From positions 50,716,001 through 50,780,000 of the forward strand of contig NC_043001.1 of NCBI RefSeq assembly GCF_006345805.1: a DNA stretch of 64,000 nt, given 5' to 3'. Made by a program: the position numbers and the translations under genes. The notes beneath the pieces are model-generated. The model did not search any database and had not been told where the DNA came from. It saw only the letters and a program-made list of their open reading frames with translations. The stretch comes from Octopus sinensis. Lineage: Eukaryota. This document shows positions 1-64,000 of this stretch, piece by piece; within the stretch, counting starts at the first letter, position 1; every line of letters begins with the position of its first letter.

Positions 1-215
1 AGAGAGAGAGAGAGAAAGAGAGACGTGCATATCAGTCTCTTTTGTCAAACTGGTGAGTGACAAAACTGGTGAGGATGTAAACGCACCAATGCTGGTTGTC
101 AAACAGTGGTGGGAACAAAGGCACAAGAAAGCACTCATATATATTTATTTGTTACTTATGATTTGGTTTATGTCTATCATTGTTTGAATTGCGTAATAGT
201 GGCTTTTTTCTCTAA

Positions 216-246
<31 letters not shown>

Positions 247-326
247 CCCATGCTAGCATGGAAAGCGGACGTTAAATGATGATGATGATGATGATGATGA
301 TATATATATATATATATATATATATG

Positions 327-1159
327 CAGTGTGTTCAGGTTAAATTTGGTGATCACTTTCATGTCTTCTTTTTTGAAAAACAGCTTGATATTTTGTTGAA
401 CAGTGAAGGGCATTGGCGAGCATAAAGATTAAAGTTGTAGTCGTGAAAAAGTGAGCTGACATGAAGGACTGGAAGCCATCTGAATATTCGAATAGAATTA
501 CCTGTCTTTTGATGATTTATGTTGGGTATCAATATACTGACACCATGTCTGCTGCTCTATGCTCTGTGAAGGCTGTAAGATGTGGCATGGACAGTTGCAA
601 TGGTGACTATAAAGCTGTGCCCAGCAGGTCTTTGGATGTGTCTTCGGTGACACTGCCTCACATCTTTGAACAAGGCCTTAGGCTCAAGTCAGATGGCTAT
701 GTGAAGCTGCTGGATACTGTGGTCAATTCCTAGCTGGAGAGGGTTGCAGGTGGAAGGCAGGATTCAGTTCCTCGCTATATCTCTGGAAAGAATCAGAAGT
801 GGATTTTGGAAAATTTCTACAAGTTCACCAGCCTCAATTTTTAGCCTGCTAATTTTACTGATTGTAATCCCATGGATTACTATATGTGGGGCACAGTTGA
901 GAAAAACTTCAACCACTCTGCCTGTGACACCAAGGCCATGCTGTTAACCAAGATCAAGGAAATGTTCAAAGATCTGCCCATAAACACAGTGAGGAATGCA
1001 TGCACCAGGTTCTAGCACTGTCTTGAGGACATGGTGAAAGCTGAGGGCTGCTACTTTGAATAAACTGTTACCTCCCAGTTATAATCTCGATATATTTTGA
1101 TTTTTGAATTACTTTTATTCTTTGTTCTTTTCCTTTTCAAAATTAGCCTGAGCACCCGG
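327..1159 (+). mobile_element. Degenerate Tc1/mariner-superfamily element (maT/DD37D-like C-terminus), internally deleted
   Basis: Imperfect TIRs cagtgtgttcaggttaaatt (327) / aattagcctgagcacccgg (1141-1159). Broken frame reads PHIFEQGLRLKSDGYVKLL...F*PANFTDCNPMDYYMWGTVE...AEGCYFE*, matching the WPPNSPDxNPxD motif. Confidence 0.75.
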
Positions 1160-1325
1160 TGTATATTCAGCTAGTTTCTTACAGTTTCTATCTGCTAAAT
1201 CTAACATATCTTTGGTTGATGCAAAGCTTCAATAGAAGACACTTACCCAAGGTGCCACACAGTGGGACTGAACCTGAAACCATGTAATTGGGAAGCAAAC
1301 TTTTTACCACACAGCCATGCTTGTG

Positions 1326-1360
<35 letters not shown>

Positions 1361-1892
1361 ATAAAACAATGTTTCCTTTATATTTAAATCAAATATAAAA
1401 TTTTGAGGACCTAAAATTTAGTAATCACAAATATATAAATCAAAATTAATTGACTATGTATACTCTACTCACTTTAATGTTTGGTTTAAGAAGTTATTTG
1501 GGATAATTATAAAATTATAAACATTCATGCCATAGAATTGTTAATGACCTTCAGAAAGAAGTGCTGGACACATAATAATTAGCTGAGGTCAACTGCTGAA
1601 GTATCAGTCAAAAACAAGTGTCTACTGTTCTATTCTGGTCATGTTCCTATTTTTAAAATAATTATTACAAGAGTGGTATGGCAAGAACATGTAGAGTGTG
1701 GGACACCACAGTTTAAAGCACAAAGTTACAAAGCTTCTGCAGTCAAATCCTGCAATGGTCAACTCTACTTGTCATCCTTCATGCATTTACATGCGTTTGT
1801 GTGTATATGTGTGTGTGAGTGTGTATGTGTGTGTGTGTGTGTGTGTGTCTTTACATATTCTTCAAATATCACCAGTTACTAGTGATGACATT

Positions 1893-2070
1893 TATCATCA
1901 TCATTAAGCATCTGCTTTCCATGCTCGCAGGGTTACATGGTTTAACTGGAACTGGTAAGCTGTAGAGTTACACCAGGTTCCAGTCTGATTTGGCATGGTT
2001 TCAATGGCCAGATGCCCTTCCTAGCGCAAACCACTCAAAGAGTGTAATGGGTGCTTTTTATGTGTCACCA
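1893..2070 (-). mobile_element. 3' tail fragment of the RTE-like repeat family with (GAT)n tail
   Basis: catcatcatt...gctttccatgct...gatgcccttcct; homologous to 14963-15150, 42538-42850 and 44230-44412. Confidence 0.6.
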
Positions 2071-2165
2071 TGTCTATTGTCATTTTGTTTTTTTGTCAAC
2101 AAATTGTCTGTTGGCTTTGCACTTTTGAAGATGTGTGAAATAAGAGATTCTTTACTTAAAAAGCA

Positions 2166-2577
2166 AGCAAGGAGTGGCTGTGTGGTAAGTAGCTTGCTTA
2201 CCAACCACATGGTTCTGGGTTCAGTCCCACTGTGTGACACCTTGGGCAAGTGTCTTCTGCTATAGCCTCAGGCCGACCAATGCCTTGTGAGTGGATTTGG
2301 TAGACGGAAACTGAAAGAAGCCTGTCGTATATATGTATATATATATGTATGTATGTGTGTGTGTATGTTTGTGTGTCTGTGTTTGTCCCCCTAGCATTGC
2401 TTGACAACCAATGCTGGTGTGTTTACGTCCCCGTCGCTTAGCGGTTCGGCAAAAGAGACCGATAGAATAAGTACTAGGCTTACAAAGAATAAGTCCCGGG
2501 ATCGATTTGCTCGACTAAAGGCAGTGCTCCAGCATGGCCGCAGTCAAATGACTGAAACAAGTAAAAGAGTAAAGAGT
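2166..2577 (+). mobile_element. tRNA-derived SINE family A, full length
   Basis: A-box-like tggctgtgtgg, B-box-like ggttcagtccc, internal (TA)/(TG) tract, tail (aagagta)n; more than 10 homologous copies in the window. Confidence 0.9.
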
Positions 2578-2702
2578 AAGGGTTAACAATGGGAAAAGGA
2601 TCTGGCTGTAAAATAAAACCTCAGTAATCATTTGTCTAAACTGTGTTAGCATGGAAAATGAACATAAAATGAATGAACTTACACACATACATATCTTCTA
2701 TC

Positions 2703-2909
2703 TTTTTCTTGTTTCAGTCATTAGACAGCAGCCATGCTGGGGCTCTGCCTTGAAGAATTTTAATCGAACAAATTAACCCCAATATTTTCAGTATCTTTTT
2801 TTAAGTCGTGTGCTTATTCTATTGATCTTTTTTGCTGAACATCTAAGTTAAAGGGATGTGAACACACCAACATTGGTTGTCAAGAGGTGATGGGGAACAA
2901 ACACAGACA

Positions 2910-2946
<37 letters not shown>

Positions 2947-3147
2947 CACACACACACACACACACACACCACACACACACAAAATGGGCTCCTTTCAGTT
3001 TCTATCTATCAAATCAACTCACATAGCTTTGGTCAGCCTGAGGCTATAGTAAAAAATAATTGCCCGAGGTGCCAGTAGTGGAACTGAACCCCAAACCATG
3101 TAGTAAGGAAACAAACTTCTTACCACATAGTCACACCTGCCCCCATG
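2703..3147 (-). mobile_element. SINE family A, diverged copy
   Basis: Reverse-complement homology to 2166-2577 with an internal (CA)n tract. Confidence 0.8.
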
Positions 3148-4150
3148 CCTGTCCCTAAGATGTTGCATTGGACAGCACTTCCCCTTCACTGGTGCACCCT
3201 CAGATTACAGTGATACACATATTTTGAAACTCCTCATTAGTATTATTACAAAGTAGTGCCCTCCCAGAATTTCCTGAAGCACACTTAAGCACCAAAGTTT
3301 GATAACAGGTCTGCCTGTGCCATATGTAGACATACATATATTGTTTAATTAATTAATTAATCAATTACAGTCTTGAAAGGGTAGAAAATCAGAATATTTC
3401 TAATGTAGTGTTCAACCCAAGCTCACAACTCTCTACACTCTTGAATTGGAGTTTCAAAGACTGAAGATGTGCTAAACTATTTCACTGACTTCATATATAT
3501 ACATTATTTTTTTTTATTATGGCTGACCCCTTGTTATTGAGTATGGCCATTGCACGAAGCTTAACTGTTACTGGTGCTGTGATCGAATGTGACTTTTTAG
3601 CCCAGCTAAAGACTACAATGTCTTGTACAAAATTGGCAACTAAAACCTTTACTGATAATAGCCGGCTGTAGTTGTAACTGGGCTTTATGTACCTTTGCAT
3701 AGACTAGACATCTAGTTTCATCTATTCCATAAACATCATCAGTGAGGACTGCTTAACCAGCACAATTTTGGTTAATTCTGCCTGTAGGAAGAGCATTTAC
3801 ACTCTTCCTACAGCATTAAGAGTATTTTAACTCTTATTTCTAGCAATGCAGGTGCATCAGCACCCTTAGTCACACTTAGTGATGATTGAATTTTTCCTTT
3901 ATGATATCACATTGTGGTTAGCTGTTTATATTAATTTTAGACAGACAGATAGACAAACAAACAGATAAATAGATATAGATACAGATATATAAATATATAT
4001 TAAACAATTATTTGACTTTAAGTTTAAATTATTTCTATGTTTTACAACAAATATATCTTTCAACAAATATGTCTTTCTCCAAATATTTATTGAAAAATAT
4101 GTATTTTGATGTATTTGTAGTAGTTATCTTGGGCACCATCAATTGGCAGT

Positions 4151-4455
4151 TTTGTTTGTTTCTTCCCGAGCCATGCCTAGCTCATAAGGGCTGGTTACCT
4201 GGTTTCCTTGGCATATACGATCCCCACCTGGACGGGATGCCGGTCCATCGCAGATGAACTGTAAGATGCAGGAGGAAAGAGTGAGAGAAAGTTCTGGCGA
4301 AAGAGTCAGCAGAAGTTCGCCATTACCTTCTGCCGGCGCCGCGTGGAGCTTAGGTGTTTCACTGATAAACACACACATTGTCCGGTCTGAGATTCGAACC
4401 TGTAATCCCTCGACTGCGAGTCCGCTGCTCTAACCATTAGGCCACGTGCCTCCAC
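4151..4455 (-). mobile_element. tRNA-derived SINE family C (V-domain-like body)
   Basis: Head gtggaggcacgtggcctaatggttagagc...ggttcgaatc; body ctgcgatggaccggcatcccgtccagg; flanking duplication catcaattggcagtt / catcaattgacagtt. Confidence 0.9.
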
Positions 4456-5980
4456 ATCAATTGACAGTTATAAAAGGGGAAGGCTGAAGGGCTCTTACCA
4501 GCAAACCATCCAAAATGACCTGAAGGCAGTCAGTATTACATGGAATGGATGTGCAAGAGTAGCAGCCAACCAAACCCATGTTCAGTTAGTTCACCATCAT
4601 CAATTAACCATAGGGAAAGTTCATTGTCATCAATTCACTGGGTATGTTTTTCCAATAAAATAGTGTTTAACTATTCATGGTGAGATAATATGAATATATT
4701 TTCTCAATAAACTTTTCTCCCAGTGTACTTACCTCATGGTGAACTTTCCTTGCGGTGAATTGATGGCAGTGAACTTACCTGTAATCAACCAAACCTGATG
4801 GAATAAGCTTGCCAAAGAATGTGTTGAGCTGTGCACAAGAACCTAAAGCTAATGTATTTGATGTCAATTTATATTTTGGATCAATTTCAATTTCTAACAG
4901 CTGTGATTTTTCAACAATTTTGTCTTTTGACCAATATGATTTTGATAAATATGTCATAAACTACTATATTATACTTTTTATATATATTATATTATATGTT
5001 AATGCCATTAAACTGCTGTATCAGATTTACAGCATCATTAGACAGTCAGGCAAAATCTTATGTAGTACATAAACAGATCATTATGTTCTGAGTTCAAATG
5101 ATGCTAAAGACAACTTGTCTTATATCCCTTCTGTGATTAATAAAATAAATATTAGTCAATCATTGGTTGGGTGGTGTGAGGGAATCAAAGCAATCAAATA
5201 TTCCCCTTCTTAGGTCTTCTGCCTTAGTTTGAAATGATCATATATTATATACTAAGCCCAGCAACAAAGGTTTCATTAATCAGCACGTGTGTGTGTGTGC
5301 TGGTGTGTGAGTAGGAGAAAGTAGGGTTTTAATTTTGTGTTTTTCTGCTGTTGTTTTTCTTTCTTACCTAACCACACTTACCCTTTCTCTCTTATTCACT
5401 ATCTCAGAGCCTGAACATTAAGATTGTCCACTCCTCAAATGACAATTGAATGCATCAAACTCTTCCAAAAGCTCTTCCCTATTAGCTGAAGATTATCAGC
5501 TAATAATACATTATGAAATCACAAAGATACTTGGAGCTAATGTTTGTTTCTTGTCTCCATGACACTAAATAGATGGGAAACAAACATTTCACAAGATTTT
5601 CTTCAAGTGACTTTTCCCTTGAGAATGATTAAACTCAGCTCATGCAATTTAATTAGTTTACTTGTTTATCAATTCCACAGTGATGATTCTGCTTTCAGCA
5701 TCAGTAGCAAATCACACCCTACTAGCTTGATAAAAATAAAAACACATTAGATGTGTTTGTCCCAGATGTTTTGTGTCTAACATAAGATAAGGTGGCTACA
5801 GCTGCAATGCATTTCATCATAGATCTGCCTAATCTATCTGACCCAAAGGTCAAGCAACAACATTATGGTATTAACTTACCCATTTCATACTGATCTTCCC
5901 CAAGCCGCTCCTGATTTCGTGATACAAAACTTATTAAAAGTGTTCCTATTTCAATATTCCATTTTATTGTGTTGAGTAAG

Positions 5981-6643
5981 ATGGCAAGTTGGCAGAAACA
6001 TTAGGACGCCTGAAAGTAAAACAAAAAAAAGGCGGCATGCTGGCAGAAATGTTAGCATGCCAGGCGAAATGCTTAGCGGTATTTTGTCTGCCGTTATGTT
6101 CTGAGTTCAAATTCTGCCGAGGTCGACTTTGCCTTTCATTCTTTCGGGGTCGATAAATTAAGTACCAATTACGCACTGGAGTTGATGTAATCGACTTAAT
6201 CCGTTTGTCTGTCCTTGTTTGTCCTCTCTATGTTTAGCCCCTTGTGGGTAGTAAAGAAATAGGTATTTCGTCTGCCTCTACATTCTGTGTTCAAATTCCG
6301 CCGAGGTCGACTTTGCCTTTCATCCTTTCGGGGTCGATTAAATAAGTACCAGTTATGCATTGAGGTAGATATAATCGACTTAATCCATTTGTCTGTCCTT
6401 ATTTGCCCCCTCTGTGTGTAGCCCCTTATAGGCAGTAAAGAAATAAGTAACGTTAGGATGGCAGGTGAAATGCTTAGCGGTTTTTCGACTGTCTTTACAT
6501 TCTGAGTTCAAATTCTGCCAAGGTCGACTTTGCCTTGCATCCTTTCAAGGACAATAAATTAAGTACTAGTTGTGTACTGGGGTCGATCTAATCGACTGAC
6601 CTGCTCCCCCCAAATTTTGGTCCTTGTGCTTAGAGTAGAAAAG
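5981..6643 (+). mobile_element. Tandem array of about three SINE family B units (Nin/Deu-domain-like)
   Basis: Three copies of ttctgagttcaaattc.gccgaggtcgactttgcctttcatcctttcggggtcgat...aagtacc near 6100, 6283 and 6500. Confidence 0.85.
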
Positions 6644-6879
6644 ATTATATTGAGTCGAGTCAAAAGTTTTACAACATTTTGGTAACTTATTTGCTTCATT
6701 TGTTGAGTCACAACAAAAGCAGTCTAGCATTCAAGGTAGGGGGCCATCATGTTCCACCATCCGAAGCTACGTTTCTGCCAATTCTTTGATCCCACACTGA
6801 CACCCATTCTTGTCCACTGAAGCAAAGAACTCCTTCGCTGAAGCTTCCATCTCCTCTTGATTGATGAATCAGCAGACAT

Positions 6880-7662
6880 CAGAGTTAGGAAGCACCAACA
6901 AGTTGGAATTTCTCCATTTTGATGGGGATTTTTCTGATTTTTTTTTTCAGGGTGCCCTTGGAAATGATCAGGAGCATCTTTTTAGCCAAAAAATAATTTT
7001 TTGAAAAATTATTTTATTTATATCTGCTATCTTCCCCTCTCCAGGCCGATTTTAGTCAATTTTGTGGGCACTATGCACAATTATTTTTTCAGCACTATGT
7101 ACTTAAAAACTATAGGGGAAGTCTTTTCAGAAAAAAAAAACCCAACATATTTTCAGTTGTAAAAGTGTGTGATTTAAGGGACATTTGGCTACTCTGACAA
7201 GTATTGATGTTTTTCAATAATTTCTTCCCATCGATAGCATAAAGTCATTTATGGTATTAAAAATTATTTTTAAAAATTTATTATTTTCATCAACCCTAAA
7301 CGTTACTGGTCATGGGATATGCTAGAAAGAACAGCCAAATGTTCCTTAAATCACACACCTTTTCGTCTGAAAAAATGTATTTTTGTTTTTACCAGAAAGG
7401 CTACTCCTATAGTTTTAAAGTGCATAGTGCCCCCCAAAAAATCATCATGCATAGTGCCCACAAAATTGACCAAAATCAGTCTGGAGAGGAGGAGGTGGTG
7501 GTAGGGGAAGAGGGAGGTTTAAGAAAAGCAGTTTTTCTAATAATTCTTGCTTTTTATAGAAAAAATGTTCTAGATCATTTCCAAGGGTGCCATGAAAAAA
7601 TAAATCTGAAAAATCCCTGTCAAAATGGAGAAATTCCAACTTATTGGTGCTTCCTAGCTCTG
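6880..7662. mobile_element. Fold-back MITE with about 320-bp imperfect TIRs, nested in the mariner
   Basis: Termini cagagttaggaagcaccaacaagttggaatttctcc / ggagaaattccaacttattggtgcttcctagctctg; flanked by acat on both sides. Confidence 0.85.
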
Positions 7663-8357
7663 ACATCCACTGATGAAACATCACAGGTGTGGGGAATGAG
7701 CCATGGATTGGAATAAGTAATAATCTGGGGGAGCTAGGTTCAAAATATATACTGGGTGCCACATCAGTTTAATTCCCTTGAGTTCCTGGAGTTTATTCTG
7801 AGTCATTCAAGTAGTATGAGGTCTTGTGCTGTCCTATTGCGAAAAAGCTTGTTTTCTATTAACTAGTGCCCAGTATTTTTGCTACACATTGGCATATAAC
7901 GGTACCAGCTGTTTGGAGTAGGGGCTGGTATCAGTGGGACGACCATCCAGAATGAACTCAACATGAACTATATCTTCATAATTCCACCAGATGCAGAGCA
8001 TCACCTTGTGTTCGAAATCTGCACATTTGACAACAGATTTCAAAAGGTAGCTCTTGCTTTAACCATTGTTTATGCATGTTAGAATTGCAGAAAAATATTT
8101 TTGGGGATTATTACTTGTTCTGATCTATGGCTCACTTCCTGCACTCACAACACTTCATCAACCAAGAAGCGCTGGAAGCTTCAGTGGAGGAGTTCTTTAC
8201 CTCAAAGGATAAAAACTGATACCTGTATGTGACCAAAGAACTGGTAAAAAGGTGTCATCAGATGGTGCAACATGATGGCCTCTACTTTAAATGCTACATT
8301 GCTTTTGTTGTAATTTGATGAATAAAGCAAGTTAGTTACCAAAATATTGCAAAGCTT

Positions 8358-9579
<1,222 letters not shown>

Positions 9580-9862
9580 TATTGCAAAGCTTTTGACTCA
9601 ACACAATAATTTTACATAAAAACCATTCATTTGCTTTATTTTCTGACATGCAAATTGAATTTTCCAGACCAAAATTTACAGCCAAAGTAGATAGGCTGAC
9701 TTATACAACAAGATGATGTTGGAGGACCTGCAGTTCCATATGAAATGCAGCAAGATTTGGAAAGATAGTGATGGTGTTTGAATGTTTACATGACATATTT
9801 ACATTATACAAGGTGCATTCAAAAAATATCCAACTTTATTTTTTCCCTGCCAAAACTAATAC

Positions 9863-10088
9863 TTATTTCTTTACTACCCACAGGGGGTTAAACACAGAGG
9901 GGACAAACAAGGACAGACAAACGGATTAAGTCGATTACATCGACCTCAGTGCGTAACAGGTGCTTAATTTATCGACCCTGAAGGGATGAAAGGCTAAGCC
10001 GACCTCGGCAGAATTTGAACTCAGAACGTACCGGCAGACGAAATAGCGCTAAGCATTTCGCCCGGCGTGCTACCGATTCTGCCAACTC
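9863..10088 (-). mobile_element. SINE family B nested in the mariner TIR
   Basis: Homology to 44477-44706; duplication ctgccaaaactaatac at 9847-9862 and 10088-10103. Confidence 0.9.
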
Positions 10089-10579
10089 TGCCAAAACTAA
10101 TACCACATGAGCAAAATCTTAAGGGTGGGAAGTGATGCCACCCTTCTTGTGCATGTGTGAAAATTTTCATGCCAGTATGCTGTGTCAGTTTCTGGCTGCT
10201 ATGTCTAGAGTACAGACATGCAGTGCATGCTTGTTGGATTGTCATTTTTCATGCAAGATGACCATATACATATGGTCATCTTGCAGAAACCATTGAGCAG
10301 AGACCATAAACCCATCCCTCATCACCAGTGATGATGGTCTTCATGAAGTCTAGTTTGTGGTTTGCACAATCCAGCATGTCCCGAGTGATTCCATACTGAG
10401 TTGTTTCTGCTGCTCTACCAGTACCTTGGGAATAAATTTCACTGACACTCTCTGCATGTGCAAATCCTCTGTTAAAATAGAATTCCTAGATCTGTGCTTA
10501 TTCCCACTTCATAAACAATTTCCTGGACTGTTATACAATGTTCTTCCATGGCTATTCACTAAACCTTGGTCGGCTCCCT

Positions 10580-10670
10580 AAGCATGCCTCACTCTCCACT
10601 GGATGCCTCACTCTCCACTGCATGCCTCACTCTCCCTAAGCCTCCCTCAGCATGCCTCACTCTCCACTAA
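10580..10670. repeat. Short tandem repeat with a unit of about 19 bp (catgcctcactctccactg), about four copies
   Basis: Seen directly in the sequence. Confidence 0.85.
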
Positions 10671-11199
10671 GGTGCAGCCATGTTTGAAGTGATTATACAA
10701 CTCCTTGATCTAAGTTTTGCCCATGGCATCATCTTGCCAGAGGTCTGCTTAATCTTCTGGATGCTTTTATCGTGAGTATCACCAAGTTTTTGGCAAAACT
10801 TGATGCAGTATCTTTGTCTGATGAAAATGAAAATCCAACAAGTGTGCACTACATGTCTGTTCTCTAGGTGTAGCAGATGGGAATTGATGTGGCCTACCAC
10901 TGTAAAAATTTTTACACATGGGCAGGAGATTGGCTTCACCTTCCACACAAAGGATTTTACTGACATGGCATTAGTTTTGGTGTAAAAAATAAAGTCAGAT
11001 AGTTTTTGAATGTGCCTCATGTAATACATTGACCTGTATGCCAAAACACACAGCATGTTATATTCCAAAAACCAGCTTAATAATGTCAAAGTTAATTAAT
11101 TTACTGAATCTTTCTAAATTCTTGATTACTTTCAGAATTAATGAAACATATGAGCAGGGCATTTTCATCGCAAATATAATCACAAGTGGGTCAAAACTA

Positions 11200-12140
11200 A
11201 GTAGATTTCAGAGTTGAATGTCCTGGTCACAGACACAATTCAGTACTGATAGCAGGGCACCAACTAGCAATATCTCCACAATCTCCTTCTGCTCTTCCTC
11301 GGCAAGGAATTGGTCCTTGGCAGCTTTCAGGTGTTCTCTAGCTGCACTTTTGAGTTTGCCAAGCAGACGTTCTTCCTCTTCTTCTCTCTCCTTGTCACCA
11401 GGACCTCACTTGCTTCTGCCACTCCATACAGGGGCTTCTGTCTCTCCACACAGAGCACTAAACCTGTTCCTTACTTCTATTGTGTACTTCTCCTATAGCT
11501 TATCATCTTCCTTGAAAGCTCCCCAGTCATAGATTGTTCTCCAAGGCTGAGCCTTACTCTTTCTTAAGCTCACTGGGACCTTACTCAAAACAAGCCGGTG
11601 GATACTGCTCAGTGTACTGAAATAGTTGTATGGTTCTGGTTTCAGAACACTATTCTACCACTTCTTCCTCGCCAGAATAAAACCAATATGGGACTTGGAC
11701 TGATGCATATCAGAAACATAGGATCATATTTTCTCCAGATTCTTCCTAAACCTTGGGCTGGTTGCCATCAAGTTTATCTCCTGCAGGGTGTCCCTCAGTA
11801 GTCTCCTATTTTGGTTGGTTTTGTTATGGAAGTACCAGTAAGGATCTTCACTGCTCTCCTTATTCAAATGTGCATTGAGGTCACCCAGAACAAGCAGGAT
11901 GTTATGAGCTGGTGTGGAACTCCTCTGCATACACATCACTGTTCCCCTGTGTTGGACTATAGGCTGAGAGGACTGTCAACCTTGAGTTTCCATTGAAGGT
12001 CACCCTCAACACTTACAGGGAGACAAGTATGATTTGCCTCACTAACAGATTGGCTCTTGCATTACACACAAAACCCTCTCCTCCTACTTCAGCACCAGCC
12101 ATGTTCCTCACTGCTGATGTGATTATGAGCTGGCTCCTCT
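11200..12140 (-). mobile_element. Degenerate LINE ORF2 fragment, APE endonuclease region
   Basis: LLVLGDLNAHL and NKTNQNRRLLRDTLQEINLMATSPRFRK motifs; multiple stops and frameshifts. Confidence 0.75.
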
Positions 12141-12144
12141 TTCC

Positions 12145-12347
12145 AGCCATATCTGGCCCAAAATGTTCTATCTGTTTTATGTTCAAAGTAGCCAGATCTG
12201 GCTTCTCACACCTACCTGACAATGCCATTCAAATCATAGACAATCAGATCATCAAAATCTCAATGTTGTGAGATAATGCTTGATTAATTCAAAACAATGT
12301 GAATGAATGAATATTACAACTGACAGAGAAACCCGAATGCTAAAGGG
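12145..12347 (+). mobile_element. piggyBac-type MITE, left end missing or degenerate
   Basis: Homologous to 12965-13184; ends aaaggg followed by TTAA. Confidence 0.65.
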
Positions 12348-12964
12348 TTAAATACACAACTACAAAAATAAAAAAAAAACTGTGTCATTCCAGTTCAATG
12401 TACTTTACAATTTTTTGGTAGAACAATTATAAATGTTGGAGCAATTATATGGTTAGTATAAATAAATTGGAACATCCTTTATTACAAAATAAAGTCTCCC
12501 AATTTCCCTTTTATTTATTTATTTATTTATTTATTTATTGCAGGGCTTCCAAGACTGATGAAGGGAAAGAAGGAAGAAACCTTAGATAAAAGACCAAATC
12601 TGAATACTTAAACCGAGTGGACTCCACTAAAGGCCTCCAGGCCTACAAAGGTCAGATCTGCATGGTATTAAACCATGTTGTAGATTAAGTCTACCACCAG
12701 CTTATTGTTAGGATTAACTCCACATCATCCATGACCAAGCAATCTTATGATGAAAGGCATTTCAGCCATAACAATCATGTCTTTAGTTCTCAGATGCAAT
12801 ATACCTAGGACTACATTATCCAATATGTTTACTGTATTTTTTTTCAGACTATAGGTTGTGATTTCAGGGAAATTTGGCTGCTTTTTTTTAACAGGTTGAG
12901 AGACAGTTACCTAATTATATTGGGGTTTTTTTATGCTATCAAGAAGAGCCTCAGTACATGTTAA

Positions 12965-13184
12965 CCCTTTTATATATAAACCAGCTGTATCCAACCAAAA
13001 TATTTTACTTGTTTTATGTTCAAACTGGCCAAATCTGACCCCTTACATCTACCCTACAATATCAATCTAAAAATAAATTACTGCATCATTAGAATTTAGA
13101 AGCTATGAGATAATTCATGATTAATTCAAAACAATGTGAAGAAATAAGCATTACATTTAATAGAATAATCTGAGCACTAAAGGT
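12965..13184 (+). mobile_element. piggyBac-type MITE
   Basis: TTAA-ccctttt ... aaaggt-TTAA termini; second copy at 12145-12347. Confidence 0.7.
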
Positions 13185-13484
13185 TTAACACAATTTGGAC
13201 AAGTATCAAATGACAGGAGGATGTGACCCACAAATCAGTGTGTTTAGATATGATGTCTAATGTAGACAATAAGTCATCTTGTGATCATTAGATTATGATT
13301 CATACTGTGTTACTGATCCAATGACAGCAGGTGCTACATGGCTGCTCAACATGCTAGAATTAGAAGTCAAATCCCTCTCATATATCATAGCATCTTTAAT
13401 AAGATGTTAGAAATTATTCCATAGCATCTTTCATAAAAAGATAATAAGTTCACATGAAAATAACAATAAAAAATAATGCATTAT

Positions 13485-13908
<424 letters not shown>

Positions 13909-14122
13909 AATGTTATTTCATTTACTTATGAACTAACAATGAACAGATACCAGAACCGAACACAATCTTTTGAATTAAACTCTGTCATTAAATAATTTAT
14001 TTTTAGATATAACATGTCTGGAGAAAAAGTAGAATGGTCATATTTGGAATGGTTTTGGTCAGAATACATTTGGCCAATAAGAGCTGATGTAGGACCAAAA
14101 CAACTGAAGACCACACTTAAAA

Positions 14123-15693
14123 CCAGGGGTTCTCAACTATTTACATTCTATTTACCCATCCAACAACTTTTCAGAAATAAATTTGTTTTGTTCAGTAATT
14201 TGAGTTTATGTTTCAAAATGTACTGATCCAAGAACTATAAGAGCTGCTTGCCTTGCAGTATTTGTTCCAATTCTTTGTGTTCTGAGTTCTGAGTTCATAT
14301 CCAATGACCTTCGTGGATGGTAGACATAACCCATCACCTGATTTAACCACCATCTGGTATTCTGGATGCCTACAGCAGAGTCTACTCTGTTTTAAGCATT
14401 CAGATCAGGGCTCTGCTTTGGTAATAACTTCCTCCTACCCATCAGTCTCAGAAGGTCATGAACACTGCCCCTCCCTTCTGGATTAAAAGACAAAGGAAAA
14501 ACAATGACAAAGAGGAAATTTAAAATACTGTTTTTGAACATTATTTTCTGTTCAAATAAAAATAGCACATGACAATGTCATTTTATTGATGATTAATGAT
14601 GAATAGATACCAAAACCAAACACAGGCTTCTGAATTAGATTAATCCATTAGCAACACAGTTATTAAGAAGTATATAATAGAGATTATTAAATCCAAAGTG
14701 GTAGAAAAAAAAATATTAGTATTTTTTTAAAAAGTAAACCCACTTCAAATTTTCTTCTCAACTTCTTGTGTTTAAAATATATAATTGAAAAATATTTACA
14801 AATATAGATTCAGCAAATTAACCCTGTCAGTGGGTAAAATTCACCTCCTGAAGGTTAGTTTACACATGTTGGGTAACCTTACATTACATATGTGGTTTTT
14901 AATCGGAATCCATATGGCCCTGGGGAGAGAGGGGATCCATACAAAATTTTGTTCATAAAATTCATCATCATCATCATCATCATCATCGTTTAACATCTGC
15001 CTTCCATGCTAGCATGGGTTGGACGATTTTGACTGAGGGCTGGCAAACCAGATGGCTGCACCAGACTCCAGTCTTGATCAGGCAGAGTTTCTACAGCGGG
15101 ATGCCCTTCCTAATGCCAACCACTCCGAGAGTGTAGTGGATGCTTTTTACGTGCCACTGGTATGGGGGCCAGTCAGGCGGTACTGGCAATGACCTCGCTC
15201 GAATCTTTTTACACATGCCACCGGCACAGGTGCTAGTAAGGTGACGCTGGTAACGATCACGCTTGAATGGTGCCCTTTTATGTGCCACTGGCGTGGAAGC
15301 TGCTCTGGCAATGATCATGCTCGGATGGTGCTCTTGGCACCCTACTAGGACAAGCACAAGTGCCAGTAAGGTGACGCTGGTAACGATCACACTCGAATGA
15401 TGCCTTTTATGTGCCACTGGCACGGAAGCCGGTTAGCTGCTCTGTCAATGATCACACTTGTATGGTGCTCTTTGCACACCGCTAGCACAGATGCCAGTCA
15501 TCGAATTTGATAAATTGGTTATACTTCTACAATACACTAAATATTTTAACTTTTTGTTCATACAGCTCTTAATAATATTTAATTATAAAAATGTAATATG
15601 ATTTTTTTTAACATTGAATGCCTAGTAGGGTCCATCTGAGTAAAATAGGAATCAAAAAGATCCATAGGTTAAAAAAATGGTTGAGAAATACTA
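14123..15693. mobile_element. Possible old hAT (Charlie-type) non-autonomous element with nested insertions
   Basis: Termini caggggttctcaac / gttgagaaatacta; TSD only weakly preserved. Confidence 0.4.
14963..15510 (-). mobile_element. RTE-like LINE 3' UTR/tail with internal tandem units
   Basis: (CAT)n tail at 14963-14987; repeated gtgccactgg / gatcacgct.gaat units; reverse complement of 23960-24300. Confidence 0.8.
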
Positions 15694-15929
15694 CTTCACA
15701 TAATTTTTGGAGGGCAATAATGCTGAGGTATGTAATCAAACAAGTGTAGCCATACTCTGATAAGTTTTCAGTATCTTAGTATATTCCATTACATACCAGG
15801 TGACTACTAAATTACAAAGCTCTCACAAATATCACTGCTGGCAAATCAATAAAGTGTGAATTAAAAGGCCAATTGTTAATGGTTCATACTTCACTTCAAA
15901 TGTACTTTACTCACTCTCTTTCATTACTC

Positions 15930-16349
15930 TCTTTACTCTTTTACCCTTTTACTTGTTTCAGTCATTTGACTGTGGCCATGCTGGAGCACCGCCTTTAGTC
16001 GAGCAAATCAACCCCAGGACTTATTCTTTGTAAGCCTAGTACTTATTCTATCGGTCCCTTTTGCCTAACTGCTAAGTGACGGGGACGTAAAAACACCAGC
16101 ATCAGTTGTCAAGCCATGTTGGGAGGGGGGCAAACACAGACCAACAAACATATACATACATACATACATATATATATATATATATGACGGGCTTCTTTCA
16201 GTTTCCTCTCTACCAAATCCACTCACAAGGCTTTGGTCAGCCTCAGGCTATAATAGAAGACACTTGCGCAAGGTGTCACGCAGTGGGACTGAATCCGGAA
16301 CCATGTGGTTGGTAAGCAAGCTACTTACCACACAGCCACTCCTGCGCCT
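15930..16349 (-). mobile_element. SINE family A, full length
   Basis: Reverse-complement homology to 2166-2577. Confidence 0.9.
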
Positions 16350-16988
16350 GAAGCAGCTGAAGATATGATAGTTTGACCAAAAGAACAAGCTATTGCAAGC
16401 AAAAATATATATTGAAAGAAACGCATTTGACCAAATTTGGACATATGACAGTTTAACATAATAGCAACGATATATATATATATATATTTCTATATTCTTT
16501 TACTTGTTTCAGTCATTTGATTACAGCCATGCTGGATCACCACCTTAAAGGGTTTTATTTGAAGAAATTCATCCCAGGACTTATTCTTTATAAGCCTAGT
16601 ACTTATTCTTTTGGGTCTTTTGCCGAACCACTAAGTTACAGGGGACCTAAACACACCAGCATCAGTTGTCAAGTGATGGTAGGGGGACAAATACAGACAC
16701 ACACACAAATATATACACAGCCACAACCCATTTTATGTTAAATTAGTCAAAACACATACAAGTATCCACCATATCTTAATCAGCATACTAGTAATTCCAG
16801 ACAAATTACAGGAATATTCTGAAAGCCATTTAATGTTAGGAATGTGGATTAGCCTTATTTCTAATCTCACTGAGATCAAATTTGTCATTTTATTTTAAGT
16901 GTCAATGAAACCAAATACCTTTCAAATACTAGGATTGGTTCAATCCTCTATACTCTTCCGTTATGTGAATAGTCAGAGTTGGTAGAGC

Positions 16989-17164
16989 CACTAGCGTAGC
17001 TAGTGGGGTGGGGAAGAAGGGGTGATCTATACTGAGCGGCACTTTTATGGGTTCAGTACCACTTTTGGGTCTGCTGTAGGGAATGTTTTTCTTTTTTTTG
17101 TGGAGGTCCAGGGGTGCAAACCAAATGGCCACCCCAAGTAGCACACACTCTAGGTACGCTAATG
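16989..17164. mobile_element. hAT-type MITE
   Basis: TIRs cactagcgtagctag / ctaggtacgctaatg; 8-bp TSD ggtagagc / gttagagc (7 of 8 match). Confidence 0.75.
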
Positions 17165-17870
17165 GTTAGAGCATTGAATAAAATGCCTTGTAGTTATTCC
17201 TGTATCTTGGATTCTGAGTTCAAATCTTGCAGAAGTCAACTTTCTATCAGTCTCTTTTGCTGAACCACTATGTGAGGGGGACATAAACACACCAACATTG
17301 GTTATCAATCAATGCTAGGGGGGAACAAACACAGACACACAAACATATATATATATATATATATGACAGGCTTCTTTCAGTTTCCATCTACCAAATCCAC
17401 TCACATATGTTACTATATTTCTGTTAAAATAGACCAACTATATTTCAATTGATTTTGAAAATAATGATGAATTTAGTAAAATAGCTTTGTCATTATTAAG
17501 CCAATGTTTGAGACATAAAGTAACATTAAATTTTGATGGATGGTTTTAATTTAGATCATTTTAAAACTGAAAGTTCGTTTCATAGAACCAGGGGCATTCT
17601 TGGTCTAGGTTAGAGCAGTGAACTAGTGGAACTTTTAGAGTACTAGACTAGATGCCTTGTCATAATTGGTTCTTTGCATTGTAGGTTTGAATCCTCTACA
17701 GCCAACTTTTGTAACAGATTTAATTCATCATCTGGTTTAACACTACCACATGGTCCTAGGGTCCCTTTAGCAGAGTTCACTCTATTTTAAGAATTCAAAA
17801 CAGGTCTCCAGTTTGAAGATACTCCCTCCCATCAATCTCAGAGGCCCTGTAAAGGGTCATAAATACTACT

Positions 17871-18163
17871 GTGGAGGCACATGGCCTAGTGGTTAGAGCA
17901 GGGGACTCACAGTTGAGGGATCGCGGGTTCGAATCTCAGACCGGGTGATGTGTGTGTTTATGAGCAAAACACCTAAGCTCCATGCAGCTTGAGCAGAAGG
18001 TAATGGCGAACTTCTGCTAACTCTTTTGCTACAACTTTCTCTCACTCTTTCCTTCTGCATTTTGCAGCTCACCTGCGACGGACCGGTGTCCCGTCCAGGT
18101 GGGGAACTTATATGCCAAGGAAACCGGGAAACCGGCCCTTATGGCTCGAGAAGGAACAAACAA
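17871..18163 (+). mobile_element. SINE family C, full length
   Basis: tRNA-like head tggcctagtggttagagc...gggttcgaatc; TSD ataaatact(a/g)ct; homologous to 4151-4455. Confidence 0.9.
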
Positions 18164-19007
18164 TAAATACTGCTCCTCATTCCTGACTAAATATTACAAT
18201 AAATTGAATAATCAATTAATGAAAAATCATGACCTTGTACCAATATATGTAATCAACTTAAGAACATTACCTTTCCAATTCTCCAATTCTATTGTCTTAA
18301 TGATTTTGCACAACAATCATTTTTTTTTTTTCATTTTGCTTTTAATAGTTTTGCTTCTTTTTTATTCCTCAATTGTACACAGCACTAAATTATATATTCT
18401 TTTACATTCGGAATCCATTATTGCAAACTCCTTGTTGTCATTTTGTAGTATAATATCTTCCTCTATGAAATACTAATCTGTTTATCTGTGTACCTTTATG
18501 TATATCTGTTATCAACAGAGCTATGTATTATAAGTGACTCAGTAAAGCTTTCACTGACAGGAGTATCCATTTGAACATAGGATATACATGCCGGGTACAT
18601 ACAACTCAACTTTTCAGACATCAAGTACAGTGTAGAGCAGACAACTATATTGTTAGCTTGCAGTAATGAGTTCAATTATGGAGTGGTGAGATAATAGGTT
18701 AAAAAACACTGTGGCATAAACATGACTGTGTAGTAAGAAGTTTGCATCCCAAATATATGGCTTTGGAATCACTCACACTGTGTGACAGCATGATGGGACA
18801 ATTCAACGCCTGACAATTCAGTACTGATAATTCAGTGCCAACAATTCAGTGCTAGATAATTCAGTACAGAGCATCTTATTGAACTTGGGTAAAAGTTATT
18901 TTTGGGATGAAAGATGAAAAGAGGAAAAATTTCCATTATTTATTTAAAAACTTGTAAAGATAAAAAATACAAAAGAATTAGAAATATTAAATTATATTCT
19001 TTGAACC

Positions 19008-19197
19008 AGGCGTAGGAGTGGCTGTATGGTAAGTAGCTTGCTTACCAATCACATGGTTGCAGGTTAAGTCCCACTGTGTGGCACCTTGGGCAAGTGTCTT
19101 CTATTATAGCCTTGGGCCGACCAAAGCATTGTGAGTGGATTTGGTAGACGGAAACTGAAAGAAGCCCATTGTATATATATATATATACACATACATA

Positions 19198-19285
<88 letters not shown>

Positions 19286-19370
19286 ATATGTATGTGTGTG
19301 TGTATGTGTGTGTATATGTTTGTGTGTCTGTGAGTGGATTTGGTAGATGGAAACTGAAAGAAGCCTGTCG

Positions 19371-19434
<64 letters not shown>

Positions 19435-19608
19435 ATACGTTTGCGTGTCTGTGTTTGTGCCCCCAACATCGCTTGACAACTGATGCTACTGTGTTTACGT
19501 CCCCGTAACTTAATGGTTTGGCAAAAGAGACCGATAGAATAAGTACTAGGCTTACAAAGAATAAGTCCTGGGGTCGATTTGCTCGAAACAAGTAAAAGAG
19601 TAAAAGAG
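19008..19608 (+). mobile_element. SINE family A with an internal duplication
   Basis: The segment tgtgagtggatttggtaga.ggaaactgaaagaagcc occurs twice (19130 and 19329). Confidence 0.9.
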
Positions 19609-20034
19609 GGTCCAAAGCAGATGACATTTCAAATGATATTAGGCTCAGGTCAGATGCAAAATGTAGACCTTGTTTCCATTGATAAGAAGCCTAGTCAAAT
19701 GTGAAATTTAGGCCTCATTTTCACCAAAAATAAGCTCAGGCCAAATGTGAAATATAGACTTCATTTCTAACTACTCACCAACTATTCTAGTAATCAGTGC
19801 TAAATACATATGATTTATGTATGGGATACAGATATATATACTTTTGCATGTGTTGTACATGGTGTTCTTATAAAGTACAGAACAAAATAAAAGAACTTAA
19901 GTGATTTATGAAAAGAAAAAGTAATCCTTCAGTAAAGAGTCTTTCTTTAATGTTCATGGTGATGAACTACTCTTTATTCTGTTTTTCCTGGCAATCCCTT
20001 TCCTTTAAAATGTTTAGAATTTGTTGTTAATTTT

Positions 20035-20853
20035 GAGGTGGAACTGCAGACCATTAAGAAATGGAGCAAGAAGTGGTTAATAACTTTCAACCCTGGCAAG
20101 ACCAAACTCGTGTCTTTCAGCAGGAAGCAGGATCCATATCTTCCTCCCATTTGCATGAGTTATAGGTCTGAGGTGTGGTATAACATGGTGAGACAGTCAA
20201 ACCACTTGAAGAAAGGTCTTCTTTAAAATTGCTTGGTCTTACTTTTTCACTGGATCTTTCTTAAGCTTCTTATACACAATCAATTGGTAGGTCTGCTTTC
20301 CATAAGATTGGATTATTTTAAAGGTCAAAGACTATCTTACATCCAATGCCATTTTGTATCTTTACATGTCCACAATTCATCCTTGTCATATTTGGGCAGG
20401 TGCATCATCTTACTGCTTGGATCTTCTTGACCAGGTTCAGAAGTGAGTCACTAATTTCATTGGTCCCTCTCTTGCTTCAACTCTGCAATCCTTGTCACAT
20501 TGGTATGAAATTGCCAGTCTAAGTCTTTCCTATCAGAAAGTGCTCTCATGAACTTTCTCTCTTACTTCCAGATCACATTGTGCCATCTCGCTTGACTCAG
20601 AACTCACAGCATCTTCATCCAAATGCTCTAGTGCTTCCATGAAGAAGGAAATCTTTCTATGGTCATAGATTTTTTCATTGAACTACCAGACTACAGTATT
20701 CTCTTCCATCTCATTGTTTTCCTCCTTCTTATAGCATGAACTTTTTCAAGTCTACATTAAAATCATTCCATTCATTTTAACTTCTCCTTTTACATACTCC
20801 CTTATACTAAGTGGCTTCTCACCTTGCTTGGGACATTTTAACAAAAAAAAAAA
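20035..20853 (+). mobile_element. Degenerate LINE 3' end (Jockey/L2/CR1-group-like) with poly(A)
   Basis: KWSKKWLITFNPGKTKLV, then LDQVQK*...LQSLSHWYEIASLSL; A-tail at about 20839-20853. Confidence 0.7.
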
Positions 20854-21372
20854 TTGGCAGGAAGTGATCCCTTACATCTGTTGGCACATGCCAACTGGCC
20901 ACTCTATGTAGGTTAGCTCTGATGGAGTTCCTTTTAACTGTGTCAATTCCATATATTTAGACATAGTATAATTTGGTATAGATTCTCTACCAGTGAATAC
21001 AGAGCAGGATTTAATAAGTGCCAATAGATTCAGTTGAGTAGAAAAGGAAATTTGAAAATTTGAACCAACAGCACTTTAAGAGAGAGTAGAATTATTCAAG
21101 TTACTATTGATAAACTATGTTTACCATACTACTAAAGCAGACACATTACCAACATCACCACCACCACCACCACCACCATCACTACTACAGCTGCCACAAA
21201 AGACTCCCTATTCACTGCCACTACCCCCACCTAGTTTTCCTAGAGTTGTGATTTTATATTATCTAATGTTCTTGCCATATTTATGATAGTAGGATGTAAT
21301 TTAAAGAAGGCTTGTGTACTATTTTTTTCAACAGGTAGTAAATATATGAAATCCAATTTAAACTCATAAGCC

Positions 21373-21376
<4 letters not shown>

Positions 21377-21405
<29 letters not shown>

Positions 21406-21700
21406 TGTATGTATGTATGTATGTATGTATGTATGTATGTATGCATGTATGCATGTATGTTGTATGCATGTATGTATGCATGTATGTATGTATGTATGTA
21501 TGTATGTATGCATGTATGTATGCATGTATGTATGTATGTATGTATGTATGTATGTATGTATGTATGTATGTATGTATGTATGTATGTATGTATATGTGTG
21601 TGTATGTGTGTGTATGTGTGTGTATGTATGTATGTATGTTTGTAGAAATATGTTTGTGTATGTATATATATATATATGTATGTGTATGTACATACATACA
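21377..21700. repeat. (TATG)n / (TG)n compound microsatellite
   Basis: Seen directly; it explains the MYVC/HTYI ORFs. Confidence 0.95.
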
Positions 21701-21982
21701 TAATGGGAACACAAAAATTTCCTTGACTTGTTTACCTGGTCTGTCATATCACAGTATGTCCATTATATAGATAAATAACTTACTACATGTTTTATTGAAA
21801 AGACGTAGTTATGGAAAGTATAACAGGATGTGTATAAAATGTTACCAAGTGTTACCTGAATGATTAATTAAATATTTGTTAAGGTTCATATATATTTTTA
21901 CAAGTGCATATGTATGTGTGTGTATGTGTTCTGTTTGCCTGTATATCTGTCTATATAATATATATATATATATATATTAATA

Positions 21983-22018
<36 letters not shown>

Positions 22019-22218
22019 ATACAAAATAGGACAAGGACACAAAACATTCAGACAGGCAATACAAAGAAAACAAGAACGGATCATTTGGAGTTTTCTATCC
22101 TCAGTTGAGTTCCAGATTATCTTGCAATTTCGGCTGGTTATACTTGAGATAATGACCCGTACTTGTTTTTTTTGTATCGTCTGTCTGGATATTTTGCGTT
22201 CTTGTCCCATTTTTGTAT
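22019..22218. repeat. Fold-back element with about 67-bp diverged arms, adjacent to (TA)n
   Basis: 22019-22085 is the reverse complement of 22151-22218 with mismatches. Confidence 0.75.
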
Positions 22219-22270
22219 TTTTTTATATCTAAAATATAGCAACGTACGCACGCTTTGGTCTCTCATATAT

Positions 22271-22305
<35 letters not shown>

Positions 22306-22306
22306 C

Positions 22307-22347
<41 letters not shown>

Positions 22348-22354
22348 TACATAC

Positions 22355-22438
22355 ATACATGTATATGTAATATTATAGAATAATAATATAAACATATATA
22401 TATATATATGTTTATATTATTATTCTATAATATTACAT

Positions 22439-22448
<10 letters not shown>
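22355..22448. repeat. Perfect 94-bp AT-rich palindrome
   Basis: Left half atacatgtatatgtaatattatagaataataatataaacatatatat is the exact reverse complement of the right half. Confidence 0.9.
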
Positions 22449-22491
<43 letters not shown>

Positions 22492-22687
22492 TATATGGGT
22501 ACAGGATGTCACTAACTATATAAACAACATGAAGTACGAAAACAAACAAGTTAAATACGCAAACAACAAGAGGAAAAAGGAAAACAGGACAAGTAACATA
22601 AAGATCGACTCTTCCCCAGTTGTTGGCTGTCTATAAAGAAAGATGAACGATGGTTACATATGAACAGCGAGAGAAAGAAAAAGACAA

Positions 22688-22952
22688 GTTGCGGGGACGT
22701 AAACATACCCAGCATCGGTTGTAAAGCGATGTTGGGGGGACAAACACAGACACACAAACACACACATGCATATATATATACATATATACGATGGGCTTCT
22801 TTCAGTTTCCGTCTACCCAATCCACTCATAAGGCTTTGGTCGGCCCGAGGCTATAGTAGAAGACACTTTCCCAAGGTACCACGCAGTAGGAATGAACCCG
22901 GAACCAAGTGGCTGGTAAGCAAGCTACTTACCACACGGCCACTCCTGCGCCT
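22688..22952 (-). mobile_element. SINE family A, 5' part
   Basis: Homology to 2166-2440. Confidence 0.85.
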
Positions 22953-22984
22953 ATGTTTATTAAAATAAATTTTACTTTCAAGAT

Positions 22985-23168
22985 TTGATAGAATTACTGA
23001 CAGATTTTTTTTTTGTGAATATCAATGACTGTTTTGCTCCAGTAACTATTGTGAATGCAAACAATAGAATCACAAACATAAAGAAACATTTCATTCAATA
23101 TTTGTGTGCAATTTTGTTCAATAGCTGTCCTCAATTCATTGACCGTCGCTAGTTTTGTTCTGTAAACA
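22985..23168 (-). mobile_element. Tc1/mariner transposase C-terminal fragment
   Basis: VYRTKLATVNELRTAIEQNCTQILNEMF. Confidence 0.55.
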
Positions 23169-23544
23169 ATCATTATCATCATCATCATCATCATCATTGT
23201 TTAGCGTCTGTGGATCTTTACCTTTTGGCCTACAGATTTAAAAGATAATTTTTTGTAACTAAACACTTTCAAACTTCGGACACTGGTAGAATGTGTCATA
23301 CAAAACATATTTTACTCTTAGTATTTTTGAGAAAAACTTATATAACTGATAGAATAAGTGCTAGGCTTACAAAGAATAGGTCCTGGGGTCGATTTGTTCG
23401 TCAAAAGGCGGTGCTCCAGCATGACCACAGACAAATGACTGAAACAAATAAAAGAATAAAAGTAAGCTCGCAAGGAATGAAGCCAATATGATCCGATGGA
23501 TGTATAATGTCAGCGGGCATACTCGACAGAGTGTAAGTACTCGA

Positions 23545-24300
23545 CAAAGTGCATACTCGACAGAGTGTAAGTACCTTGAGAGAAAAGTTGGACCTAAGAA
23601 GCATCAGATGTGATGTGCAAGAGAGACGACTGCGCTGGTATGGTCATATGGCGAGAATGGATGAGGATAGCTGTGTAAAAAGGGCCACACCATAGCAGTT
23701 GAAGGAATCAGTGGAGAAAGTAGACCCAGGAAGACCTGGGATGAAGTGGTGAAGCACGACCTTCGAATATTAGGCCTCACCGAGGCAATGACTAGTGACC
23801 GAGCCTTTTGGAAATATGCTGTGTTTGAGAAAACCCGGCAAGCCAAATGAGACCATAATCTCATGGCCTATGCTATGGGCGTAACCAGTCCGCTGATGTT
23901 TACCTTTCCTTCTTTGGACACTAAACTCTGCTTGCGTAGACCTGTTGAGGCAAGTGAAATCGAAATCAAATTCGATGACTGGCATCCGTGCTAGTGGGAC
24001 GCTAAGAGCACCATCCGAGTGTGATTGTTGACAGAGCAGCTATCTGGCTTCTGTGCCGGTGGCACGTAAAAGACACCATTCGAGCGTGATCGTAAGTGAA
24101 ATCGAAATCAAATTTGATGACTGGCATCCATGCTAGTGGGGCGCTAAGAGCATCATCCGAGCATGATCGTTGCCAGAGCGGCTAACTGGCTTCCGTACCG
24201 GTGGCACGTAAAAGGCACCATTCGAGCGTGATCGTTACTGGCACTTGTGCCGGTGGCACGTGAAAAAAACATTCAAGCGAGGTCGTTGCCAGTACCGCCT
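23545..24300 (+). mobile_element. RTE-clade LINE 3' end with tandemly duplicated 3' UTR
   Basis: QERRLRWYGHMARMDED and RPRKTWDEVVKHDL...KTRQAK* (stop about 23850); two units of about 142 bp starting aagtgaaatcgaaatcaaat at 23952 and 24093. Confidence 0.85.
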
Positions 24301-24304
24301 CAAT

Positions 24305-24804
24305 TAAGGGCAGTGACTTCACCAATGTCCAGCGCCCTCATTGCCATGTCCTCATCTCGTGCCGCTACTATGTATGAATATTTCATTAGGTCTGAAGTTA
24401 TTTTACATGTGTTAAATTGCGTTTCCACCTGCATGAACCATGGCTCAGCCCTCTGTGGCCAGAATTGTGGTGGCTTCAGCGCTGTTGTGTTTCTGTTGTG
24501 CTTGCCATGTTTCTTTTTACTTTGATGTGTGAAGCGTAAGCTGTTGTTCTTCTGTGGGGTCACTAGTTGTAGCTTTAGTTAAGCTATGCAAAAAAAAAAA
24601 AAAAATTAACGGAGACCCATAATGTGTTAGTGAAAGATGTATTCAGTTAAATACACGAGGATGACAGCCGCCAGTCAACTCCTGTTTTGTAGTAAACCGG
24701 CTTAACTGGAAGTCAACTTTGCCACAAACCAGTCCCCTAACTATCCTGCAGCAAAGTTCCTGTCCACAGTTCGTCTGTTATAAATCCTTGGGCAGTGCCC
24801 TACA
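24305..24804 (-). mobile_element. Gypsy LTR retrotransposon relic: LTR, PBS and gag N-terminus
   Basis: LTR 24804->24568 (tgtaggg...gctaca), PBS-like tagtgacccc, then LKPPQFWPQRAEPWFMQVETQF...KYSYIVAA. Confidence 0.8.
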
Positions 24805-25821
24805 AAATGATTTCACCAGTTCTCTATGGTATGTCACTATCTTCGCTTCTGGTCGATTTCATTTTTTAAACCTCTAAACTGCATTTTAACCCCTTTTCAG
24901 AGCACTATGACTCAGAGGTCAAATACAGGAAACAATATAATTAGTACTATTTATTGTACATTTGGTTTTAATATACTCTTCAATTAAGTTTTCTCATAAA
25001 CACACACCCACAAACAAACAAACAAACAAAAAAACGAAACTATCAGCGCTACTGAAAATAATTCCCACAAGCTGTTCTGCTTTGACAAACAAATAAGCCA
25101 TCAACTATTATTTGTTGAAGCAAGTTACTTCTTTATGATCGTAGTTAAATCTTAGAAGATTCATTTTAGCTGTTTAAGAGAACACAAAACACTTGTTTAT
25201 TTCTTGAACGTCACTTTCTTTTGTCGCATCTTAGCGACCTAGTCTCTCACATAGTTCTGCAATTGTTAAAAATTAATGACTGCCAAGTTTTAGAGACCAT
25301 GCGGGTGCGGAGGGTTCTTAATTTCTCCAAGATGAGCTTAAATGGTGGCTTAAATGGAAGCTTGAGAATCAAATACGTCACAGTATATGTGACGTAGCTT
25401 TGTTTCTCTGTGAGGTTAGTTTAAAATTTCTCTTAAGATATGAGATATGTAACTGAACCACTAATAGTTAATGGTAATTTTCCGGAACTGGCCCGTCACC
25501 TGACTTTGGCGATGAGTTTGTTCAATTGATTACAACCCAAGCATGAATGCCCTTTCCTGAAATAACGAAGATAAGTATAAACATTGCATTTAACGAAATA
25601 AGAGACATGTAAAGATTTGAATACAGAAATCGGACCAGCTGATGGTTAGAATGTTCTGTCAATTTATTAACTAGTTATAACCTACCAGTTATAGCTGAGA
25701 TTCAGGTAGGTGTTAATTATAACTTTACTATTAAATTCTGTATAAGAAGGAAGCTAATTTGCTTGAATGCATCTGGCCTATGCAGTGAGAAGGTACACAG
25801 TGTACCTATAATGTCACATCC

Positions 25822-28815
25822 TGTAACAAGCGGAATATCTTGTTACCCTATATATGTAAATGATCTACTAGCGTGCAACAAATCCGTGTTAGACGCACCA
25901 CAAAGTAATGTGAGAGGAATTAAAGTGAGCAAAGAGAATGGAGGAAATAAAGAAAATGGAATACCGTGGGAATGAGATGAGCCAGAAGGAAAGGGCTGTG
26001 ACGTCAGTGGTCGAGGGGGGGGCTGACCAGAACAGGAAGGGCGAGAGAAGAAGTGAGGGAAGAAAGACCACGGTCATCCTCTTTCGGATTGGGACACTCA
26101 TCGCAAACAGACATGAGCAGAGTGAGCTAGCGGGTTAGTAACAGCAGCTGCTTACATTAGGTGCGACAGGTAGGGTGCGAGTTTTGGACTTGGTACAGCT
26201 GGACAGCTGACGATGAGAAAGTAGGTGGATTGTATCTTATTTCTCTGCATTAAAATTCCTTCGTACAACAAGCTATTTCGGCATTCATATATAAGTATAT
26301 TTCTCCATTGTTGTTACCTCCTTCTATGGCGAAGGAGATGTAGTGGCCTGGATACATAAGATCAAAGTAGTGACCAGGCACCAGGCTACAAGGCATCGAC
26401 GATGTAGCAGGTCTCATAACCCGTACCTAAGAGAAGCGTGCTGGTGTTGTACCTTGAGTATACCGCAGAGGTTCAGAGACTTGCCACGCTGTCTGGTTTT
26501 ACCGGAGAGGGTCTAGAGAGGGCAGCACGACAGGCCTTCATATATGGCTTTCCCAACGACATACCAGTGCGACTTTCCCGACGACATATCAGACAGCGAA
26601 AAAATGGCGATGAGCGAGCTCATTGCTCAAGCCCGCGTATCGACACAAAACACCAAACGGAAGTCAGTGGCGATGGCAGTTGTGGAAGCCCACGATGTAG
26701 TGCAGCGACCGGTAAAGAACGGGGAGAAGAAAACTGCCGTGGAGCGACAGCGACTGTTCATGAGCCGGTGCTTCAAGTGCCAGGGACCGCACATGGTGAG
26801 GGACTGTGCAGAGACAAAGCCCAGACCCGTTTGCTATCGGTGCAGGCACAGGCTGGACATATCGCTCAAAATTGCATCCAGGGAAAAGGTTACAGGGAAG
26901 TTGCTACCTCTCAAACTTACCCCGCGAGTGAGTAGAGGCACTTGTGCAGTCACTGCCTGTAGTTGAAGTCTTGGTTGGGGGAAAGACGTTCAAAGCCCTC
27001 ATATATATGAGCTGTACCACGTCTCGCGCGTGGACAAAAAACAATTGAAGGGGGCGTGTAGTGTTTGGGCGGTCGATGCAGCGAAATTGGATGTAAGGAT
27101 AACAGCGACGTGGAGATAGCGGCGTGGAGCACAACAATAAGGCTGCAGGGGATCATGATTGACCATGTGGTAGACAGAATTGATGTGGTGATGGGGCTGG
27201 ACGTGATCAACCACCTTGGAGGTGTCAGTGTTGGTGGAGACGTGGTTTCGTTTGGTGGTGCAGCAGCGTCATGCACCATGAATCTGCCACATGAGAGGGA
27301 GCAGAGCTCTGCGAGATACTATACTGCTTACACTGTTGAGGACAAAGATTTTCGAGTGATGTTCGATGGTCAGTAGTGGATGGTAGAGTGGCGCTGGAAA
27401 AGGGAGCCCCTGATGCTGAAGAACAAGCTGTGCTGCTATCAACATACCATGAAAGGACATACCAGGGATGAGTTTGAAGATGTAGAGAGGTGGATTAAGG
27501 AGGGTGTCCTTATCCCATGGAAGGAGGAGATGGTGAGCGGAGCGCAACCACTAATGGCAGTGGTGCAGCCAACAAAGGGCAAAGCCTAGTCGGACTTTTG
27601 GGAGATAAGTGTCCATGTATTGTGCCACTCGGGTGGTGAGGCGACTGATGTCTGTGGTGAGGCGACTGATGTCTGTGGTGAGACGCTGTGCAAATAGAGA
27701 CAGATGACGAGGGCGGCGACGATTGTCGACTTGAAGTCAGCATATTTGCAGTTCCATGTAAGCGAGAAACTGTGACAGTATCATCTTGAATGATATAAGG
27801 GCTAGACATACTGTTTGACTAGGCTGGATTTCAGCAACAGAGCTCAAGTATATCTTGGGAAAGATGGACAGGATAAGAAGGGCCACCAATTCCTAAATAG
27901 ACGATATCTTGGTAGATGAGACAGTAGTGTCTGCCACAGAGGTTCTAAGTCATCTCAAGAAGTTCGGGTTGATTGCAAAGCCACCAAAGCTAATGGTTGG
28001 AGGAGCTACACTGGGAGTCAAGCTTCAAAGAGATTAAACAGGCTCATTGGTGTTCTGGAAAGGAAACGAGATCCCGGAACTGGGTACCAGTGTCAACAGG
28101 AGAGAAGTATTCTAGATATGTGGGAGACTAGTGGGTCACTACTCAGTCGCAGGGTGGCAACGAACAGCTTGCAGCTACGTCAAGAGAAGAGTAGAAGGAG
28201 CAAATTGGGAAAACAAAGTGGGAGAGAAGATGATAGTGATGATGCAGGAGATCCTAGAGAGAACAAGAGCAGAAGACCCAGTATGTGCCCAAATTAGAGA
28301 ATGGGACCGTATGGTGCAATGCTAGAAGCACAATGATAGGATTGTTCTGGGAATTGGAGGCGTCGAAGTGGAGGATGTGGCCTGGCTTCGAAAAGCAGAC
28401 GATTACAGCCATGTCGATGTGGCTGAGTTGGACGCAGTTCTGAAGGGGGTGAATTTGACCCTGAAATGGGACTGCACTCCATTGAAATCCGAACTGATTC
28501 GGCCACCGTGCTTGGTTGGGTAGGATCAGTGATCACTGACAAAAAGAAGGTTTGAACCAAAGGGGCTGCGGAGATGTTAGTAAAGCGCTGCCTAGGGGTT
28601 TGGGGAGAGCTAGCTTCTGAATTTGGTTTGAAGCTGAGCAAAGTCTTTGTGCCTTCAGAAAGGAATAAGGCAGACATTCTAACCAGGGTGTAAAAGGCCT
28701 GGTTGACGGAACCGGAAGATTCGAAACAGGGGACAGCTGCAGTGTGCTGGTTAAGGGACTCAGAACTAAAGAAACTGTATGCCATGCATGCAGATAGAAC
28801 CCTGTGCCTACAACT
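25822..28815 (+). mobile_element. Gypsy-like LTR retrotransposon relic (5' LTR, gag, PR, RT, RNase H; truncated at the start of integrase)
   Basis: LTR-like 25822-26270 (tgtaaca...acaaca, attaaa signal); zinc knuckle CFKCQGPHMVRDC; protease-like FKALI; RT xIDDILV near 27895; RNase H VAELDAVLKG, IRTDSATV, NKADILTR; many stops. Confidence 0.9.
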
Positions 28816-29716
28816 ACCAGGTATATTTTGACAATGTAGTGGAATTGCATTTGCTCCTGTATCTAAACGAACGATTGCACTGTGTGTATCAGGTTCTCAT
28901 CATGTGCCTTCAGTAGTTAATACAGATATTTAAACGCATATATCTAAATACAAGTTCCTCAGATAAAGGGGATACATTACTAAGAAAATGATTAGGTGTA
29001 TTTTTACAGCTATATTCCTGCTGAGGAGGGTACATAATATATTTGACCACTTAATTGTGGTTGGAAATATAATTTCCTTATTGAGATCATGGTATGAGTA
29101 ATGTCTAGCTATGTTTAAATTTAAAGTTATATCGAGGAGGTTAACGATTTCTGGATATTTTAGATTAAATTGTCAGAATGTATTAATGAACCTCTATCCA
29201 AGTATGTTCTTGTCGTTATGGCACATAGTGAGTCCATCATCTCTATTTCATGTCATATGTGCATCTTTAATTCTATTTTTCAAGGTTCGTAATAAAAATA
29301 CACTGGCAAGATCTGATATTTTAACACCAACATAGGTACTCATACGTTTCACGTTTCTTAACTCGCCAAGAAATCATCATAAATAACAATGACATCTTTG
29401 CATGCAAATCTCTCAACCTTTTGCTTACTCCATGCAACATTCTGTATCATGTCACATTATCGAACATTATTCAATATCATGTACCATCAAGTTAGACTTT
29501 GTACTCATTTATCCTGTTCACCTTTGACATCACAATCAACGTGTATGTGTCAACATCACGTTACCACACCACGCGCTACTGTACTATAAATCTATCACAT
29601 TTTACCTACTATTTATCTTAGATTATTTCATATATGTTCCTATGGTTTGAACATTTAAGTTGAATGTCTGTGTAGGTATGTATGTACATGTATGTATACA
29701 CAGTCGTGTATGTATG

Positions 29717-31767
29717 TCATTATTCAGTTTTATTTCAAAATTTCTTGCCAACAGAAAAAGAGTTGGTTTCTAACCTAGATCCAAGGCTCGGTCATTAGAA
29801 TTTCAACAACACCAACAGGATATTTCCGCTTGCATGTGTGTACATGTGGAGTATTTGGAGCCAGTACATGTGCAGATTTGTATATTTTGTTTTATGTATG
29901 TATTCTCATGCATATAGTTTCATGTCTAGGCATGCTCCTTAGGGTGGAATGAAAAATGCAACTTTCAAAATTGATAACCTAGAATCGATATTTTGTTGTG
30001 AATTAAGGTTAAAAGAAAGGTGTATAAAGAACTTTGCGGTTATATATTTTCTCAAGTTCCACAACGCAAATGAAAATTTTAAAAATTGCTATTTTAGGTA
30101 GAATTTTAGATTTCATGGATTATAAGTTGTAACGAATGCATATTTCTTCATAGCAGAATGCAAAAACAGTAAATATAGTATCCTTAAGAGGTTGCACACC
30201 AAGTTTCAATATAATTGATTAATATCTTGAGGTTCTGCATTGACTATAAAAAGAACAGGCGTGTGAATTGCTCTCCAGTGCTGCTGCAATGGTCGTTGCA
30301 TGTGGACGTATGTCATGCGTGAAGTTTTCTGCTTCGTACCTTGACTTTAGACCAGCGTATTAAAATTAATGATTGTGTTAAATTTAGTGCTGTTTACATT
30401 TAGTGATGACTCATAAGCCAATAACGCGCCATGATATTGAATGCCCAATATTTAGTACTCCACGTGTTTTGTCAACTTACAAGGACGTACTAAAAAGTGT
30501 TTTATTTGAACAAGAAAAAGAAAAGAATTTAGTTAAGAAAGCTCCTTCAATTAAACAAATTGTCAAGATTGTAGCAGTAAAGATAATTTTTCTGTGGCAA
30601 AAGGCATCCATCCCTTGTGTTACGATTGAGTCAGTTAAACCGAAAATCATAAACTTTTATTTAAAGTACCAAGCATTACTAAAATCTGTGAAAAATAGAT
30701 GAAATGTGTTATTTCAAACAAAGTGTAATGTGTTTAATAGCAATGCAACAAAAGATTTATTTGACATTTCCTCTTTTAAAAACTGAAGTTTTAGTAGAGA
30801 CAAAAAATATCACAGGGAGTGCAAGATTTTTTTACAGGATCAACAGTCAAATCGAAAAATGGTCATTGGTGGAATAGATCAAGCAGTATCTAAACAGAAA
30901 GTTCAGATGTGGATTAGAAAGAATCGGCCAAATCACAGTTGCCCTTCTACGTCAGCAAAGGAAAGTTTAATATTTTCGGTTTAACTGACTTGATTGTAAC
31001 ACGAAGGATGGATACCTTTTGCCAAAGAAGAATTATCTTTTCTGCTACAATTTTGACAATTTAATTTATTTTAATATGCGTGTAATCTAGACCTCATGTA
31101 ACACATATGTTCAGTGGCCTAGTATTAAAAATAATAAAGAAAATAAGGTCAAAAAGTCTATATATTTTACATAAATTTCAAAATTTCAAGTGTGTTGCGG
31201 AGCCTAAAGTTATAAATTTTAGAGCTTGAGATTTTAAAACTCTTGTCTACAAAGGATTTCGCAAAAGAAAATTAATTTGTAATAATGAATATAAAAACAA
31301 AATGAGGAACAGCGAACGTGTTACAAATTAATTTTTCGCTCGTTATTCAACATTTCAAGTGGGCTGCAGAGCCTGAAGATATAAATTTAAGCATTTCAGA
31401 TTTTAACACAGTTGTTTTTATAGAATTTCGCAATAAAAAAAAATATTTTTGAAACCATATTTCGAAAATCTGCTTAAAAAGTACCTTTTTCGCTCCACTT
31501 TAATGTTCCTATATACTTCAATGATAAAATTTTACAAATTATTACAGTTCCAATGATGGCTTGGATCTATAGTCTTCAAATCAGCTTTCTCCTTTCTGGC
31601 TTTGAGAAGTCTAATTTTTCAAGATTGCTACTTAGGCTGTGTATTACATATCCCAGTGCCCCCATAATTACAACCTGAACTTATGGTCTGGGTAGAGTAA
31701 CTGTAGATTTCTCAATAGTTCAGCGGAAGCATTTTTTTCTCGTTGATCTTTAGCCCTATGTTGTCAG
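29717..31767 (-). mobile_element. RLE-type LINE 3' end flanked by (TATG)n, split by a hAT insertion
   Basis: 29717-29939 plus 31511-31767 align with the uninterrupted copy at 46027-46500. Confidence 0.8.
29940..31502 (+). mobile_element. hAT (hATm-like) internally deleted DNA transposon
   Basis: TIRs tagggtggaatgaaaaa / tttttcgctccacttta; 8-bp TSD atgctcct / atgttcct; N-terminal remnants LWQKASIP, LFDISS, FLQDQQSNRKMVIGGID. Confidence 0.8.
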
Positions 31768-32125
31768 TGTGTATGTATGTATGTATGTATGTATGTATGT
31801 ATGTATGTATGATATTTCTTTCTTTCTTTCTTTGTCTGTGTGTATGTGAGTATGTTTATAGGCATTTGTACATTTCCTTACTTGTTCACTTTATTCAACT
31901 TCCTTTGACAATATCGTGACTGTACATTATTTCACCTGTCATATCTATTAAATCAATTTTTCTAAGAGCTAGCTGTGCACTTGGACATCTCATATATTTA
32001 TGTCATCATCAAAGTTTTGATTTAGTGAGGGTAGTCATCTCTTGAAACACGTGAATATACGGATATTTGAAAGCTAATGACTATGACCAAAGTGAGCGTG
32101 TGTGTGTGTGTGTGTGTATACACAT

Positions 32126-32224
32126 AGTTAATCCAAACATGACCAAGCAAGAAAAAACAACTACACGAGGACGTGGAATAAGTAGTGTTACTGGATGCTC
32201 ACGAAAGGAAAGAAAAGAAAGAGG

Positions 32225-32260
<36 letters not shown>

Positions 32261-32428
32261 GTTTTCCCTTCCTTTGAACTTTCCTTTTCCAATGTTTCTG
32301 ACGAAGAGCTCCGCTCGAAGCGTTAAGTCCTGCTTCTTTCTTTCCTTTCCTGAGCGTCCAATAACACTATACTTGTTCCACATCCTCGCGTTGTTGAGTT
32401 TTCTCTTTGTCTTTTCATGTTTGGATTA

Positions 32429-32431
<3 letters not shown>
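32126..32431 (+). mobile_element. Fold-back repeat with a minimal hammerhead-like motif (Penelope-tail-like)
   Basis: Arms 32126-32217 and 32336-32431; CTGACGA-A-GAGC-tcc-GCTC-GAAG-CGTT at 32298-32324; partial copy at 57348-57433. Confidence 0.7.
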
Positions 32432-32473
<42 letters not shown>

Positions 32474-32492
32474 ATATATATATACATACACG

Positions 32493-34013
32493 CACCCAGA
32501 ACGACACTAATAGCTTTGGAGTGAAATTTAGGATTTCTCGGTTTTATGAGAATCGATTTTGGTAAAGCTTTTCCCAGCTGGTTTGCACACTATGGCAATA
32601 AAATCGTTATGTTTTCATTATTCTGTGCAACGTCCTTTTTTTTGTATTTCAGATTCTTCAGTTTTGGGGTGAACCATGCTTTTGAATGAAAATAGCCCAT
32701 CTGGACATTTGTTTCTCAGAAAATGAAAGGTAATGATACATATTAATGATAGATTGAGTATATATTTAACAGAAAACCATAATAATATTACAATATTTAT
32801 TATTGACATAATGAATTATTTAGCCACATGAGCGCCATTTCGACAGATATCTTCAAAAGCTCTAGTAGCCATGGAATTTGTCGATTCCTTAATAGTAGCA
32901 GGTTGGAATGCTTCTGCTGCAACTTTGATGGTCTCCAATAAGACATCTTTCGAAGTAAATTGATATCCATCAGCATAAACATCTTGTTTAATGATGGACC
33001 AAAGATTTTCGATAAGATTGAGATCCAGAAATGCTAGTGGCCACACCATCAACTTTTCACCTTGTATGCCATAAGACCCGAGGAATGTTTGGGTGTCCTA
33101 GCAGAGTAGAAGAGAGCGTTGTCATGCATGAATATGAAATTCCTTAGAAGTAACTGGAATATGTCATCTAGCCAGGGATCCAAGACTTCCTTCAGGAGAT
33201 TGCAATAGGCAACTGCAGACACTTTAACCTCTTCAGGCACCCTAACTGGGCCAATGAATCTCTCCCCAGTCCATACCATGACTCCTCAACCCTGTTGTTG
33301 ACATCGTAAATGTTGGTAACACTCATTTCCAAAATAGACCCAACCATTTGCTCAACCGTCAGGTTCGTCAAGGATTGCCCTGGTTTTATCAGTGAACAGA
33401 ACACATCTCATGTCTAACGTCATGTACTTTTGAGCCCATTGAAGCCTCAAACTCCTGTGAGGAGGCAGTTTCAAGTGTTCTCGCACGGAAGCCATAGATC
33501 GGAGGATGCGATTTCTGGTGGTTTTTGGTACATAAGGAAGTTCAGAGGTGGTGAAAATGGCTTTGCTTGTTTGTCCAGGTTTCCCACGTAACTTACAGCC
33601 AATACTCCTTAAATCTAAAGTTCTTATAGTTTTGGAGGTCTCACAATCAGATCGTTTCTTCCTTGGCACTCATGTGGCTAAATAATTCATTATATCAATA
33701 AATGTTATAATATTATTATGGTTTTCTGTTAAATATATACTCAATGTATGCTTAATATGTATCATTACCCTTCATTTTCTGGAAAAAAAAATGTCTAGAT
33801 GGGCTATTTTCATTCAAAAGCTATTAGCATGGTTCACCACAAAACTGAAGAATCTGAAATAAAAAAGAAAGGACGTTACACAGAATAATGGAAACATAAC
33901 AATGGTGTTGCCATAGCGTGTAGACCAGTTGGGAAAAGTTTTATCAAAATCAATTCACAGAAAACCGAGAAAACCTAAATTTTACTCCTAAGCTTTTAGC
34001 GTGGTTCTGGGTG
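32493..34013 (-). mobile_element. Tc1-family (DD34E-like) element with TIRs of about 320 bp; pseudogenised transposase
   Basis: TIRs cacccagaac... / ...gttctgggtg; MPRKKRSD..., VLFTD, FMHDNA and WPLAFLDLNLIENLW split across frames 33669->32816. Confidence 0.9.
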
Positions 34014-34021
34014 TATATAAA

Positions 34022-35231
34022 CAGGGTGTTCCATAAAGGGCGTCAAATTTGAAAGGTGAATAATTAAAACGAATTCTTATAAACATGGTTTTAATCTGCA
34101 TATTTGTAATGAGTTATGTCTCCCGTTTAGGTATGGAATACAATATCGGTCATACGTCCGTCTTCACTGAGTCTGCATACATTTATGCATTCCTCGAAAT
34201 TTTCGATAACTCTCTCACAGATGTGTGGCTCGGTGTCTCCAATCATACGCCTGATTCCAGTCTTGGAGGCCATTGCTGGTCACCATGCAAGGATATCACT
34301 CGTTGCGGAAATTCTTTGTATAGTAATGCAAGCGTCTGGCGTGAAATTTGGTCGGTCGTTCCATCCTGCTGAAACCAGAGGTTGTCAATCTCTGTATCTT
34401 CCAAGATCGGCCATAACTGAGTGGATATAATGTCTTGGTAACGTTCTCCATTAATGGTAACTGCATTCCCCTCATTATTTTCAAAGAAGATCGGTCCAAG
34501 CACTCCACCTGTCCAAAAGCCACTCCACACAGTCACTTTGAGGATTTTCTCATTTCCCCAAATCTGGCAGTTGTGTTTATTGACAAATCCACTCAAGTGG
34601 AAGTGGACCTCGTCACTAAAGATGATTTTCTTTGCAAAATTTTCGTCAGCTGCAAGTCTCTCCACAAGCCAGTCAGCAAATTTCCTCCACCTTCCGTGGT
34701 CAGGTGGTTGAAAATGCTGCGTAAGTTGAATTTTGTACGCATGCATATGGAGATCTTTATGTAAAATTTGATGTAATGAAGTAGTGAGGATGCCCAACTG
34801 CTACGAACGTCGGCGAATCAATTTTCCCAAACTCAGAGTGACACTGACTCGCGCAACAGCAGTTGTTTTGTCCGACGAGAACGATTCCGCCTAAGCGATT
34901 TGGCCGTTGCAACTGAACCAGTTGTTTTAAACTTCATCATTAGTCTGCAAACCGTAGACTCGTTGGCTGCTTCATTTCTTCCCAAAATGGTATGAAGTAT
35001 TTGAACTGTTTGAGTCTCACTTTCACCGTTTTGGTAAAATGTCTTCATGATGAGAACGCGTTGCTCAGTTGTAAACTGCTCCATGACACACTACACACTA
35101 TTCTGAAAAACAAACAAAAAACTATTAATCAGAGTGAAGAGTCATAGCAAATGTGATAAAAGCATGCCTTCAAACTTCAAAACACAAAGTGTCGCCCAGT
35201 TCAAATTCGGCGCTCTTTATGGAATACCCTA
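34022..35231 (-). mobile_element. Tc1/mariner-superfamily element (DUF4817-type N-terminus), frameshifted transposase
   Basis: TIRs cagggtgttccataaagggcg / cgctctttatggaataccct; MEQFTTEQRVLI..., IIFSDEVHFHLSGFVNKHNC, WFQQDG, WPPR. Confidence 0.9.
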
Positions 35232-35344
35232 TAAATACACACATACAGATAGATATACAGACAGAGAGTGTTTCTTATGTGTACACTTAGATGTACAACA
35301 GCTACTAGTGAGTATTTGGTCCATGTAAACATAATACCATAAAG

Positions 35345-35446
35345 TGTTCCTCTGAGAAATTTATGTGCTTCAACATCCAATTGCATGCGGATCATCCACG
35401 ACAAATGATGCAAATAACCACATTGGCGAAACGTACGTAGGGAACA
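35345..35446 (+). ncRNA. Decayed type I hammerhead ribozyme motif
   Basis: Stem I tgttcct/gggaaca, core CTGAGAA (variant), stem II atgtg/cacat, GAAA-CGTACG-TA. Confidence 0.6.
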
Positions 35447-36145
35447 AATAATATAATTGCATCTAGTATTTACCATACTTTTTCATATACATGTGGAATA
35501 GAGTACTCGGTGTGTTGCAGATTATATACTTTATTTAGAATGAATTTTTTTCTCATCACTTGAGTTTCATGCCACGGCTATCCTCAGGTGTAATGTTTGT
35601 ATTACTCAGTATATCCGTTCCTTTATATCCATCGGTTGGGCTTGTTCTTTTGATATACCTTTCAATTGTGTTAGCTGGTTTCTGGTGTTCTTTTCATTAT
35701 GCTGCTTTTATTTGAATATCATCTGCAGCTGTTTATCCTTCAAACTTTTTTTTATTTTTGTTTTGTTACTTTATTTCGTTTTAATTTAATTTTTCAAGTT
35801 TCAAGTGTTCTATTGTTTGCTCTAATATTTTTTAAATGTTTGTATTGTTTTTTTTTATTTTATCATCTTAAATTTATTTAAATTCCAATTTTAATTTAGA
35901 TTTGAATTTACATTTACACTTAAAATTAGTTCTCTTCTTTACTTAAAATGGATAACCGACATTTAATTGTAATTATTCACTTATCCTGCATCACGTAATT
36001 TTCTGCCTCATATATCAGTTTATATAAGTCTGTTACATCATCAAGTGCCATTATTGATTCAGTCATGAAAGATCTCTTTCATCACTTATTTAAATGTACG
36101 TGTACTCAACATCCAAACTTTTGAACCATTTCCAAAGGTAATACA

Positions 36146-36387
36146 GTTCTATATTTAAGAGATGAGGAATTATATACATTATTTACATTCGACAAATATT
36201 TGTCCTCATCTTGTTAGTTGTTAACACAACGTTTTGGCTGATATACCCTCCAGCCTTCTTCAGGTGTCTTGGGAAAATTTCAAACCTGGGTTCTCATTCC
36301 TAAGGTATTTTTCGATGTTGTTGTTATTATTCAGGTCACTGCTTAGAATCGAACTCGGAATCCAATAGCAACAACAACAACAACAAC

Positions 36388-36448
<61 letters not shown>

Positions 36449-36545
36449 TCGAAAAATACCTTAGGAATGAGAACCCAGGTTCGAAATTTCCCCAAGACAA
36501 CAAACAAGATGAGGACAAATATCCATTGAATGTAAATAATGTACA
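36146..36545. mobile_element. SINE family D, head-to-head inverted pair around (AAC)n(AAT)n
   Basis: Minus copy 36146-36362 includes the HHR motif at 36223-36268; plus copy 36447-36545 has the HHR segment deleted. Confidence 0.85.
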
Positions 36546-37321
36546 TTTCTGAAGGGTCCAGATTAAGCTACTTCACACATCTAGGGATGCGTTTGACTCT
36601 GAAACTTCACCTAAGTAACTATGTTTGATTACATCCCTTCATCCTTCCATCTTCATGTATGCAACATTATGTAACATATTAAAACTTTTTCTACTGTCAT
36701 GTTCTATATCAGGCATGTGCAACCTTTTGCAAGAAGAGGAATGCGTGAGACATGACTCATCATCAGGCAGGTAACGTTATTAAAAAAAAAATAGAAAAAT
36801 TCAAAGTCATTTTCGTTAGACGTGCCATTTAGAAAGTTCCACAGGACATAGTTTGCACACGACTGTTCTACATCCATTTGTAACATTAAATAATGTCCTG
36901 CATTTTTCACCAAAGGACATCGCTTGATGGTTTATTTTATGCATTGTATTTTGTCAATGCAGAATAGCTTGTTAGAGTTATTTTCAGCCTTGTTTGTTAC
37001 GAGATGAGGACATCGTTGGGGAACAAATTGTAGACAAATGTAATACAGATGTCCAACCAGGTTCCTCTCAGAAGTGAGTATGGCTTGGTAGTATGCAGAA
37101 TGTTTTCAGTAATTGCTTTAAGTACCTATGTAGTCGCAAGCAGACATAAGTGCCCTCTCGGCCCCATTACTTTTGACTGAGTGAAATACCCAAGATGTGA
37201 CAGCTGAAGTAAGTGAAGAAGAGAGAGATGGTACTCCCTATAACTGAGTAGCAGAGCCGTTTTAGTAGTATAATAGGACACAAGAAAATTAATACACTAG
37301 GCTCTATAGTATATCTTCTAT

Positions 37322-37730
37322 CTTTTACTTGTTTCAGTTATTAGACTGCAGCCATGCTGGGGCACCGCTTTGAAGAATTTTTAGCCAAATCAATCAACTT
37401 CAGTGCTTTTTCTTTTGTTAAACCTGGTACTTATTCTATCGGCCTCTTTTGCTTAACCACTAGATTACGGGGACATAAACACACCAACACTGGTTGTCAG
37501 CAGTGGTGGGGCAAAAACAAATACACACAGGCATGCACACATGCACCACGCTCACACACATATATATATACAACGGGCTTATTTCAGTTTCCATCTACCA
37601 AATTCACTCATAAGGCTTTGATTGGCTCAAGGCAATAGTAGAAGATACTTGCCCAAGGTGCTATGCAGTGGGACTGAACCCGGAACCATATGGTTGAGAA
37701 GCAAGCTTCTTACCACACAGCCATGCCTGT
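37322..37730 (-). mobile_element. SINE family A
   Basis: Homology to the other copies. Confidence 0.85.
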
Positions 37731-37970
37731 GTCTTATTGACAGCAAATCATAACATAGCATTAGGGCCCTAGACCTGTGCTCATGCCTTAAGATGGCACT
37801 ACTGAGTAGATTGGAGCAACAGGAAAACAAGTTCCTTGCTCAAGGATGCAACACACAAGCTGAATTCAAGAATTGGATGCATGACCTTATGATAATGAAC
37901 TAAATACCCTAACTACTAAGCCATGCTCCTTCACAGGAGACATACAGTGAATAAACTGTCATCAAATGTA

Positions 37971-39236
37971 TTGGGTTGTCCGGAAAGTTCATACCGATTT
38001 ATAGTAGCTTACCTTTCGACTTATTTTGGAACATGGTTGAGTCCATAAAATAGGATTTGACTACACCTCCATTTAGAGCACAGTTTAAGCTATCTTTTCG
38101 TGGAAGAAGATTTATGTTCCTATAACCTGTGTTAATTCTGTAACCCTTTTAAATGGAAGATAAGAAAGTTCATTTTCGGCACTTGATGCTTATATTTTTC
38201 CGTAAAGGGAAAAATGCCTCAAGCAACCAAAGAAATATGCGCAGTTTACAGTGATGTTTCTTTATCCAAAAGAACTGTATGGAAGTGGTTTGCAAGGTTC
38301 TGACTGGAGATTGTAGCCTTATTGATAAAGAGCGATCAGCAGACCATCCACTACAGATGATGACCAAATCAAGTCATTAATTGAGAATAGCATACATTGC
38401 ACAACCCAAGAATTGGCAGAAAGCCTCAGCCTATCAAAATCAGTTGTTTATGAGCACCTGGTAAAGCTTGGGTATACAAATTGCTATAATGTTTGGGTAC
38501 CACGTGAGTTGAGTGAGAAGAACCTTTTGGATTGCATTTCCATTTGTGATTCGCTTTATAAACAGAATGAAAACGCGCCTTTTTTAAAGCAAATTGTGAC
38601 AAGTGATTAGAAATGGATTATCTACCAAAATGTTCAGAGAAAGTGATCCTGGAGTAGGCGACATGAGCCACCTTTAGCCACCCCAAAAGCAGGTCTTCAC
38701 CCTAAAAAAGTCTTGCTTTGTGTCTGGTGGGATTGGAAAGGAATTCTGTACTATGAGCTTCTCCCAAGTAACCAGACAATTAATTCTGAGAAATATTGCA
38801 CACAACTGGACAAGCACCAATTCAAGAGAAATATCCAGGATTGGCCAACAGGGTGTTGTTTTCCAACATGATAATGCAAGACCACACGTTTCTTTGGGAA
38901 CCAGACAAAAATTGCTGCAGCTCGGCTGGGATGTGTTACCCCACCCTCCATATTCACCAGATATTGCTCCTTCGGATTCCCACTTATTCAGGTCTCTGCA
39001 GAATAGTCTTAATGGTAAAAATTTCAATTCCTTGGATGACATAAAAAGATAGCTTGATGAATTCTTGATGAAACCACCTCAATTCTGGGAAGAGGGTATT
39101 TTCAAGTAAAAGGTAAGATGGAGATGCATTGTGCAACAAAATGGTTCATATTTGGTTGATTAAAAATGTAATGGCAAGTATTTATTGACCTTTTTCTTTC
39201 ATTTAAAAATCGGCACAGACTTTCCAGACAGCCCAA
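37971..39236 (+). mobile_element. Near full-length mariner (DD34D) element, transposase pseudogene
   Basis: TA-flanked TIRs ttgggttgtccggaaagt / actttccagacagcccaa; MEDKKVHFRH..., WVPRELS, IVTSD*KW, FQHDNARPH, HPPYSPDIAPSDSHLF. Confidence 0.95.
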
Positions 39237-40828
39237 TATTACTAGTGGTACTTATTTTATCTTTATTTAACTCTGAATCATAAAGCTCTGAAAAGGTTAA
39301 AAGTATTTTCTCATTGCTCACAAATTTCTTTCCTTTTGCTAAGTTTTATCAAAAGAAACACAGTTCCTCTTTGAACCACTCTTCCTCTCGTGAACCGTGG
39401 TTATCTTGATATGGGTTGAGATTAGAGTTATTGTGATTTCTGTTGTGTTTAAACCTAGTATATTTGGTCTATTAAAATGTCTTTTTATGAAATGTTTTAT
39501 GATAGATCAAAAATATATGGAAGAAACAAGAAATGCTTTGGTGGTGAAAGAATACGCCAAAAGAAAATGGTGTAAAGAGCTTTTCTCCATTAACAAACTT
39601 ATTTTTTTACAGTTTTCTCATGAGAACAACAAAACAAGACATTCAATATTGATTTGTTCTGCTCAGTAAGTGTTTCGAGGGTGTGAGTTTGATAAAAAGA
39701 TTACATGCATGGAGAATGACTTTATTTAAATGTTATTAACAATATTCAACAAGTGGAAACAACTTGGGCCTGCCTCAAGCGAGGAAATAAATGGTGCTGT
39801 GATGCGATGTTTTGTCCTTTTTGGACATGGCAAGTTGGTGTGACAGAGTAAGAGACAAATTGTGCCAATACCAACCATATGCATATGAGACATATATAGT
39901 ACAAAAGAAAGACAAAGAAAAAGAAAAAAAAGGAGAAAGAAAAAATATCAATACAGCTTCAAATGCTTCAATTCATTGTGCACCACAAGGTGAAGTGGAA
40001 CTACTGAAGCAAACCAGCACACTCACGGTATTATCACAAGCAACAGCGAGGCTAAGGCATTGGAAAAGCCAAGCACCCTCACAGGCATCACCTGCCAACA
40101 CTGTAAGGTAAGCTGGCAATGATAAGAACTTCGCCATCTCAAATGCCACAGAGTGGAAGAGATAGTTCACTGCCAGGTCCTCATTCTTCAGGGTTTTGTT
40201 CTGTTCAGCTACGGAAGTAGTGATCCTCCTATTTACTGCAGTATCCAGGATGTGGAAGGGAGCAATATCTTTTAAAAACCATAATCCAGTGAAAATTTGA
40301 AAAACTTTAAGAGGTTGGAAGAAATTTAGCAAGATCAATATTTGCTTTATCTTGTATTAAAAACATGAAAATAAAAAAAATAAGACCCTCAAAAAGTAAA
40401 ATGTTATTTAGATGGGTACACACTACATGCATATATAAATACAAGCATACCCACATTATGGCTACCTCAGATTATAGAATTTGGTGCTTACAGAGATTGT
40501 AAGGTATGACCCTTAATTTTGGGATAAAGTTTGTAATTTCTCTCTTACAGAAACTCATATTGCATAGTTTTAAATTGCTAACAATAGCTACTTGCATTTT
40601 AGTCAAGATCAAACTATATAGTTGACAATTTGAAAACTATTATCACACAATAAACACACAGAAACATGTATATATAATGTGAGTATATATATACTCACAT
40701 TATATATACATGTATGTGTGTGTGTGTCAAAATATTTTCGTTGCTTTGAAACCACGACCTGTTCGCTGGCAACATTCCATGCAGCATGGACACACACACA
40801 CAGATATATATATATATATATATATATA

Positions 40829-42030
40829 TTGATAAAACGGTAAGATAACAAAAGAAAGAAAGAGACCTCAATATTATGTAAATAGAGGAAATTTATCTAT
40901 ACAATATGTTACATTACTCGGTAGTCAAGATAAAACTCTGAGTTTCAGATGCCGAAGTGGAAATCCACAACACCATCTCTTCGGTTATCTGGCTATTTGA
41001 AAACGTTATGAAAAAATACCGTTAAAAATGAAGGGAAATACTCTGTTATAACTCTGCTTTGCCTGCGTACTTATACATCGCTCGCATTTTTCGTCATAAA
41101 AATATATAAAAATACATAAAAATATATAAAAATATATAAAAATATATAAAATCTTCTTGGACATAACACAGAAAGCATGTTCTATCCGTTTTCTTTAGGG
41201 GACCAAAAACGTAACAGAAATTAGTCACATGTGGGCATGATCCGAAAAGCTCTGTCCTTGTATTTAGACATGTGGTAGGGTCTAAGCTGCTTTTCCAGAT
41301 AAGCCATCTCTCCATGTCGCATAAACCGCACCTTCCGCTGCCGTTAGTATAGGGCTTACATCTGGCCAAAATCTTCCATTGTATGTTATAATCGACACCT
41401 TTATCTCTTAAAGACCAAATATGATTGGATAATTGTGTCGCTTTTCTTTAGGCACTGGAACAAAAGAAAAGCGACACAATTATCCAATCATATTTGGTCT
41501 TTAAGAGATAAAGGTATCGATTATAACATACAATGGAAGATTTTGCCAGATGTAAGCCCTATACTAACGGCAGCGGAAGGTGCGGTTTATGCGACATGGA
41601 GAGATGGCTTATCTGGAAAAGCAGCTTAGACCCTACCACATGTCTAAATACAAGGACAGAGCTTTTCGGATCATGCCCACATGTGACTAAATTTCTGTTA
41701 CGTTTTTGGTCCCCTAAAGAAAACGGATAGAACATGCTTTCTGTGTTATGTCCCAAGAAGATTTTATATATTTTTTATATATTTTTATATATTTTTATAT
41801 ATTTTTATGTATTTTATATAATTTTATGACGAAAAATGCGAGCGATGTATAAGTACGCAGGCAAAGCAGAGTTATAACAGAGTAATTTCCCTTCATTTTT
41901 AACGGTATTTTTTCATAACGTTTTCAAATAGCCAGATAACCGAAGAGATGGTGTTGTGGATTTCCACTTCGGCATCTGAAACTCAGAGTTTTATCTTGAC
42001 TACCGAGTAATGTAACATATTGTATAGATA
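40829..42030. mobile_element. Penelope-like element 3' end (GIY-YIG C-terminus + UTR) present as a palindrome
   Basis: Arms 40894-41449 and 41463-42030 with a 13-nt spacer; protein ATQLSNHIWSLRDKGIDYNIQWKI..CKPYTNGSGRCGLCDMER..CLNTRTELFGSCPH; (TA)n on both flanks. Confidence 0.9.
41934..41996 (+). ncRNA. Hammerhead-like motif in the Penelope UTR (mirror copy at 40928-40990 on -)
   Basis: Stem I agataa/ttatct, core CCGAAGA, stem II gatg/catc, GAAA-CTC-a-GAG-TT. Confidence 0.6.
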
Positions 42031-42200
42031 TATATATATATATATATATTACTGAGATGTAAACAAACATAAGTTGCTTTTTGAAGTGTTGAAATGTATT
42101 GTAAAACAAGTAGAAAGATATACTTTTGCAACACATAAATACTGAACAGTATATATAAAGGAAAAAATCCTTTTAAGAGCAGAAGAATATATTTATACTT

Positions 42201-42520
42201 GAAGGCATGTGGCTTAGTAGTGGTTAGCGTATTCAGCTCACAATCATTAGGTCATGAGTTCAATTGCCAGCAATGCATTTTGTCCTTGAGCAAGACATTT
42301 TATTTCACGTTGCTGCTGTCCACTCAGCTAGCAAAAATGAGTAGTACCTATATTTCAAAGGGCCAGCCTTGTCACACTCTGTTATCGTGCTAATTCTCCT
42401 TGAGAACTTACGTTAAGGGTACATGTGTTTGTGGAGTGCTCAGCCAGTTGCACATTAATTTCATGAGCAGGCTGTTCTGTCGATCAGATCAACTGGAACT
42501 CTTGTCGTAACTGAGTGCCA
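42201..42520 (+). mobile_element. tRNA-derived SINE related to 54737-54975
   Basis: Head tggcttagtagtggttagc...gagttcaatt; shares atttcacgttgctgc.gtccactcagct..gcaaaaatgagta. Confidence 0.7.
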
Positions 42521-43399
42521 TATCTATACATATATATCATCGTCATCATCATTTAACGTCCACCTTCCATGCTGACATGAGTTGGACAGTTTGCCAGGAG
42601 CTGGCCAGAGAGAAGCCTGCATCAGACTTCTGTGTCTGTTTTAGCAGGGGTTTTTTTATGGCTGGATGCCCTTCCTGACACCAACTACCAAGCAGAGTGG
42701 ACAGTGTTTTTTACATGGCAGAAGTACTGGCAAGGTCAGTTTTAGCATGGTTTTTACAGCTGGATGCCCTTCCAAATGCCAACCACTTTACAGTGAGGAT
42801 TGTATGGTTTTTAAGTGGCCCCAGCACTGGCAGGAGTCACCAAGTAACTTGCAAGACAAAGATCCTTTGAGAGGATAGAGGGAATTATAGGAGGGGTCTT
42901 GGGTTAGATGATGAAAGGTTATAGTGAGACAGAGAGACAGAAACAGATGTCTTGCTGTAAGGTTACCTGGCGAGAGAGGGTGAGAGAGAGAGAGAGAGAA
43001 ATGAGGACAGAAGTAGGTGTGCTGCTGTAATGAAGATAGATGGTTCCCCAACCTGCGGGAAGAGCAGGAGAAGGAGAGAGAGTGTGGGAAACAGCAGGAG
43101 AGAGATGGTGGCCAATGCTGGGCATACTCACAAGTGACAGGGATCAGAATATAAATAGAGTGGTTGCATACACACACACAGACATTAAACCCCACCCCCA
43201 CACATACACACATAAGCTTTGTTTTCTCTTCACAACACCATTCAACAATTACAATGTAACCTAACGTATATGCATACATTTGTAAACCAGAAAGTTTATA
43301 ATTTCTTATGCAATAAATTGAAGGTTAAAGAAAAGAGCAGATGCTGAAAACAATTGCATTGTAGTTAATTTAATCACTTATTTTTTTACTTCAGATATG

Positions 43400-43790
43400 C
43401 AAAAGTTTTTACAACACTTTTTTTCTTGTTTGCCTTTTCTATTATACAATTCTCTCTTTACACAATTTGCCAATGAAAGCTGTTTTGTTTAGAGTGGCCA
43501 TAAATAAGTCCTTTATAAGCCTTAATGTGGTAAAGCTCTCTGCCATGATGGCTGCAGTTATAATTATTATAAACATTATTCTTAATGCAACCTACACATT
43601 TGGCATGACATCCTGTAACTCATTACTGTTAATGAATCCAATAGTTTCAATCGGAAGCTTTACTTCTCCAGGAAATAAATCTTCTGCAATATCTAATTCA
43701 GTTAAGAGATCACATCCGTTAGTATTCCCTAAGTAATATTTAAAAATAAGCTCCACTATTGTTGTGGTATTTTCACAATTTGTTTTTGTT
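43400..43790 (-). pseudogene. hAT transposase C-terminal dimerisation-domain relic
   Basis: Reads DLLTELD...QDVMPNV*VALRIMFIIIITAAIMAESFTTLRLIK, resembling FPNxxxALRILLTIPVTVASAERSFSKLKLIK. Confidence 0.65.
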
Positions 43791-44054
43791 TCATTTTATT
43801 AATTATTTTCAAACTAGAACACCCAAGCCGTGAATGAAGACGGAGGTGTCGATGAAAATTGTACATGATGAAAGTTGCTAATGATAGTATGAGGATGTAA
43901 ATATGAATGCCAAAAATAACAGGAAAACAAGAAAATTATATTTATAACTTCCCAAACATTATACAGATTCGATTACTTTTAATATGTACAACATGTTGCA
44001 GTCAATGATTCACTCATTATTCTACATTGTTTTTATTTTTCTAAAATAAATGCT

Positions 44055-44412
44055 ATCGTGGCCGTTGCCAGCCTCGCCTGGCCTCCGTGCCGGTGGCACG
44101 TAAAAAGCACCATCTGTTCATGGCCGTTGCCAGCCTTGCCTGGCCTCTGTGCTGGTGGCACATAAAAAGCACAATCCGATCGTGGCCGTTTGCCAGCCTC
44201 GTCTGGCACCTGTGTCGGTGGCACGTAAAAAGCACCCACTACACTCATGGAGTGGTTGGCGTTAGGAAGGACATCCAGCCGTAGAAACATTGCCAGATCA
44301 GACTGGGCCTGGTGCAGCCTTCTGGCTTCCCAGACTCCAGTTGAACCGTCCAACCCATGCCAGCATGGAAAGCGGACGCTAAACGATGATGATGATGATG
44401 ATGATGATGATG
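44055..44412 (+). mobile_element. RTE-like 3' tail with three tandem units and (GAT)n
   Basis: Three copies of tggccgttgccagcct.g...ggtggcac.taaaaagcac; tail gatgatgat. Confidence 0.8.
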
Positions 44413-44476
44413 AAATGCTCTACCTAATTTCATAAATGTATATGTCTTCAAAACTACCAAAATATATGCAAACGAA

Positions 44477-44706
44477 GGTGGCGAGCTGGCAGAAACATTA
44501 GCACGCCGGGCAAAATGCGTTGCCGTATTTCGTCTGCCGTTACATTCTGAGTTCAAATTCCACCGAGGTCAACTTTGCCTTTCATCCTTCCGGGGTCGAT
44601 AAATTAAGTACCAGTTACGCACTGGGGTCGATGTAATCAACTTAATCCGTTTGTCTGTCCTTGTTTGTCTCCTCTGTGTTTAGCCCCTTGTGGGTAGTAA
44701 AGAAAT
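44477..44706 (+). mobile_element. SINE family B, full length
   Basis: Head ggtggcgagctggcagaa; Nin/Deu-like cctttcatccttccggggtcgataaattaagtacc. Confidence 0.9.
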
Positions 44707-46026
44707 GTATATATGCAGACTTGAACATGAAACCATGCGAGTTGTTGGTTGTTTATATACATGAGGCTGCAGGTAAGTAATACAAAAACACCATTCCAAT
44801 TTTAAATGAGATTTTATTTATGCCACACAAGTCATGAATTTGGTCATAAATTACAAAAGTCTTCATATAAGGAATACCCTGTAACATGCATAGTGAGCAG
44901 GATACCAAATGCTAGTTCTGGAGCTGGATTAAATACAGGAATATATATATGCAGTGCTTAATTTCTGCTATCATATAACACATGTCAGGGTGAGCATGCA
45001 GTTGTTAGAATAATAATGTAAGCAATGAAAGAGTGTGTGAATTGGACTAAAACTTAGCACACACACACACACACACACTGGAGCTTGGCATTTAAAACAG
45101 GCTCTGTTTATAAGCTTATTACTGAGAATAATCTAGAAGGGTCTGGGAAAAAAAGCCTGTCATGTGAAGACCAGCAGCTGAATGGCTGATAACTCAGCCT
45201 CACACATAAACAGGGTTGAGTGATGATATGGCTTAAAGTCCATAATGTTCAAGTCTCATTACAGACATGAGCTTACAAAATGATAACATACATTTTCTAA
45301 AGGTTTTCAAGGGACTACTGGTTTAGTTTATGCAAAAACAGTGCCTTTACAACACATCTGACACATTCTGTGTAAAAGCTACAAATGTACCTAAGTATTA
45401 GTATTCACATTCACTGCAAAAGTTTTGTACCATATATATATATATATATACACACACACATACATATATATATGGTACAGAATAAGAAGAAATACGAAGA
45501 TAAGGTAAAAAAAAACAAATAGAGTGTATTAGGATGATGCTTATGAAAACTGAAGGAAATTCTTAATGTTTTGAGCCTATGCTCTTCTACAGAAAGGGTA
45601 GATGAAAAGACAGAAAAATAAAGAGAAAAAAGTTTCAATTAGATGGTCATCGAATGCTGAAATGACAGGAAGAGGAAGAAGTTGGCAAGGGTGATATCAG
45701 TAACCTGGCATATATGCGTGTGTGAGCAAGCAGGTGTGCTTATATAAAGCTAGTGTGTGCCTGTGTACATGTATAGGGCATGTGTCATGTGTGTATATAT
45801 GAAGCAATATGTATGTGTATACTCTCTATATTTGTTTATGTGTGTGTGCATGCATGTGCGTGTCTGTGTGCATGTGTATGTTTGTATATATACTTACATA
45901 AATACACACATACACTCATATATATTTATACCTACCTACCTACCTACCTTTATATATACATATATAAGAGAGAGAGAGTGAACAAACAAAACATGTATTT
46001 ATGTATTCATCGATCATGTATGTATA

Positions 46027-46666
46027 TCATTATTCAGTTTTATTTCAAGATTTCTAGCCAATAGAAAAAAATGCCGGTTTCTAACCTAAATGCAAGGCTC
46101 CTTCATTGGAATTTCAACATTAACAACAGGTTATTTTTGTATGTGTCTATGTATACATGCAAGCCTGTAAGTTTTTTCCTATGTATGTCTTCTCATACAA
46201 ATACTTGCATATCTAGACATGATCATATATACTTAAATGATAAACTTCTGGAAAGTTTTACAGATTTTTACAGTTCCAGTGATAGCTTAGACATGTAATC
46301 TTCAAATGAGCTTTCTCCTTCCTGGTTTTGAGAAGCCTAATTTCTCAAGATTGGTACTTAGGCAGTGTGTTACATATCCCAAGGTCCCAATAATTACAGG
46401 TATAAAACTGAACTTGTAGTCTAGGTAGAGTTACTGTGGATTTCTCAATAGTTTAGCGTAGGTATTCTCTTTTTCACTAATATTCAGCTTTATATTAACA
46501 TCCACTGGGCAGCTGATTTCCACTATTGTACACAGTTTCTCTTCTCTATTCCCGATCAATATATCAGGTCTATTGTGGTTACATTTTACTGAGGTTTTCT
46601 CTGGGATGTTCCACCAATACTCCTTTTCATTATGAGTGGCTGACTTCCCCCATACTGTAGGTTCTT
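46027..46666 (-). mobile_element. RLE-type (R2-group) LINE 3' end inserted in (TATG)n
   Basis: Minus translation EYWWNIP..KCNHNRPDIL..IVEISCPVD..KENTYAKL..FIPVIIGTLG; tatg repeats on both sides. Confidence 0.85.
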
Positions 46667-46711
46667 ATGTATGTATGTATGTATGTATGTATGTATGTAT
46701 GTATGTATGTA

Positions 46712-46937
46712 TCTTTTCTATTTTTTAATTATTATAAATCTTCCACTGAGGAGGGAGCTGGTTTCCAACATAGATACAAGGCTCCATCTTTGGGATGTAG
46801 TTAACACAAACAAATTCACATTTGGAACTTGAAAAGTCTTGCATATTTTCACTGTTCCACTCACAGATTACACTTGTAATGTATGAATTAGGTGATCGAT
46901 TTCTCTTTCTGAAAATCTCAGTTTATCCAGATTCTCT
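46712..46937 (-). mobile_element. Second subfamily of the same RLE LINE, short 3' fragment in (TATG)n
   Basis: ENLDKLRFSEREIDHLIHTLQV*SVSGTVKICKTF; shared UTR motif gg.ttc.aac.taga..caaggctc. Confidence 0.75.
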
Positions 46938-46980
46938 TGTATGTATGTATGTATGTATGTATGTATGTATGTATGTATGT

Positions 46981-47021
<41 letters not shown>

Positions 47022-47032
47022 GTGTGTGTGTG

Positions 47033-49065
47033 TGTTCACAGACAACAATGCTACACTGTTGACATATAGCTGCTATTACAACGTAGATAAATTCAAAGAA
47101 TATTTACAAAGCGAAAATTCTTAGAAAGCAGTCTCTACCAGCACTCAGTACGAAACCAATAAAGTAAGTAAAAGTAGTGTTTTGATTCGAGGAAACTTCG
47201 TGGCAATCCGCCACTCAAATACTTTGTTTTTATTTATACATTTGTCCCTCGACCTAAATATTTCTTCCGACTCACAATATTTATTTAAAACCATCTCTGA
47301 CTAGCAGAAAAGCAAATTGCTACTGAGAAATCGAAAACGAAACTTACAATCAGTTCGTCATTCAAAGCTCAAATAGGCGCTGGTACCGTTTTGTTTCCTG
47401 TAAGATACAGTATATTACTTTAGGCTTCGTTGTTCATTTCACAAGAATTATCGTAACTTAAAATACAATAATAATTCGCCGTATCGCAGTTCACCTATCG
47501 TGCCCTCTGTACATCGCGAATATGTAAATTAAATCGCGAACTCTTCAGTATATCAAGGGTTTCTGCGACCGATAGGTATTTATATTTTTTCAGATTTTAA
47601 TTATTTCTGTGATAAAATTTTCACGCTCAAAAATGAATAACTTAATTAATAAATATACAGTACTGTACTGTATAACACATTAATTAAAGTATATTAAAAG
47701 AAAATATGTAGTTACCGTAGATGCGTATGTATGTATGTATGTATGTATGTATGTATGTATGCATGCATGCATTTATGTATGTATGTATGTATGTATGTAT
47801 GTATGTGTGTATGTATGTATGTATGTATGTATGTATGTGTGTATCGTGTACACACATATTGACTTTACTTAACGTAGTTTCAATTAAAGTCGAATCTATT
47901 CGTTATAACGACTATATGAAATGGTATAAAAACCAAAATCAAATAGTTCGTAAAATATGTCTGTCAAAATTACTTTTTGGTTTCACTTTACTTTCTTTCT
48001 GTTGTAACTCGTTTCGTTGTCATTTCACTAAAGTATAAAGAACTCGACAAACAATAATGGGTAACTAAACTAGTCCGTCCATTTTCTTTTATTTCATGAA
48101 TGTTATCTAAGAGACAATCATCACAGTCTACTTGACAGAGATTCAATTACAGTAATCCCTCGACTATCGCGGGAGTTGCGTCCCCCACCCCGCGAGAGGT
48201 GAAAATTCGCGAAGTAGAGACAGTAGAGTACTGTATATATATTTGTAGCCTAGGTCGTCACAACATTTTTTTTTTAATAATTTGTAGATATTTATTTTAT
48301 TATACATGCAAAACAACACCACACACTCACCTCCCGAGTTTTCCATTACAGTATGTGCGATTCTTTGTTTACGCATCTACGGTAACTACATATTTTCTTT
48401 TAATATACTTTAATTAATGTGTTATACAGTACAGTACTGTATATTTATTAATTAAGTTATTCATTTTTAAGCGTGAAAATTTTATCACAGAAATAATTAA
48501 AATCTGAAAAAATATAAATACCTATCGGTCGCAGAAACCCTTGATATACTGAAGAGTTCGCGATTTAAATTTACATATTCGCGATGTACAGAGGGCACGA
48601 TAGGTGAACTGCGATACGGCGAATTATTATTGTATTTTAAGTTACGATAATTCTTGTGAAATGAACAACGAAGCCTAAAGTAATATACTGTATCTTACAG
48701 GAAACAAAACGGTACCAGCGCCTATTTGAGCTTTGTATGACGAACTGATTGTAAGTTTCGTTTTCGATTTCTCAGTAGCAATTTGCTTTTCTGCTAGTCA
48801 GAGATGGTTTTAAATAAATATTGTGAGTCGGAAGAAATATTTAGGTCGAGGGACAAATGTATAAATAAAAACAAAGTATTTGAGTGGCGGATTGCCACGA
48901 AGTTTCCTCGAATCAAAGCACTACTTTTACTTACTTTATTGGTTTCGTACTGAGTGCTGGTAGAGACTGCTTTCTAAGAATTTTCGCTTTGTAAATATTC
49001 TTTGAATTTATCTACGTTGTAATAGCAGCTATATGTCAACAGTGTAGCATTGTTGTCTGTGAACA
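47033..49065. repeat. Long near-perfect inverted repeat (arms about 695 bp, spacer about 640 bp)
   Basis: 47033-47727 is the reverse complement of 48370-49065; about four differences found by eye. Confidence 0.95.
48150..48240 (+). mobile_element. pogo/Tigger-like terminal sequence
   Basis: TA-cagtaatccctcgactatcgcggg with cgcga subterminal repeats. Confidence 0.6.
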
Positions 49066-49750
49066 TACACACACACACACACACACACACATACACACAC
49101 TAAACATTAGAAACAAAGCATTACGTATATTCAACGATGAACAGCGAGCAGAATATATTGGAAGAGTTGTTATGTAAGCATATACGAGCAATTCGTAGTG
49201 ATGCCGAAAAAAAACGCAAATTAAATCTTATTAACAAGTGTAAAACGTTCTAACTGCTACAAAATTAAGAATAAAACGCATATAATGAAAAATGTAGAAA
49301 GATTTTAATAGAAGACATGCATTAGCATAATTATCCAATATTTGCTTCATACCATTCAAATTCAAGTGTTAGATATTCGATGGCGTAAAGAAAACATAGG
49401 CTTCTTATGCTAAAAGTAAAAATTCTGTAGTAAAATGTTATGTTGGCTGAAATGTTTCAAGAATCGTTCAAAATTGCACCATTCCTGAGGAACAGATGAG
49501 TCTGTAATCACTGACACAGATTTTACAGCTGACACAAAAAAAATATTGATGACGGAGAAATATTCATTGCAACAAAATTTTAATGTAGCTGACAAGGACT
49601 TTTTTAATGGAAACGGGTGCGAAAAGAAAATTGTATTTCTGAAAAAAGAAATATCAGCATTTGTTTTCGTGATTGTGAAAGTTCATATAACTTGTAGCGT
49701 ACACACTAGTGAAATTCCTCTCCTCTTTATTATGTATACATACATTCTAA

Positions 49751-50900
49751 CGTAGCAGATAACAGCTAACCTTTGGCCGCTATTTAGACCCCGTTGTGCC
49801 CACAACTCTGATTGGTTGGCATTGGCGCAATTTGTCTGTTACTCTGTCGCGCCGATATACAGCGTATAACCAATCGGACACCTAAATAGAATCGAGACAG
49901 CCTTTTCTCAGCCCCGTTGAGCCTATTGTTCATTATAAAATCCCAGCTACTCCTCATCTCGAGGTTTTTGGTTCCAGACCTTCTAAGGTCTAGCTACTGA
50001 CCACACAAGACACAACCAGTTCCAGCGATAACGCCAGACGCCCAGGTTTTAACACAGCACTGTTCGTGAATTACTTCACCCTGGATCAACAGCAACGATA
50101 TAACCTGCGAGCCAGACGACAACACCCATCCAACAGCATTATGGCAATCTCTTTCTTCGTCGCTACCATCTTCTTTTTAACAACGCCAACAACATCTCTA
50201 CGTACACAGCTCAACCAGCAACACTGCACAGGTTCTAACATAGCACTGTTCGTGAATTACTTCACCGTGGTTAACAGCGAATATACAACCTGCGAGAACT
50301 CCTGTACAAGTAAACCAGGTAGCAGCATTACAGAAGCTACAGGCTGGCCGTCATTCTGAAGACACCAATGATTATGAAAAGATACTCTAAAATTCATTTT
50401 TCTCGTTACATGGTGATCGCATAAATAGGAGTAAATCACTAAAAAATATTCTGACATTAACTTCCTTCTTATCTCAGCCCAACTGTCAAGGAATATTGTC
50501 AGGTTAAGAACCTTAAAAATAGAGCCTTAAATCTTGTGGAAAACGTCTCATGTCGCATATCTAACTTGAATGAATTGACAGATAATATTCAAGTAGGTTT
50601 TCTGCTGCCATACAACCAGTTTGACTCAATCTATGGATCAGGCAACTGTTACTACAATGACAGCTACTGTTCACAGCACACTTTTAAGCATTTGTTTAAG
50701 TTCTAAGCTGACGGTAAAAAAATTTTGGTATGTTACCTGAATGCAAGTAACAATTTGACAGCGGCATAGCGGCAAGTGAAAATAACCAAAATTCATCTTG
50801 TCTGGAGTAAAGTCTATCTAAACACCATTACAAACTTCCTGGATAAAGAAGAACCAATACTAAATGTTCGTCAGGAGATTGTTGAGAGGGCTCACTTTGT
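49751..50900 (+). mobile_element. Old LTR-element relic: LTR-like 49751-50409, PBS-like tggtga, degenerate gag-like sequence
   Basis: CCAAT motifs, tataaaa at 49935, end ...gttaca followed by tggtgatcg; internal direct repeat at 50051 and 50237. Confidence 0.5.
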
Positions 50901-53689
50901 TGGATTTAGTAAAATAAATTAAGATGGAGTGGAATTACTTGAGTCTCATGGGGACAAAAATCTAATGAGGACTCACAGAGATGGAAAAATCATCGTCTTG
51001 AAGATGATAAAAGCGTACGTGTGGAACCACCATAAAATTTTAACAGCTACATATTTGTCCGAGGCTTTCCAGTTTTTAAATAAGGTTATGGCTAATTTCA
51101 TAAGAGAGAGAGAGAGAGAGTTTGAAAGCAAACAGGCTAATCATAAGTGAATGCAAATACTACCGGGAATTATAAGAGCTGATGGACGAGAAATTATACA
51201 CGACAAGAAATCTTGGTTGTGTTATAATTGGTTTTTACTAATCTCTCTTAAATGTTTTTATAAACATCCTTGTATTTCAATCGTTAATACTAGAATTATT
51301 TGGTGATTTTATTTTGAGATTTGTTGATGGTTTTCTAAGAACATATAGGGATATACCGTAACTGTGCTTATACCATTGAACCTATGTCGCTTGACTTAAA
51401 GTCACACGGACCTATCAACGAAGGTACATAAGGATTATTTGAATGTGCGTGTGTCTGTGTTAAAAGAATTTGGGTTCATTGTCGTTGTATTACCAGTATC
51501 TCAGCAGTTGTTCTTTTACATGTAAACTTAAATTTTAATATAAAACAAACCACATAGAAAGCAAAATGAAAAGCCCGTTTATTATTAACTGAAACTCTAC
51601 CCACAACTGTTAAGATTGTCAGCAATATTGATATAAAAATTTTCAAGCAAAAAATATTTGCGAGAGTTTCAAGTTACAACAAAGCAAGGGGGGGATTAGT
51701 AGATTTTTCTGAACGGATTAAGTTTGTATCAATAGTTGTCGTCACTAATTTCATGTGAGGGCTCTGTGACAGCGTGTATAAAGAAAGTCAGAAGGCAAAG
51801 TATATGTAGCATTAAAATTTAACAAGTACTAGCAAGAAGCAATAAGAATGATTTTTTAGCTTGTTTATCAATGTTAATCAGTTGGTGTAGCGTGACGTGA
51901 AGAAATCCGCACGACCTACGTTCCTTTGGGTGGTTTATATGTCGCAGAATGAAAACAGATATAAATGAAATGAGTTGCGTGGCGTTGGTAATGTACACTG
52001 TAATAGTCACATATCAGAAAGGGTGATATTGCCACTAGGGTCGCCAATGCTGCAAACTGATTTAGCTATTTGAAAAAGGCGCGTATACTGCTGGGTGGAA
52101 GTTGCTACCTGTATCCTTCAGCAGCCAGTTCTTATTGGATGAAATGGCCATAGTACGACTGTGCTATGTCACCTCGACAAAATAGCTCTTTTCTATCTCG
52201 CTACAAGTTTGCTCCCAAGCCTGAAGCAACTCTAGCTGCTGGAACACAAAAAACCCACAATAGGTAATCTGATTTAATCCTCCGTTCAGTCTTAATGGAA
52301 AGTCGGGTGTTACCAAAAGCTTCTAAATGTGACTCGGAAAAATTTCTCTAAAGGTCATAAATATTTGAAATTATTCAAACGCCATAACTTAAAAACTGGC
52401 TATAGCTGTATTATTATGGGGAAGATCATCAATGATAGTTGAGAACAGTACCCTTAAACTACATAACAAGTCATCCAAAGACTATGTGAACAGGCAGCAT
52501 TGTACCAATCAACACTGCAAAACTACAACTTTCATAATATGGAGTTATGCTCCTTAGCTATTTTATGCAATATATCAATAATCTACCAAGCTATCCTTTC
52601 TCATCTTGGTGACAAATAAACCATTTAAATCCTATATTGGGATATATGGGAGCAAATTCATGCGCCAGTATTTAAATTATAAGTGCATCTTTCAACACGT
52701 AGACAAAATAAAAGCTACAACATATTCAAGTTATATATGGTATTTGATGGATAATATTCGTAATTTTTAATAACATTTTCAGTTCCCTTCCCTAAATTCT
52801 GCCAGTTCTGAAATGATGAAAAAATTCTAATATTATCTTGCAAATTCTCATCAAATCTTTTAAATGTTCAAAAAGATCATGAAAATAATTCATTCAACAA
52901 AATCTCACGAAAGATATTGGATCAGGCTTTTCAGTACAAAAGTACAAAAAAAGTGACCAGTAATGAAGAACAATGTAGAAAACATGCGCATGAGGGTACT
53001 ACGTGCATAAGGATACTTTTGTGCATGCGCAAATGCATGCTGATTTATATGCAAGCTTCTGTGCATGTACATATACACGCACATGTATACTCGAGTATGC
53101 ATATGTATATATGTGCGCGCGCGTGTGCATCCAGTGTTTATAAAATGATATTAAATGACTGACAATGCTACAAATTTGGTGGTAAGGTGGCATTTTAACT
53201 GAAATCAAATTACATTGAATAATTGCTGATTTGTTGTTAATTAGTCCCGAGTGAACTCTATTCAATCAAACTTATGATAAGTGTTCCAGTCATGACCAAC
53301 CTGTCTTCTTATATATCGTGGATTACATCGTCTAACGTATTCATTTTCTTATCACGATGCTAGATAGTAATTTGAAGAAGATTTGGCTGCTATTCCTTGT
53401 ATATTAATCTACCACAAAATGGCTTATTGACTGCGCAAGTTGAGAACCCTGAACATAAACAGACGCTACCAGATGGTATATATATACCATCCATCACTCT
53501 ATTTTAAAAAATTACGTAAGTTTTGCATAAATGTGCTATGTTCATAGGTTGGAGCAATATGGAGCAATATTCTCTGCACTGAATATGATTTGGGGAAATT
53601 TAGCTGCAAAAGATGGTGGAGGTGTAGGGAGTAACAGGTTGTGCACCCCAGACCAAATGGCGTATTCAACCACATCTCACGGACATAAC

Positions 53690-54300
53690 TGCAAAGTTGC
53701 CATGCAGAATGGCCAGCGACGTTCGTTACAACATTCGCCCCACCTCATGAGGCTCATTTCTCACACGGGGCGCTGTTATCCTGATTTTTATGTAGCAAAT
53801 CAGCAGCGCAGGGTCCGAGAACACTTGAATTCTCGACGGCGATCGAAACGAACAGACAAGCGATCATTCAGGCTCCCGTATTTGTTTAACTTTCACTCCT
53901 CTGTGTTATGAGCGGCGATATCCGGGTTTGCTGGAGACGGAGAATGTGACGTAGGACGTCATGTCCCAGATTAGGGATTTGCCTCGTTCGCATGGGAGAA
54001 GGATCATTTCATCGGGGCGCTTACCAGTCCCCACGGTCAAAACCTACTGGCTCCAGTTGTTACGGGAAGACAGCCGTCTCACAGCCCCTTCTTATTATGT
54101 TGTTCAGAGCGGCGTGTCGAACTGACCCGCACTATGAATGCAGGATAATGGATGAAGGTCGAACTCATCAACTACAGTTCCGTTCGTGAAGCCTACTTGC
54201 ATAGAGACAGAGGCGCTGGGGCACTTCGATACAAATGTACTCAACATCAGGTTGATGGGGTTGCGAAGCGGAACAGAGGCAGGTAGGGCGGTGCTGAGCT
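53690..54300 (-). mobile_element. CRE-clade non-LTR retrotransposon 3' relic (RLE domain)
   Basis: Frameshifted minus translation HPLSCIHSAG..RHAALNNIIRR..LEPVG..GKRPD..GKSLIWDMT..KLNKY..IAVENSSVLGP..AILHGN. Confidence 0.8.
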
Positions 54301-54736
54301 AAGGATGTCACAATCTTCCTCTTTTTCTTTGTGGTGGTGAGGTCTTGATAAGTTGATCTTTTATAATCTTAATGATTTTTTTCTTTTCTTCTTGTAAAAA
54401 CTGTAAAAAAAAATTGTGATTAAAAAAGAAATAAAAAAGACTGTTATTCTGTTCTTTCCAGAGAGTGGATCCTTATTGTGTCAGCATGTGATAGATTTAG
54501 TTTTAAATATTTGCAACTTCATTGTATTACAGTTAGGTATCAAGAAAGTGGTTCCGCCTACATATGTCATTTGTGAATAAACAAATGCATGTCCTGGAGG
54601 TTTGGTAAAGTAAAACGTTATAAATAATGTTTACGGGAAATTTAAGTCTTCTCACATAATTGTGTCCGGATTAAATGACATAGTGAAGCATTAGTTCGCA
54701 GAAAATCGGTAATGTATATATATATAAAATAAATAA

Positions 54737-54971
54737 ATGTTCCTTCTCGAGCCATGCCAGTTTCATTCTCGGTTTCATTGGCGTACAAATTCACCACCTG
54801 GACGGGACACCGGTCCGTCGCAGGATTACTCATTTTTGCCAAGCTGAGTGGACTGCAGCAACGTGAAATGAAATGTTTTGTTCAAAAACACAACGCATCG
54901 CCCGGTCCAGGAATCGAAACCACAACCTTACGATCATGAGTTCAACACCATAACCACTAAGCCACGCGCCT

Positions 54972-54975
<4 letters not shown>
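54737..54975 (-). mobile_element. tRNA-derived SINE (family C variant)
   Basis: Head gtggaggcgcgtggcttagtggtta...gtttcgattcc; V-like cctgcgacggaccggtgtcccgtccagg. Confidence 0.85.
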
Positions 54976-55017
<42 letters not shown>

Positions 55018-56136
55018 ACACACACACACACATATGTATGTATGTATATATATATGTATATGTGTGTGTATAATAGTATATATATACATGTATATATGTA
55101 TACACACATATACATAAATACAAATGTGCGTGTGTGTGTGCATATGTATATGCAGATGCGCGCATGTGTTGCATTGTTTAGTTGAGAGCTGTATTATTTG
55201 GTTTGGCTGCGTGCTGCTTCCATGCAAAACCCATGCAAAATATCTAGATTTGAGTAAGATGTTTATTTACAGATGAATGTTACAATAGTTAGTTTACATA
55301 AGCCATCGTACTGAATACCAATAACTAGTGCGCAAGAAGGGAAACTGCTCTGTTGGTGCTTACAGAGCCGGATCTACCACTAGGCAAACTAGGAGACCAC
55401 CTAGGGCGGCAAGCAAAATTTAGTTTCCCACGAGTGTTCCGGACCCTAGTTATGAACTCATTTGCTTACAGCCAGTCATAGCTCAACTATCAAACTAGTG
55501 TCCACCTGGTCACGAAAATACCCTGGTTCAGTTCAGTGGAAAATGTGCGTTATAGCAAAATCTAACTGTGCTAAACGGGTTAATAGGAGTGACAAATGTG
55601 AAATTTAGAGTATAAAGTGAATGGAGAGTTGCTCACCGATGATGCCATAAGTGTTGCCAATTTGCGTAATTTACCAAATGAGTCTAGTTTCCTAATTTTT
55701 TGACTAATTCTGTACATTCCTAATTTAAAATGTTGGTGTTCCTGGAAACATAGTAATCAATATGGTGTTGTGTCGTATTGCGCCCTCCTAGCATATATTA
55801 ATGGGTACATGCAGTATTGCTAATGTCAGTCTGCACATAGGTACCTAACGTTAGCTCCATAGAAGATGGTGCTCAATCGATCTATGAGGATGGTGGAGGG
55901 GTGATGTGCTTATGTGAGACCTGCTAAACTGTACTCTCAGAGTGACATACACCATTCTATGTCTAACTGGCTTCACTGTAGTAGTACACAGTATGTGGAT
56001 TTTCAAGGTGAGCTCTGATTGGCTGTATGTAAATGAGTCCATTACTGAGGTCCGGAACTCTAGTGGGAAATAAATTTCGCGGGCGGCAACATCTAGGGGG
56101 CGACAAAATCTGGGATGTCTTGGGAGGCACTGATTC

Positions 56137-56179
<43 letters not shown>

Positions 56180-56406
56180 TTATAATTTTAAATTGATAAT
56201 TTTGATATTATAATAAAAAAATTCACTTATCAAATCATCAGCAATTAGTAAGTAAAGTTTGACAAAAAATTTCAGTTACACTTACACTTCCGAAATCTAA
56301 TGTTCCTTCTAAGGTTTCAGCCCGCGGCGCAGCCCAGTCGTTTGAAAATTACCACCCGGTTTAATACGAGGTCCCTTAGGAAACAATTGAATTTTAAAAT
56401 TTAACA

Positions 56407-56600
56407 TCTATTATATAAAATCCGTTCTGTCTGTGTGTGTGTGTGTGTCTTCTAGGATCTCAGGCATCCTCCATCCGATTGCGCTCAAATTTGATATGTA
56501 GATACCTACGGTATCAGGGCGTGTATAAGTCTTGAAAAAAATTACAAAAATCGATTCCAGGTGAGAATGCGATCGATAAAGTGAATAAAATCGTCTTTCT
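56407..56600 (+). mobile_element. Possible Helitron-type 5' end
   Basis: a|TCtattatataaaa followed by ctgt/gt microsatellite and ccgattgcgctcaaattt; no clear 3' hairpin-CTRR end found. Confidence 0.4.
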
Positions 56601-57432
56601 TTAGAATAGAAAAAAAGTCTATCTTTATTTCTTCTTTTGTTGGTGTCTCAAATTTAGATTAAATCAGTGTTTCTCAAAGGGGAGGCCTATGGGACGGTCG
56701 GACAAGTTGTTTTGAGAAAATGTGGTTTAAATGTTTGACAACTCAGCACCGTCCATTGGACGGGGGGCGTTTTGCTTGTATGTGTATATTTTTACAATCG
56801 TTCTTAAAATATTCAAAAGAATGTGTAATATACTTAACAGTTGTAATAAATTGTATAATAGCGAGTTGACTACCCCTATATGATATATATATATATTAGT
56901 AATGTGTCAATGTCTCGGCAAAGAAATAAAAGCTAGCATCGATTAGGCATCGGCAAAATTTTTAAATCATGGTTTTGGTATGTGTACACAGCAGTTTTTT
57001 TTTTGGTGGGGGGTGGGTAGAATTTTTTCTTGCCAATTAAATCACGGGAGGGACAGAAAGGTTTTTGAAAAGAAGTTTGATTATATGATTCACTTCTTTC
57101 AAAAGGTTTTTCAATATCAACTTCCGGTATGGACGCAGCAATAGAGAATTGTTTGTTTTCATTTGCAAGATTTCTCACGTTCTCTTTGAATGTTTTCATT
57201 TCAAGTTTTAATTCACTCATACATACATACATACATACATGCATACATACATACATACATACACACATATACATACATATGTATATATAGATGTATATGT
57301 ATAGATGTATATATATACATGTATATATATATATAGATTTATATGTATCCTTCTTTCCTGAGCGTCCAATAATACTATATTTGTTCCACGTCCTCGCGTT
57401 GTTGTGTTTTTTTGTTTAATTGTTGGATTAAC

Positions 57433-57483
<51 letters not shown>

Positions 57484-57518
57484 GTTCTTGTCCATGTTGT
57501 ATTTTTCTACATACCTTA

Positions 57519-57550
<32 letters not shown>

Positions 57551-57687
57551 TATATATGGTTGTATATATATGTATAGATATATGTATGCATGTATATATG
57601 TATGTATATAAATGTATACATACAGATGTATATGTATAGATGTATATATATAGATTTATATGCATAGATGTATATGTATAGATATAT

Positions 57688-58056
57688 ACTCTTTTACTCT
57701 TTTACTTGTTTCAGTCATTTGACTGCGGCCATGCTGGAGCACCGCCTTTAATCGAGCAACTCGACCCCGAGACTTATTCTTTGTAAGCCTAGTACTTATT
57801 CTATCGGTTTTTTTTGCCGAACCGCTAAGTGACGGGGACATAAACACCAGCATCGGTTGTCAAGCAATGCTAGGGGGACAAACACAAACGTACACGCACA
57901 CACACATATACATATATATACATATATACGACGGGCTTCTTTCAGTTTCCGTCTACCAAATCCACTCACAAGGCTTTGGTCGGCCCGAGGCTATAGTAGA
58001 AGACACTTGCCCAAGATGCCACGCAGTGGGACTGAACCTGGTACTATGTGGTTGGT
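57688..58056 (-). mobile_element. SINE family A (young, head truncated)
   Basis: Homology to 15930-16349. Confidence 0.9.
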
Positions 58057-58223
58057 AGTGTATATATATATATATTATATATATATATATATTATATATA
58101 TATATATAATATATAGTGTGTGTGTGTGTACATATATATGTTGTATACATATGCAAATATATATATATATATGTATGTATATATACATATATATATATGT
58201 GTGTGTGTGTGTGTATATATATA

Positions 58224-58273
<50 letters not shown>

Positions 58274-58546
58274 TATATATATATATATATGTATATATTA
58301 CATGAATATTCATACAGACATACATTTGTCACCCTTCATTATTACGGATAACCATATTTTATCTCAGTAGATGACTACAGCATCTGTTTTGGCTACACGC
58401 GGGGGGAAGGGGCTGGTGACACAATCTTTCCATTCACACATTGAATTTGGTGATACTAGTTGCGATTCTAGCTCGCTCTCATACTGAGTTGAGTTGGTGC
58501 CTTAAGTATCTCAAAATTCAATATATATCATTTATGATTATAGTAT

Positions 58547-58646
58547 TCTACGCTGAAGAGAAAAGAAGTTTTTGGTAAGATAGATTATTTAATATTTAAT
58601 TCTTATGCTTTCCTAAAAACTTGATTTCGAAACGTACGTCCGTAGA
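58547..58646 (+). ncRNA. Type I hammerhead ribozyme, apparently intact
   Basis: Stem I tctacg/cgtaga, core CTGAAGA, stem II gaaa..aagttttt/aaaaactt..tttc, GAAA, stem III C-gtac-G, GTC cleavage triplet at 58638-58640. Confidence 0.85.
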
Positions 58647-59467
58647 TAACTTAAAATGTATGATAGATTGCCGTCAATTCATTCTCTCTTACCTGTTTGT
58701 GTCTGCCTTCCAATTGCTGTTTTTACTGAGATCTCCCTTTTTAGTAGAAGAAATAGCTATAACTCTTTGACTGCTATTTCTAAATTCGGTATGTGGTAAG
58801 GCAATTCGTTGCTAAACCCTTTATTGCTTAGTATACATAGAAACATATATTTATATGCTTTTTAGTTTCTCCTACCAAATCCACTCAAAAGGCTTTGATT
58901 GGCTCGAGGCTATAATAGAGGACATACTCAAGGTGCCACGCAACAGGACTAATCTGTCTTGCCAACCGGTCAGTTAAGATTTTTTCATACATATGAGCAG
59001 CCGTGGCACCCGGACGTGTTTTTCAATGCTCTGTTTAGTAAGTAGTTGAAGAAACAGACACCATATCAAATCAAACATCTCTAAATTTTAATTCCTAAGT
59101 CTTACGAAAGCTGCGATAAGAAATCAACAGAAGATTAATTTTGAACCCCATACTGCCTGCGATAATCTGTGGAAAAAGAAATGATTTCTCGTGAGTACAA
59201 TATAAATTTCTCCTGTTATTCTATTCAATATATATACGATTTTATTAAATTCATAGCTCATTCAGAATTTACGAATATACTTTTGACTTCATACTCATAT
59301 ATCTCTGTTGAAAACGCTCTCTTTAAACTAACAGCCACATATACAAAACTATACGTATCAACTATCACAGAATTTTACAAAACTCAAGCACCCTTCACTT
59401 TCGAATTACAAAGTTCCTCATCAAAGCATACACATATCATATACATATTTTATCTTCAAGCATACTA

Positions 59468-59823
59468 TTTTACTCTTTTACTTGTTTCAGTCATTTGACT
59501 TTAGTCGAGCAAATCTACCCCAGAGCTTATTCTTTATAAGCCTAGTACTTATTCTATCGTTTTCTTTTGCCGAACCGCTAATGTACGGGACGTAAACACA
59601 CCAGCATCGGTTGTCAAGCACAGACACACAAACATATACACACACATACATATATATATATGACAGGTTTCTTTCAGTTTCCGTATACCAAATGCACTCA
59701 CAAGGCTTTGGTCGGCCCGAGGCTATAATAGAAGATACTTGCCCAAGGTGCCACGCAGTGGGACTGAACCCGGAACCATGTGGTTCGTAAGCAAGCTACT
59801 TACCACACAGCCACTCATACGCC
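59468..59823 (-). mobile_element. SINE family A
   Basis: Homology to the other copies. Confidence 0.9.
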
Positions 59824-60311
59824 TCTGTAAATATTCATAAAACAAGTACAATCTACACTAATTTCTGTTTCAACACAACTAAAAACTAACGTAAGGAGTA
59901 AATCAATAATTAACAAATATATTAAAAAACAAAAAAGATAAAAAACTGTAAGATGACTACTTAGCAACAAAAATCTAAACAAAGTTGGTCTGAGAATGAA
60001 ATAGACCTTCTGATAAATTCATGGTACTGTCTTGCCCAAACGGAAAACAGACACATTATGCTGCGACCAAATAGCCAGACGTACAATTCAACTTTTCAGA
60101 AATCGCTCCGAGAAGCAGATTCAAAACAAATGTAAACAAATTGAAATGGTATTTAAATCGATTAACAGACATTTTGAAAAACTCCAACGTATTTTCTCTT
60201 CGAATACTGGTCAACCACCACCACTACCACCACGGCAACAACAACAAGAAGAACAACCACGGCAACAACAACAACCATCACAGCAACAACAACGACCACC
60301 GTAGCAGAAAC

Positions 60312-60641
60312 AACACTACGTCATATGCCCGTGGGCATATGGCGTAGTGGTTAAGAGCGCGGGCTACTAACCCCAAGATTCCGAGTTCGATTCCAAGCAG
60401 TGACCTGAACAACAACAACAACAATAATAATAATAATAATAATAATAATATAATAATAATAATAAAATAATAATAACAACAACAACAACAACAACATCGA
60501 ATAATACCTTAGGAATGAGAAACCAGGATCGAAATTTTCCCAAGATACCTGAAGAAGGCTGGAGGGTATATCAGCCGAAATGTTGCGTTAACAACAAACA
60601 AGATGAGGACAAATATCGAATGTAAATAATGTAAATAATGT
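60312..60641 (+). mobile_element. SINE family D, most complete copy, with a 5' hairpin
   Basis: tRNA head 60333-60394 (A box tggcgtagtgg, B box gagttcgattcc), (AAC/AAT)n, HHR motif 60544-60589; 60314-60330 is the inverse of the head start. Confidence 0.9.
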
Positions 60642-60934
60642 TCTTAGATTCCAGCTGTTCACAGCCCATTCAACCAGAGTTTGTTACCAACCATCAAATC
60701 TTCAACAGCAGTAACAATTTCATCAACTACAAATAGCAATAAACAGCATCTAAGGAATTATAATCCCCTTTCCATTTTAATTTCTTTAAGAATAACTTCT
60801 GACATTTATTTCACCCCTACATACTTCTATAAATAGAAAATTTCTTTTGTCTCCATTCAACGGAATATCCCTCCCCACTTTCTTGCCGTTCAAAATAACT
60901 TAGAGAATATTCTTCAGCCAGAAGATAAATTCTA

Positions 60935-61167
60935 ATACCTATTTCTTTACTACCCACAAGGGGCTAAACACAGAGGGGACAAACAAGGACAGACAAAGGG
61001 ATTAAGTCGATTAAATCGACCCCAGTGCTTAACTGGTACTTAATTTATCGACCCCGAAAGGATGAAAGGCAAAGTCAACCTCGGCGGAATTTGAACTCAG
61101 AACGTAACGGCAGACGAAATACGGCTACGCATTTCGCCCGGCGTGCTAACGGTTCTGCCAGCTCGCT
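60935..61167 (-). mobile_element. SINE family B
   Basis: Reverse complement of 44477-44706. Confidence 0.9.
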
Positions 61168-61272
61168 TATCCTTCAAATCAACATCTCTGTCTGTCTATA
61201 TATCTACCCTCTTTATTATGTTATCAACTAACATGAAAATAAGTATATGTATTGATGGAAAACCTCTATAAA

Positions 61273-61356
61273 TGGCTGATGACTGCTCAACATTTTAAAA
61301 CTGTTGTAATACTTACAATGTTTAATAAAATGATGTAACGTGAAACGATCGTACCA
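61273..61356 (+). ncRNA. Type I hammerhead motif with intact core and weak stems
   Basis: tgg-CTGATGA, long hairpin catttta..ttgtaa/ttacaa..taaaatg, GAAA-CGATCG-TA-cca. Confidence 0.65.
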
Positions 61357-61399
61357 AATTACCGAAGATATTCTTGTTGCTTATTTTGATTATATATAT

Positions 61400-61460
<61 letters not shown>

Positions 61461-62459
61461 CATATACAGGGTTCATATTCATATAAATATGAATATGAAA
61501 CGGCCCCGTGCAGCTGTTAAGCAATATTCAAATACATAGTAATTAATAAGAGGAATCTTACAAAATGCTTTATGATGATAAACTTTGCAACTTCAAGCTG
61601 ATGTGAAGTGCAGAAACGTACGTCGTGATCTATCAGTAAAGCTTGTTGATTTCTATCCTCGTGTTGTATTATTATTTTATACAAACATACATATATACAT
61701 AAGTACACCCACCCACACATACACACACACACATTACATATACTGGATTATCAAATACAATGCTTGTTATTGAATGTAGAGGTTGCAGACAAATATAATT
61801 AGAATACTTAAACAAGAGGTCAATGACATAATGTGACACATCGCTAAATAATATTTAATAATATCGTACTGTTTAGCAGTCCACTACTTCAAACTGAAAA
61901 CGAAATCTAACTGTAATGCGAAATTAATTATCCTATTGAGATTGCGCTCCAACAGACTTTCAGGAAAACAAAACAAAACGGAGTATAGACAACATGATCA
62001 CCTTTATACATGAAGGTAACTATTTCTAAATACACAACACAAAGTTCTGGCAGGAATGTGAAGTTTCACCAACATTGTATACTTGCTCTGGTGTGTAGCC
62101 CCCTTCAGCAATCACTTTCTTCGATTGCTCAGTATAATTAGTAGCAACCTCTGTATCAGCACTCGTCGATAAAGGCTGGTTTGAACATTAGAAGTTTAAC
62201 CATTTTTCTTCGACAAATTGTTACATAAACTGGTTTTTTTAATTTGATTTTGAATTACTATCGTATCTATGGCCACAGGAGGAATTTCAACCGTGTTGCG
62301 TGGTCTGCTACCACTACAGCTTATAGGATCCAGCTTATAGGATCAGGAGGAACCACGTCCGGTTTCGGCCCCTACTCCTCTACCGTTTTGACGTGGCGCC
62401 CCCCCCCCACTTTCGGAGGTGTCTTATTTCAAATGGATTTTCATATCTTCTTCATACTA

Positions 62460-63647
62460 CGAGGTGGTATCAAAAAGTTCCTGGAATATTTATGTTTAAT
62501 TTAAAAAAAACTTATTTACTTAAATTTTAACAGAATTTCCTTCAAAATAGTCACCTTGCGCAGCAATATACCGGTCCCAACGTTCCTGTCACTTTTGGAA
62601 TCCGGCCTGGAAGTCGTTTTCCGTAAGAAAGTCGAGGACCTACAATTCACTCTGGATCTCGACAATGGTGTTAAAACGGTGACCTTGAGCTGTATTTTCA
62701 TCTTGGAGGAGAGATGGAAGTATACAGGTGCTAAATCTGGAGAATAGTGCAGGTACGGAAGCCCTACTATGTTGATATGGGCGAAAAACTCACGAGTGAG
62801 GAGAGCTTGGTGACAGGGTGCACTGTTGTCGAGAAGAATCCAGTTCTTCGCGCTCCACAGATCCAGTCGCATTCGCCGAATGTCCTCCTTCAGGCGCTTC
62901 AAAACGTTGCAGTAGAACTCTCGATGAACGGTCTGACCTTGGGTAATGAATTATCGATGCACAATACCACATTTCCGTGGGTGACGCTCGTGGCAGGTCT
63001 TCAAGATCGCTCATCGTCTTCCTGGGACGTTCTTCAGGTCTTGAAGTGCCCATGCAACTTGAAATATTGCGTGCCGAAGAATGCTTAATGTTTCTGTAGC
63101 AGACTTCTCAAGTTTAACGCAAAATCTCGCGTTGGCTCTTTGTTACAACTTCCTGTCCATGACAATATCGCAGACTACAGCATACATCACCGTGATCACC
63201 GTGACCGACCAGGCTATCAGATGTTGCTACACGTCGCTGGTCACAATGCGCTTCGCATCGTTTTAGCCTTTAAATAATGCCACCCCGCTGGCTAAGCGAG
63301 CATGCCAACAGAAGAGTGAGAGAAAGTTGTGGTGAAAGAGTACAGCAGGGGTCGTCACCACCCCACTGCCGGAGCCTCGCGGAGCTTTAGGTGTTTTCGC
63401 TCAATAAACACTCACAACGCCCGGTCTGGGAATCGAAACCGCGAGTCCGCTGCCCTAACCACTGGGCCATTGCACCTCCACAGAGCATACACTTGATCAC
63501 AAAAACACAAATTTTACAACTTGCGAAGTAAACATAGCGATATCACTAGGGCACACTGCCTGATAAAGGTCACTGCTCACGCAACCCTGTGCTGCCATCT
63601 GTTGTTGCGCTACAGAACTAGTCAGGGTGTTTTTTGATACCACCTCG
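62460..63647 (-). mobile_element. mariner relic, internally deleted, with a nested SINE at about 63285-63482
   Basis: TA-flanked TIRs cgaggtggtatcaaaaa / tttttgataccacctcg; WILLDNSAPCH, HYSPDLAPVYFHL. Confidence 0.9.
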
Positions 63648-63846
63648 TATATATCCTTGTTGGTGGTGGTGGTCGTGTTGCTATAAACACACACACACAC
63701 CGTTGGTAAAGATACTGTTATCATGGCCATTGTCATTAATGGAAGCGCTGCCATTGCTGTTACAGATGTCATTGGCGATGGCTCTGCTGCTATTTCCGTT
63801 AGGGATACAGCCGATACGGTCGTTGCTGCTGTTATTGGAACTGTGT

Positions 63847-63877
<31 letters not shown>

Positions 63878-63914
63878 TTATACATGAATAAATAACATAA
63901 AATAAATGCGCCCT

Positions 63915-64000
63915 TTTAAAGCCTAGGCCGGCTCATGGGCCCGGTTTCCCGGTTTCTATGGCGTATGTGTTCCCCAGCTGGACGGGACGCCAGTCCATCA
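63915..64000 (-). mobile_element. SINE family C tail, running off the window
   Basis: ggcccggtttcccggtttc...ctggacgggacgccagtccatc. Confidence 0.75.

What the first reader, a model, noticed from the sequence alone, without database searches (positions are those of the whole stretch)
58547..58646. Apparently intact stand-alone type I hammerhead ribozyme
Seen: all canonical core nucleotides (CUGAAGA, GAAA, GUC), a perfect 6-bp stem I (UCUACG/CGUAGA), a long stem II closed by G-C with a nested hairpin (uaaga/ucuua), and a short stem III with palindromic GUAC loop. No PLE ORF was recognised nearby. Inference: a young retrozyme or PLE end, or a retained functional ribozyme able to cut any + strand transcript after 58640.
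Basis: partly seen in the sequence, partly recalled or inferred. Interest (0 to 1): 0.75.

Follow-up and report, generated by a model that had tools for sequence, protein, structure and literature searches.

The report
Hammerhead inside a Penelope-mobilised repeat
The hammerhead motif is real but not stand-alone: it sits in one truncated copy of a young 593-base non-coding repeat with hundreds of copies, which is likely pasted into TA microsatellites by a Penelope-type retrotransposon enzyme, so it is a new member of a known class, the animal retrozymes.

Summary
The motif is confirmed: a complete type I hammerhead at 58547-58646. It is the only descriptor hit in the window, and 0 of 200 shuffles gave one. 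Stems I and II covary across sister families. It is not solitary. Window 58329-58834 is a 5'-truncated copy of a 593-bp repeat with at least 794 hammerhead-bearing units, median 0.9% from the family majority. Copies form head-to-tail and mirror-image arrays in (TA)n. They end at two fixed sites about 110 nt apart; 22 of 28 two-armed insertions use one of each, the Penelope 'tail' footprint. Copies rarely start at the cleavage site (3, against 2 at a control site and 695 running through), so the template was probably a circle or an uncut multimer. Sister families (12,155 motif hits) keep the ribozyme with a stem II of 25-69 nt and a covarying 3' structure. Verdict: a metazoan non-LTR retrozyme. 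No autonomous partner was matched by sequence. Cleavage and circRNA are untested. This scan already reported this class several times in this genome.

The parts
58329..58834 (+). 5'-truncated single copy (unit positions u1-u512) of the 593-bp retrozyme repeat; lacks u513-u593; ends at preferred 3' site A
58547..58646 (+). type I hammerhead ribozyme motif
58547..58552 (+). stem I, 5' strand (pairs with 58641-58646)
   Evidence: 5 of 6 pairs change on both sides across 11 family representatives
58553..58559 (+). catalytic core CUGAAGA
   Evidence: C, G, A, G, A invariant in 11 of 11 representatives
58560..58628 (+). long stem II (69 nt here; 25-69 nt across sister families)
58629..58640 (+). GAAA, palindromic 2-bp stem III (ACGUACGU) and GUC triplet; predicted cleavage after 58640 (u317)
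58641..58646 (+). stem I, 3' strand
58749..58781 (+). predicted hairpin (AGAAATAGC/GCTATTTCT) just upstream of the 3' structure
   Evidence: fold; the right arm is conserved in sister families
58785..58834 (+). 5' half of a conserved 3' RNA structure: P1 5' strand 58785-58794 (its partner, u545-554, is absent from this copy), P2 58795-58818, then end site A at 58834
58061..58298 (.). (TA)n microsatellite 30 bases upstream of the copy, the family's usual target context
   Evidence: family context

Best explanation
This hammerhead motif lies inside one truncated copy of a young, protein-free 593-bp tandem repeat with at least 794 units in the genome, a non-LTR retrozyme that is likely copied into (TA)n microsatellites by the reverse transcriptase and GIY-YIG endonuclease of a Penelope-like element (PLE). 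Shown: the repeat, its arrays, its two fixed 3' ends about 110 nt apart, scattered 5' ends, mirror-image arms, and covarying ribozyme and 3' stems. Inferred: tandem arrays are transcribed on the + strand. The hammerhead would cut once per unit, probably helped by dimer pairing of the palindromic stem III. Monomers would be ligated into circles by a host ligase, as in mussel and axolotl retrozymes. A borrowed PLE enzyme would nick (TA)n on both strands and start reverse transcription at site A (u512) or site B (about u22-29 of the next unit), positioned by the conserved 3' structure. It would run across the ribozyme site one or more times on a circle or uncut multimer, and stop at random. This window copy has one ribozyme and lacks 81 nt of the unit, so it is likely a dead-end insertion that cannot release a monomer.
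For: Copy number: 794 exact hits to a 22-mer spanning the cleavage site, control 0; 84 matches among 40 scored of 1333 candidates, mostly 95-99% identical. Period 593 bp, with a subfamily near 600. In 48 of the 51 insertions covered by the first 100 listed hits, 28 are two-armed. Of these 28, 22 end at A on one arm and B on the other; 17 of 20 single-armed ones end at A; 67 of the 69 A or B ends lie in TA-rich flank. Frangieh et al. (PMC11167929, main text read) show that a PLE enzyme nicks both strands at AT-rich sites, starts RT at two internal sites that bound the 'tail', and does not need hammerhead cleavage. Craig et al. (PMC8557442, passages) describe inverted 5'-truncated copies, a tail at one end, and (TA)n targets. 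Hammerhead covariation across 11 hand-picked representatives: 7 of 12 pairs change on both sides, 90.9% of cells are paired against 19-44% for slid controls. 64 of 76 copies have an intact core with stems I and III. The + strand circle folds at z -5.6 against -3.3 for the - strand (40 shuffles each). Units of one insertion are closer to each other (0.55%, 120 pairs) than units of different insertions (1.59%, 4554 pairs). Intact, near-identical RT+GIY-YIG PLE ORFs with the CX2CxxC linker exist in the genome.
Against: No autonomous PLE sharing the repeat's 3' sequence was found in 80 partly overlapping PLE-centred stretches. The clear hits (L083/L100, L076/L101, L227) were sister retrozymes inserted beside or inside PLEs. 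The tail (about 110 nt) is longer than the 30-40 bp in the literature. The unit is longer than the 170-400 nt of PMC7229834. Stem III is barely populated as a monomer (0.04). Li et al. found cleavage in only 1 of 9 tested Xenopus retrozymes. The data do not separate circle from multimer: 10 of 133 insertion-private variants sit in only some units, and L015 is a mosaic. The representatives in the covariation counts are related and were hand-picked, so the shuffle counts are not probabilities.
Confidence: 0.85

Rival explanations
1. Same element and same borrowed PLE enzyme, but the template is an uncut linear multimer transcript. The hammerhead is a slow or protein-gated passenger and no circle is involved.
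For: In vitro, the anole PLE uses unprocessed RNA and its hammerhead needs protein (PMC11167929). Monomer stem III is weak. L015 carries unit-specific variants, one of them shared with five other insertions. L036 and L058 carry variants at mirror positions in only one unit per arm.
Against: For variants seen in three or more insertions, all covering units of an insertion agree in 151 of 164 cases, as expected from repeated copying of one unit, though a homogeneous source array gives the same. Core and stems are kept across sister families whose stem II and flanks differ widely, which implies selection on cleavage.
Confidence: 0.3
2. The copy is the pLTR-containing 3' end of an autonomous PLE whose full-length form was not found.
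For: It has the PLE insertion footprint. Li et al. link Xenopus retrozymes to pLTRs (bioRxiv 10.64898/2026.07.22.740005). Only the best candidates are scored in genome searches, so a rare master could be missed.
Against: Arrays of up to six units join unit to unit. No insertion mapped continued upstream into PLE coding sequence, and PLE-centred stretches did not carry the unit.
Confidence: 0.08
3. A host-domesticated solo ribozyme that cuts + strand transcripts at this locus.
For: The core is intact in this copy.
Against: The copy is one of hundreds, about 1% from its siblings, and most siblings are equally intact (64 of 76), so intactness reflects youth. No host exon was recognised among 18 window ORFs.
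Confidence: 0.03

Closest known systems
Metazoan non-LTR retrozymes (Cervera and de la Pena 2020, PMC7229834: abstract, passages, mussel results section and discussion read; Li, Clavereau and Pollet 2026, bioRxiv 10.64898/2026.07.22.740005: parts 1-3 of 5 read)
   Same: Non-coding, low-GC (0.346) tandem units, each with a type I hammerhead; 2-bp stem III with a tetraloop; monomers, dimers and multimers; PLEs in the same genome.
   Different: Unit of 593 bp (170-400 nt in the 2020 paper, inside the 51-972 bp range of the 2026 preprint). Stem II of 69 nt. Insertion ends mapped here show two fixed start sites and mirror arms, which the parts I read do not describe. No pLTR homologue found. Expression and cleavage untested.
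EN+ Penelope-like elements, Neptune-type (Craig et al. 2021, PMC8557442, passages; Frangieh et al. 2024, PMC11167929, main text)
   Same: Partial-tandem and inverted 5'-truncated insertions, a tail at one end, (TA)n targets, a type I hammerhead.
   Different: No RT or GIY-YIG ORF. Tail about 110 nt instead of 30-40 bp. The hammerhead is mid-unit, about 195 nt upstream of the first 3' end.
Amphibian satellite-2 / axolotl HHR_Amex1 and HHR_Amex2 hammerheads (PMC7229834, passage)
   Same: Weak stem III with a palindromic tetraloop that allows a dimer. The 543-559-bp sister family has a U-U mismatch at the base of stem II, as HHR_Amex2 does.
   Different: This family has a G-C closing pair and a very long stem II.

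Membership tests
Type I hammerhead ribozyme | Core CUGANGA / GAAA / NUH with three stems, stem I open | tested here: met
   covariation
Type I hammerhead ribozyme | Match to an Rfam hammerhead model | tested here: not met
   no hit at gathering score or at E<=10; the long stem II is my inferred reason
Type I hammerhead ribozyme | Self-cleavage after the NUH triplet | not testable with these tools
   needs a transcription assay
Metazoan non-LTR retrozyme | Tandem repeats with a type I hammerhead in each unit | tested here: met
   family arrays of up to 5-6 units per arm; the window copy itself is a partial monomer
Metazoan non-LTR retrozyme | Non-coding, GC below 45% | tested here: met
   GC 0.346; the only ORF of 100 aa or more touching the copy is a TA-repeat frame overlapping its first 23 bases
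Metazoan non-LTR retrozyme | Short monomer (170-400 nt in PMC7229834; 51-972 bp in the 2026 preprint) | tested here: inconclusive
   593 bp: outside the first range, inside the second
Metazoan non-LTR retrozyme | Expressed as linear and circular RNA | not testable with these tools
   only contigs were offered; a circle junction equals the tandem junction
Metazoan non-LTR retrozyme | Co-occurs with autonomous PLEs | tested here: met
   intact 781-aa and 784-aa RT+GIY-YIG ORFs
Metazoan non-LTR retrozyme | Sequence similarity to the pLTR of a resident PLE (24 of 57 Xenopus families matched a known TE) | tested here: inconclusive
   none in 80 PLE-centred stretches; the search was not exhaustive
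Autonomous EN+ Penelope-like element | ORF with RT and GIY-YIG endonuclease | tested here: not met
Autonomous EN+ Penelope-like element | Insertion footprint: 5' truncation, inverted arm, tail at one end, microsatellite target | tested here: met

The most novel reading that the evidence does not exclude
This repeat and its sisters form a retrozyme superfamily of over 12,000 units. A covarying multi-stem RNA structure that brackets the first of two RT start sites would be the cis-signal by which a Penelope enzyme recognises a circular RNA that shares no detectable sequence with it. Each mirror-image insertion would record two priming events 110 nt apart on one circle, and the hammerhead would tolerate a stem II from 25 to 69 nt.
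Probability: 0.35. Interest if true: 0.55.

Novelty: new member of a known kind. Interest (0 to 1): 0.3.

Why it matters
Which enzyme mobilises animal retrozymes, and whether the circle is the template, is still open in the papers read. This family supplies hundreds of young insertions with two mapped start sites, a covarying candidate recognition structure, and intact resident PLE enzymes to test against. It also shows that genomic hammerheads with a long stem II are missed by Rfam models. The single window copy is ordinary and probably inert as a mobile element.

Tried and rejected
1) A 'second, degenerate hammerhead' in the part of the unit missing from the window (u520-560) was my first idea (note). 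I dropped it: that stretch is better explained as the 3' strand of the long-range P1 helix plus a small hairpin, which covary in sister families. 2) Partner search: a GIY-YIG family search, a protein search and 80 fetched stretches gave no PLE sharing the unit's ends. 3) The pattern had too short a gap and was uninformative. 4) Expression: no RNA holder was listed on record. The 20 holders come from 8 studies and 4 organism labels and are contigs only. Four were laid: they cover 25-29 of 30 bins and two join unit end to unit start, which cannot tell a circle from a tandem, and contigs cannot show read ends at the cleavage site. 5) Whether the copy lies in a host intron stays open; the read-laying on window 44500-64000 gave no result. 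6) The 5'-end tally (2 of 76 within 6 nt of the cleavage site) is biased, because the insertions were chosen by a pattern spanning that site. I replaced it with the direct test. 7) Literature: 'hammerhead ribozyme'+'octopus', 'cephalopod'+'ribozyme'+'retrotransposon', the octopus/Penelope search and 'long stem II' (0 papers) listed no paper whose title or abstract describes a cephalopod retrozyme. I saw those as listings only. Supplements were not read; those of the 2026 preprint are closed, and those of PMC7229834 and PMC8557442 may list related motifs. 8) A sequence look-up and a 'near' look-up in earlier findings returned nothing.

Full report
OBSERVATION. My type I descriptor finds only this site in the window and nothing in 200 approximate dinucleotide shuffles. 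Stems I and II are predicted at 0.87-0.98 within the 506-nt copy and in a circular unit. Stem III is 0.04 as a monomer, the hammerhead-shaped fold costs 1.1 kcal/mol over the MFE, and the palindrome can pair between two molecules (duplex -11.2 kcal/mol). Rfam does not detect it.

IT IS A REPEAT. Searching the window's own genome (G000, 2.72 Gb) with 58320-58830 gave 1333 candidates; the 40 scored gave 84 matches, mostly 95-99% identical and often spaced 593 bp apart. A 22-mer across the cleavage site has 794 exact hits, control 0. A variant pattern adds 400 hits, partly this family and partly sisters. I number the unit from L027:2094-2686 (u1-u593). The window holds u1-u512, and cleavage is predicted after u317. 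The unit has GC 0.346. Of 76 distinct full hammerhead copies in the first 60 loci, 64 have an intact core with stems I and III. Median substitution distance from the family majority is 0.9% (162 segments), and the window copy differs at 3 positions. Contigs of four coded public runs under four organism labels cover 25-29 of 30 bins of the stretch. That the host is an octopus comes from an earlier scan note (e1-8806981) and my recall of its SINEs; I did not test it.

INSERTION ANATOMY. I mapped 48 of the 51 insertions behind the first 100 listed hits; the other three were mapped and left out of this tally. In one search, 28 are two-armed mirror structures with 5' ends meeting in the middle, and 20 are single-armed. 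3' ends fall at site A (about u512; 43 ends) or site B (about u14-33 of the next unit; 26 ends), with 7 elsewhere. 22 of 28 two-armed insertions have one A end and one B end, and 17 of 20 single arms end at A. 67 of the 69 A or B ends abut TA-rich sequence. This matches the PLE footprint in PMC8557442 (passages): an inverted 5'-truncated copy, a tail at one end, and (TA)n targets. It also matches the biochemistry in PMC11167929 (main text): both strands nicked, RT started at two internal sites that bound the tail. The tail here is about 110 nt rather than 30-40 bp.

THE RIBOZYME SITE IS NOT A BOUNDARY. 695 copies run through the cleavage site. Of 8 hits with other letters before it, 3 truly begin there after (TA)n and 5 are small deletions. 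A control position gave 2 hits, not inspected. So cleaved linear monomers were not the main template; a circle or an uncut multimer was. Units within an insertion are closer (0.55%, 120 pairs) than between insertions (1.59%, 4554 pairs), though subfamily structure inflates the second figure. In 71 insertions (L004 left out as complex), variants seen in three or more insertions were carried by all covering units in 151 of 164 cases. Insertion-private variants were in all units in 32, some units in 10, and one unit in 91 of 133 cases. L036 and L058 carry variants at mirror positions of both arms, so the two arms copy the same stretch of one molecule. L015 is a mosaic and fits a multimer template or later conversion. 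Circle versus multimer is therefore unresolved. I favour the circle by analogy with PMC7229834 (sections 14 and 17 read).

SISTER FAMILIES AND COVARIATION. A motif from the 3' region, written to exclude this family, has 12,155 hits, control 0, many in 543-559-bp tandem units with the same two-armed layout. These carry a hammerhead at the same place. Across families stem II is 25, 26, 31, 52, 53, 60 or 67-69 nt, and the stem III loop is GUAC, GUGC or GCGC, all self-complementary when G-U pairs are allowed. On 11 hand-picked representatives, 5 of 6 stem I pairs and 2 of 4 basal stem II pairs change on both sides; 90.9% of cells pair against 19-44% for slid controls. On 10 representatives of the 3' region, a long-range helix P1 (u463-472 with u545-554) and an inner helix P2 have 95.6% of cells paired and 4 of 18 pairs changing on both sides, against 29-42% paired when slid. 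That 201-nt region folds at z -3.6. Site A lies inside the loop closed by P1. I infer that this structure positions the enzyme; that is untested. The sequences are related, so these counts are support and not probabilities.

PARTNER. [quoted passage not shown] The 781-aa and 784-aa families also end in (TA)n. None of 80 partly overlapping PLE-centred stretches shared the unit's sequence in the PLE itself. The clear hits were sister retrozymes inserted in neighbouring TA tracts. The partner is therefore inferred from the footprint, not identified.

THIS COPY. It is single-armed, starts at u1, ends at site A, lies 30 bases after a (TA)n tract, has one ribozyme and lacks the 3' strand of P1. It is unlikely to make a circle or to move again. 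It could still cut a + strand read-through RNA. Whether such a transcript exists was not determined.

NOVELTY. It is a new member of the metazoan non-LTR retrozymes. My four searches listed no paper describing a cephalopod one, but the held library is partial and supplements were unread. Earlier notes of this scan reached the same reading for several families in this genome, including two fixed ends and a 600-bp unit that may be this family's subfamily. They are unchecked AI notes; I had reached the reading and the two-end pattern before opening them. Interest 0.3.

Noticed in passing
window 9484-9515 and 60549-60580 (+): Two short hammerhead-like motifs of another repeat family (core, 6-bp stem II, GAAA), each shortly after an (AAT)n tract; the second follows a tRNA-like head near 60330-60405 (my reading of the sequence, not run). 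Neither passed the full type I descriptor.
   Followed up: partly
L091:674-4374, L223:2405-6006, L099 (- strand): The autonomous Neptune-type PLEs have an upstream ORF overlapping the RT ORF. A UUUUUUA heptamer (UUUUUUU then A in L099) is kept at the overlap in three families, and the 784-aa family has no ATG near the start of the RT frame, suggesting -1 frameshifting. PMC8557442 Fig. 1 legend mentions a frameshifted ORF1 in some PLEs.
   Followed up: partly
L093:6823, L094:345 and 6756, L099 (- strand, 580), L091:78 and 6013: Further long-stem-II type I hammerhead motifs with palindromic or near-palindromic stem III, in other repeats of this genome.
   Followed up: no
L107-L136 (G000:C1): A much larger sister retrozyme family (543-559-bp units) with a GUU triplet and a U-U or A-A mismatch at the base of stem II; one subfamily (L135) has C in place of U4 in the core yet still forms arrays.
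   Followed up: partly
L083:2600-2880, L101:5440-5910, L227:570-770: Sister retrozymes inserted into TA tracts next to, or in the middle of, autonomous PLE copies.
   Followed up: partly
window 57695-58058 and 59460-59800: Two copies of a common SINE-like repeat flank the region; the name 'octopus SINE' is recalled, not tested.
   Followed up: no
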